From Cyanophora paradoxa CCMP329 (taxonomy: Eukaryota; Plantae; Glaucophyta), in the NCBI GenBank assembly GCA_004431415.1, contig QPMI01000514.1:186001-250000 (forward strand): a stretch of 64,000 nt of DNA. The letters run 5' to 3'. A program made the position numbers and the translations under genes. A model generated the notes under the pieces. It was not told where the DNA came from. It saw only the letters and a list, made by a program, of their open reading frames with translations, and searched no databases. Positions 1 through 64,000 of the stretch are shown piece after piece. Position 1 is the stretch's first letter, and each line of letters opens with the position of its first letter.

Positions 1-1494
1 GGATTTGCACCTCAAGCATTGAGGGCGGGGGAAGGGGAAGGGAATGCGCACCCGAAGCTGCCCAAGCGCATGCCCCGGAGGGTCTTGTTCAGGCCGCGGA
101 GCCTCTCCGGCGCCACCTTGAAGGCGCTCACCTGAGATGGGATTTTAATGGACGGGCACAGGTTGGGAAAACGGAGTCGAAGGGGGTACGGGCCCGCTGG
201 GTGGTGACGGCGCGCTTGTCCTTGGTACCCGCGTAGGAAAAGGTCTTCGGGGTGACCCTGGAGGGGTACAAGGGTCGCACCCGGGCGCGAGAGAGGGAAG
301 GCGGGTACAGAAATTACACACTGGAGCAGGCGGCAGAGGAGGCCAATCGCGTCCATCGTGTCACGGTTCTCCTGCGGCCAAGAAGAGGGGTAAGCCGCGA
401 TTCGAGCCAGGGCCCATTCCCCTGCCCGGTAAGCCCCCGTACCTTATAGAGGGCGAACGTCACGTGCTCTCCGTTCGCCCAGCGCGGCCCGGCTGCGAGC
501 GGGGTACAGTGAGCGCGGGCGTCGGGTTCAGAGGGTGCGCGGCATCGCGGGAGCGCACCCTCCTGCTCGCGGCCGCGCTTCTGCCCGACCCCGGCGCCGG
601 GGCCGAAGCTCCCGCCGGCGCGCTTGTCCACGACTCCCACTCGGGCCCGCACGCACCTGCGCCCCGCCCCGCGTTGGATTCCGAGGGGGTAGGGGGGTTC
701 CCGTGGGGGTACGCGGCTCTCACTTGGCCTTCTCCCCGGCCGCCGCGCCAGGGGGGTCCACGGTGTCAGTGACGACGCCGGGGTACTGCGCCTTGATGAC
801 GTTGTGGAGGGCACCCCGCTTCGCCTTGTCCGCCGACGCCTGCGCGCGGGGCTCCCGTTGGGACTTGGCATGTTGAAGCTACAGCTGGGACGGCGCACGG
901 AGAAGATGAAGGGATCGGATTTGGCGCCGGGCTTTGTCGCCCAGGCAGCGAAGCGACCGGCCTCCTCCTCGCCCACGGCCGCCACAAGCTCCGGGGCCGC
1001 CTGCGGCTTTGAGTCCTCCGGATTCGATCCCGTCTCGGGCTCTCCGCTGCCGGCCGCGGGCTCGCTGCTGGCCGGCGCTGCGGCTGCCTGCGCTGCCGCG
1101 TCCTCGTCGAGCTTACGGCGTCGGGCCGCCCGCTCCTGCAGATCGGAGCCGCGCTCGAGCTCGCCCGCGCATTTGCTCGCGCCCCGCACGCGCGGCGGGT
1201 GCGAAAGCGCACCTGATCAACCTCGGGCAGGTCGAAGGACGTGAGCCGCACGACGCTCCCGCTCGGATCCACCTCGTGAACGATGAAGTCGGAATACGTA
1301 CGCGCTGGTCAGGGACGAGGGAGCGGCGCGCGGGCGATCGAGCGAGCTCTTTCAAAGCGGAGCAAAGGATATCTCTGCTTGATGATGCCGCGGAAGCCCG
1401 GGAGGTCAGGGTTTAGGAACGCCGTGATGCCGACCGAGTCCTCGGTCGGCGTGTCGAACGACGCCGCCGGCTGTGCTGGTGCCGTGGTGGCCAT
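1..1494 (-). CDS. PUS7: Pseudouridine synthase 7 (TruD family), multi-exon; 3' part runs off the left edge
   Basis: Spliced peptides: MATTAPAQ...EDSVGITAFLNPDLPGFRGIIKQR|YSDFIVHEVD; VTFALYK..NRDTMDAIGLLCRLL; KTFSYAGTKDKRAVTTQ (~198-248, TruD GxKD catalytic-Asp motif). ATG taken at 1494; an upstream extension is not excluded. Confidence 0.93.
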
Positions 1495-1744
1495 GGTGAC
1501 GAAGATGGCGCGTCCGGAGAAGAGCTGGGCAGACGCAGGGCGCCCGGGCAGCGGGGATCGGCTGGCGAGGGCTCCGGTCCGGCGGGGGCGGAGGTGACCG
1601 ACGCCGAACGCCGCGTGAAGCGTCCGCGCGTGCAGTCTCGAAAGATCAAGCAGCAGCAAGCCCCCCAGTTCCAAGAACAGGCAGCAAGGCAACTGTACCC
1701 GGGAGCCGATCGGGCTTGTTGCCCAGCAGACACGGCCGGCCGCG

Positions 1745-4700
1745 ATGGCCGATCCATCGTACGCCGCACAAGCTGCGGCACAGCAATGGGGCGCGTACGG
1801 CGGTGAGCCCGCCGATCGCTTGGGAACCACGTCGAGCCACGCGCGTCTCCTGACCACCCCGCGTGCTTTCGCGAGCAGCTTACTATCAATGGGGACCAGA
1901 CGGGATGCCGCCGATGCCTCCAGGGATGCCTCCGATGCCTCCCATGTGGCAGAACCACGGCGGCCCGCCCCCGCCGCCTCCGCCGCCTCCTGAAGCGATG
2001 CACCACGCTCCGGTACGCTTCCAGTGGCCGCGGAGCGGTCGCGCTCGCGCCGCCCACAGCCCGCGCCCAGGCCGGCCCGCATCACGACGAGGCGGCTCCG
2101 GAAGCGGGCGGGCGGCGCACTGCGTCGCGAGCGGCGATGGCAGCGCGCACGCGGAGCCGCGCCTCGGACGCGCGGTGCGTCCGGCTGCCCTGCGCGTGCG
2201 CGGTCCCGCGGGTCGCGGCCCGCGCCGAGGCCCCCGCAGGCCAGAGGAGAGCGCGGCGTCGGCTATGGCGAGCAGCTTTCTGGCGGATCTCGCGGGGGAA
2301 GGAGGGCTGGACGGGCCGGCGCAGCCCGAGCGCCCCAGCGGCGCGCTCGACGCCCGCGTCCGGGAGCTCATGGAGACTCCGTGCGCCCCGTCCCCAGGCC
2401 GCCCGCGAGCCACGTGCCTCGTGCCGCCCTGCGCTCTCAGCCTTATACGCGCCACATCGCAGCGAGGGCAAGGCGCTCGCGGATCGAATCGCGAACCTGC
2501 GGCCTCTGCGGCTGCACAGGGCCCGTGCCCACCCGCGCGCCGGCGAGGGCGACAGCGATGTGGAGGACCGGGGGTACCGCAGCGACGGCAGCGCCATCGC
2601 AGGTTGGTTTCCATCCCCCTAACCTCTCCGCCCTTGCTCTTTCTACCCTCCGCCCCGCGTCCGCCCGGCTTAGCTCCTTCGAGCAGAGCCCCAGGAGGGA
2701 ACCGTGGACGGGTACGCGTGGATGCGGCCGCTGGAGGAGTACCTCCGCGTACCCTCCTCGTCGTCCTCCGTCATCTCTGCTCCCCCCCGCCTGTACAGCG
2801 ACCTACCCCAGGAGCCCTCTGCCTCCTCCCCGGGAGGGGACCGCCGCGCACTGCGGCGAAAGGCCATGGAGGCGTGCTTTCGCGTACCCCCCTCCCCCGC
2901 ATCGATCTAATCGTACCCCCAGGCGCTCCGCGTGAACATGGTGGTGAGGGGGGAGGTCGTTCGGAGGGAGCAGACCTACGTTCAGATCCAGGCGGGCCCC
3001 GTTCCGCTGTGGCTGTCTTCCCCCCCTCCTGATTGGGCGCCGCCAGGTGCTGCGCGTCTGCTCGAACGTGGCGGAGGCCGAGCTGGGCCCCCAGTCCAGC
3101 CCCGCCACCCCCGGCGGCGCCGCCGCCGCCCCCGTCGTCGCTGTCCTCCGCCAGATCGCCGAGCTCGACATCCGGGTACCCCCCTCCCGTCCACGTTCCC
3201 CCCTCGATCTCACCGGATCATCCCCCCCCTCCCCCGCCCCGTCCAGGGCATATGCCACGTGTCGGAGATGGGGGATCAGAAGAAGAAGGGCGAGAAGCGG
3301 TCGGGGTACCACGTCGGGCAGCACGTCAAGGGTGCCCCCATCCCTTCCCCCCTCCCTCCCTCCCCCCAATACGGAAGACGCCAACGAGGCGGTACCCCCC
3401 GCGTGCAGCGCTGGTGATCTCGGTGGAGGCGGGGCAGGAGCGGCTGACGATGTCGCTGGACAACGCCCGCATGGGCGCCCTCGCCTTCTCCGACCCCTCC
3501 CTCCGCTCCCGCCACGCCCTCGTCTCCCCTGCCCCTCCCGCCCCTCCTCCTCCCCCCCTCCTGATCCGCCGCGCAGGGCGCGTGCGACTCGGACGGGAGC
3601 GACGACGAGGCCGGCGGGCGCTCCTCCTCGCGGCGGGCGGCCGCCGGCGCCGACGCGTGCGCTCCGCCTCCCCGCGCTACCCCTCCCTCCCGCCCCGCCC
3701 GCCCCTGACGCCCACCCGCAGATCCCAGAGCTTCAACGCGACGCTGTGGGCGGACCCCGGGTTCGACAACCCGCACGGCCTCGAGTGCATGGTACCCCCG
3801 CGCCCCCGCAGGCCCCCCTCGAATCGCACCCGCACGGGTACCGATGCCAAGCGCGCCCAGCTCCACTCCATGGATCTCGAGCCGTACGCGTCCCTTCGGC
3901 TCGACCACAGCCGCTACGACCCCGAGTGCGTGTACCCTTCCCCCCGCGTCCCGGGGCGCGCGCGCCGCCGACGAATCGCGTACCCCCAGGGACTTCGAGG
4001 ACCGGCTGCGGGACGTGCAGAACAGGGACTGGGCCTCCGAGAGGCGCGCGCGGCCGTACCCCCTCGGGCCCCGATTGCCCCTGACCCCGTACACCAGCGT
4101 CAAGAGGGGCGTCGCCTTCGCGAAGGAGGGCAAGTACGCGCACGCGATCAAGTGCTACGACCACGCGGTACTCTCTTCAAATCCCTCTCGGCGCCACCTC
4201 CCCCTGTGACTCTCTGGGGGGTACGCGCAGCTGGAGATCGACCCGCGCTGCGCGAGCGCGCACGTGGGGCGCGGCGCGGCGTTCGCGAACCAGAGCAAGC
4301 TCCTCGAGGCCATCCGCGAGTTCGAGAGGGTACCCCCGAACCCCTCACCGGACCCGGTACCCCCCTTGATCCCCCGCAGGCTCTCCGGCTGGACTCCGAC
4401 GACCCCAACGCGAACAAGTACATCGCCGCCACGAAGCGCAAGGTTCGGCTCCGCGCGGGGCCCCTTACCCCCGCCGCCGCCCCCCGCCCTCACGGGGGCG
4501 CAGTACTTCGAGGAGACGGGCCGCGTGGTGGAGACGCGGGACCACCGGAAGGAGCGGGACTCGAACCCGGGGCCCTCGCCCTCGCCCTCCTCCTCCTCCG
4601 CGCACCGCGACCGCGAGGAGAGGCGATCGGAGGCGGCGCCGGCGGAGGCCCCGGCGCGGCGCGCCGCCGGCAGCTCTCTCTCAGCGGCGGCGCACTCGTC

Positions 4701-5386
4701 GGCCCCCGCTGCGGTTCCCGCGCGGGCCCGCTCGCGCTCTCCGTCCGATAGCGGCGGGGGCGGGGGCGGCGGGGGAGGCTGGGGCGGGGGCGGGGGCGGG
4801 GGCGAGCGGCAGGGCGACCGCGGCGCCGCGGCGGAGGCGGAGGCGTCGTCGGCGGCGGGCGCCCCGCGCATGTCGGAGCTCGAGCGTCTCAAGGTCCGCC
4901 GGATCGAATTCGGATCGAATTCGACTCGAAGGGGGTCCTCGCAGGCGATCCTGAAGGCGGAGAGGAGGAAGGAGCGGAAGGAGCGGAAGGAGCGGCGGCG
5001 GAGGGAGAAGAAGCGGCGGCGCAAGGAGCGCGAGGGAGGCAAGAAGAAGCACAAGGCGCGCCGGCCCCCAGCGCTGCGCGCGCGCGAGCGGCCGGCTCGA
5101 GCCGGCGCTGACTGTGGCGGCGCAGAAGAAGAAGAGGCGGGGCAGCAGCAGCAGCAGCAGCGGGGGCAGCGGGTCCGAGGCCAGCGGCTCGAGCCGCAGC
5201 CGCAGCCGGAGCCGGAGCCGCAGCCGGAGCCGGAGCCGGAGCAGGAGGGGGGGCGACAAGGGGCGGGATCGGGATGGCTCGGGGGGGGAGGGGGCGGGGA
5301 GGGGGCGCGTCTCGAGCCCTCCCCCGGCGCCGGGCGCCGCCCCGGCCCCCCCCGCGCTCCCGGCCGGGGAGGGCCAACTGCAGTAG
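1745..5386 (+). CDS. TTC14: TTC14-like protein: Pro-rich N-terminus, S1 domain, TPRs, Lys/Arg- and RS-rich tail; multi-exon
   Basis: S1-like LRVNMVVRGEVVRREQTYVQIQ|VLRV...GICHVSEM...YHVGQHVK|ALVISVEAGQERLTMSL; linker NATLWADPGFDNPHGLECM; TPRs SVKRGVAFAKEGKYAHAIKCYDHA|LEIDPRCASAHVGRGAAFANQSKLLEAIREFER|ALRLDSDDPNANKY; SRSRSR tail, TAG at 5384-5386. Domain order matches TTC14. Confidence 0.82.
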
Positions 5387-5825
5387 CAGGAATGTCTCGC
5401 TTGCCGCAGTGCCGCCCCGCAGTCACGGCGCAGTGCGCTCAAACCGACCCACCAGCTGCAGTGGCCACCACTGGCAACGCCCACCATTCGGCCGCCGCGG
5501 TCGCTTGCTTGCCAGGTTTTCTGCGTCAAAGCCTCGAGTTGAATTTAGTAAGCTATAAGCACCATCGCCGCGCCATTGTCGGCCCATTGATCGAATGCTC
5601 AATTGCCGGCGCATGCGCAATTTTAACTTGCCGCTCCGAGGCTCCCGGAGTCCGATCCGCGCGCGGCGCTGCGAAGCCTGCGAAGCCTGCGATAGCTAAG
5701 CTACTCTCCCCAGGGGCCAGGGGCCCATGGCCAGGCCTAGGACTCCAGCTTCTCGCCCCCGAGCGCGGCGCCGAGCTCCCGCCGCCTCCCGGGCCCCGGC
5801 CCCCGGCCGCCTGCGCGCGGGGGAA

Positions 5826-6002
5826 GCAACTTGCCACTCAGTTTCTGAATTCATTCATCCCGGCGTACGGGTACCGGCCGCCGCAACCTTGGCCGGGGAA
5901 GTTGGCCCGCAACTTGGGCCGCAACTTCCGGCCCGCAAGTTGCCCGCAACGGCCGCGTTTAACATTCCGCAAGTCGAGAGTCGAGCTTTGCCACCGGTAC
6001 CC
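5826..6002. repeat. Cluster of GCAACTT/AAGTTG motifs in both orientations with a 9-bp inverted repeat; possible MITE-like relic
   Basis: gcaacttg, gcaacctt, aagttgg, gcaacttgg, gcaacttcc, gcaagttgc within ~150 bp; gggtaccgg (~5869) and ccggtaccc (~5994) are reverse complements. Confidence 0.35.
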
Positions 6003-6346
6003 CCCGGCTCATTCTGAGCCCGCATCTTTGGAAAAATTTTAAGCATCCGGCCAGCACGCGCATCTTCGATCCCCGGCCCGCATCCCGGCGCGTGGCGGGA
6101 GCACGCCAAGCTTAAGCCAGCTAGAACACCAGTGTTACTCGCGCAGCAGCGGCGGCGCACGCCAGCAGCAAAGCTTTAGGTGGCGCCCCCACAGATCCGG
6201 CATCCGAATCTTTAGCAGCACGCACGCGGCGGCTTGGCTCCCGCACAGCGCATGTGTGAGGCGATCGTAGACGCTTCTCTAGACCCCTTGAGGTGCCTGC
6301 TGGCGCTCCCAGCGCCCGCGCGCGCCGGCGCCCGGCTGGGCCGCAT

Positions 6347-6352
6347 TATAAA
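6347..6352 (+). promoter_or_regulatory. Putative TATA box
   Basis: TATAAA in a GC-rich context ~70 nt upstream of the ATG at 6422. Confidence 0.5.
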
Positions 6353-6421
6353 GGAGCGCTGGCTGATTCGTCACTTCCCTGCAGCGAGCCGCTGTCGAAG
6401 CTGACGACGTCGGAGAATAAG

Positions 6422-7299
6422 ATGACTTGCGGCAACTCGCCCACAGCTGCGTACGGACTCACGTCGGACCGGCCAGAACGCGCCAAGCGGCGCAGTTTCG
6501 TTCGGATGTCTCCCATCAGCGACGGCGCGGAGAGCGCGGACGGCGTGAGCAGCTTGCGTTTGAATCTCGCGGTGTGCGGGGTCCTAACGCGCGCCGCGCG
6601 CTCAGGAGTCTGCAGCTGCCCGGGCCCGCGCCCAGTTCCCGACCACGATCGACCTGGACGAGGAGCCCGAGTGCATCTTCGGCGGCATGGACGGGATGTC
6701 GTTCGCGCTGCGCGGCCGTACCCCTTGGATCGCCTCGCGAGGCCGCTGCCGCGGGGAGACCCACTCTGCGGGTCAGCCGATGCGATCAAATTTGATCCCG
6801 CGGCCGCCCGCCGCCCCCGGGATCTCGCTGACGGCCGATCGACCGCAGACGTGCGCGTCGCCGTGTGCCACTCGATGGGCCCCTCCGTCTCTCCGCTCAC
6901 GACCAAGCCGGCCCCGGCCCCGGCCCCGGCGCCGGCCGCTGGCGACCCGTGGGAGCCGCGGCTGGGCGCCGCCCCCTACGTGCCGCCCAGGCCGGCGCCG
7001 GCCTCCGCCGCCGGCGCGGCCGCCGCGGACCCCTTCGCGAAGGGCGCCAAGTCGCCCTTCGAGCCGGACGACGAGTCGCCCGAGGCGCGGCCGCGGCCGG
7101 CGGGGCCGACCCGCGCCCGCGCCGCCACCTTCCCCCGCTCCGCGGCCGGCGACAGCGACTCGCCGCCGCCCCGCTCCAACCCCGTGCGCCGCGCCCGCCT
7201 CCCCGCCCGCGATCGCGAGGCGCGGCCTCTGACGCGCCGGGGCCCCAGATCCCCATCCCCAGGAGGCGCCTCACCAGCGAGGACTCCAACTACCTCTAG
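6422..7299 (+). CDS. Orphan, largely disordered Pro/Ala-rich protein (4 exons)
   Basis: MTCGNSPTAAYG...DG|ESAAARARAQFPTTIDLDEEPECIFGGMDG...HSA|DVRVAVCHSMG...RSNP|IPIPRRRLTSEDSNYL*; three GT-AG introns keep the frame; TATA upstream and AT-rich 3' flank. Confidence 0.6.
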
Positions 7300-7979
7300 C
7301 CACGAACGCCGCAATCGCAACCCCGAATCAAGACCTCGCATCCCCCGCAGTTTAACGACAGTTCTTCTTACTAGTGCCTGTTATTCCAGCAGTTATTTTT
7401 CATCTCCTTGTTTGCTCTCCCTTCATTATTTATAACGTATTGTATTGGAGTCTTCCAGGCGCCGGCGGCCTGACTATCTTCCGAACCTAGGCTAGTCATT
7501 CGGACCTATTCCGTTTTCCATCATGGCATCCCCGCGAGCGGGGACCGGACCCGGCTTTCGAATTCAGGCTTGGACCGGGTTCTACATGTAGTTGCAGTGA
7601 TACGTAGCTATAGCGTTGCAGTGATACGTACGCGAATTGATGACCTGTCCAGTGATAGTGTCCGACGCGTTTCGAATTCTGATCTGGCGAAGATACTCGT
7701 CCCGGCCCGGCCCCTTTCAAGTGTCTCTTTTCGTCACACCGTAAGCGTGTGCAGTGCACCGTGCATCATTGCGGCGCAAAGCCCGCAAGAAGCATCTCGG
7801 TTTACTTTGAATGAACTATAAGCTAATTTCAATGTACACATGTACATGTACATGTAGGAAAGGACGCGCTCGCATGTACATGTACAGTTCTGCATCCAAG
7901 CCAGGGGCCTATAGCGAGCTAGGCCTGGGCCTGCTTGAAAGCCGCTCACCAAGGCTCGATCGCCCGCCATGATGCCGCG

Positions 7980-10900
7980 TCACCGTCGGCTGGGGCCGGG
8001 GCCGGCGTCTCCAGCGGCGGCGACCCGCGCGAGGTCGTTGCGCACGCGGCGCCCATAGTCCACGCCTGCCGCGCCGCCCCCCCGCCCGGGACCGGGCCCG
8101 AGGCGGTGAGGCGAGGCGAGGTGAGGGGGCTCATGATCAGCGCGCGGGGGAGGCACCTTCCACGAGGAACGGGCGGCCGCGGTTCCACGGCACCGCCTCC
8201 TGCGCGCCGCCGCACTCGCGAGTCAGCCCGGCGGAGGGCGCTGGCGAGCGCGGGGGCCGGCTCGGGCTCGAGCTCAAGCTTCAGGCCGCGGATCCGGAGC
8301 AGCGCGCGCTGGTGCGCACCTGCCAGCGCCCGATCGACTCGAGTACCATCTCCGAGAGCTCCCTGCGTACCCCCCGGAGGGGACAGTCACGTGCATTTCG
8401 CCTGGAGGGAGGCGGCGGGGTGCGGTCGCACCGGAAGCGGGCGGAGGCGGCGCCGCGGGGCCGCATGGCGCCGGCCTGGCGCTCCTGGACCTCCTGCGGG
8501 GGACGAGGCGTCAGCTGCCGCCCGGCCGGGGCCCGCGCCCCTCTCCAGCGACCGGGCGGCTCCGAGAGGGGCGCCAGCGCCCGGGAGGGAGATCGCACGA
8601 GCCTCGAGGAAGGCCTCCCGCCAGCGCACGTGCTGCCGCGCCCGGGCCCCCTGCGCGCGAATATATATATTTTGATCGGACTCGAGGCTCGGGTGATCTG
8701 TGAGCGTGGGGAGGGGGTACCGCCTCCCGTAGCGCCAGGGCCCGGTCGACCTCGTCGCCGATGAGCAGCGTACCCCCCGGGGCGGCCCGCGCCTGGCCCA
8801 GGGGCGCCGCGTCAGTAAGCGCGAGGGCCGAGCAATCGCGGAACCGAGGGGAGTCGAACCCGGGAGAGCTCTTTGCGGAGGCGGGCCTGCTCGGCGGGGG
8901 GGTACTCCAGCTCGTCCCAGAGGTTCTCGAGCCTGGGGGCGGGGGATGAGGGCGTCGACCAGCGCTTCTGGAGGAACACAGTTCTAAGCGATCGAGGACC
9001 TTCGGAGGGTCGCCTTTTGTGCCCATATTTCAGCTTCTGCTCGGCACGTCAGCGCCGAAGCAGAACCGCAGAAACCGAAGGAACCGGACGGAATCGAACC
9101 GGCGACGGGGCCGGTGGCGAGGTTGGCGTGCCTCGCGGCCATCACCTCGTAGGCGGGGAGGGGCAGGGCGTCCCTCCCCTCCGCCTCCGCCTCCTCATCC
9201 TCCTCGTGGCCCCTGGGAGAGGCGGGCGCCTGCAGCGGGTCCTCGGCGCGCGGCTGCTCCTCGCCGCTCGCCATCGCCCCCGGCGGCGGGGCGGCGGCAT
9301 CGGAGGCCGGCGCGTCTCCCGCACTCGCCCGGCCCCCGCCGATCGCGAGCGCGGCCGGCGCCTGGGGCCGCTGCGGGGAGCCCTGGCGGCGGGGTTGCCG
9401 CTCCCGCCTGACGCCCCCGATCCCGAGCGAGGCACCGCCGTCAGCGCCTCTGGGGAGGGGTACGCGCTCGGCGCGCACCTGTCCCCCGGGTCGCGAGGGG
9501 GGTGCAGCCTTGCTGCCCAGCTGGAGCCCGGCCGCTCCGCGCCACGCCCCTGCCGCAGCTGAGCCGGGGGCCGCTGGGGGGTACGGCGAGCAGACCTCCC
9601 TCCCCGCAGCTGCAGGTGCGGCCGCTGATCCTCCGCCGCCGTAGAGGCGCGCGGCGGCGGCGGCGGACCCCGCCGCCGGCTTCATGCGGGAGCGCCTCTC
9701 GGAAGCGCTGCGCAAGGCGGCGGCGTTCGGGCGGGGGCGAGGGCGGGCACCAGCCTCGCGGCCTCGCGCGCGCCCCCGCGCGCACCGCGTCTTCGGGGCG
9801 CGCCCCGCAGGCGGCTCGCCGGGGAGGAGGCCCGGGGCCGCCCCCGCCGCCGAGTCCAGCAGCGTCGATATCTCCCGCGACCTTGCCGAGGAAAGCTTCA
9901 GAGCGGGCCGGGGGGTACAGGAGAAATAATAGAGAGGGGTACAGCTGCTCCGAGTCGCGTGAAGTGGACGGGTCGTAGCTGGCGTTCAGGCGCGGGACCG
10001 CTTGCGCCCAGTACCCGTCCCCCGCGTCCGGGGGCGCCGGGGGCCACGAGGAGTTGACGCCGTACCCCTCTCCATCCCTCTTCCGCCTGGCGGCGGCCGG
10101 CCGGCTGAGTGGCATGGGGCAGGGCACGGTCGACCTGGGCGACCCGGGGCCGTCCCCACCCTCGCGGCCGCCCCGCCCGCCGGCCGCGGGCCTCGAGTCG
10201 CCGGCCTGGCGCCGTGGGCCGGTCAGAGCGACGGCCAAGGGCGGACGCGGCGCGCGCGGACCGGCGCCTGCGTGCTCTTGTCTGCAGTGGACGCCGCTGC
10301 CTTCGCCACAGCTGTCGTCGGCGTCGACGGCGCGCCGGCCCCCTCGCCGCCCCCCGAGCTCGAGGGCTCCTCCGCCGACAGGAGCCGCACCTGGAGCAGC
10401 GGCTCGGCGGGCTGGGAGCCCCGCTTCAGCGGAGGGGGCGGGCCGGGGCGCGCACCATGCGCGCGACCTCCGCCTCCGCGACCCGCGCGAGCTCCCCGTC
10501 CTGCAAGGCAAGTCTAAGCCGGGCGAGGGGACGGGGCGGTAGGGGGCGGACGGGGGCGTCGGCGGCGCGGGACTGGAGCTCGAGGTAGGAGCCGAGGGCC
10601 TCCCGGTGCCGCCCCCGCCCCGCCTGCATTCCTGCCGCCCCGCCCCGCCCCCGCCGCCGTTAGTTATAGGGGCGCGGCGCTCGCCGCGGACGGAGCGCGA
10701 GGCTGGCTGCAGGCTCCGCCTCTCATCCATATTCCATCCCATCCGATATTTATGATTGGGGAGGGGGGGAGGGGGGGGGAGGGGGGGGGGGGGGGGGGCG
10801 GGGGGGCACCGGCGAGGGCGCGGAGGGCGTGGAGGGTTTCCGGGTGCGCGGGGCCGAGCGCCTCCCTCCGCCCCGCAGCGCCCGCTCCAGCAGCGCCTGC

Positions 10901-13900
10901 GCCGTGCGAGGGCTCGGGGGAGGCACGCCGGCCCCGGCCCCCGGTTCGATACGGCACCTGCGCCTCGTCAAGGGAGCGGGCGGCCGAGGCGGCGAGGGCC
11001 CCGCCAGCGCCCCCTGCGCCCGCGCCGCCTCCCCGCGCCCCGGCCCCTCCCTGCGGAGACGTCGGGGGCGGGCGGCTGGGGGGCGCTGCGGGGCGGACCG
11101 CTGGAGGGCGAGGGCGAGGGCGCGCCGCAGGTGCTCCACCGCCCGCTCCACGTCCCCCGCCTGCCCCCGAGCGGCGCCCCCGGGCTCAACGCAGGCCCCC
11201 GCAGCAAGCGGGCCTCTCAGCCTCTTGGGGGCGTGCGGGGCGAGGGCGCACGCGGCTGCGGAGGAGGAGCGCCCCGCCGGTCGTCTCCAGCGCCGCCCCG
11301 AGGCGCGCCCCCGCCCCGCCCTCCGCCCGCTCCTGCCCCGTCGGGGAGGGCGGGCGTCGCATGCATTCGAGGCAGGGCGGGCGGGGGCGGGCTCGCCAGG
11401 ACCGGGAGGAGGCGCTCGCATATCTCCACCGCCCGCTCCGCCTCCCCGGCCTCCCTGCGCCGGCGTCGGCCCCGGAAGAGAGGTCTCTTGTAGGCGCGGG
11501 GGCGCCGGGCTGCGCTCTGGGCGGGCCTCACCGTAGGGCGTCGGCGAGGGCGAGGGCGGCGTCGAGGGAGGCGGCGTGCGCGGGGCCCAGCCACGCCTCC
11601 CGGATCGCCAGGCACCGCCCCAGCCTGCCCGAGCGATCAGACTCCCGAGAGCGAACCATAGGAAGCGCTGCAGGGTAATGCTTTCTCGCTCTTTCGTCAG
11701 CGCAGCCGCGGGATAGAACTAGAGGGCGGGGGGAGGCGAGGGGGCACGCGGGGAGGGCGTCGCGGGGGCGGGCGAGGGCGCGGAGGCAGCGGGCGAGGCC
11801 GGCGAGGCACTCCGCCACCTGCGCGGGGGCCGGCGCCTGAGGCGAAGAGGCGCCGGGGCGGGGCGAGCGAGCACTGCCGGCGCGCGCGCGGGCGGGCCTG
11901 GAGGTGCCTGGGCCCGAGGAGGCGCTCGCGGAGGGCGAGGCAGCGCAGGTGCGCCTCGGCCGCCTCCGCCGCCCGCCCCGCCCAGCTCGCACTGCCCGCC
12001 CGCCCCGAGATCAGAGGGGCGCGCGGGCGGGGGAGGCCGGGGCGCACGTGGCCCTGCGGAGGGCGACGGAGGCGGCGAGGGCGGCGGCGCGGGGCCCGCT
12101 GAGCCCTCCAGCAACCCCTCCGCCTCCTCGAGCTGGCGCGGATCCGGAGGGCGCGTCAGGCGCGGTGCCTTGCGCGCAGGGGCGGCTGCGGCGGGGCGGC
12201 GGGGCGCACGGAGGCGAGGGCGGCGGCGGTGTCGTCGGCGGCGGCGAGGGCGGCCCCCGCCCCTCCAGCGCCCCGCGAGGCGCTCGTCTTCCCCGGCGCC
12301 CCTGCCCGCCCCGCCCCGCTCAGGCAGGCCTTTTTACGCTCAGCGGGCCGGGGGCGGACGAGGCGCGGAGGAGGGCCTGGGCGAGGCGGAAGAGGTCGAA
12401 GGCCTCCTGCGGGGCCTCGCTTTGAGCTCCATGGAGGGGCGGAGGGGGCGGGGGTCGCGCGGGCGGGCCTGGGGCCGGCCCCGGCGGCGGCGAGCTCGGC
12501 GAGCTCCATCGTCGCCTCGGCCGCCCGCCCGGGCTCCCGCCCTGCCCCGGCCCCGCCCCGAGCCCGTGAGCGAGGCGCGGCGCGAGGCGGGGCGCGGGGC
12601 GGCGGACGGCGGCGAATGCGTCGCGGGCGCGCTCGAGCAGCTCCCGCGCCGCCGCCGCGTCGCCCAGCCGCCGCCACGCGAACCGCCCCGCCGCCTGCGT
12701 GCGACGCCCGAGCTCAGAGGGATCGGAGCCCCGCGGGCGCTCGAGCACGCTCGCCTGCAGGCCGGCGCCCTCCTCGAAGCTGCAGACAGAAGCCGTCAGA
12801 AGAGGTGCGGGGGGCCGCGGGCGGCGCACCGCTCGAAGGCGTCGCGGAGGAGGGCGGCCGGCGAGGCCGGCGGGGCGGCCGGGGGCGCCCCGCCCCGCGC
12901 CTCCTCCCACATCGCCGCGAGCTCCTCCGCGTCTCCCTCTGGCCGGCGGAGAGAGTTATAGACAGTTTGATGTTAGGTCGATTAGAACGAGCGATGTGGT
13001 CGCTTCGGAGCAGGGGCGGGGCGGCGGGGCGCACGGGCGGCGTGGAGGAATGTGTCGGGGTGGGCGAGGCGGGCGGCGAGGCGGGGGCGCTCCCCGAGGC
13101 GCGCCAGCTGCCAGGGCACCTCCCCCCACCTGGCCGGGGGGGGGGTTGAGAGGGAGAGGAGATGCCCGCGTGCCCTGGAGGCGAGGAGGCGCGCGCGCGT
13201 ACCCCAGCGGGCCGGCGGGCTCCCCCTCGAAGAACGCGACCAGCCGCCCGCGGGCCGCCGCGAGGCCCCCGGGGTACACCCGCGGCCGCACCCCCGAGAT
13301 CTGAGAGAGGCGTGAGGCGAGTGTGGGAGAAAGAAAGGACTTCGCGGCTAAGCTCGAGCTAAAGCGCGCGCTCTAGCCATGCGCGCGCACGTCGCCGTGG
13401 TAGGAGCGCTCGCCGGAGCGCCGGCCCGAGGCCGAGGCCGACCCCAAGGCCGCCGGCGGCGGCGCGAGGTACCGCTCGTCCACTGCCCGGCGCCCTCAGC
13501 GAGAGCAAGGCGCAAGGGAAGAAGAAAGCGGGTGGGGGGCGGGGCGGGGCACGGGCGGCGGGGAGGGCGGGGTGGGCGAGGGAGAGGAGGCCCCCGGACT
13601 CGAGGAGGAGTGCGCCGGCGTCCCCGCGGAAGGCCGCCCTGCACGGCCCCCCTCAGGAGAGGAAGGAGAAGAGGAAGAAGCCGGCAAGGTAAGAATGCCG
13701 CTTCTCTGGCGTCTCCCGGCTGGCTAGAGGGGGAGGGGCGGGGGCGGGGGCACCAGCCGGGGGCGGGAAAACCGGCGAGGCGCGCCAGCTCGTGCTCCGG
13801 GAGGCCCCTGCTCCCCGCCCCGCGCGCTCAGAGGCCGCGAGACGGAGGGACAGGGCGGGCCCTCTATCAACGCTGTCCGAAGGCGGGGGCGGGGCGGGGG

Positions 13901-16900
13901 CGGGGCGGACCGGCGGGAGGCGCGGAGGAGGACGAGGGCGGCGCGCACGGGCTCGGGACCGTGCTCCTCCTCCAGCCGGCCCAGCACCTGCCCCGCGAGC
14001 CGTCGTCAATACAGGAATGAGCGAGCCATCACGAGCGGTTCACTAGGCGTGCGCTAGTGAAGAAGCCAGACGAATTTGAATCAGTTTAGAGGAGATTGGA
14101 ATTGGACAGGGAGTTTGAGGGAGTTTGAGGACAGGGCCTCGGAGAAGCTCGAAGAGGCGTGAAGAAGAAGCGCGCGCACCCGCTGGAGGAGCTCGGGGGC
14201 GTCGCGGGCGGCGAGGGCCCCCGCCAGCCGCCCCTCCGCCTCCTCCGGGCCCGCCGCCCCCCGCACCTCCTGCCCCGGCCCCGCTTCAGGCGTGCGGCGG
14301 ATGCGAGCTCGGGTGCGGGGGGGGCGGGCCTCGAGGAGGAGGCGGAGGAAGAGCGGGCTTCGCGCCCCCGCCGCCCCCGCCACGCGCCACGCCTGCACGA
14401 GAGCGAGCAAGCGAGTGGGCGAGGGAAGCGGAGCGGGGGCGGCCCGAGCTCGCTCGCCTGCTCCTCCCCCAGCGGCGACCCCAGCCCCGCGGAGAGCTGC
14501 GCCCCGCGTTCCCCCCTCAAGGTCAGGCGGGGGGCAGGGCGGACGCAGGCGGCCGCGGGATGCCCTCCTGGCGCGCCTTCTCGGCGAGCGCCCGCGTCTC
14601 GCGCTCGGTTAGGGGGCCCACGCCCACCTCCGTCGCGCCCCGCCCCTGTGTGGAATGTGAGGGGTACATAAGCCGGAGCTCGCGCGCGCGAGAGAGAGGG
14701 TACGACGCACCCGGAGGGTCTGGAGGGGTACGGAATCCGAGGTCGAGAGAGACGCCAGGATGCAGAGCCCGGGGGGTAGCGGGTCCGGGAGCCACGGGAG
14801 TTCCTGGGAGCCTGCAGGCTCATCCTCCAGCTGCGGGGGTGCGCGGACGTTGAAAGGAAGTCTCGAAACAGCGCCGGCGGGATCCGAACCAGGTCCAGCG
14901 AGTCCAGGATCAGGACCGCCCTCCCGCCGGCTGCGGGCTCGCGGATCAGGGGGGCGGGGGCGCGTGGGGGCGCACAGGCGCAGGTGGAGGCGTACCCGCC
15001 GAGGCCGCCTCGGCAAGTTCCCGAAGGAACTGCGGCAGGGCGCTGCGCGGGGCGGGGGTACACGCAAACCCAGAAGGGACGGGGTACACTATCAGGCGCG
15101 GCGACCGGGGGGAATGATGCAGAAGGGGGGAAAGGGGATGTGGACCTGAGTGCGGTGCGGCCGTCCTCCCCGTTCGGCACGTACCCCGCCAGGGAGGGGT
15201 ACGCCGCCGCGGCCTCCGCGAGAAGCCTGCAGTGAAGTCACGTCAAGCGCAACGGCTGCAGTCCACCTTGAGGCCTATTGGTAGATATAGGGCGGACCGG
15301 GAGGCGAGGCGGCGGGGGTACGCGGCCTCGGAGGCGAGCGCGAGAAAGTGGGAGAACACGAAGTCGCGGGGGCGCCCCGCCCGCCGCGCCAGCCCCCAGC
15401 CGGAGAGCAACTCTGCCCCGGCCCCGCGCCCCGGCGTCAAACGGCGGCAATCGTCCCGGAAGACTTCGCCGATAGAAGCTTAGACGAAGAAAGAAAAAGC
15501 GTTAGCCGTCTTCGAGTCTTAAAGATGGCGCGGGGCTGGCGCCGTGCTCAAACCTTGCTAATCGGCCCTCACCCTAGGCCTCTAGCGCCTCTACCCCGGC
15601 CTCGAACCGCTCGGCCCCGGCGCGCACCGCCCCGGCCGGAGCCCGCCTCCCCCAGCACGGCGGCGATCGTTCCCCTTTCGCCGCAGCCGTCCACGCACGC
15701 CTCCAGCGCCGCCTCCAAGTCGGGCCGGGGTACGTGCCCCGCAGCCCGGGCCTGCGAGCCGGGCGGGGGCCGGGGGGTACGGGGCTCAGAAAGCTTCGGG
15801 TCGAGCCTGGGATGGAGAGGGGTACCGCGGCGTGCACTTCGTGGGCCTCCCGCTCGAGCTCGGCCTGGGAGGGTACCGGCCCCTCCGGAAAGTCCCGTTC
15901 AATCTGCGCCGCGGGTCAGTAAGGGGGGAAAATGATTTTTTGGGGTAGGAGGAGTAGGGGGGGTACGAGGGAGGAGAAGGTCTCGAAGACGCGGGCGCAG
16001 AGCTCGCTCGAGTCCTCGAAGTCCGGCCCGGCTGTACCCCTCTCAGAGTCCGGCAACGTCGGGGGGGAATGGAGCGGAAGGGGGTACGTTCGTAGCCCTC
16101 GTCGCGGATGCGGGCCTTGAGCGCTCGAAGGCAGTTCGACGCCTCGATCCCCTCGCTCTCGAGCCGCCGGCGCTCCCGCTCACCTGCGGCGCACGCTAAA
16201 AGAAGGACGAAGCGGGACAGAAGGGAAGGGTGGAACGCGTACCCCAGTTCGCGCGGGCGGCGGCGGCGGCGGCGGTCGATCGGAAGTAGAACCGCGTCCG
16301 CTCGCGGTCGGGGTACGCCCTCCGGAAGGCCGCGTGCTCCACCTCGAGCTGGATGGGGGGGGGGGGGGGGGGGGGGTAAGGGAGAGGGCAGTTTTAAGCG
16401 GGTTAATCCCGCCCGCTCGCCTCTGTGACGCTGGCGTCGCGCTGCTCCATGACCCAGGGGTACCCCGACGCCGCCGCCCGTTCGAACGCAGCCTCCAGGA
16501 TCTGGGGGTACGCGGTTCAGTGAGGCGGGACAGGGGGGAGAAGCAGCGGGGGGTACGCACGTGGTCGACGGGCTCATCGGAGGGCTGGTGCCACCCGTAC
16601 GCCTCTCTTCGGGAAAGGTTACGCGCCTAAAGGCTGGGTGAAGGAGGCGCGCATGTGTACCCCAGGAGGCAGAGGAAGTAGGGACGGCAGCGGTCGATCT
16701 CGCGCAGGGCGAGCGCGAGGTCCTGCGGGGGGCGCACGTCGCGATCGGGCGGCTCGCAATGCGGGGAATGTGCCTATTTCGCTTTGCGCGATCCCCTGCG
16801 GGCCACGGCGAGAAGGGCGCACCCGCTCCGACTTCGGCTGGTCCGAAGGGACGTCTGCGCGAGGCCGGACCGGGGCCTCAGCTCATCCACCCGACGGGGC

Positions 16901-17318
16901 GCGGGGCGCGGGGCGGGGCCGGCGGGCGGGGGGCGGCACCGGCGCGGAGGTCGACGGGGGCGAAGAGGAGGCCGCGGGCCTCGCAGAGGCGGCGCAGGCG
17001 CGGGAAGACGAGCCGCGCCAGCGCCGCCCGCTCCTCCGCGAATTCCGACCCGCTTCCGCCCGGCCCAATGTACAGCCGGAGCTAGCGCCGGGGCGGAGCG
17101 GTAGCTGGTCAGTACTAGTACTAGTCCGGATCCGCGCTCCCTATCGAGTCGGCTTCGGCGGATCGGCGCACCACGCGGGAGTCTCGGATGCGCTTCAGGT
17201 ACTCTTCCGGCGGGGCGTCGTCCGCCGCTGCCGCCCCCGCGCCGCGCCCGGGGCTCCCGCTTTCCGAGCCGGACGAGTCCGGATCCGCGTACCGGCCACC
17301 CCCACCGGCCCGCGTCAT
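7980..17318 (-). CDS. Degenerate DUF4062-NACHT-TPR protein (NPHP3/TEP1/NWD-like) with a low-complexity linker and helical C-terminal domain; 7980-~10400 could be a separate gene
   Basis: EFAEERAALARLVFPRLRRLCEARGLLFAPVDLRA and GYPWVMEQRDASVTE|LEVEHAAF (DUF4062-type); P-loop region VLGEAGSGRG|ELLSGW...DFVFSHF; Walker B-like LILDSLD and ELPWLPDPLPPG; kinesin-light-chain-type TPRs (LALRERLLGPRHLQ|VAECLAGLA, REALGPAHPETLHALRALA); last exon ...DYGRRVRNDLARVAAAG...SRR*. Confidence 0.72.
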
Positions 17319-18051
17319 CGGTGACGTGCAAGCGAACTCGCAGAGTTGCAGCCTTCTTGGCGAGGCTCGCGCCGAGCCCGCTCAGGCACAGCCGGCGGAA
17401 GTCCGCGATTCGCAGTGCGCAGGGCCGCTGACTGGCCTCCGAGCTCTCATCTCGCCTGATCCATTACAGGGAAGCCATCGCGGCTGTCCCGGCTGTTCGC
17501 AACAAGCTGCCAACGCTCTGCTCAGTGTACGACTGTACCCCCCGGTCAGCAAGCTGGGCCCAGCTGGCTCAGCTCTGGCCCAGCCAGCACACTTGTGTAT
17601 ACGTAGCGCGCAGCTGCCACAGGTAGGCTCCGATCACGCGATCTCGGAAAGTCGTATCGCACTGGTACCGCGGCTTGCGGCGAGCGGGGCGCTTGCGAGC
17701 GCGACGAACGGGAGCAGAGGGGATAGAGTGCCCTGCAGTGGCTTTTGAACGTCGTAGAAGCGCTGGAGACGAGCGTGCGTCGTAGCCCGGGCGGAGACGA
17801 GCTCGGGAGACGAGCGCGCGCGCGCGCTCGCGCGCGCGCTCGACGGGCGAGGTTGACGGCGCAATTGTAAGAGAGAAGCGGTGCGAACCGCAGTCTGCGC
17901 GGTCCGATGGACTTGCCTCCCATTTCGCCATATGCATGGCCGGCCGCGCGCGGCCGCGCGCGCCTATGCGCGGGCCGCGCGCGTGCACGCGCCTATAGCT
18001 AACTCGTACTCGCCGCGCCGTGCTGCAGCTGCGGCTGGGGGTCGGGGGGCA

Positions 18052-21000
18052 ATGGACGAGCTCGAGGCGGAGGTACCGGTGCACGTGGAGCTACGGCGGC
18101 GCGGCCGGCGGGGCCAGCCGAGCATCGAGCGCGACTCGCCGTCCGACGACGAGCGCGAGCGCGAGGCATGCGCAGCTGCAGCCGCGGCTGCGGGTACCGC
18201 TGGTCCTGAGATCGAGGCCGCGGCCGCGGCCGTGGCCAGGGCGCCGGCCGCGGCCGCGGCGCCGGCGCTGGCGGATTCGGCCACGGGCGTCGCGAACGAG
18301 GAGGGCGCTGGCGCCGGCCATGGCCAGAGCTTGAGCTTTAGCCCTGCAGCTGGAGCCCGCGACCGCGAACGCGAGTACGTCGACTCGGGGGTCGAGTCCG
18401 AAGAGGCGCGCCCTCTCTCTCTCTCCCTTCGTTGCTCCCTCAGCGCTCGGTTTCTAAGGGTCCCGCGCAGCGCTCGTCGGGCGAGGATGCCGGCCCCTCG
18501 ACCTCACGGAGGCGCAGCCGGGCGAAGCGCGGGAGAGGAGCGGCGAGGCCGCCGCGTGCACGCGGAGCTCCCGCGGCCGCCCAAGCGGCGAGGCGAGGAG
18601 CTCGAGCGGCGAGCTCGAGCTCGAGTCGGACAGCGACCGCGCGGGGCGGCCCCGGCCCTTCGAATTCTGGCCGCACAACGTTGGCCGCGGCTCCGGCTCC
18701 CAGCGGTCCGCACGCCGAGTGGGGCCCTGGCCGGCGCTGACTTCAACGCTTCCACATGCGTGTTCGTCTTTCCGCAGGATTTTTGGGCGTGTATCCGCAC
18801 TATGGGAGATTCCATTACTGCTTTACCTGGTGTTCTAAGCGCTTCCGCTCCGGGGATGTGTCGAAAGTGAAGGTGCGGCGCGGTGGCCCTCTGGCTTTTC
18901 TGCGAGTCGATCTCCGCAGGCTCTCACGCCAGACCGTCGGACGCAGATCGCGCGCACGCTTCCCACTGCGGAAGTCAGCCTTCTGCTTGCCCTTCGACGT
19001 CGCTCCCCTCCCGGCCCCTCCGCTGATTATGACCGTCTGCTCGCAGGAAGCGGCGCGCGCCCGCGATCGGATGATCATAGCTTGCAAAGGATCCGCACCG
19101 TCACCGCAGGGATTTACCCTGAACTTCCCCTTGTCTGGTGCGGCCCGGCCCGGCCCCAGTAGCTCGGAGAAGTCTTGACTCTAGCCTCCCTGCAGAGTAC
19201 CAAGGGGAGAGCTGGTACAGGGCCCTCTTCCTGAGCGAGCACCCGCCCGCCGTCGGCGTGCACGACGAGAGCGAAGACGCGAAGGCCGCGGCAGAGCGCC
19301 TGCACGCGTTCATGGAAGAGCACGGCATGGCCAGGCCCGTGTCTTACGCCTCCGAGCGCGGTGCGCCGAAGCCTGTACATGTTCAATGCGGGCTAGCGCT
19401 TGCACTTCGCTGTATCGCGTTCCGACTGCTCTGCGGCGCACGCGCAGCTGCGGCTTTCTCTGGAGTCACCTATTTCGGAAACAGATTCAGGGTGAGCCTA
19501 TCGTGGAAACGCAAGTCCTTTCAAGTACGACGTTCTTTTTAATGCAATGCATCGCTCATGAACATCGGTATTTCGCGCTGATTCTTAACGATTGCGGTCA
19601 CGTAGTCCGTGTTTCAGTTCGACAGTGTCGAGGTTCAGTATTCTCTTTCTGTCTCCGATCATGAGGAATGCGCCAATTGCAAGCTGAAGGCGCTCCGTGC
19701 CAGACCTGCGCGGTGTGGCGGGATCGCTTCCTCATCGCCTGCTACGGCAAGGACGAGGCGCAGTCTCGCGGGCTGAACTTTCCAGTCACCGGTCCATGTC
19801 GTAATTCAGGATCCAGTGCTAAACGGGACGTTCACTTCGCGCGTCTGACTTCCTCGACAGAGTACGAGGGCGAGGCGTGGTTCCGGGACTTGTTTCCCGC
19901 CGGCGGTGTCCGCCCGCCGCCCGTCGGCCTGCACGACACCCGTGCCGATGCAGCCGCCTCGTTCAAAAGCCTGCGGGAATTCATGGAGCAGCACGGGCTC
20001 GTTCTCCCGCCCTGGGTGTGATTCAAGGCGCTCTCGCGTCTTTTTCGCCCTTTGTCTGACTTCCGCGCTCATGATCAGCTGCCCGGTGCCTTCCGTATCA
20101 AAGTCGCAAAGATCTCCACGCGCAATGCAGACACCGGTTCGCGATCGTACCCCTAGGCCTGCAAGCATGACTCGCTGATCGCGAATCGAGCTCGCTGCTC
20201 CCTGCATGATCGTGATCATGAATGACTTCGCGCTGGCGCTGATGGTGAGCTTTCATTTTCGTTCGCAGGGCTGTTTGGTGTGAGCCAATCGTCTGCGACG
20301 CGTTTCATGGCCCTGTTTCATTGGAAGGACAAGCAGGTGCCGCCGCTCTAAATCTCTTCTAGCGCTAGCGCTAGCCGATCGCGATCTGGCACGCAAGCCT
20401 CGCAACCGATCGCCTCACCCGTGATCGATCGCGCAGTTCCATCTTCCCTACACCTCGGCCGAGGCAATCCGATTGCAATTGCCTTTTCCAAAGCAAACAC
20501 GAGTGCTGTGCCCGTGCTGATGGCGTGCGCGTGCGCGCGGGCAGGAGGCGGCGCTGGTGCGGGACCGGCTCCTCATCGCCGGCGTCGGGCCGGTGTACGC
20601 GCAAGTTCGGCAGCTCAACCACCCCTTGTCGAGTGCGAGCGGGGGCCGCTGCGCGAGGCGCCCCGCGCTGACGGGGGCCGCAGGGTACGAGGGGGAGAGC
20701 TGGTACGCGGCGCTCTTCCGCAGCGCCTCGCCGCCGGCGGTGGGCGTGCACGACGCGGACGGGGACCCCGAGGCGGCGATGTGGCGCCTCAAGGCCTTCC
20801 TGGAGGAGCACGCCGCCATGGGCTCCGTGCGCGCGCGCCTGACGGCTGCTGCCGCCGCCACCGGCGTCGAGTCGCGCCGAGTCGCGCCGTCGACGTCGTT
20901 CTAGATCTGTGATCATGATTCTCGCGATCGGCAGATCGCGCCGAGCGGGAGGCGCCCGAGAGTGCCGCAGCTGCTGGACTCTGGCGACGATCGCGAAGGG

Positions 21001-22994
21001 CGCGCTGCGCCCCCCCGCGATCCGCATACATATGCCCACGGCCGGCTGCCGCCTCCCAAGTCGGGTGCGCAGTCAACGTTGCAGCATCGACACCGCTCGA
21101 TGGCGATCCGTCATCGAGGTCGAGGTCGACGCGCCGGGGCGCGCAGGGTTCTACGGGGTGCGCTCGAACGAGAAGGGCCGGGACGAGAACCGGCGGCACC
21201 GCTTCGCGCCCGTCTCCGCCTACCTCAGGTGGCCCCGCCGCGCCGTCCGGGTGCGGGCTGTGTGTGTCCGCCGGCCTGGCCTTCGCTTAAAATTAAACTG
21301 TAATCAAGTTGTACCTAGCTGAACCTTCTGCATCGCAGTTCCGCAGGCTCATAGCGGACGGCGACCTCGAGGTCCGATCTCCTCTCAGTGTGGTTCCTTT
21401 ACGCTTCTGCGGGCCGATCGATATCGGTTATCAGGAGGGCGCCCGCTGGCACGACCGCTACGCCATCGCGTGCTTCGGGCCGGCCCACGGCCGCCTCAAC
21501 TTCCCCGCCTCGAGTGCTCCCACCCCCCGCCCCCTCCCCCCTTGTTCTACTCCGCCCGGGGCCGACGCCGTCGGCGTGCAGGCTACCGGGGGGAGGGCTG
21601 GTTCGCGGCCCTGTTCGAGAGCGAGGAGCCGCCGGCGGTCGGCGTGCGCGACGCCGGCGGGGACGCCGGCGAGGCCATCGCCCGCCTGCAGGTCCCGCCT
21701 CTGCTCGCTTCCCTCCGAGCCGTGTTGGGACCTGACGAGGCGCCGCGCGCGGCAGGCCTTCATGGAGGAGCACGGCGTCCCCCGGCCCGACGTGGTCCGA
21801 CCCTCCTCTGTTTCTCGCAGCCGGCAGACTCCGAGAGTGGGCGTGTCTGACGAACTCCCTCCCGGTCCAGGTCTCCCGATCGTTTGCCGCCGCCGGCGCC
21901 GCGCTCGAGGAGGAAGGGGAGGGGCAAGGCGCCTCGAGCTCGCGGTCGCCGGCGCCGGCCGTGCCGTTCGCGACGGCGCCCGGCGCCCGCCCGCTCCGAG
22001 CGGCCGCCAAGCGACGCCGCTGGAGCTCCAAAGCGGGCGGCGCCGGCGCGCGGGGCGGGACGCGAGCTCGGCGGGGCCAGCGGCCGCGCGCGGAGCGGGG
22101 CGTCGGCGGCGCCGCGTCCTCGTCCTCCTCCTCCCTGTCGTCCCCCGAGGACGAGTGGGACTGGGGCAGCTCAGACGAGACGTCGGAGGAGGAGGAGGGG
22201 GATCGATGGGTCGAGGGGGCGGACGAGGGCGAGGGCGCGGGGGAGGGCGAAGCGGCGGCGGCCGGCGTCCCCGCGGGTGCGTGCGCGCGCGGGGTCCGAA
22301 CTGGAGCCCAGCCCGAGGCCCGCTAACCGCCCCTTCAGGGCCGTCAGATGCGTACCGGAAGCTGCACCTGCGCCGGCGGCCGCCGAAGCGCCCCCGGCCC
22401 GCGTACTTCGAGGACGAGAGCGGGTCCGGATCCGAGGAGCTCGAGGAGGGCGGCGGATCCACGTCGGGAGGCCCGGAGCCCGCGGCGTCGATCGCGAGCT
22501 CGGGCGGGGCGGTGGGGGCAGAGGCGGCCTTTCCCCCGCCCGGCCAGTGGCTGTGGGCGCCCCCCTTCGAGGCCGGCCCCTCTGCCGAGCCTGGTTCGCC
22601 CCCGGAGGCCCCGCCGTGGCCTGCAGCTGCAGTTTCGGCACCCCTCCTGCGCATGCCGTCCGCTGCCCAGCCCGGTCCCGAGTCCGGCCGCGGCCTCCCG
22701 CCCGGGGCTCCGGATCCGGCCCCCGCCCCGGCTGCTTCGGGCTCCGCGCCAGATGCTTCGGACTTAGCGCTAGGTGCAGACGCCGGGGCGCCGTCGAGCT
22801 GGGAGCACGGGCGTGCTTCGGTCCCGGCTGCTCCGGGCTCGGCGGCAGACGCGGGGGCCGTTTCGGGGCCCGAGCCCGGGCCCGAGCCCGAGGAGGAGGC
22901 CGACGAGGTGGTCGTGGAGATCGACGACGACGAATTCGAAGCGGGCTGCGGAGGGCCGGGGCCCGCCAGCGTAAAGCCAGCCGCGGCTGCTTGA
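18052..22994 (+). CDS. Putative transcription factor with four tandem divergent AP2-like domains and an acidic/Pro-rich tail
   Basis: Four repeats (~18778-19340, 19453-20015, 20268-20826, 21146-21795) of GFxGV...W...EEAARxRDRhhIACxG...LNFPxSxY, matching the AP2 pattern YRGV...W...EEAARAYDxAAxxxxG...LNFP; basic NLS-like RRRPPKRPRP; acidic C-terminus. Confidence 0.75.
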
Positions 22995-23392
22995 ATAATT
23001 TGAAGCTTAATTACAAGGGTACCGGTCTACTAGGCTAGCTGCAGCCTGGGCAGTTAATTGTAATTCTAACATGGCATGTTTATATGAACCAGCTGCAGCT
23101 GCAGTTCCGAAGTTCGCTTTTTTAATTTACAGTTAGATCCAGATGGCAGCTGCAGCGGCGGAAAGTATTTTTTAACAGTCAGATTCATATATGGCAGTGA
23201 GGGCAATTAAATATTAGCTATTGGCAGTGGCGGCAATACGCTATCGATCCTTGCAAAGTCTCTCCAAATCAAATATCATGATCAATTGCAAGGCGCAACG
23301 TACAAGGTCGTCGGGGCTGGGACTAAGGAACTAGCTATAGCTAGCATGCGCATACCTAAAGGACCGACATCGTCGAGGGAAGAAGCTACTGC

Positions 23393-24175
23393 TCAGAGAT
23401 CGGAGCTCGCGATCGAAGGAAGCTGGTCGGCGGAGGGCAAGGTCGGGGACTGGTTTTGCGAGCCAGATTCGGATCCGGATCCGGAGCCGGAGCCGGATCC
23501 GGAGCCGGAGCCGAAGTCGGATGAGAAGACGTTGACTGGAGAGTCGGCCGCGCGGCCGGACATACTGGAGGAGCGCAGAATAACCTCCATGGCCAGCTGC
23601 TGGTTCCGTGCCGAGAGAGCCGCGATTTCGCCTGCCTGGCGCTGAATGGTGGCCTGCTGGCCAGAGCCCATTGCCATCAGATCGCGAACCATGCCGCGGA
23701 GGGACTCGATTTCGCGAGCCTGGCTAATGATCGCGGCTTGCTGGAGTTGGAAAGCGGGGAGCGCGGCGGGCTGCAGCGCGGCGCCGGCGGCGGCGCGGGG
23801 GCCGATCGGGACGGGCGGTGCTGACCACGCCGCAGGCGGTGCATTCGCGGCGGCGACGAATGGGAAGGTCTGCGAAGGGGCGGACGAGGGGCGATCGCGA
23901 GAAAGAACCGTGGATTTTTCAGGCATGGTTGCAATTGGAGCCATCGAAGAGGACGACTGTAGCGTGGCGCCGGAGGCAATCGCAAGCGGATGGCCGGCGC
24001 CGGCGCTTGCTTTGGGGCCGTGGCCATTTTCTGCAAGCTTGACCCGCATCGCTGCTCTCGCTGCCCGGGCTGGAGCCGTGAACTGGCGGCGAATGTCTGA
24101 AATTACGCCATGACCGCGCTTGTGGGAGCGGCGTCGAAATCCGACCTCAGGTATCGCAGGCTCGTGCAACGACAT
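23393..24175 (-). CDS. Intronless 260-aa orphan with a coiled coil and Gly-Ser repeat
   Basis: Uninterrupted ATG-to-stop ORF, TATA-like motif near 24321-24326, AT-rich 3' flank; heptad-like QAREIESLRGMVRDLM...IAALSARNQQLAMEV. Confidence 0.6.
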   Translation of the reverse strand: MSLHEPAIPEVGFRRRSHKRGHGVISDIRRQFTAPARAARAAMRVKLAENGHGPKASAGAGHPLAIASGATLQSSSSMAPIATMPEKSTVLSRDRPSSAPSQTFPFVAAANAPPAAWSAPPVPIGPRAAAGAALQPAALPAFQLQQAAIISQAREIESLRGMVRDLMAMGSGQQATIQRQAGEIAALSARNQQLAMEVILRSSSMSGRAADSPVNVFSSDFGSGSGSGSGSGSGSESGSQNQSPTLPSADQLPSIASSDL

Positions 24176-24471
24176 CTGGCCGAGAAATTTGCGGGAGGAG
24201 GAATCGAAGAGAGAAATTCAACGAGAGCTCGAGCTCGAGGGGAGTGGCCTTGGGCCGGGCCGGTCGGACTCGGGAGGGGAGAACGATCTACTAGCTACTT
24301 CCATAGTGCTCGAGTTTGATCTATATGCCATGATGTACATTCCGGTGATCCTCTTCTTCTCGGCCAATATTTTTCTCTGCCTTCCCTTTTAAAATTAGCT
24401 CGCCCGCGCGGGCCAGAAAGCGTTCCTATGCCTGGAAGATTGTACATGCACATGGGCCGACGATGCGGGTG

Positions 24472-25747
24472 CTAGGATCCGGAATTCGAAGGCGGCGCTT
24501 CCTCGAAGTCCCCCCTGTAGTGGCGCCACGCATCCGAGTACTCCATGACCCGCGCGACCTTTCGGGGGATCAGATCAGATCAGGTTGATCTGATCATGAT
24601 CTGAGCGCGCGCTTGCCTCGTCGACGGCGCCCTCGCTTAAGCCGGCGCGGCGCAGAAGGTGAAGCCCAAGCTCCATCCCTGACCGCGAGAACTCAAGGCC
24701 AGGCAAAAATATAGAGGGGGATAGGGAAGAGGACGGAGGGGGTACCGGATGCGATGCCGCCGGCGGTGATGACACGGCCGGCGTCGACGACGCGGCGGCG
24801 GCTGATGACGGCGCGCGGGGCGATCTCGGCGAGCCGCTCGATGGGGACCTGCGCGCGCGTGGCCGCGCCTCGGATCGAATGTTCTGGAGTGGGGTGCACG
24901 TGGGGGGTGGGGCGGGGGGAGGGGCGGGGCGGGGGGGGGGGGGGGGGGGGGGGCGGGCGGGCCTTCCCGAAGCTGCTCTTCTCGATGTTGTCGGCCTCCT
25001 TCCGGTTCGTGGCGGGGAGGCCGTCCAGCAGCCCCATCTGACGGGCCCCGCGCTCGTCAATTCTGCCAGAGGCAAGTCCTACTTCGCGTGGCGCCGGCGA
25101 ACCTTTCCGTAGACCCACGATCCCGTACAGACGGAGGTGAGGAGCGTGTCCGCGGGAAGACTGCCAAGGGCCGCTGATCAGCAGTGCCGCGGCGCGCGGC
25201 GGCGTCCTAGCACGAGCTCGAGGGTCCGACCTTCGGACAAAGTCGTGCAAGCGGGTGTTGTGCATCTCCTGCCGCGTGCCGAAGCCGCCTGGCGACGGAA
25301 GTGCGCTGATGATCAGCATGTGTTCGTGTACGTGCACGAGCTCGCCATTGAGCTTGGGACGCACCGGGGATAAGAAACGCGTCCATGGCGGGCCGATCCG
25401 CGAAGGAATAGTTCGGAAGGACCTGCGAGCGCGGGGCGGCGCATTCGCTTACATCACGCTTGCGCAGATCTAGCCCGCGAGGGAAGCGCACCGTGAAGCC
25501 GGCCTGCGCCTGGACTGGCCTCATGGCGTCCGCGACGAAGAACGCGTCCAGCTCGGGATTCGAGCGCCGCGCCACCGAGAAGACGCCTGCGACGGTCGAG
25601 TAAGCTTCTGCGAGGCAGCGCGCAGCGACGTCGACGTATGCATGCACCGTACGGCGCCGCAAAGTCAATGACCTCGGCGTCCTTGAAAATGTACACGCCG
25701 AGCCGGAAGCCGGCCTTGATCCTCCTCGCCGCAACAGGAGCCGCCAT
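24472..25747 (-). CDS. DJ-1/PfpI family protein (ThiJ/InhA-like), multi-exon
   Basis: LGVYIFKDAEVIDFAAPY|GVFSVARR...QAQAGFT|VLPNYSFADRPAMDAFLIP|GGFGTRQE; nucleophile elbow TSVCTGS; GLLDGLPAT; RVVDAGRVITAGGIASGMELGLHL; last exon VARVMEY...SNSGS*. Confidence 0.92.
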
Positions 25748-25824
25748 TCAGGAGCGCAGCAGGAGCCGCAGCTACGCGGAACGAGACCCGACCGTCACCG
25801 GCCCGGGTACAGCCTTTAGCTCCG
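25748..25824. promoter_or_regulatory. 77-bp divergent intergenic region (candidate bidirectional promoter) between DJ-1 and RecD2
   Basis: ATG at 25747 (-) and ATG at 25825 (+). Confidence 0.5.
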
Positions 25825-28800
25825 ATGTTTGCCGCTGGGGCCGCCGCGCTCGTGGCGGGGTCGCCGGCCGCGCAGGCTGAGCCTCTGTACGCGCTCGGGA
25901 GCTCCGGCCTTGTCGACGAGCTCCGGCGGCAGCGCCGCTCGATTGCGGGAGCAAATCCGTCGGGGGCAGCCGGGGGCCTCGCATGGAGCGCGACGCGTAA
26001 GCTATGCGGCGAGCGCTCGCTCCAGAGGCGCTGGGTGGGCTCGCGCGGCGCTTCCTTCGCTTCCCCCGTCTGTGCAAGCGACGGAAGCGGAGCCACGCGG
26101 CGTCCGATGCCGGAGTTCGTCCGCAAGCGCTGGATCGACGAGAAGATCCGCACCCGCGCTGCCGCTGCAGCCGGGGACGGCGCTGGAGACGCCTCGGCGA
26201 CCGGAGCGGCGGGGGAGCAGCAGCAGCCGGCGGGGCAGCAGCGAGCCGAGGGATCGGCGCGCGCTCCGGGCTCGGGTACGAGCTCGCGCTGGGACGGGGA
26301 CGCGGACGCCGCGGAGGACGCTGATCTGTCCGCGTACGACTCTGTCGATCTCGACCTGCACGTCGGCGGGGGCGCGGAGGAGGAGGAGCTGCGGCCGGCG
26401 CTCGACGTGCAAGCCGTGCTCGCGGAGCTGCGGCGTCCGGCCGCATCGTCGGCAGCGTCCGCGGGCGAGGGCGACGGATCAAATTCGGATGGGGGCGGGG
26501 ATTCGAATTCGAAGGCGGTGAGCATCACGCAGGCGATCGGGATGGAGACAGCCTGGCTCGAGGGCGTCGTCGAGTCGATACGCTTCCACGCGCCAGACAG
26601 CGGTCCGCCCGCCGCCGCCTCCGCGCCGGCCTTCGAGTCTCCTTCTCATTCGGAATCTCATCCCTGCCCGGCGCAGGCTACACGGCGTTCGACGTTCGGG
26701 TGCAGCGGTGCATGGAGAAGGCGTGGTACGACCAGGAGGTGATCACGGCGACGGGAACGTTCCCCTTCCTCAGCGTCGGCCAGACGCTCATCATGGCCGG
26801 CTGGTGGCGCACGCACGCGCGCTACGGGGCCCAGTTCAAGGCGCGGGGGGCCCCTCTCCTGCGCGGGCGGGCGGGGGCCGGGGGCGAGGGTGCGGGCAGG
26901 TGGAGCGGTGGGAGGAGACGCGGCCGGCCGACCTGACGGGCCTCGAGCGCTACCTCGCCTCCGGCCTCATCAAGGGCCCGCCCCGGCCCCCGCGCCCCCG
27001 CGCCCCCGCGCGCCGGCGCCTGAGCGGGGGGCAGGGATCGGCCCGCGGACTGCGCGGCGGATCGTGCAGAAGCTCGGCATGGACACGATGCGCGCCATCG
27101 AGGAGGAGCCGCGCCTCCTCGAGCGCGTGCGCCCCCCGCCCCCCCGCAGCGGCGCGCCGTCCTCTGAGTGCGCCGGGCGGCGGGGTACCCAGGTGGAGGG
27201 CATCGGGCGGAAAAAGGCGGAGCAGATCTCTGAGACGTGGAAGGCCCAGCGGGGGGTCAAGGACGTCATGCAGTTCCTCCTGGTACCCCCCCCCCCATCC
27301 CCTCCGCCCCCCCCCCCCGAACGACTGCGCAGAGGCACGGCGTGGGCGTGGGGACGGCGGTGCGGATCTACAAGGTCAGCGGGCTGGCCGGGACGCCGCG
27401 CCCCGGCCGGGGCTGAGCGGCGCGCAGGCGTACACGACGTCGGAGGACCCGGGCCCCGCCGGAGCCGAGCCCGGCGCCCGCGTCGCCAAGGCCGGCCACC
27501 GCGACGTCATCTCCGTCATCTGCGAGAACCCGTACAGGCGCTCAAAACCCGCCGGGAGCATTTCCCGGCCACTGCTGACGTGCCCTGGCAGGCTTGCGGA
27601 GGAGGTGCGGGGGGTAGGCTTCCAGACGGCGGACGCCATCGCCCGCTCGCTCGGCGTACCCCTCTCCTCCCCGTACCGCTACCGCGCGGCCATTACGCAC
27701 GCCCTTAGGAAGGTACTCGTACCCCCGCTACCTTCTTTCTTGTATCCCCCGAGCGGGCTGCAGGCGGCAGAGACGGACGGTCACTGCTACCTACCCCTCT
27801 CCGAGCTCCTCAAGGCCACGGTGCGCCCCGTACCCTCCGGGGCCGACGCTTATCGTGTACCCCCGCTCCTGGAGAGGGGGCTGATGCCGGATGCAGGAGA
27901 AGATCCTTTCGGTCGCGGCGGACGCCCCGCCGGCACCCCCTCAGGACACCGACGAGGCCGAGCTCGAGCCGGGTAGCCCCGAGGCGCCCCCCCCGCTCGA
28001 GGAGGAGTACGTACCCGGCGCCCGCGACGTCGCGTTCTCCCCGAACCCCGTGGACCTGCGGCGGTACCCGCCCCCATCCCGCCTCCCCGCAACCCCTCTC
28101 ATCGCCACCGAAGGGCCCTGGCGCGCATGCAGAAGGTCCTCTATCCCCCGAGCACCCGTCCTGCTCCCTCCCCCGCCCCACCTCTGAACGCCGGGCTCGG
28201 GTGCAGGCGAGCGAGATCAAGGCGGTGGACGCGCGCCTGGTGCGGGCCGCCGCAGAGCTGCCCCCGGGCACCAGCCCCAAGGAGGCCGCGGTGCACCCCC
28301 CCGCGCAATCGCGATCGCGGCGCGCGAGAGCTTGCCCGCTCAGCGCGTACCCCCCCGACCCCGCAGGCGCCGGAGGGCCCCCCCAGCGACGATGATACGC
28401 TGCTGTACATGCCGGCCTTCTACCGCGCCGAGGTGCCGCACCCGCGCGAGCTCCTGTACCCCCGCAGACCCGGGGGCTCAAGGGGCCGGGGCGCAGGTCG
28501 GGCTGGCGTCGAAGCTGCAGGGGCTCCTGAGCCACCGCGCCGGCGCCGCGCCCGCCCAGCGCACCCAGGAGTGGCTGCGGGGGTACGAGGAGCGGGTGCG
28601 CCCCGCCGCAGCTGTTCCGCGTGTAGCCCCCCTCAACTTCCTCCCCCTTGCGCGGGGCAGGCGCGGCTGGAGCTCTCGGAGCAGCAGCGCGAGGCCGTGC
28701 GGCAGGCGCGCGCCCCTCCCCCTCTCCCCGCCCCCCGCCCTCCACCGCTCCCGACCCTCCCGGCTCCTCAGGCCGCAACCGAGAGCGTGTTGATCGTGAC

Positions 28801-31800
28801 CGGCGGCCCGGGCTGCGGCAAGGTCGGGCCCCGTGCCCTCCCCCCCTCCCCCGCCGCTCCCGCTTGACCGCCTTCTGTACCCGCCAGACCTTCACGACGC
28901 GCGTCATCGTGTCGCTGTGGCAATCGATGGGGCTCGTGCGCGCCTCCCTCCTACCCCTCCCCCCGCCTCCGCAGCCCAACGCGGACGCCCCCGCCCTCTC
29001 GAGTAGCGCGTGGCGCTGGCGGCGCCGACGGGGCGGGCGGCTCAGCGGCTCGGGGAGCTCAGCGGGGACGAGGCGAAGACGATCCACCGCCTCCTCGAGT
29101 GCGCGGCGCACGCGCCAGAGCCGAGGGCGGGGCCACGCGAGGGCGGCTCCGTTCCGCCGTCTGCGACCGCCCTGAGGCCGGGGCGGGGGCCTCGCGTTCG
29201 CGCAGGTACGACCCGCGGCACCGGCGCTTCCGGCGCACCGACTTCGAGCCGCTGGACTTCGACGCCGTCGTCGTCGACGAGTGCGGGCGGCCCCGGCTCG
29301 ACTCCGGCCGGGGCCGCCTCGTCCTGAGCGGGGGGCAGGTCGTCGATGGTGGACCTCTTCCTCGCGAACGCGCTGCTGCGCGCCTGCGCGGCGGGCACGC
29401 GCCTCCTGCTCGTCGGCGACGTCGACCAGCTCCCCTCGTGCGCCCCGCCGGCCCCCCGGCGCTGCGCCGCCCGCTGACCCCGCCGGCAGCGTGGGCCCCG
29501 GGCGCGTCTTCGGCGAGCTCTGCGACTCCCGCCTCCTCCCCGTCGTCCGCCTGACCCACGTGCGCCCGCTTGGTCCCCGCCTCCCACCCACCCCCTCCCG
29601 CCCTGAAATCCCTGCACCCCAGATCTTCCGCCAAGCCGAGCGCTCCCGGATCGTCACCAGCGCGCACGCCATCAACAGGGGTACGCGGCTTCAGTCCCTT
29701 GAGCAAAGACAAGCGCCTCGGCTCCGGCCTCGTCTGCGCCGGACTGACAGGAGTGCAGGGGAGCTGCCTGCGCTGGACGCGCTGCCGCGGGGCGCGGGGG
29801 CGGCCGCCGGCCTCCCCTCCGACTGCGTCTGGCGCGACGAGGAGGCGCCCCCCTGCAGCCCCCCCCCCCCCCCCCCCCCCCCCCTCACGCGAACCCCCCG
29901 CAGGACGGGGCGCGGATCATCGAGGCGCTGCAGGAGCTCTGCCTGCGCACGCTGCCCGCCCTCGACTTCGAGCCCCGCCGCGACTTCCAGGTCCGCTGTA
30001 CCCTCCGACGCCCTCCCCGGCCCCGCCCCGGGCCGCCCGTGACGCACGGCGGGGCGCGCGCGCGCAGGTGCTGGCGCCGACGGTGAAGGGCCCGCTGGGC
30101 GTCCGCAACCTCAACACCGTCATCCAGGTCCGCGCGGCCCGCCGAACCACACACGCCACGCCAGCCATGGCAACTCTAGCCCCCGCCCCCGCCCCACGAA
30201 TCATCTTTCTGGTGCTCGGCCTGTCGGGGCGGAGGCTGAGGGCGCGGGGCGGGCGCAGGAGACGCTGAACCCCGCGCGGCCATTCCTGGGGGAGCTGACC
30301 TTCGCGGGGACGACCTTCCGCGTGGGCGACCGCGTCATACACACCGTCCGCCCCGCCCGCGCCCCGCCGCGCCGGGGCCCCTCTGCTGCTGCGGGCCCCG
30401 CTCGTCTCAGAGTGCGCGGCTGTCTTCGCAGGTGAACGACTACGACAAGGAGGTCTTCAACGGCGACATGGGCGTCGTCGACGGCATCCTCTCCGACGTC
30501 CGCCCCGCCCCGCCCCGCTTTGCTCGCCGGCGCTGCGCCTCGCCCCCGCGCTGACGGGGCGCCGGGGGGCAGGCCAACGGCAACCAGATCGTGACCGTGC
30601 GCTACCCCTCCGTGACCTCCGACCAGCGCTCCAAGCACGGCGCCGTGCGCCCGCCCCGCCCCGCCCCGCCCCGCCCCGCCCCGGAGGCCCACCGCCGTGC
30701 CGGGGCGCAGGAGCGGCTCGTGGAGTACGAGGCGGGGGACCTCGACGAGCTCCAGCTCGCCTGGGCCATCTCCATACAGTCCGCCCCCCCCCCCCCCTCG
30801 TCCACGCGGGGAGGGCTACAGGAGCCTCCCCGTCTGAGTGTCCCGCAGCAAGTCGCAGGGGAGCGAGTACCCCGCCGTCGGCCTTATCCTGCACCCCTCC
30901 CACTACATCCTGGTACCCAATTTCCCGACTTCGCCTCTACCCCTATGCCTCGCTGACTGTACCCCCTGCCTCCAGCTCACCCGGAACCTTTTCTACACCG
31001 CCCTGACTCGAGCCCGCGAGCTCGCGCTCCTCCTAGGACCCTCCCGCGCCCTCGAGACGGCCGTCCGCCGGTTCGCGCCGCCTGCGAGCCCCGCCTTGTG
31101 TCTTGGGCGACCGTTCCTCCGCCTCGTACCCCGGTAGGACGACCGATCGCCGGCGCTTCACGCTCCTCGCGGACCGCCTCCGCGCCACCGGCCTTCTCCC
31201 CGAGTGCGCCGTACCCCCTCCCCTCTACCCCCCCCCCACACCCCCTTTTCCAACGGGGCGCCGCAGGCGGCCCTTCGACGTGCACTCGAGCCCCGGCTCG
31301 GCGGCGCGGGCGTTCGCCGCAGCCGGCGGCTGGGACGCCTCCAAGGCCGGCGCGCCCTCCGCGGCGCCCGGGCCGGCGCCCCCGCAAGAGGACGCCGCCA
31401 GGCTCGCGGCGACCGTACCCGGCGCCACCTTCGTGCCCGCCCCTGCCCCCGCCCCTGCCCCGCCCCGCCCCCGCCCCGTCCCCGCCCCCGCCGCCCCGCG
31501 GCCGGCGCCTGCGCCGAAACACAAGGCGCCGGCGCCGCCCATCGAAGCGGACCCGAAGTACATGCGCATGCGGTGGGTAGCAAAGAAACCGGACGCCGAC
31601 ACGCCCTGGACCCGGTACCCAGACCTCAACCAATCATTCTCTCGCTTTTCGGTTACATTGTTTTTCAGGACGGCCAAAGCGCGCGAGGGGGGCGTGACGG
31701 ACGAGGGCACCCTTGACGCTATCCTGTCCGGGGTACCGTCCCTACGGAGCTGTACCCCGCACCCGATTCAGCTCAGGGACGCGCAGGCGCCCGTGGACGA

Positions 31801-32050
31801 TTCGTTGTTGGAGGCGGAGGGGGGTACGGATCCGCTGGACCTGGGGGCGGGGCCCGACGCCGCGCTTGTGGAGGGCGGGCCCGCCGGCCCGGACGGACCC
31901 GAGGCCCCGGGGGTAGAGGATTTTCCCCCCGACGTCGACGCCCCCGGCGAGGCGGAGGTGGGGCTACCCCCCATCGATCCCCTGGACCTGGGGGCGGAGG
32001 GGGGTACGGGGGCCGGGGCCCTCGACGAGCTCGATGAGCCGCCCTTCTGA
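25825..32050 (+). CDS. recD2: RecD2 (SF1B, RecD/TraA family) DNA helicase with N-terminal extension (putative plastid transit peptide) and acidic tail; multi-exon
   Basis: LEGVVESIRFHAPDS|GYT; HARYGAQFK; RYLASGLIKGIGPRTARRIV (HhH); ENPYRLAEEVRGVGFQTADAIA; Walker A TGGPGCGK|T; LAAPTGRAAQRL; AKTIHRLLE; Walker B VVVDE|SSM; LVGDVDQLPS|VGPG; IFRQA; FRVGDRVI; VFNGDMG; LAWAISIH|KSQGSEY; RNLFYTALTRA. Confidence 0.95.
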
Positions 32051-32925
32051 GGGGCGCCCGCGGTGCCCGCCTCCCGAGTCTGTACCCCCCCTCTCCGGCC
32101 CGATCCCCGTTCTCGGGCCTGGCCATCTCGAGCCTTCCCCCCGCTCCCCTTTCTTCCTTTGGCTCGATCTCAGCCCGTTCACCATCCTCCGAGTCCCTTC
32201 TTCAGTTTTCTAGTTCCCCCGGCCCCGCATCCGATCGGGCTGAGCAGGAATTCCAATGGAGCCACCTCCCTTCCAGTTGTCATTGAAACGACTTTAGTCA
32301 GTAACTGCCGGAAGGGACGGGGGCCGCGTTGGCAGATGTACTAGTGGACCGGATCCCCGGATTTCCAAGCGGGGCCCGCGCAAAGAACTCGAGTCTGTAG
32401 CTAGATCTAAAATCAGAATATTAATACATACACCCTGCATGCATGCGCAGCTGCCCTAGCTATAGCTATAGGCCCTGGCATCAGGTCCACGTCCCTGCCC
32501 CGGGCCCGTAGATCGAGAGATCGATATCCAGGTTTCCGCATCTAGATCTGCGCATATGCATGCATGCTCCCTACTCCGCATCCTTTCACAAAGAGAACTT
32601 CAAGGCTTATGATGAATGAATTTCGAAGCGCTAGCCACATTTACATCTTACAAGTAAAATACTGTCTGTTACGTATCTGCTAGGCTGATACTCATAAGCC
32701 TTCCAGTCGTAAAGAATAGTGTTGCAATATATTAATTGCAATAGCAAACTAACTATCAGAGTCGAAGGGACGCACGCATATGCATCGTTGCTCTGAGGAA
32801 AATGGCTCAATATGATTTCTATGCGCGGTTTGATCCTAACTGCCACAGAATAAAACCAATAGTACATCTTTTTCGCGCTCCAAAGCTAAGAGCTTTGCTA
32901 GAGTGGACGCGAGCGGGGCTGCCTC

Positions 32926-35900
32926 TCAGCACTCGCTGACTACTGTGCTGGTGTCCGCGCCGCTACGGGGCAGCTCGTCCAGGGGCAGGTTCTGCCCGAG
33001 CCACGCGACGCCCCCCACGTGCACCGGCAGCGCCGCCGGCGCCGGCGCCGGAGCCGGCACCGGGAGCGAGACGGGCGGGGGCAGCAGGACGACGGGCTCG
33101 GCGGCGGGGGCGGACGGGAGCGGCGCGCGCCGCGGCGAGGCGTCGACGGAGCGCGAGTGGGCGGTGGCGGGCGTGGCGGTCGCAGCGGCGGAGGTGTAGG
33201 CGTAAGCAGCGGCGAGCGCGGCGCCGGCCTCGCCCTCCGAGGCGGAGCCCTCGCCGCCGTCCCGCTCAGCAGTCTTCGGACGTGGCGGGAGCGTCCACCG
33301 GGCGGTTTCCGAGCGGCCGCGCGAGATGGACCACCGGTGGATCGACTGAGCGAGACGTAATTAGATTCGAGCGCATCGGCGGCCGCCGCCGCGGCCGCGG
33401 CTCGAGCCGGGGGCGGGGCGGGGCGGGGCGGCTAGGAGAGACGAGGGTCGGACCTGGGAGGACTTGCGGCCGCGCACGAGGTACGCCATCTGCTTGCCCT
33501 TGCCTGCCCCGCCCCGCCCCGCCGCGCCGTCAGTCGGACCCGGAGGAGAGTGCGCCCTGTTTGGGGCGCGCACCCTTGAGCTCGATGGGGCCCCTCTCCT
33601 CCACGTCGAACTTGTACCTGGCCGCCGGCGCGTCATCCCACGCCCGCGATCTCGCGCGCGCCGCAGGGGCCCCAGACACGAAGACACGAGGGCGCACTTG
33701 ACCTGCTCGTAGGTCGTGCTGGAGATCTGCACGCGGCCCGCCACGCCCCCCGACTCCATCCTGCAGGGCCCGGGGCCTCAGCGCTCGCGATCGCCCCTCC
33801 CGTCGCAATCGGACGAAACAAACCTCGCCGCCAGGTTGACGCAGTCGCCCTGCCGCCGCGCGTCACACGCAAAATGCCCGACGGCTCGTCGGCGCTGCGA
33901 GACGAATGGACGCACCCAGACGTCGAACATGAGCTTCTTCGTCCCGATGACCCCGCCCTGCAATCGCGCAGCGCGCTCGGGCACGGCTCGGAGGCCGGCC
34001 CGTGGGCGGGGGCGGGGGCGGGGGCGGGGGCGGGGGTGGGGGCGGGGGCGGGGCGGACGACGACGGAGCCGGTGTTGATGCCGACGCGGATGTCGAGGGG
34101 CAGCTCGAGCTCCCGCGCCAGCCCCCGCGTCGCCTCGATCGCCTCCAGCCCGAAGTCGATCTGCCGCCCCCGTCATCCCTCCCGCCCCGCGCGCTCAACC
34201 CTCCAGCTCGGGATCTCAGGTGAGCGCCCGCAGGCCGAACCATCGCCTCGGGCGATTTCGTCGTGAACATCTGCACGCCGGTTCGAGGTCGCCGTCAGAG
34301 ACGACCGCGAGCCGCCGTGGCGGCGTGGCGGCGCTGCGCGGCGCCTGGCGCATCGGTCTCGCGCACCATGACGGCGTCCCCGATCGACTTGACCTTCTCG
34401 AGCCCGTACCTGCGGGGCGCCATTCGGGTCCACTCCAACGGCGGCAGCGTCGCCGCGTTCGTTGCCGACGCGTTCCGTTAACGTCCCTCGCACCGCTCGT
34501 TGATCTCGTCGAAGACAGAAAACATTTACAAGGGGGCTCTAGTGGCTGGCCCGTCTGAGCCCCAAGTGCGGCGGGGGGCTCGTCTGGCCGTGGACACGGG
34601 CGGTCTTATCGGGGCCCGTCTGAAGGCCATGCCGCAGGTTTGCCCCATGGAGTGGGCATGATAGTTCCGCGCACCGCTCGTTGATCTCGTCGAAGACGGA
34701 GAACATGCGGTTCAGGAAGAAAACGACCTGGGCGGGCCGGGGCGGGGCGGGCCGGGGCGGCGTCGCAAGGGTCAACCGGAGGCGGATGGGGGCGCGAGCC
34801 CGCGGCCGACGCCGGCCCCATCGACGCCGGCGCACCTCCTGGGGCGTCATGCGCGACGCGAGCGTCGTGAACCCGACCTGCGCAGCGCGCGAATAGAATC
34901 CGTCGGAGGGGGACGAATCCCGAGCGGGGGGCGGGGCACGATGTCGGAGAAGAGGACGCTCGCGTTGTCGTACTCGTCCGCGATCGTCTGCCCCGCCCGT
35001 CAGCGGCCCCGGGCGACAACCGCAGGGCGAGGAGGGGCCCCGCCCGCCCGCTCGCCTTCTCGCCGCGCTTGAGGCGCTCGCAGATCGACTGCGGCAGAAT
35101 GCTGTAGAGGAGCTCGTCCGACCTGCGGGGGCGGGGCGGAGGCGGGGGCCTGTTAGCCTCCGATTGGACCACGCGGAGGCCGAGGAGGCCGTCGACGCCC
35201 TCCCCGGCTCCCGCACCGCTTCTTCTCGGCCTTGATGGTCTCCTCGTACCGCAGGCGGTCCGAGATGTCCCGCACTGCAGCCGCCGGCGGGGCGGGCGGG
35301 CGTCGCGATTGGCTCGCGATCAGCGGGCGGGGCGCAGATCTGGAGGGCGCGGGCGGACCGAAGAGGACCTGGAAGGTGCTCCCGGCGACGGAGCCCTCCC
35401 CCGTGCTGATCTGCCCCCGCCCTCAGCGCAGCGCCCGCCATCGCGCGAGACGGACTCGGGGGGGAGGGCGACGGGCCTGGACGGGGACCCGCGTGCCGTC
35501 GGGCCGCACGGCGAAGGCGCGGCCCCGGTGCTCCCCCGCCGGCGTCATGGGCTCCGCGTCCTCCGCGTCCCCCGGCGCTGAGCGCCTCCGCGAGCGGCGC
35601 CGGAGGCTGCGCGAAGCAGAGCGGAGCGAGCTCAGATGCAGAGACCAGTTCAGAGCAGGGCGCGGGAAGGTTGACCCCGAGCCCGAGAGGTGCGGTCTGG
35701 AGCCGCCCATGGCCGCTGCGGGGGGGAAGGCCTGGCGGGCGGGCGGTCAGCGTTCACGCTGCACTCCGCTCGGAGTCTAGATGGGGCCCGGCGCGCACGG
35801 TGCCGGAGGCCCTGCGCGCGATCTCGACGGCCGAGGCGCGGCGCCGCTCCGCCGCCGACTGGAAGTCGGGCAGCAGCTCGGTCACGTGCACCTGCCGCTC

Positions 35901-38900
35901 CGAGGTCAGGGAGAGGGAGCTGAAACGCGCGATTCGATGTTCATCGCGAGTTTCTGGCGGCGCCGCCGACCTTTCCGACGACGTCCGTGGCCTGGAGGCA
36001 GGCGGGAAGGAGAGCCCCCGAGTCAGAGCGAGGCGCGCGAGCGGGGAGCTCCAGTCGCGGGCGGGGCGGGGCGGGGCGGGGCGGGGCGGGGCGGGGCGGG
36101 GCGGGGCGGGGCGGGGCGGGCGGGGCGGGGCGGGGCGGGGCGGGGGGGGGCGGGCGGGCGGACGCGGCGGGCGAAGAGGCGCTCGGCGGAGGGGTTGAAG
36201 ATGGTGACGAGGCCGCCGTCGTCCGCCACGATCACCGAGTCCTCCGCCGCCTGCCCGCCCCGCCCCGCCGCGTCAGACGCCCCGCCCTCGGGACGCGTGG
36301 TTGATAGGCGTCCTGTGGGGAAGGGGGACCTGGAGGATGGAGCGGGACTGGGCCTTGGACTCGGCGAGCATCTCCCGCACGTCGGCCCGCCGCCCGCTCG
36401 TCAGGAACTCCTTGATCGCCGGCACTGCCCGCAGATGAGGCGGGGGCGAGGCGGGGGCCCAGGGGCGGCGGCGCGCACCGGCCTCGATCACGTCCAGGGG
36501 GATCATCTGCCGCCGCACGTTTGGCGGAGAGAGCGGCGCGCGGCGGCCGAGGCGCGGCGCCGCTCGAGCTCGCACCAGCAGCATCTTGCTCGACTTGGTG
36601 TTCTCAGCCTGGAGCGTCCGCACCAGCGGCTGCGATCGCGACGATGAACGGCTCGTCTCGCGAGGTTCGAAGCAGAGGAGGAGAAGCGGGGCGCCAGTGC
36701 ACCCGAATCATGGCGAAGAAGACGACGAGGAGGACGGGGAAGTAGAGGCCAAAGAGGGCCGACAGGGCCGTCTGCCGCCGCGAGCCGGTGCCGGATATTA
36801 GAAGACCGAGGCATAAATATAACAGGAGTTCGCGTCGCGTCGCGGGGCGCACGTTGGCGCCGTCGAAAGCAAAGCCGCTCTCCATCTCGTGGAGCACGAG
36901 CTGGTCGAACAGCACGGGCAGCTGCGCCCAGGTGAGCTCGGGCGAGGGAGTAGGGGACTGGAAGGGGCGGCGCACGGAGGCGCCCCCCGCCGGGAGCTTG
37001 GAGCCGGCGAGGGGCGGGGCCGAGGCCGGCGGCGCGCCGGCCTGCGCCAGCGCCTGGGGCCAGCCGAGCGCGGCGCGCATGCGGGCGAGGCTGCGGTCGC
37101 CGAGGCGGTCCACCGGCCGCGCCGACCACGCCACCTGGCGCGCCCCGCGGTCGCAATTCGCAGCAGCGCGATGCAATTTCGGGCCCGCTGCACGCACCTG
37201 GCGCGCGTCCTCCAGGAACGCCAGCGCGGCGGCGTCGAGCGTCGCGCACGGCGCCCCGCCCCGCGCCGCCACCGCCTCGGCGCCGGCCGCGTCCGTCCAG
37301 AGCGCCAGCGCAGAGGCGTAGGGGGCGTTCGCGGCCCTGCGAGGCCGATCGGGCGCACGTGCGCGGCGGAGGCAGCAGGCGGCGCCGCGCACCAGGCGAA
37401 GGAGCAGGGGGTGCGGAAGGCGAACGAGGAGGCCGCGGAGGAGGGGCCCAGGCCGCTCGTACCCAGGGCGGGGGACCCTGCGCGGCGGTCGCGAGGTCGG
37501 ATCCGGCCGTCGGCGTCGACTTGGTCGGGGCGATCGCGAGGATGGCGCCGGCGCACCGAATTTGACGGCGGCCCAGGCGGCGGCGAGCTCCTCCGCAAAG
37601 GAGGCGAGGGCGGACTGGGCCGCCCGCGACGCCGTCGCCGCGAACGAGTCGGCCTGCGCGACGCGTCGCGCCGGAAATGCCGACGACTTCCGAGAGCCGC
37701 CACCGCGGACCTGGAAGAGGACGCGGGCGGCCTTCCAGACGAGCTGCGACGTGACGACGGCCTGGCGGTCGGCGCCCCCGCGGCTCATCTGCGCGCCGGC
37801 TCGTCAGCCGGGGCGGGGCTGGCCGGCGCGGGGGGCGCTCTGCCACGAAGATGGTCGCGCAGATGGCGAAGAGGGCGGCGGGGACCGCCACCAGCACGCC
37901 CACGCTCGCGCCCAGCCGCCAGACGAGCCTGCACGACAACAACCACGTGCACATCTACATCAGAAACGAGCTCGAAGAAAGTCTGAGCTCGTGGCGCGGG
38001 CGCGGGCGCCTGGAGGTGATGGAGCCGACGCTGCGGCCGAGGTCGAAGCCCTCCGCCGCCGCCACCTCCTGGTGCAAATTCACCTGCAGCCCCGGCCCCT
38101 CAGAATGGACGGAGGGGAACGCAAGAGAATCCTCCGCGGGCTCTAGATCTAGATTCAGCTAGTGGCTCAGCGCACGTTGCCCTCCTCGTTGTCGCTGCCC
38201 TCGGCGTCCGCCTGCGCCTGCGCCTGCAGCGCCAGCGCCGGCCGCTCCACCTCGCTCGCCCCGTCCTCGTGCGCCGCCGCCGCCGCCGCTGCTGCAGCTT
38301 GAAATCAATGCGCTTCGATGGGGCGCGCTTTTCGAAGGGGGTTAAATGGGGAGCGCGCGCCCTTCAGCATGGAGGTGGCGCTGTGGCCCGAGACGCTGCC
38401 GCGGTTGCTGGAGCCCGGGTCACCCAACGCGCCCATCTTCCCCGCCGCCGCCACGGCCGCCGCCGCCGCCTCCGCCTCGGCATCCTTCTCGGGCCGCTCC
38501 CTGCACGCCCCGCGCCGATGACGGCTCGAACGCGACCGACAGCACAGAATTCTTGAAGGGCGGACCGGCTTGCGGACCGGCCGACGCTCCGCTCGGCACT
38601 CGACGTGTACGAGGCCACTGCGGCGAAAGTCGGGCGCGGCGCGCACGCGAAGGGCCGCGCGCAGCGGCGAAGTGGCGCACGGATGCCCTCGATGGTGGGG
38701 CGGGGGATCTCCAGGAACAGCCGCAGCGTCCCGCGCCGCTCCTGCGCGTCGCTCGGGCGTCAGAGGGCGCGGCGACACACAGAGTGGAGCGGAACGCGGC
38801 GCCGCGCCTCCTCGATGGCCTCGAAGGCGGGGCGGAAGAGGAAGGCGGCGGAGAGCAGCACGACCAGAAACTGCCGGCCGCGGTCGATGCGGATATCGAC

Positions 38901-40292
38901 AAGTTGCGTTTCGGGTGATATCTGTTGCGCCCGCACGCGAACCGTTCCGAGGAAAACGCCGACCGCGACGTTTCTGAAAACAGTGATGCGGTCGTTCACC
39001 ACGTCCTGAGAGGGAGGGTCGCGGGGGCAGCAGGGAGAAATGCGACGCCGGCGGAGCGCCAAGTCGAGGGGGCACCTGGAGGACGCTGGTCATGGACTGA
39101 AAGGCCCCCGCGACGCTCCGGTTGCCGTTCTCCACGAGCAGGAGGTACGAGAGCGGGGGCGGGTCGGACGCCAGCTCGGAGGCCGGCGCCGCGGCCAGGT
39201 CGCGCGCCGCCCGCGCCAGCGTCGCCGCCGCGTCCAGCAGCCTGCCGCGTGCACGGATGGCGCTTGAGAGGACGCGGCGAAAGCTGAAGCCGGGGAACGG
39301 CAACGCACGGCATGGAGGTGGTTCGGGCCTCCCCGGACGGGCCGACGTAGCCGTGCATGGGGATGGCGTACGTCTGTCGCGGCAGCAACGTTAGCCGGCG
39401 AGGCAGAGGAGCGGGCGGAGGAACGCTCGCCTCCCAGAGGGCGGCGACGGGACCGGTCCCCCACGAGGCGCCCAGCCGCCCGCGCTCGTGGTACATCCGG
39501 TTGGCGACGGAGTCCCTGGCCTCGCCTTCAGCCAAGGCGAGCGCTGCGAGGGCGCGTGGATTGGGGGCTCGCGGCGCACAGCGTGTCCGCCGACGCCACG
39601 AGCTTCGCGGCGTACGGCGTCGTGTCCCAGCCCTGGGCCGCCGCCTGCACTCGCCGTCAGCGCCAAGCGGAGGAGTCGGGGAGCGGATCGGAGGAAAGGG
39701 GCGGGCCCATCGGAGGGAGGAGGCGGCGGCGCTGGCGGTGACGGCGGCGAGGGCGGCGTGGGGCGGCGAGGTCGTCGCCTCGAGGGCCCGGGAGTAGTCG
39801 GCGAGCGTCGTGCGCGCCATCGCTGCGGCCCTCGCGTCAGCTCCGCTTCGAGGGCGCTGCCTCGAGCTGCCCGGGCTCCGAGCGCACCGTAGAAGACGAC
39901 GACGTCGGTGAGGAGGACGGCGAGGGTGAGCAGCACGGCGCCGTAGAGCCAGAGCAGCGGCCGCGAGCGCGCCGAGGCCACCCGCTCCCGGTACATCCGC
40001 CGCCGCATCCGGTCCTGCCCCCGCCCCCGAGCTCAGCGCGGCGCGGCGGACGAGCGCGCGGGATGATGCGGATGAGCGCACGTGGGGAGAGATGTCCCAG
40101 GCGACCCCGTTGGTGCCGGAGAGGGTGACGGAGCCCTCGACGGAGCGCTCGCCGACGCCCGCCAGCGCGCCCCCGCCCGCCCCCGCCCCGTCGGCGCTCG
40201 GCAGCGAGGCCCGCGTCGCCCGCCGGCCCCGCCGCGCCTGCGCCATCCGAATTCGGCGGAGCTTCGAGGAGGAGCGCGGCGCGAGGAAGGGC

Positions 40293-40326
<34 letters not shown>

Positions 40327-43300
40327 TGGGGGCTCGCGCTCGCGATCGTCGACGAACGAGGCGCGCCGCTCCTCGACGGCCACCGACCCGGAGCCGCCCT
40401 CCGCCGAGGCGCTCGAGACGGGGTAGAGCGTCACTGCGGCGGCGCCGCCCTTGCAGCTGCCCTCCGCGCTGCGCCGCGTGCGTGAGCGCCGCCGGCGGAG
40501 AGGCGATGCCAGAAACGTGGTGCCGGAGGCTGACATGCTGACGGAGGCGCGGCGCCGGCGGGAGAGGCTCGTCTGGCCATGGGCGGACTCGCGGGCGATG
40601 GGGCCGCCGTCTGGCGGCCCGCCGGGCGCCGTGAGACGGATCGAGGGGGCGCGCTCGGGCCTTCGGGGCTCGAGGGGAGGCACCCGTGGCGCCGCCGAGG
40701 GGGACGACCTTGCCGCGGGAGGGGGCCGCCGCCCTCTGCCCTTGGGCCACCTCCGGCGCAGACCCCGTCGTCGCGCTCACCTGCCGCCGCCCGCCGTCAG
40801 AAGGCCCGATCGAGGTCGAGTGGGCGCTCGCCGGTCACCAAGCTGGCGTGGCGGTTGGGGCGGTATCGCGGGTACACGGGGGCCTGCAGCTGCGCCGCCT
40901 CGTGCGCCTGTCTCGGGTCGTTTGTGGGGCGGAGAGGGCGGGGCAGGCGGGGCGGGGGGGAGGGGCGGGGCGGGCGGGCCTCCTCGGCGAGGACGAGGAA
41001 GCGGAGGGCGGCGTCGTCGTCCCCGAGCAGCTCGTGGCAGAAGCGCGCGTACCGCCGCAGCACCCGCCCGTTCTTCGGCTGCGCGCCCGTCGCCCCGCGG
41101 AGGAGTGCAGCGCGGCCGGCTGGCGGGAGCGCTCGCCTGGCGGAGGAGGAGGGTCTCGTAGACCCTGGCGGCCTTCTCCTTGGCGCGCTCAACGTGCGTG
41201 ACGACCTGCCGCGAGGGCGCGTGAGGGGCCGCCCGGTGCGCTCCGGCGCGGGCCGCTGGGGCGGACGTTGGGGAGGTCGGCGAGCGAGACGGAGGCCGAG
41301 AGGAGCAGCTCCCAGAAGCTGAGGAGGGGGCCGGGGTGACGCCGGGGCGGGGCGGGGCACGAGGGCGGGGCGGGCACCGGCGGATGCGGAGCTTGGCGCG
41401 GACCTCGTAGATGCGCGCCAGCTGCATCATCTGCTGCACCTGCGCCGGCCAAGCTCGGGCCCAGAGACGCGGGGCCGGGCCCGATCGCGAGAGGCGAGGG
41501 GTGCCGGCACCTCGATGAGGAGGCCGTCCCCGCTCTCCTTGCGCAGGCGGTCCAGGCAGTAGCACGCGAAGGACATGAGGAAGCCCGACCGCGCCTGCGT
41601 GCGAGGCCGCCGACATCTGACCGCGGCAGCCCGTCTCGAGACAACAGAGAGGCGGGCACCTGGACGGCCTTCTGGAGGTAGGCCGCGTGAAGCGCAGCGT
41701 TCTCTGCGCGTGCGCCCCTCTTTCAGAGCCCGATTCACGATCGTCGTTAGGGGAGGAAATTCTCAAGCCAAGTTAACGTTGCAACTTTTGATCAGGGCCT
41801 AGAGGTTTCTACGAGCGCTCGCGACCGGGAGCCAAGCTCGAGGGAGGGGCGCACGGCGGTAGTGGGAGAGGAAGATGGCGAAGGAGAGGTAGAGCTCGGC
41901 CGAGGCGGGGTACTCCTCCTGCGCGCCCCGTGAGCGCCGCCCAGCCGCTTCACGCGCGCCGGGTGCGGGTGCGGGGGCGGGGGCGGGGGCGGGGGCGGGC
42001 GATGGCGAGGAGGAAGAGGGCGTGGGCGGGGGCGAGGTGGCGCTCGGGCGCCCCCAGGAGGGCCCGCGCCGCCACCTCCGCCTCGAACGGCCTGCGGGGG
42101 GGAGGGTGAGGCGAGGCGCCCGCGCCCCCTCTCCCCCCCGCTCCCTGCCTCCCCATCGCCCACCTGCGCAGGGGCAAGCGGCGGCGGTGGGCCGGCGAGT
42201 CGCCGCCGCCGCCGTCGCCGTCGTCGCGCCCGTCGACCTCGATTGTCGAGCGGCGGCGGGAGCCCGAGCCCGAGAACGGCTCGAGGGCGCCCCCGCGCTC
42301 CGGGTCGAGGGCCGCGCGGCCGGCCCGCGCGCACCAGCGGACGCGCAGGACGGAGAGGCCAGCGCCCAGCGCGAAGGCGACGAGGATGGCGCCGGCGAAG
42401 GCCGGGCCCAGCGCGCCCCGCGTGGAGAGCCCGAGGGCTGAGCCCAGCAGGGGCACGACACCGGCGAGGGCGACGACGCCGCGCATGCCGCCGACGGCCG
42501 CGAGGGGCACCAGGCCGTAGAGGGGTACGTAGTAGAGGTGGGCGGCCAGGGGCGCCAGCGCGAGGACGAACTGGAGGGCCCCCCGGGGTACAGGATTGCC
42601 GCGTAGGAAGACCGCGCAGAGGACGAGGCCGAACTTGCAGGAGATGTGCAGGGCCGGGAGGGGCGAGAGCCGCTGGGGGGTACGTCAGTTGCGGGCGGGG
42701 AGAAGAGGGGGTACGGGCACCTGCGAGAGGGGCGTGCTGCGGGAGGGTATGAAGGTCACGAAGAAAAGGGCCACGAAGAACAAGCCTGCGCCGCCGCCGG
42801 CCGCCGGCGTAAACGTGAGAACGGACGGGGTACGGGTACGAACGGAAACGGGTACCGGGGACGACCAGGGCGCATGTGATCGCCGTGAAGACGATGTACA
42901 CGATGCCCGAGTCCCCGTAGCACTGTCGGGGTACCCCCGTGGGCCTGGGCCTGGGGCCGGCCGTCCCGCCGGCCGCGGGGGCGGGCGCGTGCGCACCTGG
43001 TACCCCGCGGCGCGGACGCTGGCGGCGCGGGCGCCCTCGAGCACGGACTCGCAGTTGAGGGTGGGGAGGATGGTGAGGAGGATCTGGGGGCGCCGCGGGG
43101 TCGCCGGCGGGGACGGGCGGCTCGAATCGCGATCGCATGCGCTCACGGGGGCGTTGACGGCGGGGGAGAGGATGCAGCCGAGGCGGACGATGCGGAGGAG
43201 CCAGGGGCGCTCCCGGTACTGCAGGTCCGAGTGCACGGCCGCCACCGTGAACGCCGTCAGCAGGTTCATCCCGACCACGATGCACCTGCGCGCGCGCGCG

Positions 43301-43874
43301 CGGGGCGAGCACTCAGATGCCGCCCAGGGAGGGCCGAAGCCAGGGGCGGGGCCGGGGGCGCGCCAGAAGGCGGAGGCGCTGGTGCCGTGGACGGCCTCCG
43401 GGGAGGGGTCTCTGAGGAGGACCGCGGCGAGCATCGCGGTGGGCCACCCGTCCGCGAAGCTGAACTCGTACAGCACGGGGAGGACGGCCATCTGAGGCAC
43501 GAACGTGTACGCGAGTCAAGCTTGAGACGGTGGCGCCGGCTCGCGCAGAGGATGCAGGAATTATAATTGTAGGGACCTGCAGGAGATCGATGAAGGCGAC
43601 AAGGGCCGCCAGCCGGGCATCGAAGTGGTTGCGGGCCACGACGCGCGCTCTGCCCAGGGCGTAGAAGAAGGAGTAGAGGGCTGTGGTGACCTGGTCCTGG
43701 AGAGTGGCGGCGAGCCCGGTGAGCTGCTGGCCCCCCGACTGGCGCGACGCGTAGCTGCTCCCATCGAGGCCAGCCAGCAGCCTGGAGAGGGCGCGATCTC
43801 AGGGCCAAGGGGGCCCCGGGCCGTCAACCGCCGGGCGGGGCGGATGCGCACCCGCGCTCCACGCGAGAAGCCAT
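32926..43874 (-). CDS. Large multi-pass membrane class III adenylate cyclase with TmcB-like N-terminal region and a PAS domain; multi-exon
   Basis: Cyclase motifs LLYSILPQSICERLK, VLFSDI|VGFT, FLNRMFSVFD, EKVKSIGDAVM, IRVGINTG, GVIGTKKLMFDVW|GDCVNLAAR|MESGG, IELK|GKG; PAS VIVADDGGLVTIFNPSAERLF; helical RSFWELL...YETLLLRQ|PKNGRVLRRYARFCHELLGD; many hydrophobic segments. Start MASRVERG|LLAGL is a manual call. Confidence 0.85.
36059..36150. repeat. (GGGGC)n tandem repeat in a cyclase intron; G-quadruplex-prone
   Basis: About 17 near-perfect GGGGC units. Confidence 0.9.
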
Positions 43875-44549
43875 CGCGCCCGAAGCACGCGTCCAGTGCG
43901 CGTGCCTTCTATTCACCCGGAACACCTTCTGGAACGCTCGCTCAAGCCAAAGCTTGCGCGAGTCGAATGTGCAGGTTCATGGCCTTGCGATTGACCGGCC
44001 GCGGAGTTGGAGTCGGCTGGCCCAGTCGCGCAGTCGAGCGCTGCGCCTTCTACGGCTGCCGTGGAGGGTCGAGAGCGCCCGGCGGTGCGCTCGCAGGAAC
44101 AGCGCGATGGGCTGCTCGGCCGATCATGAGCTGTCGAGCGGCTGAGCTGAAGTTCGGCCGCGGTCGTCACCAGGCCGCGGCGAACTTTCGGAAATGGCTG
44201 GGCTAGGCACGGCTACAGCCTACAGCTATCGCTATAGCGCAAATGTCACCGCGCGAATCGGCGCGACCGGCGCGCGCGCACGCGGCTGAAGCGTCAAGCC
44301 GCTCAAGCGTCTAACCTACTAGATATGGCGCTGCCAGGCTGGCGAGCTGCTGCGTTATAATTATAACGGGCAGCCTGCTGCGCGGCTAGGGCGGGCCCGC
44401 GCGGCGCCTCGAGGCTCGAGCTCGAGCTCAGCAGCGGCTCGCGCGCGCGCCGTCGGCGTCGCGGTCTTCGGAAGTTCGGAACCTTCGGGACCGCGCCGAA
44501 TATTTCGCGATCCGATTCGCGGACTCCGAGGCTCGGCGCACTGGAGGCC

Positions 44550-44593
44550 CGGAGAGTCGGCGGAGAGTCGCCGGAGACTCGGCGGAGAGTCGA
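44550..44593. repeat. Four-copy ~11-bp tandem repeat (CGGAGAGTCGG) in intergenic DNA
   Basis: cggagagtcgg cggagagtcgc cggagactcgg cggagagtcga. Confidence 0.8.
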
Positions 44594-45801
44594 CGTCGGA
44601 GGGAGCTGAAACAGTCGTCACACGGTACCCCGGTAGTACGTACCCTTGTCGTAGACTCGTAGGCTTGTACCCCACAACGTGCTTGGGATCGAATCGCGCG
44701 GGACCGGAGTTCGCGCAATTAATTATAATATTCGCGATCGGCCGCGCAATTTCGGCGAGTTCGGCCGCATGCAGGACTTCCACATGTCGGCAAACCGGGT
44801 ACCGCGTATACCGCCATTGTGCGCCAGTACCCCAGGTACGTATACTAGTCTCCGCCAGACCGCCGTAGTTACAAGCAGGGGGGGCTCCGCCCCCCCCGCA
44901 CCCCCCCCCGCTTGCTAGCTGGCCAATCGGAATTGCTTGTTTTAATTGACCAATCACCAAGTCGCCCGAGTTTTAGACTGTAGCTTTTTGACTGGACTCG
45001 CCGTAGTAAGCGATTTCAACTCAACTGGGTATACTGGTACTTGAGCAAGTGTTCAAACTTGTATATATATCACCATGACCGGGTACACGAAAGCCCAATA
45101 CTATGCAAGCTGGCAAAGCAGTGTTTTTTTCGACTGAATTTTTTTTTTTTCGGCAAAGCAGACAATTACACCATTGGTGGGCAGTTTTGCTGGCAGGATT
45201 TTCCTTTTTTTTCCCTCTTCAAGCTCGCAGCTGCGGTAGTTCGGATGATCCCAAATGTGTTCAGAACTTACCAGTGGCAGCCTCCGCCTTCCGAGTTTCA
45301 AATTCCCAGCCTGGGCCGGTAGTGAAGCGAAGAGCTAGTAATATAAACTAGTTATACAGTTACGTATACGGCGTAGTATAGCTGCGGCGGTGTGCGCATG
45401 CTCCCAGTACTAGTACGTTTAGGTACTAGGGACCTGATTTGTCAGTCTCATTTGAACCTTCGCTTGCAGTGGTCGAAGCTCAGCCCCGGAACTGGGCCGG
45501 AAGCTGAAGCTAGGGGCGATGACGCCGATGAGGACTCTTTGAGGAGCAATATTAATCAATTTTCCATGAAATTCCAGTGACCGCGGCCGGCGCGGCGCAG
45601 ACTCGCCGGCTGGAGTCGCCGCCAAAAACATGGGAGAGAGGGGCGGGGCTGCGCGGAATTGCCGCGGATTCGATTCGCCGCGGAGCAGACCGACGCTCCG
45701 CCACGCTCGGCCGGGGGATGGTCGGGGCGCCGGGGGCCTGGGGCGAGCGGGAGGGCGCGGAGGGGGAGAACCTGATGTCCCTGCATCTACGGACAGGGGG
45801 C

Positions 45802-48800
45802 CTAGATCTGGTTGGAGTCGACGGCGCCGGGGACGGAGAGGGCGACGGAGGAGACGGAGGGGAGGCTCGCGGCGGCGCCGGCGGAGCTCGAGAGGCCCAG
45901 CGACGAGGGCGACGAGGCCGACGTCTGCGTCGAGGGGGGGTACGGGCCCGAGATCGACTTGGCCCCCGGGGCCGTCATGCCCCCGCCCGAGGCCCCCGAG
46001 GCCGCCTTGTCCTGCCCACCCCAGGCGCAGGTCAGGCGGCGCCCAGGGGCGAGCGAAGAGGGCGGGGCGGGGTGTGTGCGGCCGACCTTCTCGGCCTGCA
46101 GGTCCCGAACCGCCTGCTGCGCCACGTGCGCCACCTCGCCGTCCTGCGCAGCGCGCGGTTGGCGAGGCCGGGGGCGCGCGGGGAGCGGACGAAGGCTTTG
46201 TACCCGTGCGGTGCTCGCGACGGACGAGAGCGCATCGTACCCGCCCGCGTCAACGAGACGCCTCCTGTGGTCTGAGGGGGTACACGCGGCTCGCACGGCG
46301 GGATCGCGTGCACCCCCCCCCCCACACACACACGAAATGCCGTACCCTTCTCCATGGAGAAACGAGCGAGGACCATCGTGGCGCATTTGACGAGGTTCTC
46401 CTGCCTGCTACGCGTGAGCTCCACCAGCGTCTGGGGGGTACGCGTCAGCTGCCGTCCCGGAGAGGCGGAGGGGGGGGCGGGCGCCGGGGGGTACGGGCGC
46501 GCCTTGAGCCCGTCTGCGAGGACGACTGCGCTGAGGATCTGGATGGGGCCGACGGGGGGGCCCTTTCGCCCTGCGCGGCGCCTCCCCGTCAGGCCGGCGG
46601 GAAGTGAGAGGCAGCGGGGCACGCGCCGGCCCAGACAGTGTCGAGGCAGTTGTTTATGCAGCTGAAGGAGCAGAAGGGCGCCTGGGGCGCCGCCGCGTTG
46701 CTCGCCCCCGTCGTCGCCCCGTCCCGGTTCTGCCCAGCCGCCGCGCGTCAGCCCCGGCGGTGCGTTTCGGCGCTGCGCCCAAATCTCGCCTTCTTGAGCT
46801 CCGAGGGGCTGCCCGCATCGACGAGGTGCATGAGGACGTTTAGCGCCGCCGTCGATTTCTGCGGGCGCGCCCGCCGGCTCGGCGAGGCGCGCGGGGAGGG
46901 GGCTGGACATCGGGGGGTACGGCACCTTGAGGTCCGGCTGCTCGCGGAGGAGCACGAGGAGCCTGTGCACGCCGCCGCCGGCAAGGACCGCCGCCGCCGC
47001 CGCCCGCCGGCACGGCGTGTGGCTGGCCCCGCCCCCCCGCCTTCAGCCGGCTTCCTCGGGCGGGGCGGGCGGGGCGGAGCGGGCGGGCGGGGCACCTGGT
47101 GAGGTGGGCGAGGGCGGCGACGCCGTTGGAGACCGCCAGGCCGTCGTCCGAGCCTGCAGGAAGGCGCCCGTGAGCCGGGGGGGGGGGGGGGGGGGGGAGC
47201 GGTCTGGCGGGGGCTACGGCGCACTGAGGGTGCGGACAATGCCGGGGACGACGCCGCAGTTCGTGAGCATGGTCGCGGTCGCCGGGTTCTGTGTACCCGC
47301 CTCAGACGACGCCGGGGGCCTCGGAAGAGAGAGAGGAGGATCTCGGCTCGGGGGCGCTGGGGGGAGGCTGCGGACCAGGGTCATGTACCAGAGGGCGGCG
47401 GCGACGAAGCCCTGCGTCTGGGGGTCGATGTCCGGCGAGAGCAGCCGCACCATCAGCTGCGAGGGAGGAGGGGGTCAGGCGGGCGGGGGCGGTGCCGGGG
47501 AGGGGTACGGCAGTGCGCCTGGACGACGCCGGCGCTGCGGAGGGTCTCGTGGTTCTCGGGGCTCTCCGCAAGGTACCCGATCGTCTGGTAGGGAGGCCCG
47601 TCGGTCCGGGGCGCCGCAGGGGCGCGAGCGAGCGAGCGAGGGCGGGGGCACCTTGATCGCGATGTGCGGGTTGGCGGCCTGCGGGGCCCCGCTCGTGGGC
47701 CGCCCGGCCGGCGGCACGGGGCGGGCGGGTGGGCGGGGGCACCTGGGCGAGCATGTGTGCGAGGTGGCCCGTGGCCCCCGCCGCCACGATCGCCTTCTGG
47801 TTCGTCTGCCCCGCCCCCGCCGTCAGGCCGCGCCGCCGGGTCCCCCGGGGTGGGGCGGCGCGCCTGGTTGCGGCGGGAGAGGAAGCAGAGCGCGTAGCTC
47901 GCCGACTCGCTCGTGTCCTGCCCGCGCCCCCCGGCCGGCGTCAGGGCGGGCGCGGGGCGGGAGGAGCGCGGGGGAACGCTCGCCTTGTCGGCGAGGAGGG
48001 TGACGACGTAGGGGATGGCGCCCTGCGCGGGGCGGGGCGGGGCGGGGTGAGGGGCCCTCAGAGGCGGCGGGCCTCGATAGCGAGCTCGCTCGCTCGCTCT
48101 CCGACGAGGCGAGGGACCCTCTCGAGCAGATCCCGCCAAGGGAGGACGCACCTGCTCGCGGATGAACTCCTGCCACTTGGGGTCCCGCTCCGCAGCCTTC
48201 CCCAGCGCCTGCACCGACTGCACCTGCCGCGCGGCGTGAGGCCCGGGAGGGCGGGGCGCTGGCCCGGAGGGCGCCTCCGCACCTGCATCACCTTCACCAT
48301 GCCCGGTACCAGGCTCGGCTGGTGCAGGTTCTTCCGGATCTGACGGGCGGGGGCGTCAGAGAGGAGCGGAGGGAGGCGGGGTAGGGGGGGGGTGTGGGGT
48401 GTGGGGGGGAACCTTCTCGTCCCGCGCGATCCGCTCGAGTCGCGCGACGGCCTCCTCGCGCTCCCGGTCCTCGTTCGTGTTCAGCTTGAGGACCACCTAC
48501 GAGGAGCAGGCACAGGCGGCCGGGTCAGCTGCGCCGTGAGCAGCGCGGCGCGGCGCGGGGCGCCCCGCCCCCGGCGCGCCTCGGCGAGCTCCTTGAGGGT
48601 GCGGATCTCGGCGGCGGTGCGGCGCTGGTACATCGCGTCGCACGTCGACTGCACCCCGCTCGGGAAGGCCCGGTCGAACGCGTCCTGGGTCACCTGCGGC
48701 GCCGGCCCGCTCGGATCGAGTCCGCCGGCGGGGCGGGGCCGATCAAATTCCCCTGACCGTGAAGGACTGATTCGACAGGACGGACTTGAGCTCCTTTAGA

Positions 48801-49708
48801 ACCTCGATGTCCGGCCGGAAATCCTCTATGAAGCACTTCTCGAAGTCGACTGCGCGGGCGGCTCAGCGACGTGCTGCGGCGCGCGCGGCGATGCCGCGGC
48901 GGCGGGTGAGCGCTCACGGATGTTGACTTCGAACTGCGAGCGGGGCGCGGCGCGCGGCGGTCACCGAGGGCGGAGCGGGCGTACGCGAGCGGGCTGCGGC
49001 GGACGAACCTGATCCTGGAACCACTTGGTCCAGAACGTTCGCGCCTGCGGAAGGGTGCGCGCCTCAGGCGGGCGCGGCGCTGCGCGGCGGCGGCGTCTGC
49101 GGCCGGGAAACGCCGGACCTGCTCGTTGCGGATGCCCGGTGCATTTCCGAGCCGCTGCAGCAGCGCGTCCTTCTGCCGCATCGCCCTCGAGGCGATTGCC
49201 TCGCACATCTCCTCCTGCGCAACCGCGCCGCCCGTCAGCAATTAGCCGAAGGCGCCAGTTCCGCGGCGGCGCCAGCGCTGACCCAGGAGCTCGCGGCGAA
49301 GAACTTGACGATGCTGGACTTTTGCTGGTAGGCGCCGAGGTCCGTCCCGGCCTCCTGGAGGGTCGCGGTGAGGGCGTTCAGCTCGTGGAGCGGCGAGTTC
49401 CTGGGATCCGAGCGGCGCGAACGGGCTCAAATAGCGTCGCGAAAGCTGCGGACGAGCACGGCGGACCCAGGCGGCCGGTTCTTGAGCCCCGAGATGATAG
49501 GGCGCAATGACTCGAGCTTCTCGGTGAGCTGGGCGGTCGCCGGCCCTTTAGCTTGTACATCCTTCAGCTTGTTCAAGCACAGGCCGAGCGCCGCGAGCGC
49601 ATCGTCGACCTCTGACGCCCGGCGGCAGCGTCAGTGCGCCGACGGAATTCGAATCGCGTGGCGTCGCGCGGAGGAAGCCTGCGCACCGGAACCCACGGGA
49701 GCCATCAT
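45802..49708 (-). CDS. Protein with N-terminal MLKL/RPW8/PUB-UND-like four-helix bundle, Cbl-type EF-hand-like segment and armadillo repeats; multi-exon
   Basis: MMAPVGS|EVDDALAALGLCLNKLKDVQAKGPATAQLTEKLESLRPIISGLKNRPPG|NSPLHELNALTATLQEAGTDLGAYQQKSSIVKFFAASSW|EEMCEAIASR; IRNEQ|ARTFWTKWFQDQ|FEVNI|VDFEKCF; ARM repeats FIREQ|GAIPYVVTLL, NQKAIVAAGATGHLAHML, NHETLRSAGVVQ|LMVRLL. ARM call is strong; N-terminal domain calls are moderate. Confidence 0.75.
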
Positions 49709-49945
49709 AGGCGGCTCCAGAGCGGCGTGTTCTGTCATCGCGGGGCCCTCGTTACGGCCACATGAGATGCCCCAGTGTTTGAAAAGTTTCGGCAAGCTGC
49801 GGGACAGAGAGTTCAGCGGTCTTCGACGTTCGAAACTAGCGCAAAGGCGACGAATGCCGCGAACCTGCTTGCCGCGGTTCCAACCTGGCGCTAGGCTTTA
49901 GGGGTACAGGCTCCAACCCAGCTGCGCAGCTCTGCTTAGTGCAGA
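49709..49945. promoter_or_regulatory. 237-bp divergent intergenic region shared by the MLKL-like/ARM gene and the STAND gene
   Basis: ATG at 49708 (-) and ATG at 49946 (+). Confidence 0.5.
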
Positions 49946-52900
49946 ATGGGATGCTGTAGCTCCAGCGCCGCTGCGTCTGCGCGGGACGTGGTCCACGTAA
50001 ATGAAGTGGTCGTGGAGTTCCAGGCGCCGCCCCGTGCAGCCGCCCAAACGTTCAAACTCCCAGCGGCAGCCCCCGCAGCGCTACCTTACGCCGGCCATGC
50101 ACCAATGCCGCGTGTGGTCGGTGGTGCCGGGCCGCAGCTCTTGACTGCAGCTGCCGGGCGCCAGCTGGCGAAGCCGGCTACGCGTGCCGGGCGCCAGCAG
50201 TCGAACCGCGTCGTGTGCATCTTCTGCAGCTCGACGTTCCGTGCGCCGCGCGCCCGCCCCCGCCGGACTCCGCTGACCATGACATGTAAACCTCCGGATC
50301 CGATGACGACCCCGCGCCGGCCCATATACAGAGGACATGCAGGCGCGTCCTCCTTCTCCTCTGGACCTTCCTCTAAGCGCGTACAAGCGCACAAGCGCCT
50401 CTTTTTTTTAAGCGCACAGGCAGGAGGAGCGCGACGCGATTCGGGCGCTGGCGGCGCCGAAGCTGAAAGCGACCGCCTCGGAGCGCGGGCTCTTCCTGCA
50501 CGTCGTGGATCTGCGGTCCGCCCCGCCGGCCCGAGGCGCACGTCCTCTCTGCAGCTCGCCGCGGGCCGACGAACAGCCGCAGCTGGGGCATCACGGACGA
50601 CGCCGTAGAGAGCGGCGAGGCGAGCGCGCGCGCACCCGGCCCGGGCCTTCGCTTCCGCCCCCCACGCCCCGCTCTAAGTTTGAGCTGACGGCGCGCCGCG
50701 CGCGCGGACACGGCAGGTCGTGCGCCTCTGCCTAAGGGAGGTCCAGCGGAGCCGCTACTTCGTCGGCATCGTCAAGGTTCACGTTTGAACTCGATGGGCG
50801 ATAGTCGTAGGGCGACGGGGTTTGATCCGGGCCCGGGCCCGGGCGGGCAGGCGCGGTACGGCTGGCACGTCCCCCCCGGCGCCCCCGCCGACGACAAGGG
50901 CGCCTCCCTCTTCCGCTGGTGCGCCGCTCACGCAAACGCCCTCGGCCGGATTCGAGCCCGCGCGTTTAGGAACCTGGAGGTCGCCTCCTCCGAGTTCCCC
51001 TTCGTCCACGACTGGGCGGACCGCAGCGTCACCGAGATCGGTGCGACACCCCCCGCCCTCCGTTTGCGCCCCTCGCGCCCCTCGCCTGACCCGGCCCCGC
51101 CCGAAGAGATGAGGGCGGGATTCTTCCTCCGCGACCCCCGGGTGAGCGCTGCCCCCTGGCCGCGCACTGCCCCCCGGGCACTGCCTAATTTCTAACTTCT
51201 GGTCCAGGAGGCGAACGCCGATTCACTTTTCTACTTCGGAGCGTCGGGCGGCGCCGGCTCCGGGGGCGGGGAGGGCCCCTACGCCGCGGGGCGCCTGGAG
51301 GCCCTCAAGACCGAGGTTCGAATCTGCCTGGGGCCCCTTTCGGTGTTGCGGTGCGGTCTCGAACGTCAACGCCGGCGGCGCAGATCCGGGGCTCGGGGGC
51401 GCCTGTCGCGGAGTACCGTTCGCCTCAGGAGCTCGCCCTCGCCATGCGCGACGCGATCTCCGCGGTGCCGTGCCCCCCCCTCTCTCTTCCTCCCCTTTCG
51501 TCTCTGAGTTTCGTACCCTCCAGATGCTGGAGAAGGACTACCCGCGGCGCGGGGAGCGGACGTGGCTCGAGGCGGAGCGGGCGGCGCACGAGGCCTTCGC
51601 GGCCTCGCGCCGGCGGGTGCGCGGCGACAGACGCGACCCCGAGCGCGCGCGAGGGGTCTGCTTGCCGGTTCGATTCCTTTCGCGCAGGTTTTCATCGGCG
51701 ACCCGCGGGACACGGAGGCGCTCGGGGGGTACGCGGCGTCGGCGGGCACCGAGCTCTTCGTCCTGTGGGGCGAGGGCGGCAGCGGGTGCGGCGCCCATAT
51801 TCGATCCGCCGTGCGCGTTTCCGTCCTCTGCTTCTGACTCTCCTCTGCTTTCCGCCCGCAGCAAGAGCGGTACGCGGCAGGGGCCCTGTACCCGGGCATG
51901 CCTCCCCTGCCCGAGCCCGTTCTAAGCATCTCTTCCCCCCGCAGCGCTGCTTGCGAACTGGGCCGACGAGTGGGCGAGGGGTCACCCCGACGACCTGACG
52001 GCGCGTACCCCTCTCCCCACTCGCCGAGCGGCGTACCCCCCTTGCCGCTTAGCCCCGCGTCACCCGCAGGTTTTGCACTTCGTGGGGGGATCGCAGAGCA
52101 GCTCCCTCCTCCCCTCCCTCGCGCGGTGCGTGCCGTGCCGCTCGGCATCCGCGTACCCGCGCCTCGCGATGCGGGTGCATGCAGGAGGCTGGGGGAGGAG
52201 GTGCAGGGGCGCTGGCCCTCGGTGGCCCCGCCCGACTCCCAGGGCACCGACGCCCAGGTGAGTCGACCCGACCTCATCTCACCGACCCCCACCACATCTC
52301 GTCCCGTCTCCTCCTCCCAACCCACCCCGCGCGGCAGGTGGCCGCCCGCCTGGCTGCCTGGCTGGCGGCGGGGGCGGAGGGCTGGCCGGGGCGCGCTCTC
52401 CTCGCGATCGACGCCCTCGATCAGGTGGAGAATGCTTTTATTTTTGGGCTCGCATCGCCAGCGATCTTTTGTGTAGACCCCGCCGGCGGGCAGATGCAGG
52501 GGGGCGCTGCGGCGACGTCCCTCGCCTGGCTGCCCGCCGCCTGCGGCCCGCGGCTGCGCCTCGTCGTCTCGTGCACCCCCGGGCCGGCTCTGGAGGCCGC
52601 GCGGGGGCCCAGGCGGGGCGGAGTCGCCCAGCGCGAGGCCCGCCCTCCTCCTCTCTCCTCTTTCCCTCTCTCAGCCCTCTCAGCGCCCTCTCAGGTCGCG
52701 CCGCTCTCGCCCGCCCGCCGGAGGGACCTCCTCGCCCGCGTCCTCTCCGACCAGGCGCCCCCTCCCCGCCCCTCCCCTCCCCCCCGCGCCCTCACCGCCA
52801 CGTATCCCCCACCCCTCAGGGCCGGAGCCTCTCGGAGGAGCGGCTGGAGCGGGTCGCGTCGGCGCCGGCCTGCCGCAACCCGTGCCCGCCCGCCGGCCCG

Positions 52901-55900
52901 CCCCCGCTCCCCCCCTTTCCCCGCCCCCCCCCCCCCCCCCCTCCCGGCAGGCTCTACGTGGTGACGCTGCTGGAGGAGCTGAGCGAGGCGGCCGTGCACG
53001 CCACCCTCGACGCCACCCTCGACGCCTGCCTCGTCAGCCCGACCCCCATCCCCGCCCCGCCGGCATATGCCTGCACGTGCCAGGCAAGGAGGAGGCGAGG
53101 GCGAGGGGAGGAGGGCATTCGATTCGAGGCGGCGCCGATCCGACGGGGCGTCCAAGAGATGCACGCCCGGCAATGCTAGAGATGGGGCGGAAGAGCGCGC
53201 CGGCGCCACCGACGGCACGGGCTGATGCGGGCCGGGGCAGGGGCGGGGGGACGCGCGGGAGCTCTTCCGCCTCGTCCTCGCCCGCCTGGCGGCCCGCCAC
53301 GGGGCCGCCCCCGTCCGCGAGGCCGCCTCCGCCATCGCGTGCGCCGCAGCGCAGCCGTCGCGACTCCACGGCTCAGCTGACCGCGCGGGGCCGGCAGCGT
53401 GTCGCGCCACGGGATGGCGGAGGCGGAGCTGGCGTCCCTGCTCGGCGTGGCGGCCCCCGGGGGACCCTCAGAGGTGCCGCCCCGCCCCGGCGGGGCCCTG
53501 GGGCGGGCGCGGTGCCTCCGACGACGAAGCCCCCGCCGGGCCTCAGGTGGAGTGGCAGCTGCTCTGGTTCGACGCCCGGCCCCTCCTCGTCGACCGCGGT
53601 CCGCCCCGCCCCGCCCCGCCCCGCCCCGCCCCCGCTTCAGCGCGACGCCCCCGCCGGCTTTCGAGCAGCACACGCTCGCGATTTGCGTTGATGCGCCGGC
53701 GCCAGACTCGCTCTACGGCTTCTTCCACCGCTGCACCGCCGAGGCTCGCTGGCGCCGGCGCCACCGCCTCGGGCCCGGGCGGGCCGGGACTCTGACGCCC
53801 CGGCCCCTCTCGCGCAGGCGGCGCGGTTGGAGCTGGGGCTCGCGCGGGAGACCGGGGGGCCCGGGGGGGGACTGGAGGAGGACGAGGCGGCCCTGGCCGC
53901 CGCCCACGCCCGCCTCGGCCGCTTCTTCGCCCGTCCGCCCCCTCCCCGCCGCGCAGCAAAAAAGATCTAGGAGAGGCGATACATAATCGAATCGCCCTGA
54001 CTCTTCTGCAGGGCAGCCGGCCTCGCGGCGGCGTGCGCAGGAGGGCCCGCGGGCGCTCTCCCTCGCCGGCGCCGCCTGCACCCAGGTGCGTGCGCTGGGG
54101 CCGGTCTCGCCTCGAGCCCGGTGTTTGAGCCCGTGGGCCCGCGTTGTTGATCGAGGGCGGGCCGGGCAGGAGCTGGCGGAGCTGCTGTGCGAGGCCGACA
54201 GCCTCACGCACGTCGAGCAGAGCGAGCTCGCCGGGTGCGCCCCGGTCCCCGCCCTCCCCGACGCGCCCCGTGGAATCTATCGCTGCACCGCTACGGACGA
54301 GATGGACGCCCGCTCGGCGCTCGCGCGGATGCCCCTGACCCGGCAACGCGCCCCGCGCCCGCCCTCGGCCGCGGGCAGGTACTGGATCCGCAGCGGCCTG
54401 GCGGGGGAAGCCGCCGCACGCTACACCGCCCGCCTCGCCCCGTCCGCCCCCCCCCCCCCCCCCCCCCGCTTAGCTTAGAGCTCACGTCTAGCGTATTGCT
54501 TGAACATTCCCCGCCTCGCCCCAGCCCCTCCACCTCGCCCAGCCCCCTCGCTTTCCCCGCCCCCTCCTCCCTGATTCTGCGCCAGGAGGGCCCCGGGGCG
54601 GACGCGGGGCTCCTGCAGCGGGCGGGGAACCTCCTCGCGCGCATGGGCCGCCCCGCCGAGGCCCTCCCCTTCGTCGAGGCGCCTCCCGCCCCCCGCCGTC
54701 GCCTAAGCCCCTGCTGAGCGTGGGCGCACCGCGAACGCAGCGGGCGCGTGACCTGCGGGCGGCGGAGCTGGGGACCGAGAGCGACGTCACGGCGCGTCAC
54801 GTCGTCGACGTGCGTCCGCGCGCCGCCACGCCACCGCCCCGCCGCCGCCCCGCCGCCCCGCCGGGCCCGACGGGCTACACCGGGCAGGTGGCGAACGTGC
54901 TGCGGGACATGGGCCAGTTCGAGCGCGCTGCTTCCCTCTACGAGGCCCGCCCCGGCGCCGGCCCTCTTCGTCCGACCTTGTTCTCATCGGCGCCGCCGGG
55001 GCGCACGCAGGCGGCGGTGGAGGTGATGCACCGCACCAAGGGCTCCGCGAGCCTCCAGGCCGTGCGCCGCGCCCCCGCCCCGGACCCCGAGCTCGCGCAG
55101 CCGCCGCCTGCTCTCCCGGCGCCCCGGCCCCTAATCTCTCGGGGGCGGGCAGGCGGAGACGATCAACCAGCTGGCGGGCCTGCGGATGTCCCTCGGCAAC
55201 GCCTCCCTCGCCCGCCAATTCTTCGGCGTGCGCCCGCCACTGGGCCAGCCCTCCGCGCCCCGCACGCTCCGCTTGGCGCCGCGCCGCCCGACGCTGCCGG
55301 CAGCGCGCGGTCGCGATCAAGGAGCGGGCGCTGGGGGAGCACCCCTCCACGGCCTCCTCCATGCTCGGCCTCGCCCACGCCCTCCTCGTCCGCCCCGCCC
55401 CGCCCCGCACCCCCGGCACGGCCGACGCGGGCGGGCCCCGGGGCGCAGGCGATGGACGAGTACGCGGAGGCGCTCCTCTACTACCGCCGCTCGCTGGCCG
55501 TGCGCCCCGCCCCCCACCCCCGCCCCCGCCGCGCAGGCCTTCCTTCTCCCGCGGCCGACGCCGGGATCGGGGGCGTGGCAGATCAAGGAGCGGGCGCTTG
55601 GGGCGGAGCACCCGGAGACGGGCAACGGGCTGCTCGGCCTCGCGAGCGCCCTGCAGGCCGCGGGGGAGAACCCCGGGGGGGAGCCCCTCGCCCTCGCCCA
55701 GCGCGCACTGCGCATCTACGAGCGCGCCTACGGGTCCGTCCCCGCCCCCGCCCCCGCGCCAGTCGGAGCAGGCCGGTTGACCCGTGGCGTGATCGCGAGC
55801 GCTCATGGGGCGGGGGCAGGCCCGAACACCCGGAGACGGCAGGAGCGCTGCTCACCCTGGGGCGCATCGAGCAGGCGCGGGGCGAGTACGCGCGCGCCGC

Positions 55901-57654
55901 CGAGCTCTACGAGGTGCGAGCGGCCCGGGCCGACCCGGCCCCACGCCGCTAATCGCATGCCGCGGTGATGGTGGCGTCGGCAGCGGGCGGCGGGGGTGTC
56001 GGAGGCGGTGCAGGGGCGGCACCACGTCGACCTCGCGGAGGCCCTTCTCGGTGCGCGCGCGCGCTCCAGGGCCCCGAGGGCGTGCTCTTGCTAGCCCTTC
56101 TTCCCCTCGCTTCCCCGCTCGGAGCTTAACGGCCCGAGCTGTGGCGCTGCTGCCGGGGCGATCGCGAGGGGGCGGGGCGGGGCGCAGACCTGGCGACGGT
56201 GCGGGGGGAGCTGGCCCAGGTCGACTCCGCCCTCGAGCTCCAGCGCGTGCGCCCCCCAGCGCCCCCGACGTCGAGGCCGAGGCTAGCCGGCGGGCGCGCG
56301 CGCCGGCGCGCGTGCCCATCTAGCGCGGTGTCGACGATAGCGCCGCGCCTGAGCTAGGAGGCGACGGCCCGGCAGCGGGCGGCGGGGATCTTCATGGAGT
56401 CGAAGGGCCCGGAGAGCCTCGAGGCGGACATCGCCCGCGCCCGCGGCGCTCGCCTCCAGGTGCCCCGCCTCTCCCCCCGCGCCCCGCCCCACCCCGCATC
56501 CCTAGCGACCGGCCTTCAAGCGAGGTCCTGTTTCGCTGTGTCTCGCCCCGCGCCCTTCGCGACTGGGCTCCCTTCGGCTCCTCCTCCTCTTAAGGCTCGC
56601 CGGATGCCCCCGTGTTCCTCGGCCAGCAGCCCCGCGCCCCCTGCGAGCTCGGCCCGAGCCAGCGCCGCGGCCGGCAGCTCTGACGGGGGCGGGGCGGCCG
56701 CAGCACCTGCGCGGTGATGTGCCGGCCGCGGTCCAAGGCCTCGAGGTATCCCCAGCCGCCTCCCGCCCACCCCCCCCCCCACCCCCCCCCCCCCCCCCCC
56801 CCTCTCTCTCTATCCCTCGCCTTCGGTGTCATCCTTTCCTCGGTAGGAGGCGGTGGGGGCGCTGCGGAAGAAGTGCCGCGGGCCCCACGCGAACCTTGCA
56901 ACCGTCCTCTACTGGCTCGGCCGGTGCGGGGCCCCCGCTCGCCCCCGCTCGCCCCCCTGGGGGTCCCCGTCCAGCCAAACCCCGCGGCGCCTCTCGCCGC
57001 TTTCTGAGCCGGCTCCGTGCAGCTGCCACCTGGAGGTGGGGGACGTGGAGCAGGCCCGCGCCCCCCTGGAGGTGCGCCCATGCAGCGCCACTAACCCCGC
57101 CCCCCCCCTCCCCCCCCCGCCCTCCTCCTCCCATCCCCCCTATCTGCCTCGGATCGAGGGGGGCGCGACAGGAGGCGGCGCGGATCCGGGGGGAGCTGCT
57201 GGGCGGCTTGCACCCCTTCACCGCGCAGGTCCCCTGCCCCCCCGCCCCTCGCCCGCCCTTCCCCGCTTCTTCTCCGCCCGCATTCCCCCTCTTCTCGCCT
57301 CCCACTCTTCCCCGGCGCCGGCGCAGGCGGCGGGGGCGCTCGGGGAGCTGCTGGCGGCCGAGGGGCGCCCCGACGACGCCCTTGCTGCCCTCCAGGCCCG
57401 CCCCCCCGCATCCTTCTCGAAGTTCCTCGAGCGGGGCGCAGGGGGCCCTGGCCGCGCAGGAGGCGGCGCTGGGCCCCTCGCACCCGGAGGCGGCGGCGAC
57501 GCGGCACGCCCTCGGCCTCTGCCTCGCCGCCCTCGGGCGCCGCGGGGAGGCGGGCGCGCAGCTCTCCGCCGCCCTCGAGGCCCGCCGGGGGCGCCTCGGG
57601 GAGTGGCACCCCCTCACCCAGGTCTCCCTCGCCGCCCTCCACTCCCTCCGCTAG
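49946..57654 (+). CDS. DUF4062-NACHT-TPR STAND NTPase (NPHP3/TEP1/NWD-like) with N-terminal MGCC acylation motif; multi-exon
   Basis: VVCIFCSSTF; HVVDL|RWGITDD; VVRLCLREVQRSRYFVGIVK|ARYGW; FPFVHDWADRSVTEI|EMRAG; Walker A WGEGGSG|KS|ALLANW; Walker B LLAIDALDQ; LAWLPAACGPRLRLVVS; CRNP|LYVVTLLEEL; many TPRs (IKERALGAEHPETGNGLLGLA, ALGPSHPEAAATRHALG); TAG at 57652-57654. Confidence 0.88.
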
Positions 57655-58391
57655 GCCCCGGGCCCCGACCCAGCTGCCCCAGCTGCCCCGCGCGCCTGAC
57701 GAATGAAAGCGGCGCTTCTATCTCCTGCTTGAATTCAATTCTTGTAAACTGCGACTCTGAAACTAACATCGATGCGTTCTGCGAGAACGTACACCAAAAA
57801 CAATGGGGATCGTACGAGGGCCTACGTACGATTTCGATTTCGATTCGTGCGCTAGCAATAAGGAGATGAGCTCAAGTTCGAAAGTACAATAAGCGTAATT
57901 ATTATTATAATTCAAAAAGACTGAGAAAAAGGACAGCTAGATAGTCAGAGCAAGCTATCATAGTATAGTCACGAAAGATAAAACACTAGCAATGAGATTG
58001 CGGGCGCGCTTCTGAACAGAAGATCTGTTCGCAAATTGAAGTAGAAAGTTGAAAGGTTACAAGCAGATGTGCATATCACGCAAGATCTGCTCGAGCCAAA
58101 TACACCACACTATTGGGATCCAAGGCAAGGCCAAGCCGAGCTGACATACCAAGCTAGATGATAATTACAACACTATAAATGAGTTTGGAGGCGCTCTTCT
58201 GAACCGTTGAACAGAAGACCCACTAACGAAGTACGAAGTTTCAATAGGGATCCAAGGCAAACCAGAAGCAAGGCAATTCTACATATCTCAGGAATCCGGA
58301 GAGAGCAGCGCGCTGCTGAAACGGGCTGCGCGGCGAAAAGAGGGACGGAGGCGCGGTCGGGAGGGCGACGAGGCCGCCGGCCGCGGCGGGC

Positions 58392-59049
58392 CTAAAACGT
58401 CGACAAATCGACAACGTCGACGCCGAGAGGCCGGTCCTGGGCGGCGCTGATCTCCCGAGAACTCTTGAAAAGCTCGTCGCTCTCCTGGTACCGTCCCATC
58501 ACCAGCAAGAGGTCTTCGAAGCGGCGCGCGTCAGCAGGCCGGCGCGCCGCGGCGAGGGGCCGCGAACCTGCGAGCTCGCCCATCGCGGCGCCCGTCTCCG
58601 CGTGCGTCGGACCCAGCGCCTCGCTCCGCATCGAGATGCACTCCCGCAACGCTTTCTCCGCCTCGTCGTACTCTCCCCGCGCTCGCAGCGTGTCCGCGAG
58701 CAGAAACAACGTATTCGCCGCCTCGGGATGATTCGCAGCCCTTAGAATGTCAGCCGCTTCCTGCGGGACAGGTCACTGCCACGGCGCGAGCATCGCGCGT
58801 GCCGACGTCGACGTCAACGGCAGCGACGTCGGTGCGCGCGCGTACCTGGAACAGAGACCTCGCCTTCTCCAGGTCGCCGCCGGAAACGTGCGCGATGCCC
58901 AAGGTCCTGCAGGTCATCGCGACGCTCACGTCTGGACGCGAGCTCTTCGCCGTGCACGTGCCCGGCGTCGCCGTGGCCGCCGGCGCTTTCTCAGAGTTGT
59001 CGGAGCTGGCGGCTGCGGCTCCCGCCGACCGAACGCACGCTCCGCCCAT
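58392..59049 (-). CDS. Small TPR-only protein (kinesin-light-chain-type repeats); 5' end uncertain
   Basis: VAMTCRTLGIAHVSGGDLEKARSLFQ|EAADILRAANHPEAANTLFLLADTLRARGEYDEAEKALRECISMRSEALGPTHAETGAAMGELA|DLLLVMGRYQESDELF...LSTF*. Confidence 0.78.
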
Positions 59050-59829
59050 TTCCAACGTGGAAGCGTCGACCGCGGGCCGCTGCTAAAGCATATGCGCTTG
59101 GGAAGCGAGTGCTGGAGGCCGGACGAAGCGATGTCACGCAGCCAGCTTCGGTGGCCGAGCGTTTGCAGCCTGCAGCAGGCTGCGCAGCAGCGCCGGTCGC
59201 GATCGACGACGTCGACGAATTAACTCCCCGTGCGCATGCGCCGCGTGCGCGTGCCGCGCAGCGCTCGCGCGGGAGGCGGAGGCCGCGCAGCCTGCCGCAG
59301 TGCTGCAAGCCTGCAACGCTAACAAAGCGACTGTTCTGCGTTGCGCCTTCTACCCCCCTCGATTGAACCCCAACTGAGCATGTACGTACCCCAGCAAGCC
59401 AAATGCGCTTGTACCCGGGAGTAATTGGGGAATGAGCTCGATACCAGTATCTATCCGATTGACTTGGTGACTCACGCGATCGCGTGTATGGGCGTCGACC
59501 GTGCGCGGCGCGCATGCGCAAAGCTGAAGTCGACCGTAGGACGTCGCCGTAAACTTGTCGGGTGACCCGGGTCGCACAGCTGCGCAGGCGATCGATATCG
59601 ATATCGATATAGCTACGTACCGATATTGGGCTTACGTATACGCCGATCGCTTGTGCGCGCTGGATTTGAACGGAAGTCCTGTCGGAGCCTCGGAGGTGAG
59701 CACGTGGTACGCCACCAAGCTGCCATAGCTGATCAAGAGCTCGAGGTGCGCTCAGGTGGCCGTCGGCCAGCGGGGCGGCCACGGATGATCAAAGCCGGCC
59801 ACGACTAGCTCGGCCTTGGGTCTCTATCG

Positions 59830-62800
59830 ATGGCGACGGCTCCGATCGATCCCTCGCCCCCAGCGAAGCGCGCCCGCATCGCCGATGGCCCCGAGCTCCA
59901 AGGTTCGGCCGCGCAGGCGCAGCCCGGGGCGTCGCGCAACCGACGAGACCGCGCGCGCGCGCGGGGGGGCGGCAGAGGCGGATGCTATGGATGCGGAGTG
60001 TGCCGCGGGGCAGATGCCGCCGCCACCTGCGCCGCCGTCCCCGCCGTGCGGGATGACCGCCGGCCCGAGCGCCGCAGCGGGGGACCCTAGGCCTCTGGAT
60101 CTCGGGACGCCCCCGAAGCCGACGCGGGAGCACGAGGCCGACCTGCGGCGCGGCGGGTGCGCCCCGGCCCTCCACCCGCTCCGCTCCGCACTCTCTTTGA
60201 AAGTTTGAGGGCGGGGGCGGGCGCAGGCGGTGTCAGCGGCAGGGCGTCCTCGTCGTTCTCACCCACCAGCGGATCGTCACGCAGGTCCGCCGCGGCCGCG
60301 CCGCGATCGGGCCCCGGCGCTGCCTGATCACCTTCCTCCCCGCCCCAGATCTCCGTCAACTGCCTGGGGGGCCTGGGGTACAGCGCCGAGCAGCTCCTCG
60401 GCCGATCCATCGGTGCGCCCTCCCCGCAAGCGCGAGCGCCGGTGCCTCCTCGAGCTCCGCCGGCCCCGTCCCGATCCTGGTGCACTGGACGCAGACGTGG
60501 CGCTGGACGAGCTGTCGGTGGCGGCGCTGCGGAACGCCCTCGAGCGCTCCGCGGGGGAGTACGGCCTCGGGGACTACGGCATCCTCGACATCGAGGCCGG
60601 AATCCGCACCCCCGCCACCGGCCTCCGCTGGGACGCCGTGCGCGTACCCCCCCACTTCTTCCTCCGGGGGCCCTTGTCTGACGGCGGCGCAGTCGGTGCA
60701 CCGGCCGTTCCCCTTCTCCGAGTCGGCCGCCGCGCGGGGCCTGGCGGTGCGATCTCGATGCGTCGGACTTGGGGCGGGGCTCGGGGCTCAGGGCGGGGCC
60801 CGGGCAGGTGCTGGAGCTCGAGCCGCGCGTGGCGGCGGCGCCCGAGTCCTCCGGCCCGCAGGGCGGCCGCTGCTCGGTGCTCTCCTGGGGCCGCCCCGCC
60901 GACCCCGCCGCCGCCGCCGCCTTCGAGCGCCGCATCCCGCACATCACCGCCAGCGCCGTCCGCCCCGTCATCGGTGCGGGGGGCCCGCCCTCCCCCCCCC
61001 CCCCCCCCCCCCCCTCCCCTTCCCCCGCCCCACCAAGCGGCCGGCGGGCGGCGAGCAGACCGCCTGAACGCGCACTTCTCGGAGACGGCGGTGTGCCAGG
61101 CGGTGGCGGCGGCGCTCGCCTCCCTCACCGACTTTGAGCGCGTCCTCGTCTACCGCTTCTGCGGGTGCGCCGGCCGGGGCGGGGCGAGCGCGGGGGCCGG
61201 CGGGCGGGCCGGCGAGCGGGGGACGGGCAGGGAGGGCCACGGGACGGTGGTGGGCGAGTTCCTGGCCCCGGGCGCCGCGGAGGGCCTCCAGGCCTTCATG
61301 GGCCTCCACTTCCCCTCCTCCGACATGTCTGCCCGCCCCGCACTCTGCCCGCCCCCCGCCCTGGCCCGCCCCGCCCCGCCCGACGGGGCCCTCGCAGCCC
61401 GCGCAACGCGCGGCAGCTCTTCTACGAGAACCGCGTCCGCCTCATACCGGACGCCACCGACGGTGCGCGCGACCCGCCGCGGGCGACACGCGGGGCGTCG
61501 CCTAGAGGGCTTCAAAAGGAGACGAAGCAACGCCTGGGCCTAGGATATAGCAGCGACGAGATGGCTCCTTCACGTGATGCATGTCGCCTCCGGTCTGGGC
61601 GCTAGATCGGCAGCGCCGCTCAGACCACTCGCCTGCCGTCGCGCGCCGGCGCCCGTGTCGGCCACTGACTGCCTGCGCATGACGGCGGCTGGCAGAGGGC
61701 GTGGAGGTCGTGCCCTCCGTCAACCCCGTCTCCCACACGCCCCTCGACATGAGTGCGCCACGTCGGATTCACCTCCCGCCCCCTCCCCTCCCCCGCCCCA
61801 TGCTGCTTCTGACCGCCTCCACTTCCCCACTCCGCTCCGCTCCGCCCGCAGCGCGCTGCACGTGCGCCGCGCCGCCGATCCGCGCTCGCCCCGCCCTGCC
61901 CCTGCCTCCGGCGCCAAATCGGGGCCCCCCTGCGCCCCGCCCCTTGCGCTCGCAGCCTCCGAGCCGCCACCGAGTGCTGCAACCAGGCGAGCCCCCCGCC
62001 CCCCGCATAGAGTGGACCGCCCGGCCCTAGAGAAGCTCGGGGGGTGAGGGGGGAGGGGACGTTAGGGCAGGGATGCCTCGCTGGGCGGCGCTGACAGAGG
62101 GGTGGGGGGGCAGTACCACCGGGTGATCGAGAGCTACGCGCAGCTCATCTTCTGCGTCGTCGTCGAGCGCAAGCTCTGGGGTCCGCCCCGCCCCGCCCGA
62201 TCGCGATGCATCCCTTGGCCGCCGGGCGAGGCATCGAGCGCCGAGCGCCGAGGGGCGGGGGCGGGGCGTGCAGGGCTCATCACGTGCCACTGCCGTCACC
62301 CGCGCTTCGTGCCGGCGGCCTCGCGCAACGCCCTCACGCCCCTCGTGCAAGTCTTTGGCAAGTGCCTCGAGATGGTGCGAGCCGGTCCATCGCGCAAGCA
62401 GCTGCTGATCGCCCCGCCCCTTTGCGGCTGCGCTGGGCCGGGCGGATCCGCATCGGAGCCCCTTCAGATCGGCTCCCTTGCGAGCGCTCGCAATTGAGAG
62501 CGGCGCGCGCAGATCTACCTGGACCGCAAGCGCGAGGCTGAGATGCGCGTCAAGCGACTCTCGCTCGAGGTGCGCGCGGCGGCGCCGCAGTCGCCGTCCC
62601 CGCACCTTCGGCCTTGGTCTGGTCGAACCGCGCCCTCGGGGCAGATGTTCTCGCGGCTGGCGAGCGACCCGGACGGCATCGCCGCCGACCTCTTCCTGCC
62701 GCCCGCCGCCCGGCCCCACCCAGAGGTCACGCTTTCCCTCCCCGCCCCGGCCGGCCCCGGAGGCCTCGGCGGCCCCGCCGGCCCCGCCGGCCTCCCGCGC

Positions 62801-63597
62801 CGGGGGAGCAGCAGCACCAGCAGCAAGATTGATAGGTGCGCGCCCTGCTGGCAAGATGGGCCGGCGCCACGCGACCCACCCGGGTGCGGCAGCATGGAGC
62901 GGCACTCGAACACGCTGCTGGACATCGTCGACTGCTGCGGGGCGGCCGTCGTGCAGGCGCTCGCGCCGGCCTCGCCGCCTGGCGGCAGAGAGGGCTGACT
63001 CGGGGCCGGGGGCGCAGGGGGGCCTCATCACCGCGGCGGGGCTCGTCCCCTCCAACGCCGAGATCCTCGCCCTCGGTGCGAGAGCCGCCTCCCGCTTCCG
63101 CCCTGGCCCCGGGCGGGTCGGCCGGCGACGGTGCGCCGGGCGGACGCTCGCCCGTGACGCCGCCCTCGCGGGGGCGCGCAGTCGACGTGATGAAGAGCCT
63201 GCCGGCGGCGAGCCACGAGAGCAGCGAGGAGCAGACCGACATCCTCACCAGCCTCGCCCTGTCCGCCCCGCCCCGCCCTCGCCCTGGGCGCGCCCCGGGC
63301 CCGATGGCGGCGCGGGGGCGCGCAGGCGGTGCGTGTCGGAGGTGCCGAAGCGGACGGCGACGCTCTGGTTCGCTGAAAGCGCCGTCAGCGAGGTGCGCGG
63401 CGCCGAGCGGGGCCGAGGGGGCGGGGCGGTGGGCCTCGCGCCGCTGAGGGACGCCGCGCGGGGCGCCAGATGGCGACGTGCGCGGCGGGGATGGCCCTCG
63501 GGTGGTTCGGTGGCTTCGCCGCCGCCGCCGTCGAGCGCGGCCACGTCCTCTGGGTCCGCCCCGCCCCCCTCCCGCCCCTCCCCGCCCCTCCCCGCTC

Positions 63598-63629
<32 letters not shown>

Positions 63630-64000
63630 GCAGGTCCAGATCTAGCGATCCACCCGCAGCTTCGCGAGGCTATCGCGCATCTTAACCAAACGAACCTGCT
63701 TAGCCAACGAAACCAATTGCAAACTGACTAATACAAACTAACCAAAACATAACTGCCAAGCCAACGAAACCAGTGACAAATGCGAACTGGCTGAACTGAA
63801 CGCTGCGCAGTTCCGCGAGGCGAAGTCGCGGGCCGTGCACTGGGCCGGGGACGTGGGGCCCTACACGGTGCGCGCCTCGTCCCGGCGGCGCCGGGTGCGC
63901 GGGATGGGAGGCGGGTGCGACGTGCGGGCTGGGCGCAGGTGCGGGAGGGGGTGATGGAGGCGCGGGCGAGCCTCGAGATCTGGCGCCAGCTCGTCGCCGA
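59830..64000 (+). CDS. Phytochrome photosensory core (PAS-GAF-PHY), multi-exon; output module lies beyond the right edge
   Basis: PAS RCQRQGVLVVL..IVTQ|ISVN...AEQLLGRSI, VLELEP; GAF LTDFERVLVYRF, GHGTVVGE, FMGLHFPSSDI|PRNARQLFYENRVRLIPD, PLDMTRCTLRAATECCNQ|Y, KLWG|LITCH; PHY TLLDIVDCCGAAVV, W|FREAKSRAVHWAGD, ARASLEIW. Confidence 0.95.

Follow-up and report, generated by a model that had tools for sequence, protein, structure and literature searches.

A predicted TEP1/NPHP3-type receptor and a divergently encoded four-helix-head armadillo-repeat protein in the glaucophyte Cyanophora paradoxa

In wheat, the Rwt3.6.8 locus consists of a head-to-head NLR/MLKL gene pair, R3NLR and R3AK, and both genes are jointly required (10.64898/2026.08.07.743466). 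Fungal NLR genes are paired with HeLo/HELL genes, and the amyloid-linked effectors of fungi are typically 200–400 aa long (PMC9815663). For the family of TEP1, NWD1, NWD2, NPHP3, and their bacterial relatives, it was reported that loss of TEP1 R908 reduces activity and that human NPHP3, NWD1, and NWD2 are inactive as NADases (10.64898/2026.05.01.722283). The initial annotation of the Cyanophora locus described here, which proposed a sensor and effector pair, did not know of such a pair having been described in a unicellular alga. For the concept, wheat R3NLR/R3AK is a precedent. The literature library searched yielded no publication dealing with NLRs or MLKL of Cyanophora.

The locus lies on contig QPMI01000514.1 of Cyanophora paradoxa CCMP329, and all coordinates are positions within the 64,000-nt window, that is, the whole stretch of DNA analyzed. 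Two genes, both real and with open reading frames, diverge head-to-head (Table 1). Their ATGs at 49708 (gene A) and 49946 (gene B) are 237 bp apart, in agreement with the initial annotation; in the annotated gene A model P0001 the start is at 49738, 10 codons upstream of 49708, and the spacer is then 207 bp. RNA contigs, which do not reveal true transcript starts, have their 5' ends at about 49905 for gene A and at 49927 for gene B, about 21 bp from each other. The spacing is no tighter than expected by chance in this window. Two further divergent pairs have spacers of 250 bp (a PUS7-like gene and its neighbor) and 359 bp (DJ-1-like and RecD2-like genes), so the earlier caveat that short divergent spacing is common here was justified. 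The mean intergenic distance in the C. paradoxa genome, which contains 25,831 genes, is 770 bp and is probably overestimated (PMC6704402). The comparison with RNA covered positions 46520–52519; the last exons of gene A and the TPR half of gene B lie beyond this interval and were modeled from splice signals alone.

TABLE 1 Features of the divergent gene locus, in window coordinates
Feature	Position	Strand	Details
Gene A coding span	45802..49738	-	27 coding exons; EukProt tig00020943_g16297.t1
Four-helix head, MLKL_N-like (sub-threshold)	49119..49708	-	Gene A exons 1–4; net charge zero
Helical linker	48580..49044	-	Gene A exons 5–8; ~90 aa, no family match; EF-hand hint E = 0.12
Armadillo repeats	46087..48496	-	Gene A exons 9–26; Pfam Arm E = 1.9e-9, ARM_ARMC5 E = 3.5e-18
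Ser/Ala/Gly/Pro-rich tail	45802..46011	-	Gene A last exon; no amyloid-like motif
Start-codon spacer	49739..49945	.	Contains gene A 5'UTR with intron 49797-49864
Upstream ORF	49763-49752		3 codons; within the A/B spacer
Gene B coding span, DUF4062-NACHT-TPR	49946..57654	+	46 exons, 1,269 aa, no internal stop
N-terminal MGCCSS	49946..49963	+	Predicted myristoylation at G2 and palmitoylation at C3 and C4
DUF4062 TIR-like domain	50210..51141	+	Gene B exons 1–7; 11-nt micro-exon 50332-50342
NACHT P-loop	51688..52637	+	Walker A over exons 11/12 (51688-51785, 51862-51869); Walker B in exon 16 (52338-52424)
TPR region, TPR_10/TPR_12 type	54586..57654	+	~11 repeats by length; exons of 42–213 nt, mixed phase

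Gene B encodes a DUF4062-NACHT-TPR protein with intact Walker A and B motifs, as originally read. The motifs GEGGSGKS (Walker A, aa 362–369) and LLAIDALD (Walker B, aa 452–459) are both located in conserved alignment columns. The joined gene B model, compared with bacterial loci, was collinear over about 1,000–1,200 aa with bacterial DUF4062-NACHT-TPR proteins (26%–34% identity, best E = 2e-108), and a profile of the bacterial core matched it at E = 5e-138. The collinear bacterial proteins pass the Pfam cut-off for DUF4062, and they also match 11gz, the structure of the TEP1 TIR domain, at E = 2e-23. Of 127 columns conserved among 39 bacterial DUF4062-NACHT proteins, 90 are retained in gene B, including the catalytic Glu. 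In the Pfam and PDB searches the exons of gene B were used singly, and because they are short, no direct exon-level match to DUF4062 or NACHT was obtained in Pfam, PDB, or plasmids. Individual exons matched TPR_12, TPR_10, and TPR_NPHP3, the latter on the last exon at E = 5e-4; a repeat-per-exon layout is absent from the TPR exons. Two junctions, one within exon 6 and the other between exons 28 and 29, are uncertain, and the frame is kept in both. Gene B RNA was present only as fragments of 158–348 nt, with none in run X19, although contigs cannot rank expression. In a tree with prokaryotic rows only, gene B formed a long branch and was not placed.

Gene B has its domains in the same order as TEP1, NWD1, NWD2, NPHP3, and their bacterial relatives (10.64898/2026.05.01.722283); like them it carries the two Walker motifs, and its E229 and R167 match TEP1 E1008 and R976. 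Unlike them, it has an acylation-type start with an 88-aa Ala/Pro-rich leader, and Gln (Q99) occupies the position of R908. Judged from its predicted protein, gene B is an intact NLR-like STAND protein of the TEP1/NPHP3 type, and its TIR-like DUF4062 domain, which probably bears an NADase site, appears to be an effector of the NADase type. Given the Gln at the R908 position and the inactivity of human NPHP3, NWD1, and NWD2, this effector may be weak.

The product of gene A is 696 aa long from ATG 49738 and 686 aa from ATG 49708, and the frame is open up to the stop codon at 45802–45804. Its RNA was recovered as a single contig of 2.4–2.6 kb; RNA contigs matched the exon sums exactly over 46627–49283 and added the intron in the 5'UTR. 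The helical head of about 110 aa followed by ARM repeats, noted previously, was found again, with four helices predicted at approximately residues 15–129 of P0001. In Pfam, ARM repeats are the only C-terminal domain, and no kinase or pseudokinase is present. Pfam MLKL_N matched the head at E = 9.4e-5 (22.4 bits over 73 residues, below the cut-off of 27), and exon 3 by itself at E = 0.006. The look-alikes of the head in the Atlas were MLKL_N, RPW8, and MCAfunc clusters and also plant U-box heads, which are not killers; nine of the ten best family-bearing matches fall in one family or clan, and the scores (0.76–0.82) lie in a range that shuffled proteins reach one time in three. The head contains 13 basic and 13 acidic residues and has no net positive charge.

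Structure searches with two single-sequence AlphaFold models of gene A (pLDDT 43 and 57) returned generic helical bundles from PDB and the Atlas. Chains of MLKL, RPW8, or Cbl did not rise above background, and neither Rx-CC (E = 1.1) nor NRG1.1 CC-R (E = 2.1) was significant. Word searches with the intron-containing frame and with P0001 regions 11–230 and 11–635, which need shared exact words and a length window of 0.55–1.75, found gene A itself or nothing, as did HMMER with exon 3 (a 39-aa query) and a metagenome scan. A Cbl TKB module (4H + EF-hand + SH2) was rejected, as no Cbl match was obtained in Pfam or PDB sequences and the EF-hand hint was the only trace. A tie of DUF7792 to plant ARO proteins was not confirmed and was set aside.

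In plant U-box/ARM (PUB) proteins, a four-helix head precedes the ARM repeats. Like proteins with PUB10_N/PUB2_N and DUF7792/MCAfunc heads, gene A carries a four-helix head of this broad group ahead of ARM repeats. Unlike plant U-box/ARM proteins, it has a linker where the U-box would be (no U-box in Pfam at E up to 1), and direct sequence homology was not found. Like animal and plant MLKL, it has an N-terminus with four predicted helices, which matches the MLKL_N profile weakly, but it has ARM repeats instead of a kinase or pseudokinase, and its head is not basic. On profile and look-alike grounds the head is assigned to the MLKL/RPW8/MCAfunc/PUB-N group of four-helix heads. Of the earlier designation "MLKL-like executioner," membership in the four-helix group stands, while the executioner part finds no support in the sub-threshold MLKL_N match, the U-box look-alikes, the lack of a kinase, and the generic folds.

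We infer that A and B are probably two independent genes served by one short, ordinary bidirectional promoter, as is common in this compact genome. Since gene B has its own predicted effector domain, a point that the initial annotation did not weigh, it has no need to borrow one from gene A. Further observations count for independence; a weak one is the contrast between the single RNA contig of gene A and the short RNA fragments of gene B. A second DUF4062-NACHT-TPR gene in the window, 30 kb away (17318 to ~7920, minus strand), showed no A-like neighbor; it was the one gene B paralogue inspected, and the similar pairing of paralogues envisaged earlier was not seen in it. An A-like gene occurred in none of the 120 bacterial loci. 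Against independence, a head-to-head NLR/MLKL pair would arise at least once by chance with a probability of only 0.5%–11%, before other suggestive neighbor types are considered; this estimate used assumed ranges, not counts, of 30–150 NLR-like and 8–40 MLKL-like genes. The close transcript ends, the working wheat pair, and the possible weakness of the gene B effector count against it as well. An amyloid motif joining the two proteins had not been noticed before and was not found here: a RHIM core is missing, and alignment of the gene B head with the gene A tail is at shuffle level (p = 0.54). A short match between the first residues of gene B and the last ARM repeat of gene A (shuffle p = 0.008) was post hoc and Ala/Ser-rich, and was dismissed as compositional.

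If the genes are independent, lipid anchors would keep the gene B protein at the membrane, a ligand bound to the TPRs would induce oligomerization of the NACHT domain, and the DUF4062 domains of the protein itself, clustered in this way, would form an enzyme that cleaves NAD. The readily transcribed gene A, a four-helix-head-plus-ARM protein, would most likely be a membrane-binding or scaffolding adaptor outside gene B control.

It is unlikely that gene B instead has no immune role and, like animal NPHP3, works in the flagellum or in trafficking, with its myristoylated N-terminus targeting it to the flagellum; gene A would then be an ARM scaffold with no relation to it, or a flagellar protein expressed along with it. 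The ciliary possibility raised earlier for NPHP3-like proteins does fit the N-terminus, as MGCCSS obeys the UNC119 high-affinity cargo rule of small residues at positions 3–5 (PMC8246649), a pattern match only. The TPR_NPHP3 match, the shared NPHP3 domain order, TPR exons that are not interchangeable cassettes, and loss of the TEP1 R908 equivalent also agree with such a role. However, gene B retains the catalytic Glu and the P-loop, and its architecture is frequent in bacteria, which have no cilia.

The co-regulated sensor/executor pair is quite unlikely, and adjacency is the sole positive evidence for it. Just as doubtfully, acylated gene B would sit at the membrane and sense a signal from a parasite or a virus, contact with the ARM repeats or an NAD-derived signal would free the gene A head, and the head would oligomerize and permeabilize the membrane. 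The head-to-head genes with their close transcript ends, the MLKL_N matches and look-alikes of gene A, and the low chance expectation for exactly such a pairing are consistent with this proposal, as are the precedents. As in wheat R3NLR/R3AK (10.64898/2026.08.07.743466), a STAND receptor gene lies head-to-head with a four-helix-head gene; but R3AK has a kinase domain where gene A has ARM repeats, and R3NLR is a CC-NB-ARC-LRR protein, whereas gene B has the order DUF4062-NACHT-TPR and thereby includes an enzyme domain of its own. As in fungal NLR and HeLo/HELL-type pairs (PMC9815663), a NACHT-TPR gene adjoins a gene with an MLKL-like head; unlike them, A and B share no amyloid motif, gene B has a full enzyme domain instead of a short signaling N-terminus, and the candidate effector, at full P0001 length, exceeds the typical fungal size. 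The absence of an MLKL kinase or brace, the lack of net positive charge on the head, the fold searches, the effector domain that gene B itself has, the partnerless paralogue, and the ordinary spacing also argue against pairing.

Decidedly doubtful is the specific version of a genetically linked, two-part death module in a unicellular plant relative, with a TIR-like NADase receptor, anchored by lipids, that switches on an executor composed of an MLKL head and ARM repeats and lacking a kinase; the ARM repeats would take the regulatory role of the MLKL pseudokinase, perhaps sensing an NAD-derived signal. A generic helical bundle resembling MLKL by chance is highly improbable for the gene A head, since the Pfam match across 73 residues, the family agreement in the Atlas, and four modeled helices of suitable lengths oppose it, despite the sub-cut-off score, the Atlas scores attained by shuffled proteins, and the MLKL-family chains missing from the structure-search results.

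The known cDNA structure of gene A makes it inexpensive to test. On present evidence, the locus adds to the algal repertoire an intact receptor of the TEP1/NPHP3 type, in which an NADase site is probable, and an orphan protein that combines a four-helix head with ARM repeats. Were the pairing real, paired immunity of the NLR/MLKL type would also exist in a glaucophyte, and a four-helix executor regulated by ARM repeats would be defined; such a receptor/executor module would recall, with other parts, the TIR-to-pore logic found in land plants.

RNA contigs (four probable RNA runs, three studies) were spliced at the modelled joints of the four-helix-head and ARM-repeat gene (gene A). One contig of 2.4-2.6 kb spanned the RNA-compared part of the gene in two runs, and exon sums between mapped contig pieces matched exactly (831 and 242 nt). 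The recorded product, EukProt tig00020943_g16297.t1, equals our model plus 10 residues, starting from upstream ATG 49738; a three-codon upstream ORF immediately precedes this ATG in the spliced 5'UTR, which RNA extends by an additional intron and a UTR exon to about 49905. Introns in this GC-rich window are short (medians 68-76 nt) and of GT/GC-AG type. One unusually long intron (129 nt) harbored no hidden micro-exon according to RNA. For the divergent DUF4062-NACHT-TPR gene (gene B), RNA fragments begin at 49927 and back an 11-nt micro-exon within the DUF4062 motif; the RNA comparison reaches 52519, and downstream exons, including irregular TPR exons, rest on the model. Compared with its bacterial homologues, gene B carries 30 extra aa in exon 6, and an in-frame 51-nt GT-AG stretch within this insertion could be an unmodelled intron. 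Two further unusually long introns (208 and 244 nt) fall in the modelled part of gene B downstream of 52519.

Positions of genes and minor features in the window
Feature	Position	Strand	Properties
PUS7-like gene and neighbor	starts 1494/1745		divergent
Second DUF4062-NACHT-TPR gene	17318 to about 7920	minus
DJ-1-like and RecD2-like genes	starts 25747/26107		divergent
Gene A coding model	ATG 49708 to stop 45802	minus	27 exons, open frame, 686 aa
Gene A long intron	48023-48151
Upstream ORF	49763-49752	minus
Gene B coding model	ATG 49946 to stop 57654	plus	46 exons, 1269 aa, 0 internal stops
Gene B exon 6	50851-51040	plus
Gene B long introns	53033-53240, 56460-56703
TPR gene, tail-to-tail with gene B	about 58392-59220	minus

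Gene A encodes a four-helix head, a 90-aa linker assigned to no family in domain searches, ARM repeats, and a Ser/Ala-rich tail; the helical head and the ARM repeats agree with the initial annotation. The single-sequence structure model of the head comprised four helices (pLDDT 57), and structure searches with it returned generic bundles only. Pfam MLKL_N matched the head with E=9.4e-5 at 22.4 bits, below the cut-off of 27, and exon 3 alone with E=0.006. Language-model look-alikes were plant clusters with PUB10_N, DUF7792, MCAfunc, RPW8, and MLKL_N (scores 0.76-0.82, leads only by the tool's own rating). Sequence searches with an exon and with the database's own protein record as full-length query found no homologues. 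Gene A probably belongs to a broad group of MLKL-like four-helix heads, which also includes heads of U-box ligases not known to kill. Pfam detected neither a U-box nor a kinase in gene A, and it is not an MLKL.

Because the short exons of gene B escape Pfam, 120 prokaryotic loci were retrieved by searching DNA for a pattern encoding the SSTFxDMxxER motif; gene models were searched exon by exon, and the joined gene B model was compared with these loci only. The alignments of this model extended to about 1200 aa (best E 2e-108), the best-aligning proteins being DUF4062-NACHT-TPR by Pfam. Of 127 strongly conserved columns the model retained 90, among them both Walker motifs (A and B) and SVTExE. 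The DUF4062 domains of TEP1 and of bacterial proteins have been shown to be TIR-like NADases; human NPHP3, NWD1, and NWD2 had no activity (10.64898/2026.05.01.722283). One of the prokaryotic proteins aligned to the TEP1 TIR structure, and a numbering offset of 893 placed 4/4 active-site residues named in that study on matching letters. Since gene B retains the equivalents of E1008 and R976 (the R908 position is Gln) and DUF4062 domains act as NADases elsewhere, it has a built-in candidate effector of uncertain strength. The MGCCSS start suggests lipid anchoring and agrees as a sequence pattern with the UNC119 ciliary cargo rule. A ciliary NPHP3-like role for gene B is rather unlikely.

The second DUF4062-NACHT-TPR gene keeps the SVTExE glutamates, and its first DUF4062 motif is altered. 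Its Walker A as spliced, GEAGSGRGE, lacks Lys-Ser/Thr in a splice model with a 215-nt intron there, and the TPRs are followed by a long stretch of low complexity and then by a helical C-terminal region; the gene is possibly a P-loop-dead paralogue. An exon of the tail-to-tail TPR gene resembles the gene B repeats (39% identity, 46 aa, E=0.006).

The start codons of genes A and B are 237 bp apart (207 bp from the annotated start) and their RNA contig ends about 21 bp apart; therefore, a shared promoter is likely. We consider them, with moderate confidence, two independent genes. The sensor-effector module proposed initially matches the head-to-head layout, and the chance probability of this exact NLR/MLKL pairing is 0.5-11% (assumed family sizes 30-150 and 8-40). 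However, ordinary divergent pairs are comparably tight, as had been cautioned: 250 bp for the PUS7-like gene and its neighbor and 359 bp for DJ-1-like/RecD2-like (PUS7 and DJ-1 named from motifs read by eye; OB_YrrC on RecD2-like, E=7.5e-6). The genomic mean intergenic distance is 770 bp (PMC6704402). Moreover, gene B has its own candidate effector, no further gene A relative was detected in the window despite the second DUF4062-NACHT-TPR gene, and none of the 120 prokaryotic loci contained an A-like gene. In RNA runs gene A was fully assembled and gene B fragmentary or missing, weak evidence against tight co-regulation. A head-to-head wheat NLR/MLKL pair, killing via its four-helix head (10.64898/2026.08.07.743466), is alike in layout, but the kinase is absent here. 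Fungal NLR/HeLo-type pairs rely on amyloid motifs (PMC9815663); none links genes A and B, as initially noted. A true sensor/executor pair is quite improbable. That the MLKL likeness of gene A is spurious is very improbable. Overall, the initial observation is confirmed and its interpretation partly supported.

The literature search found no paper on NLR/MLKL-type genes in Cyanophora. Bacterial DUF4062-NACHT-TPR proteins of TEP1 type occurred in many phyla (fetched loci L008:2761-6162, L074:707-3784, L106:2165-5764, L057:2391-6245, and others), and the two scanned against PADLOC had no hits beyond generic TPR models and a weak one to mad8. These bacterial proteins may be uncharacterised NADase receptors.
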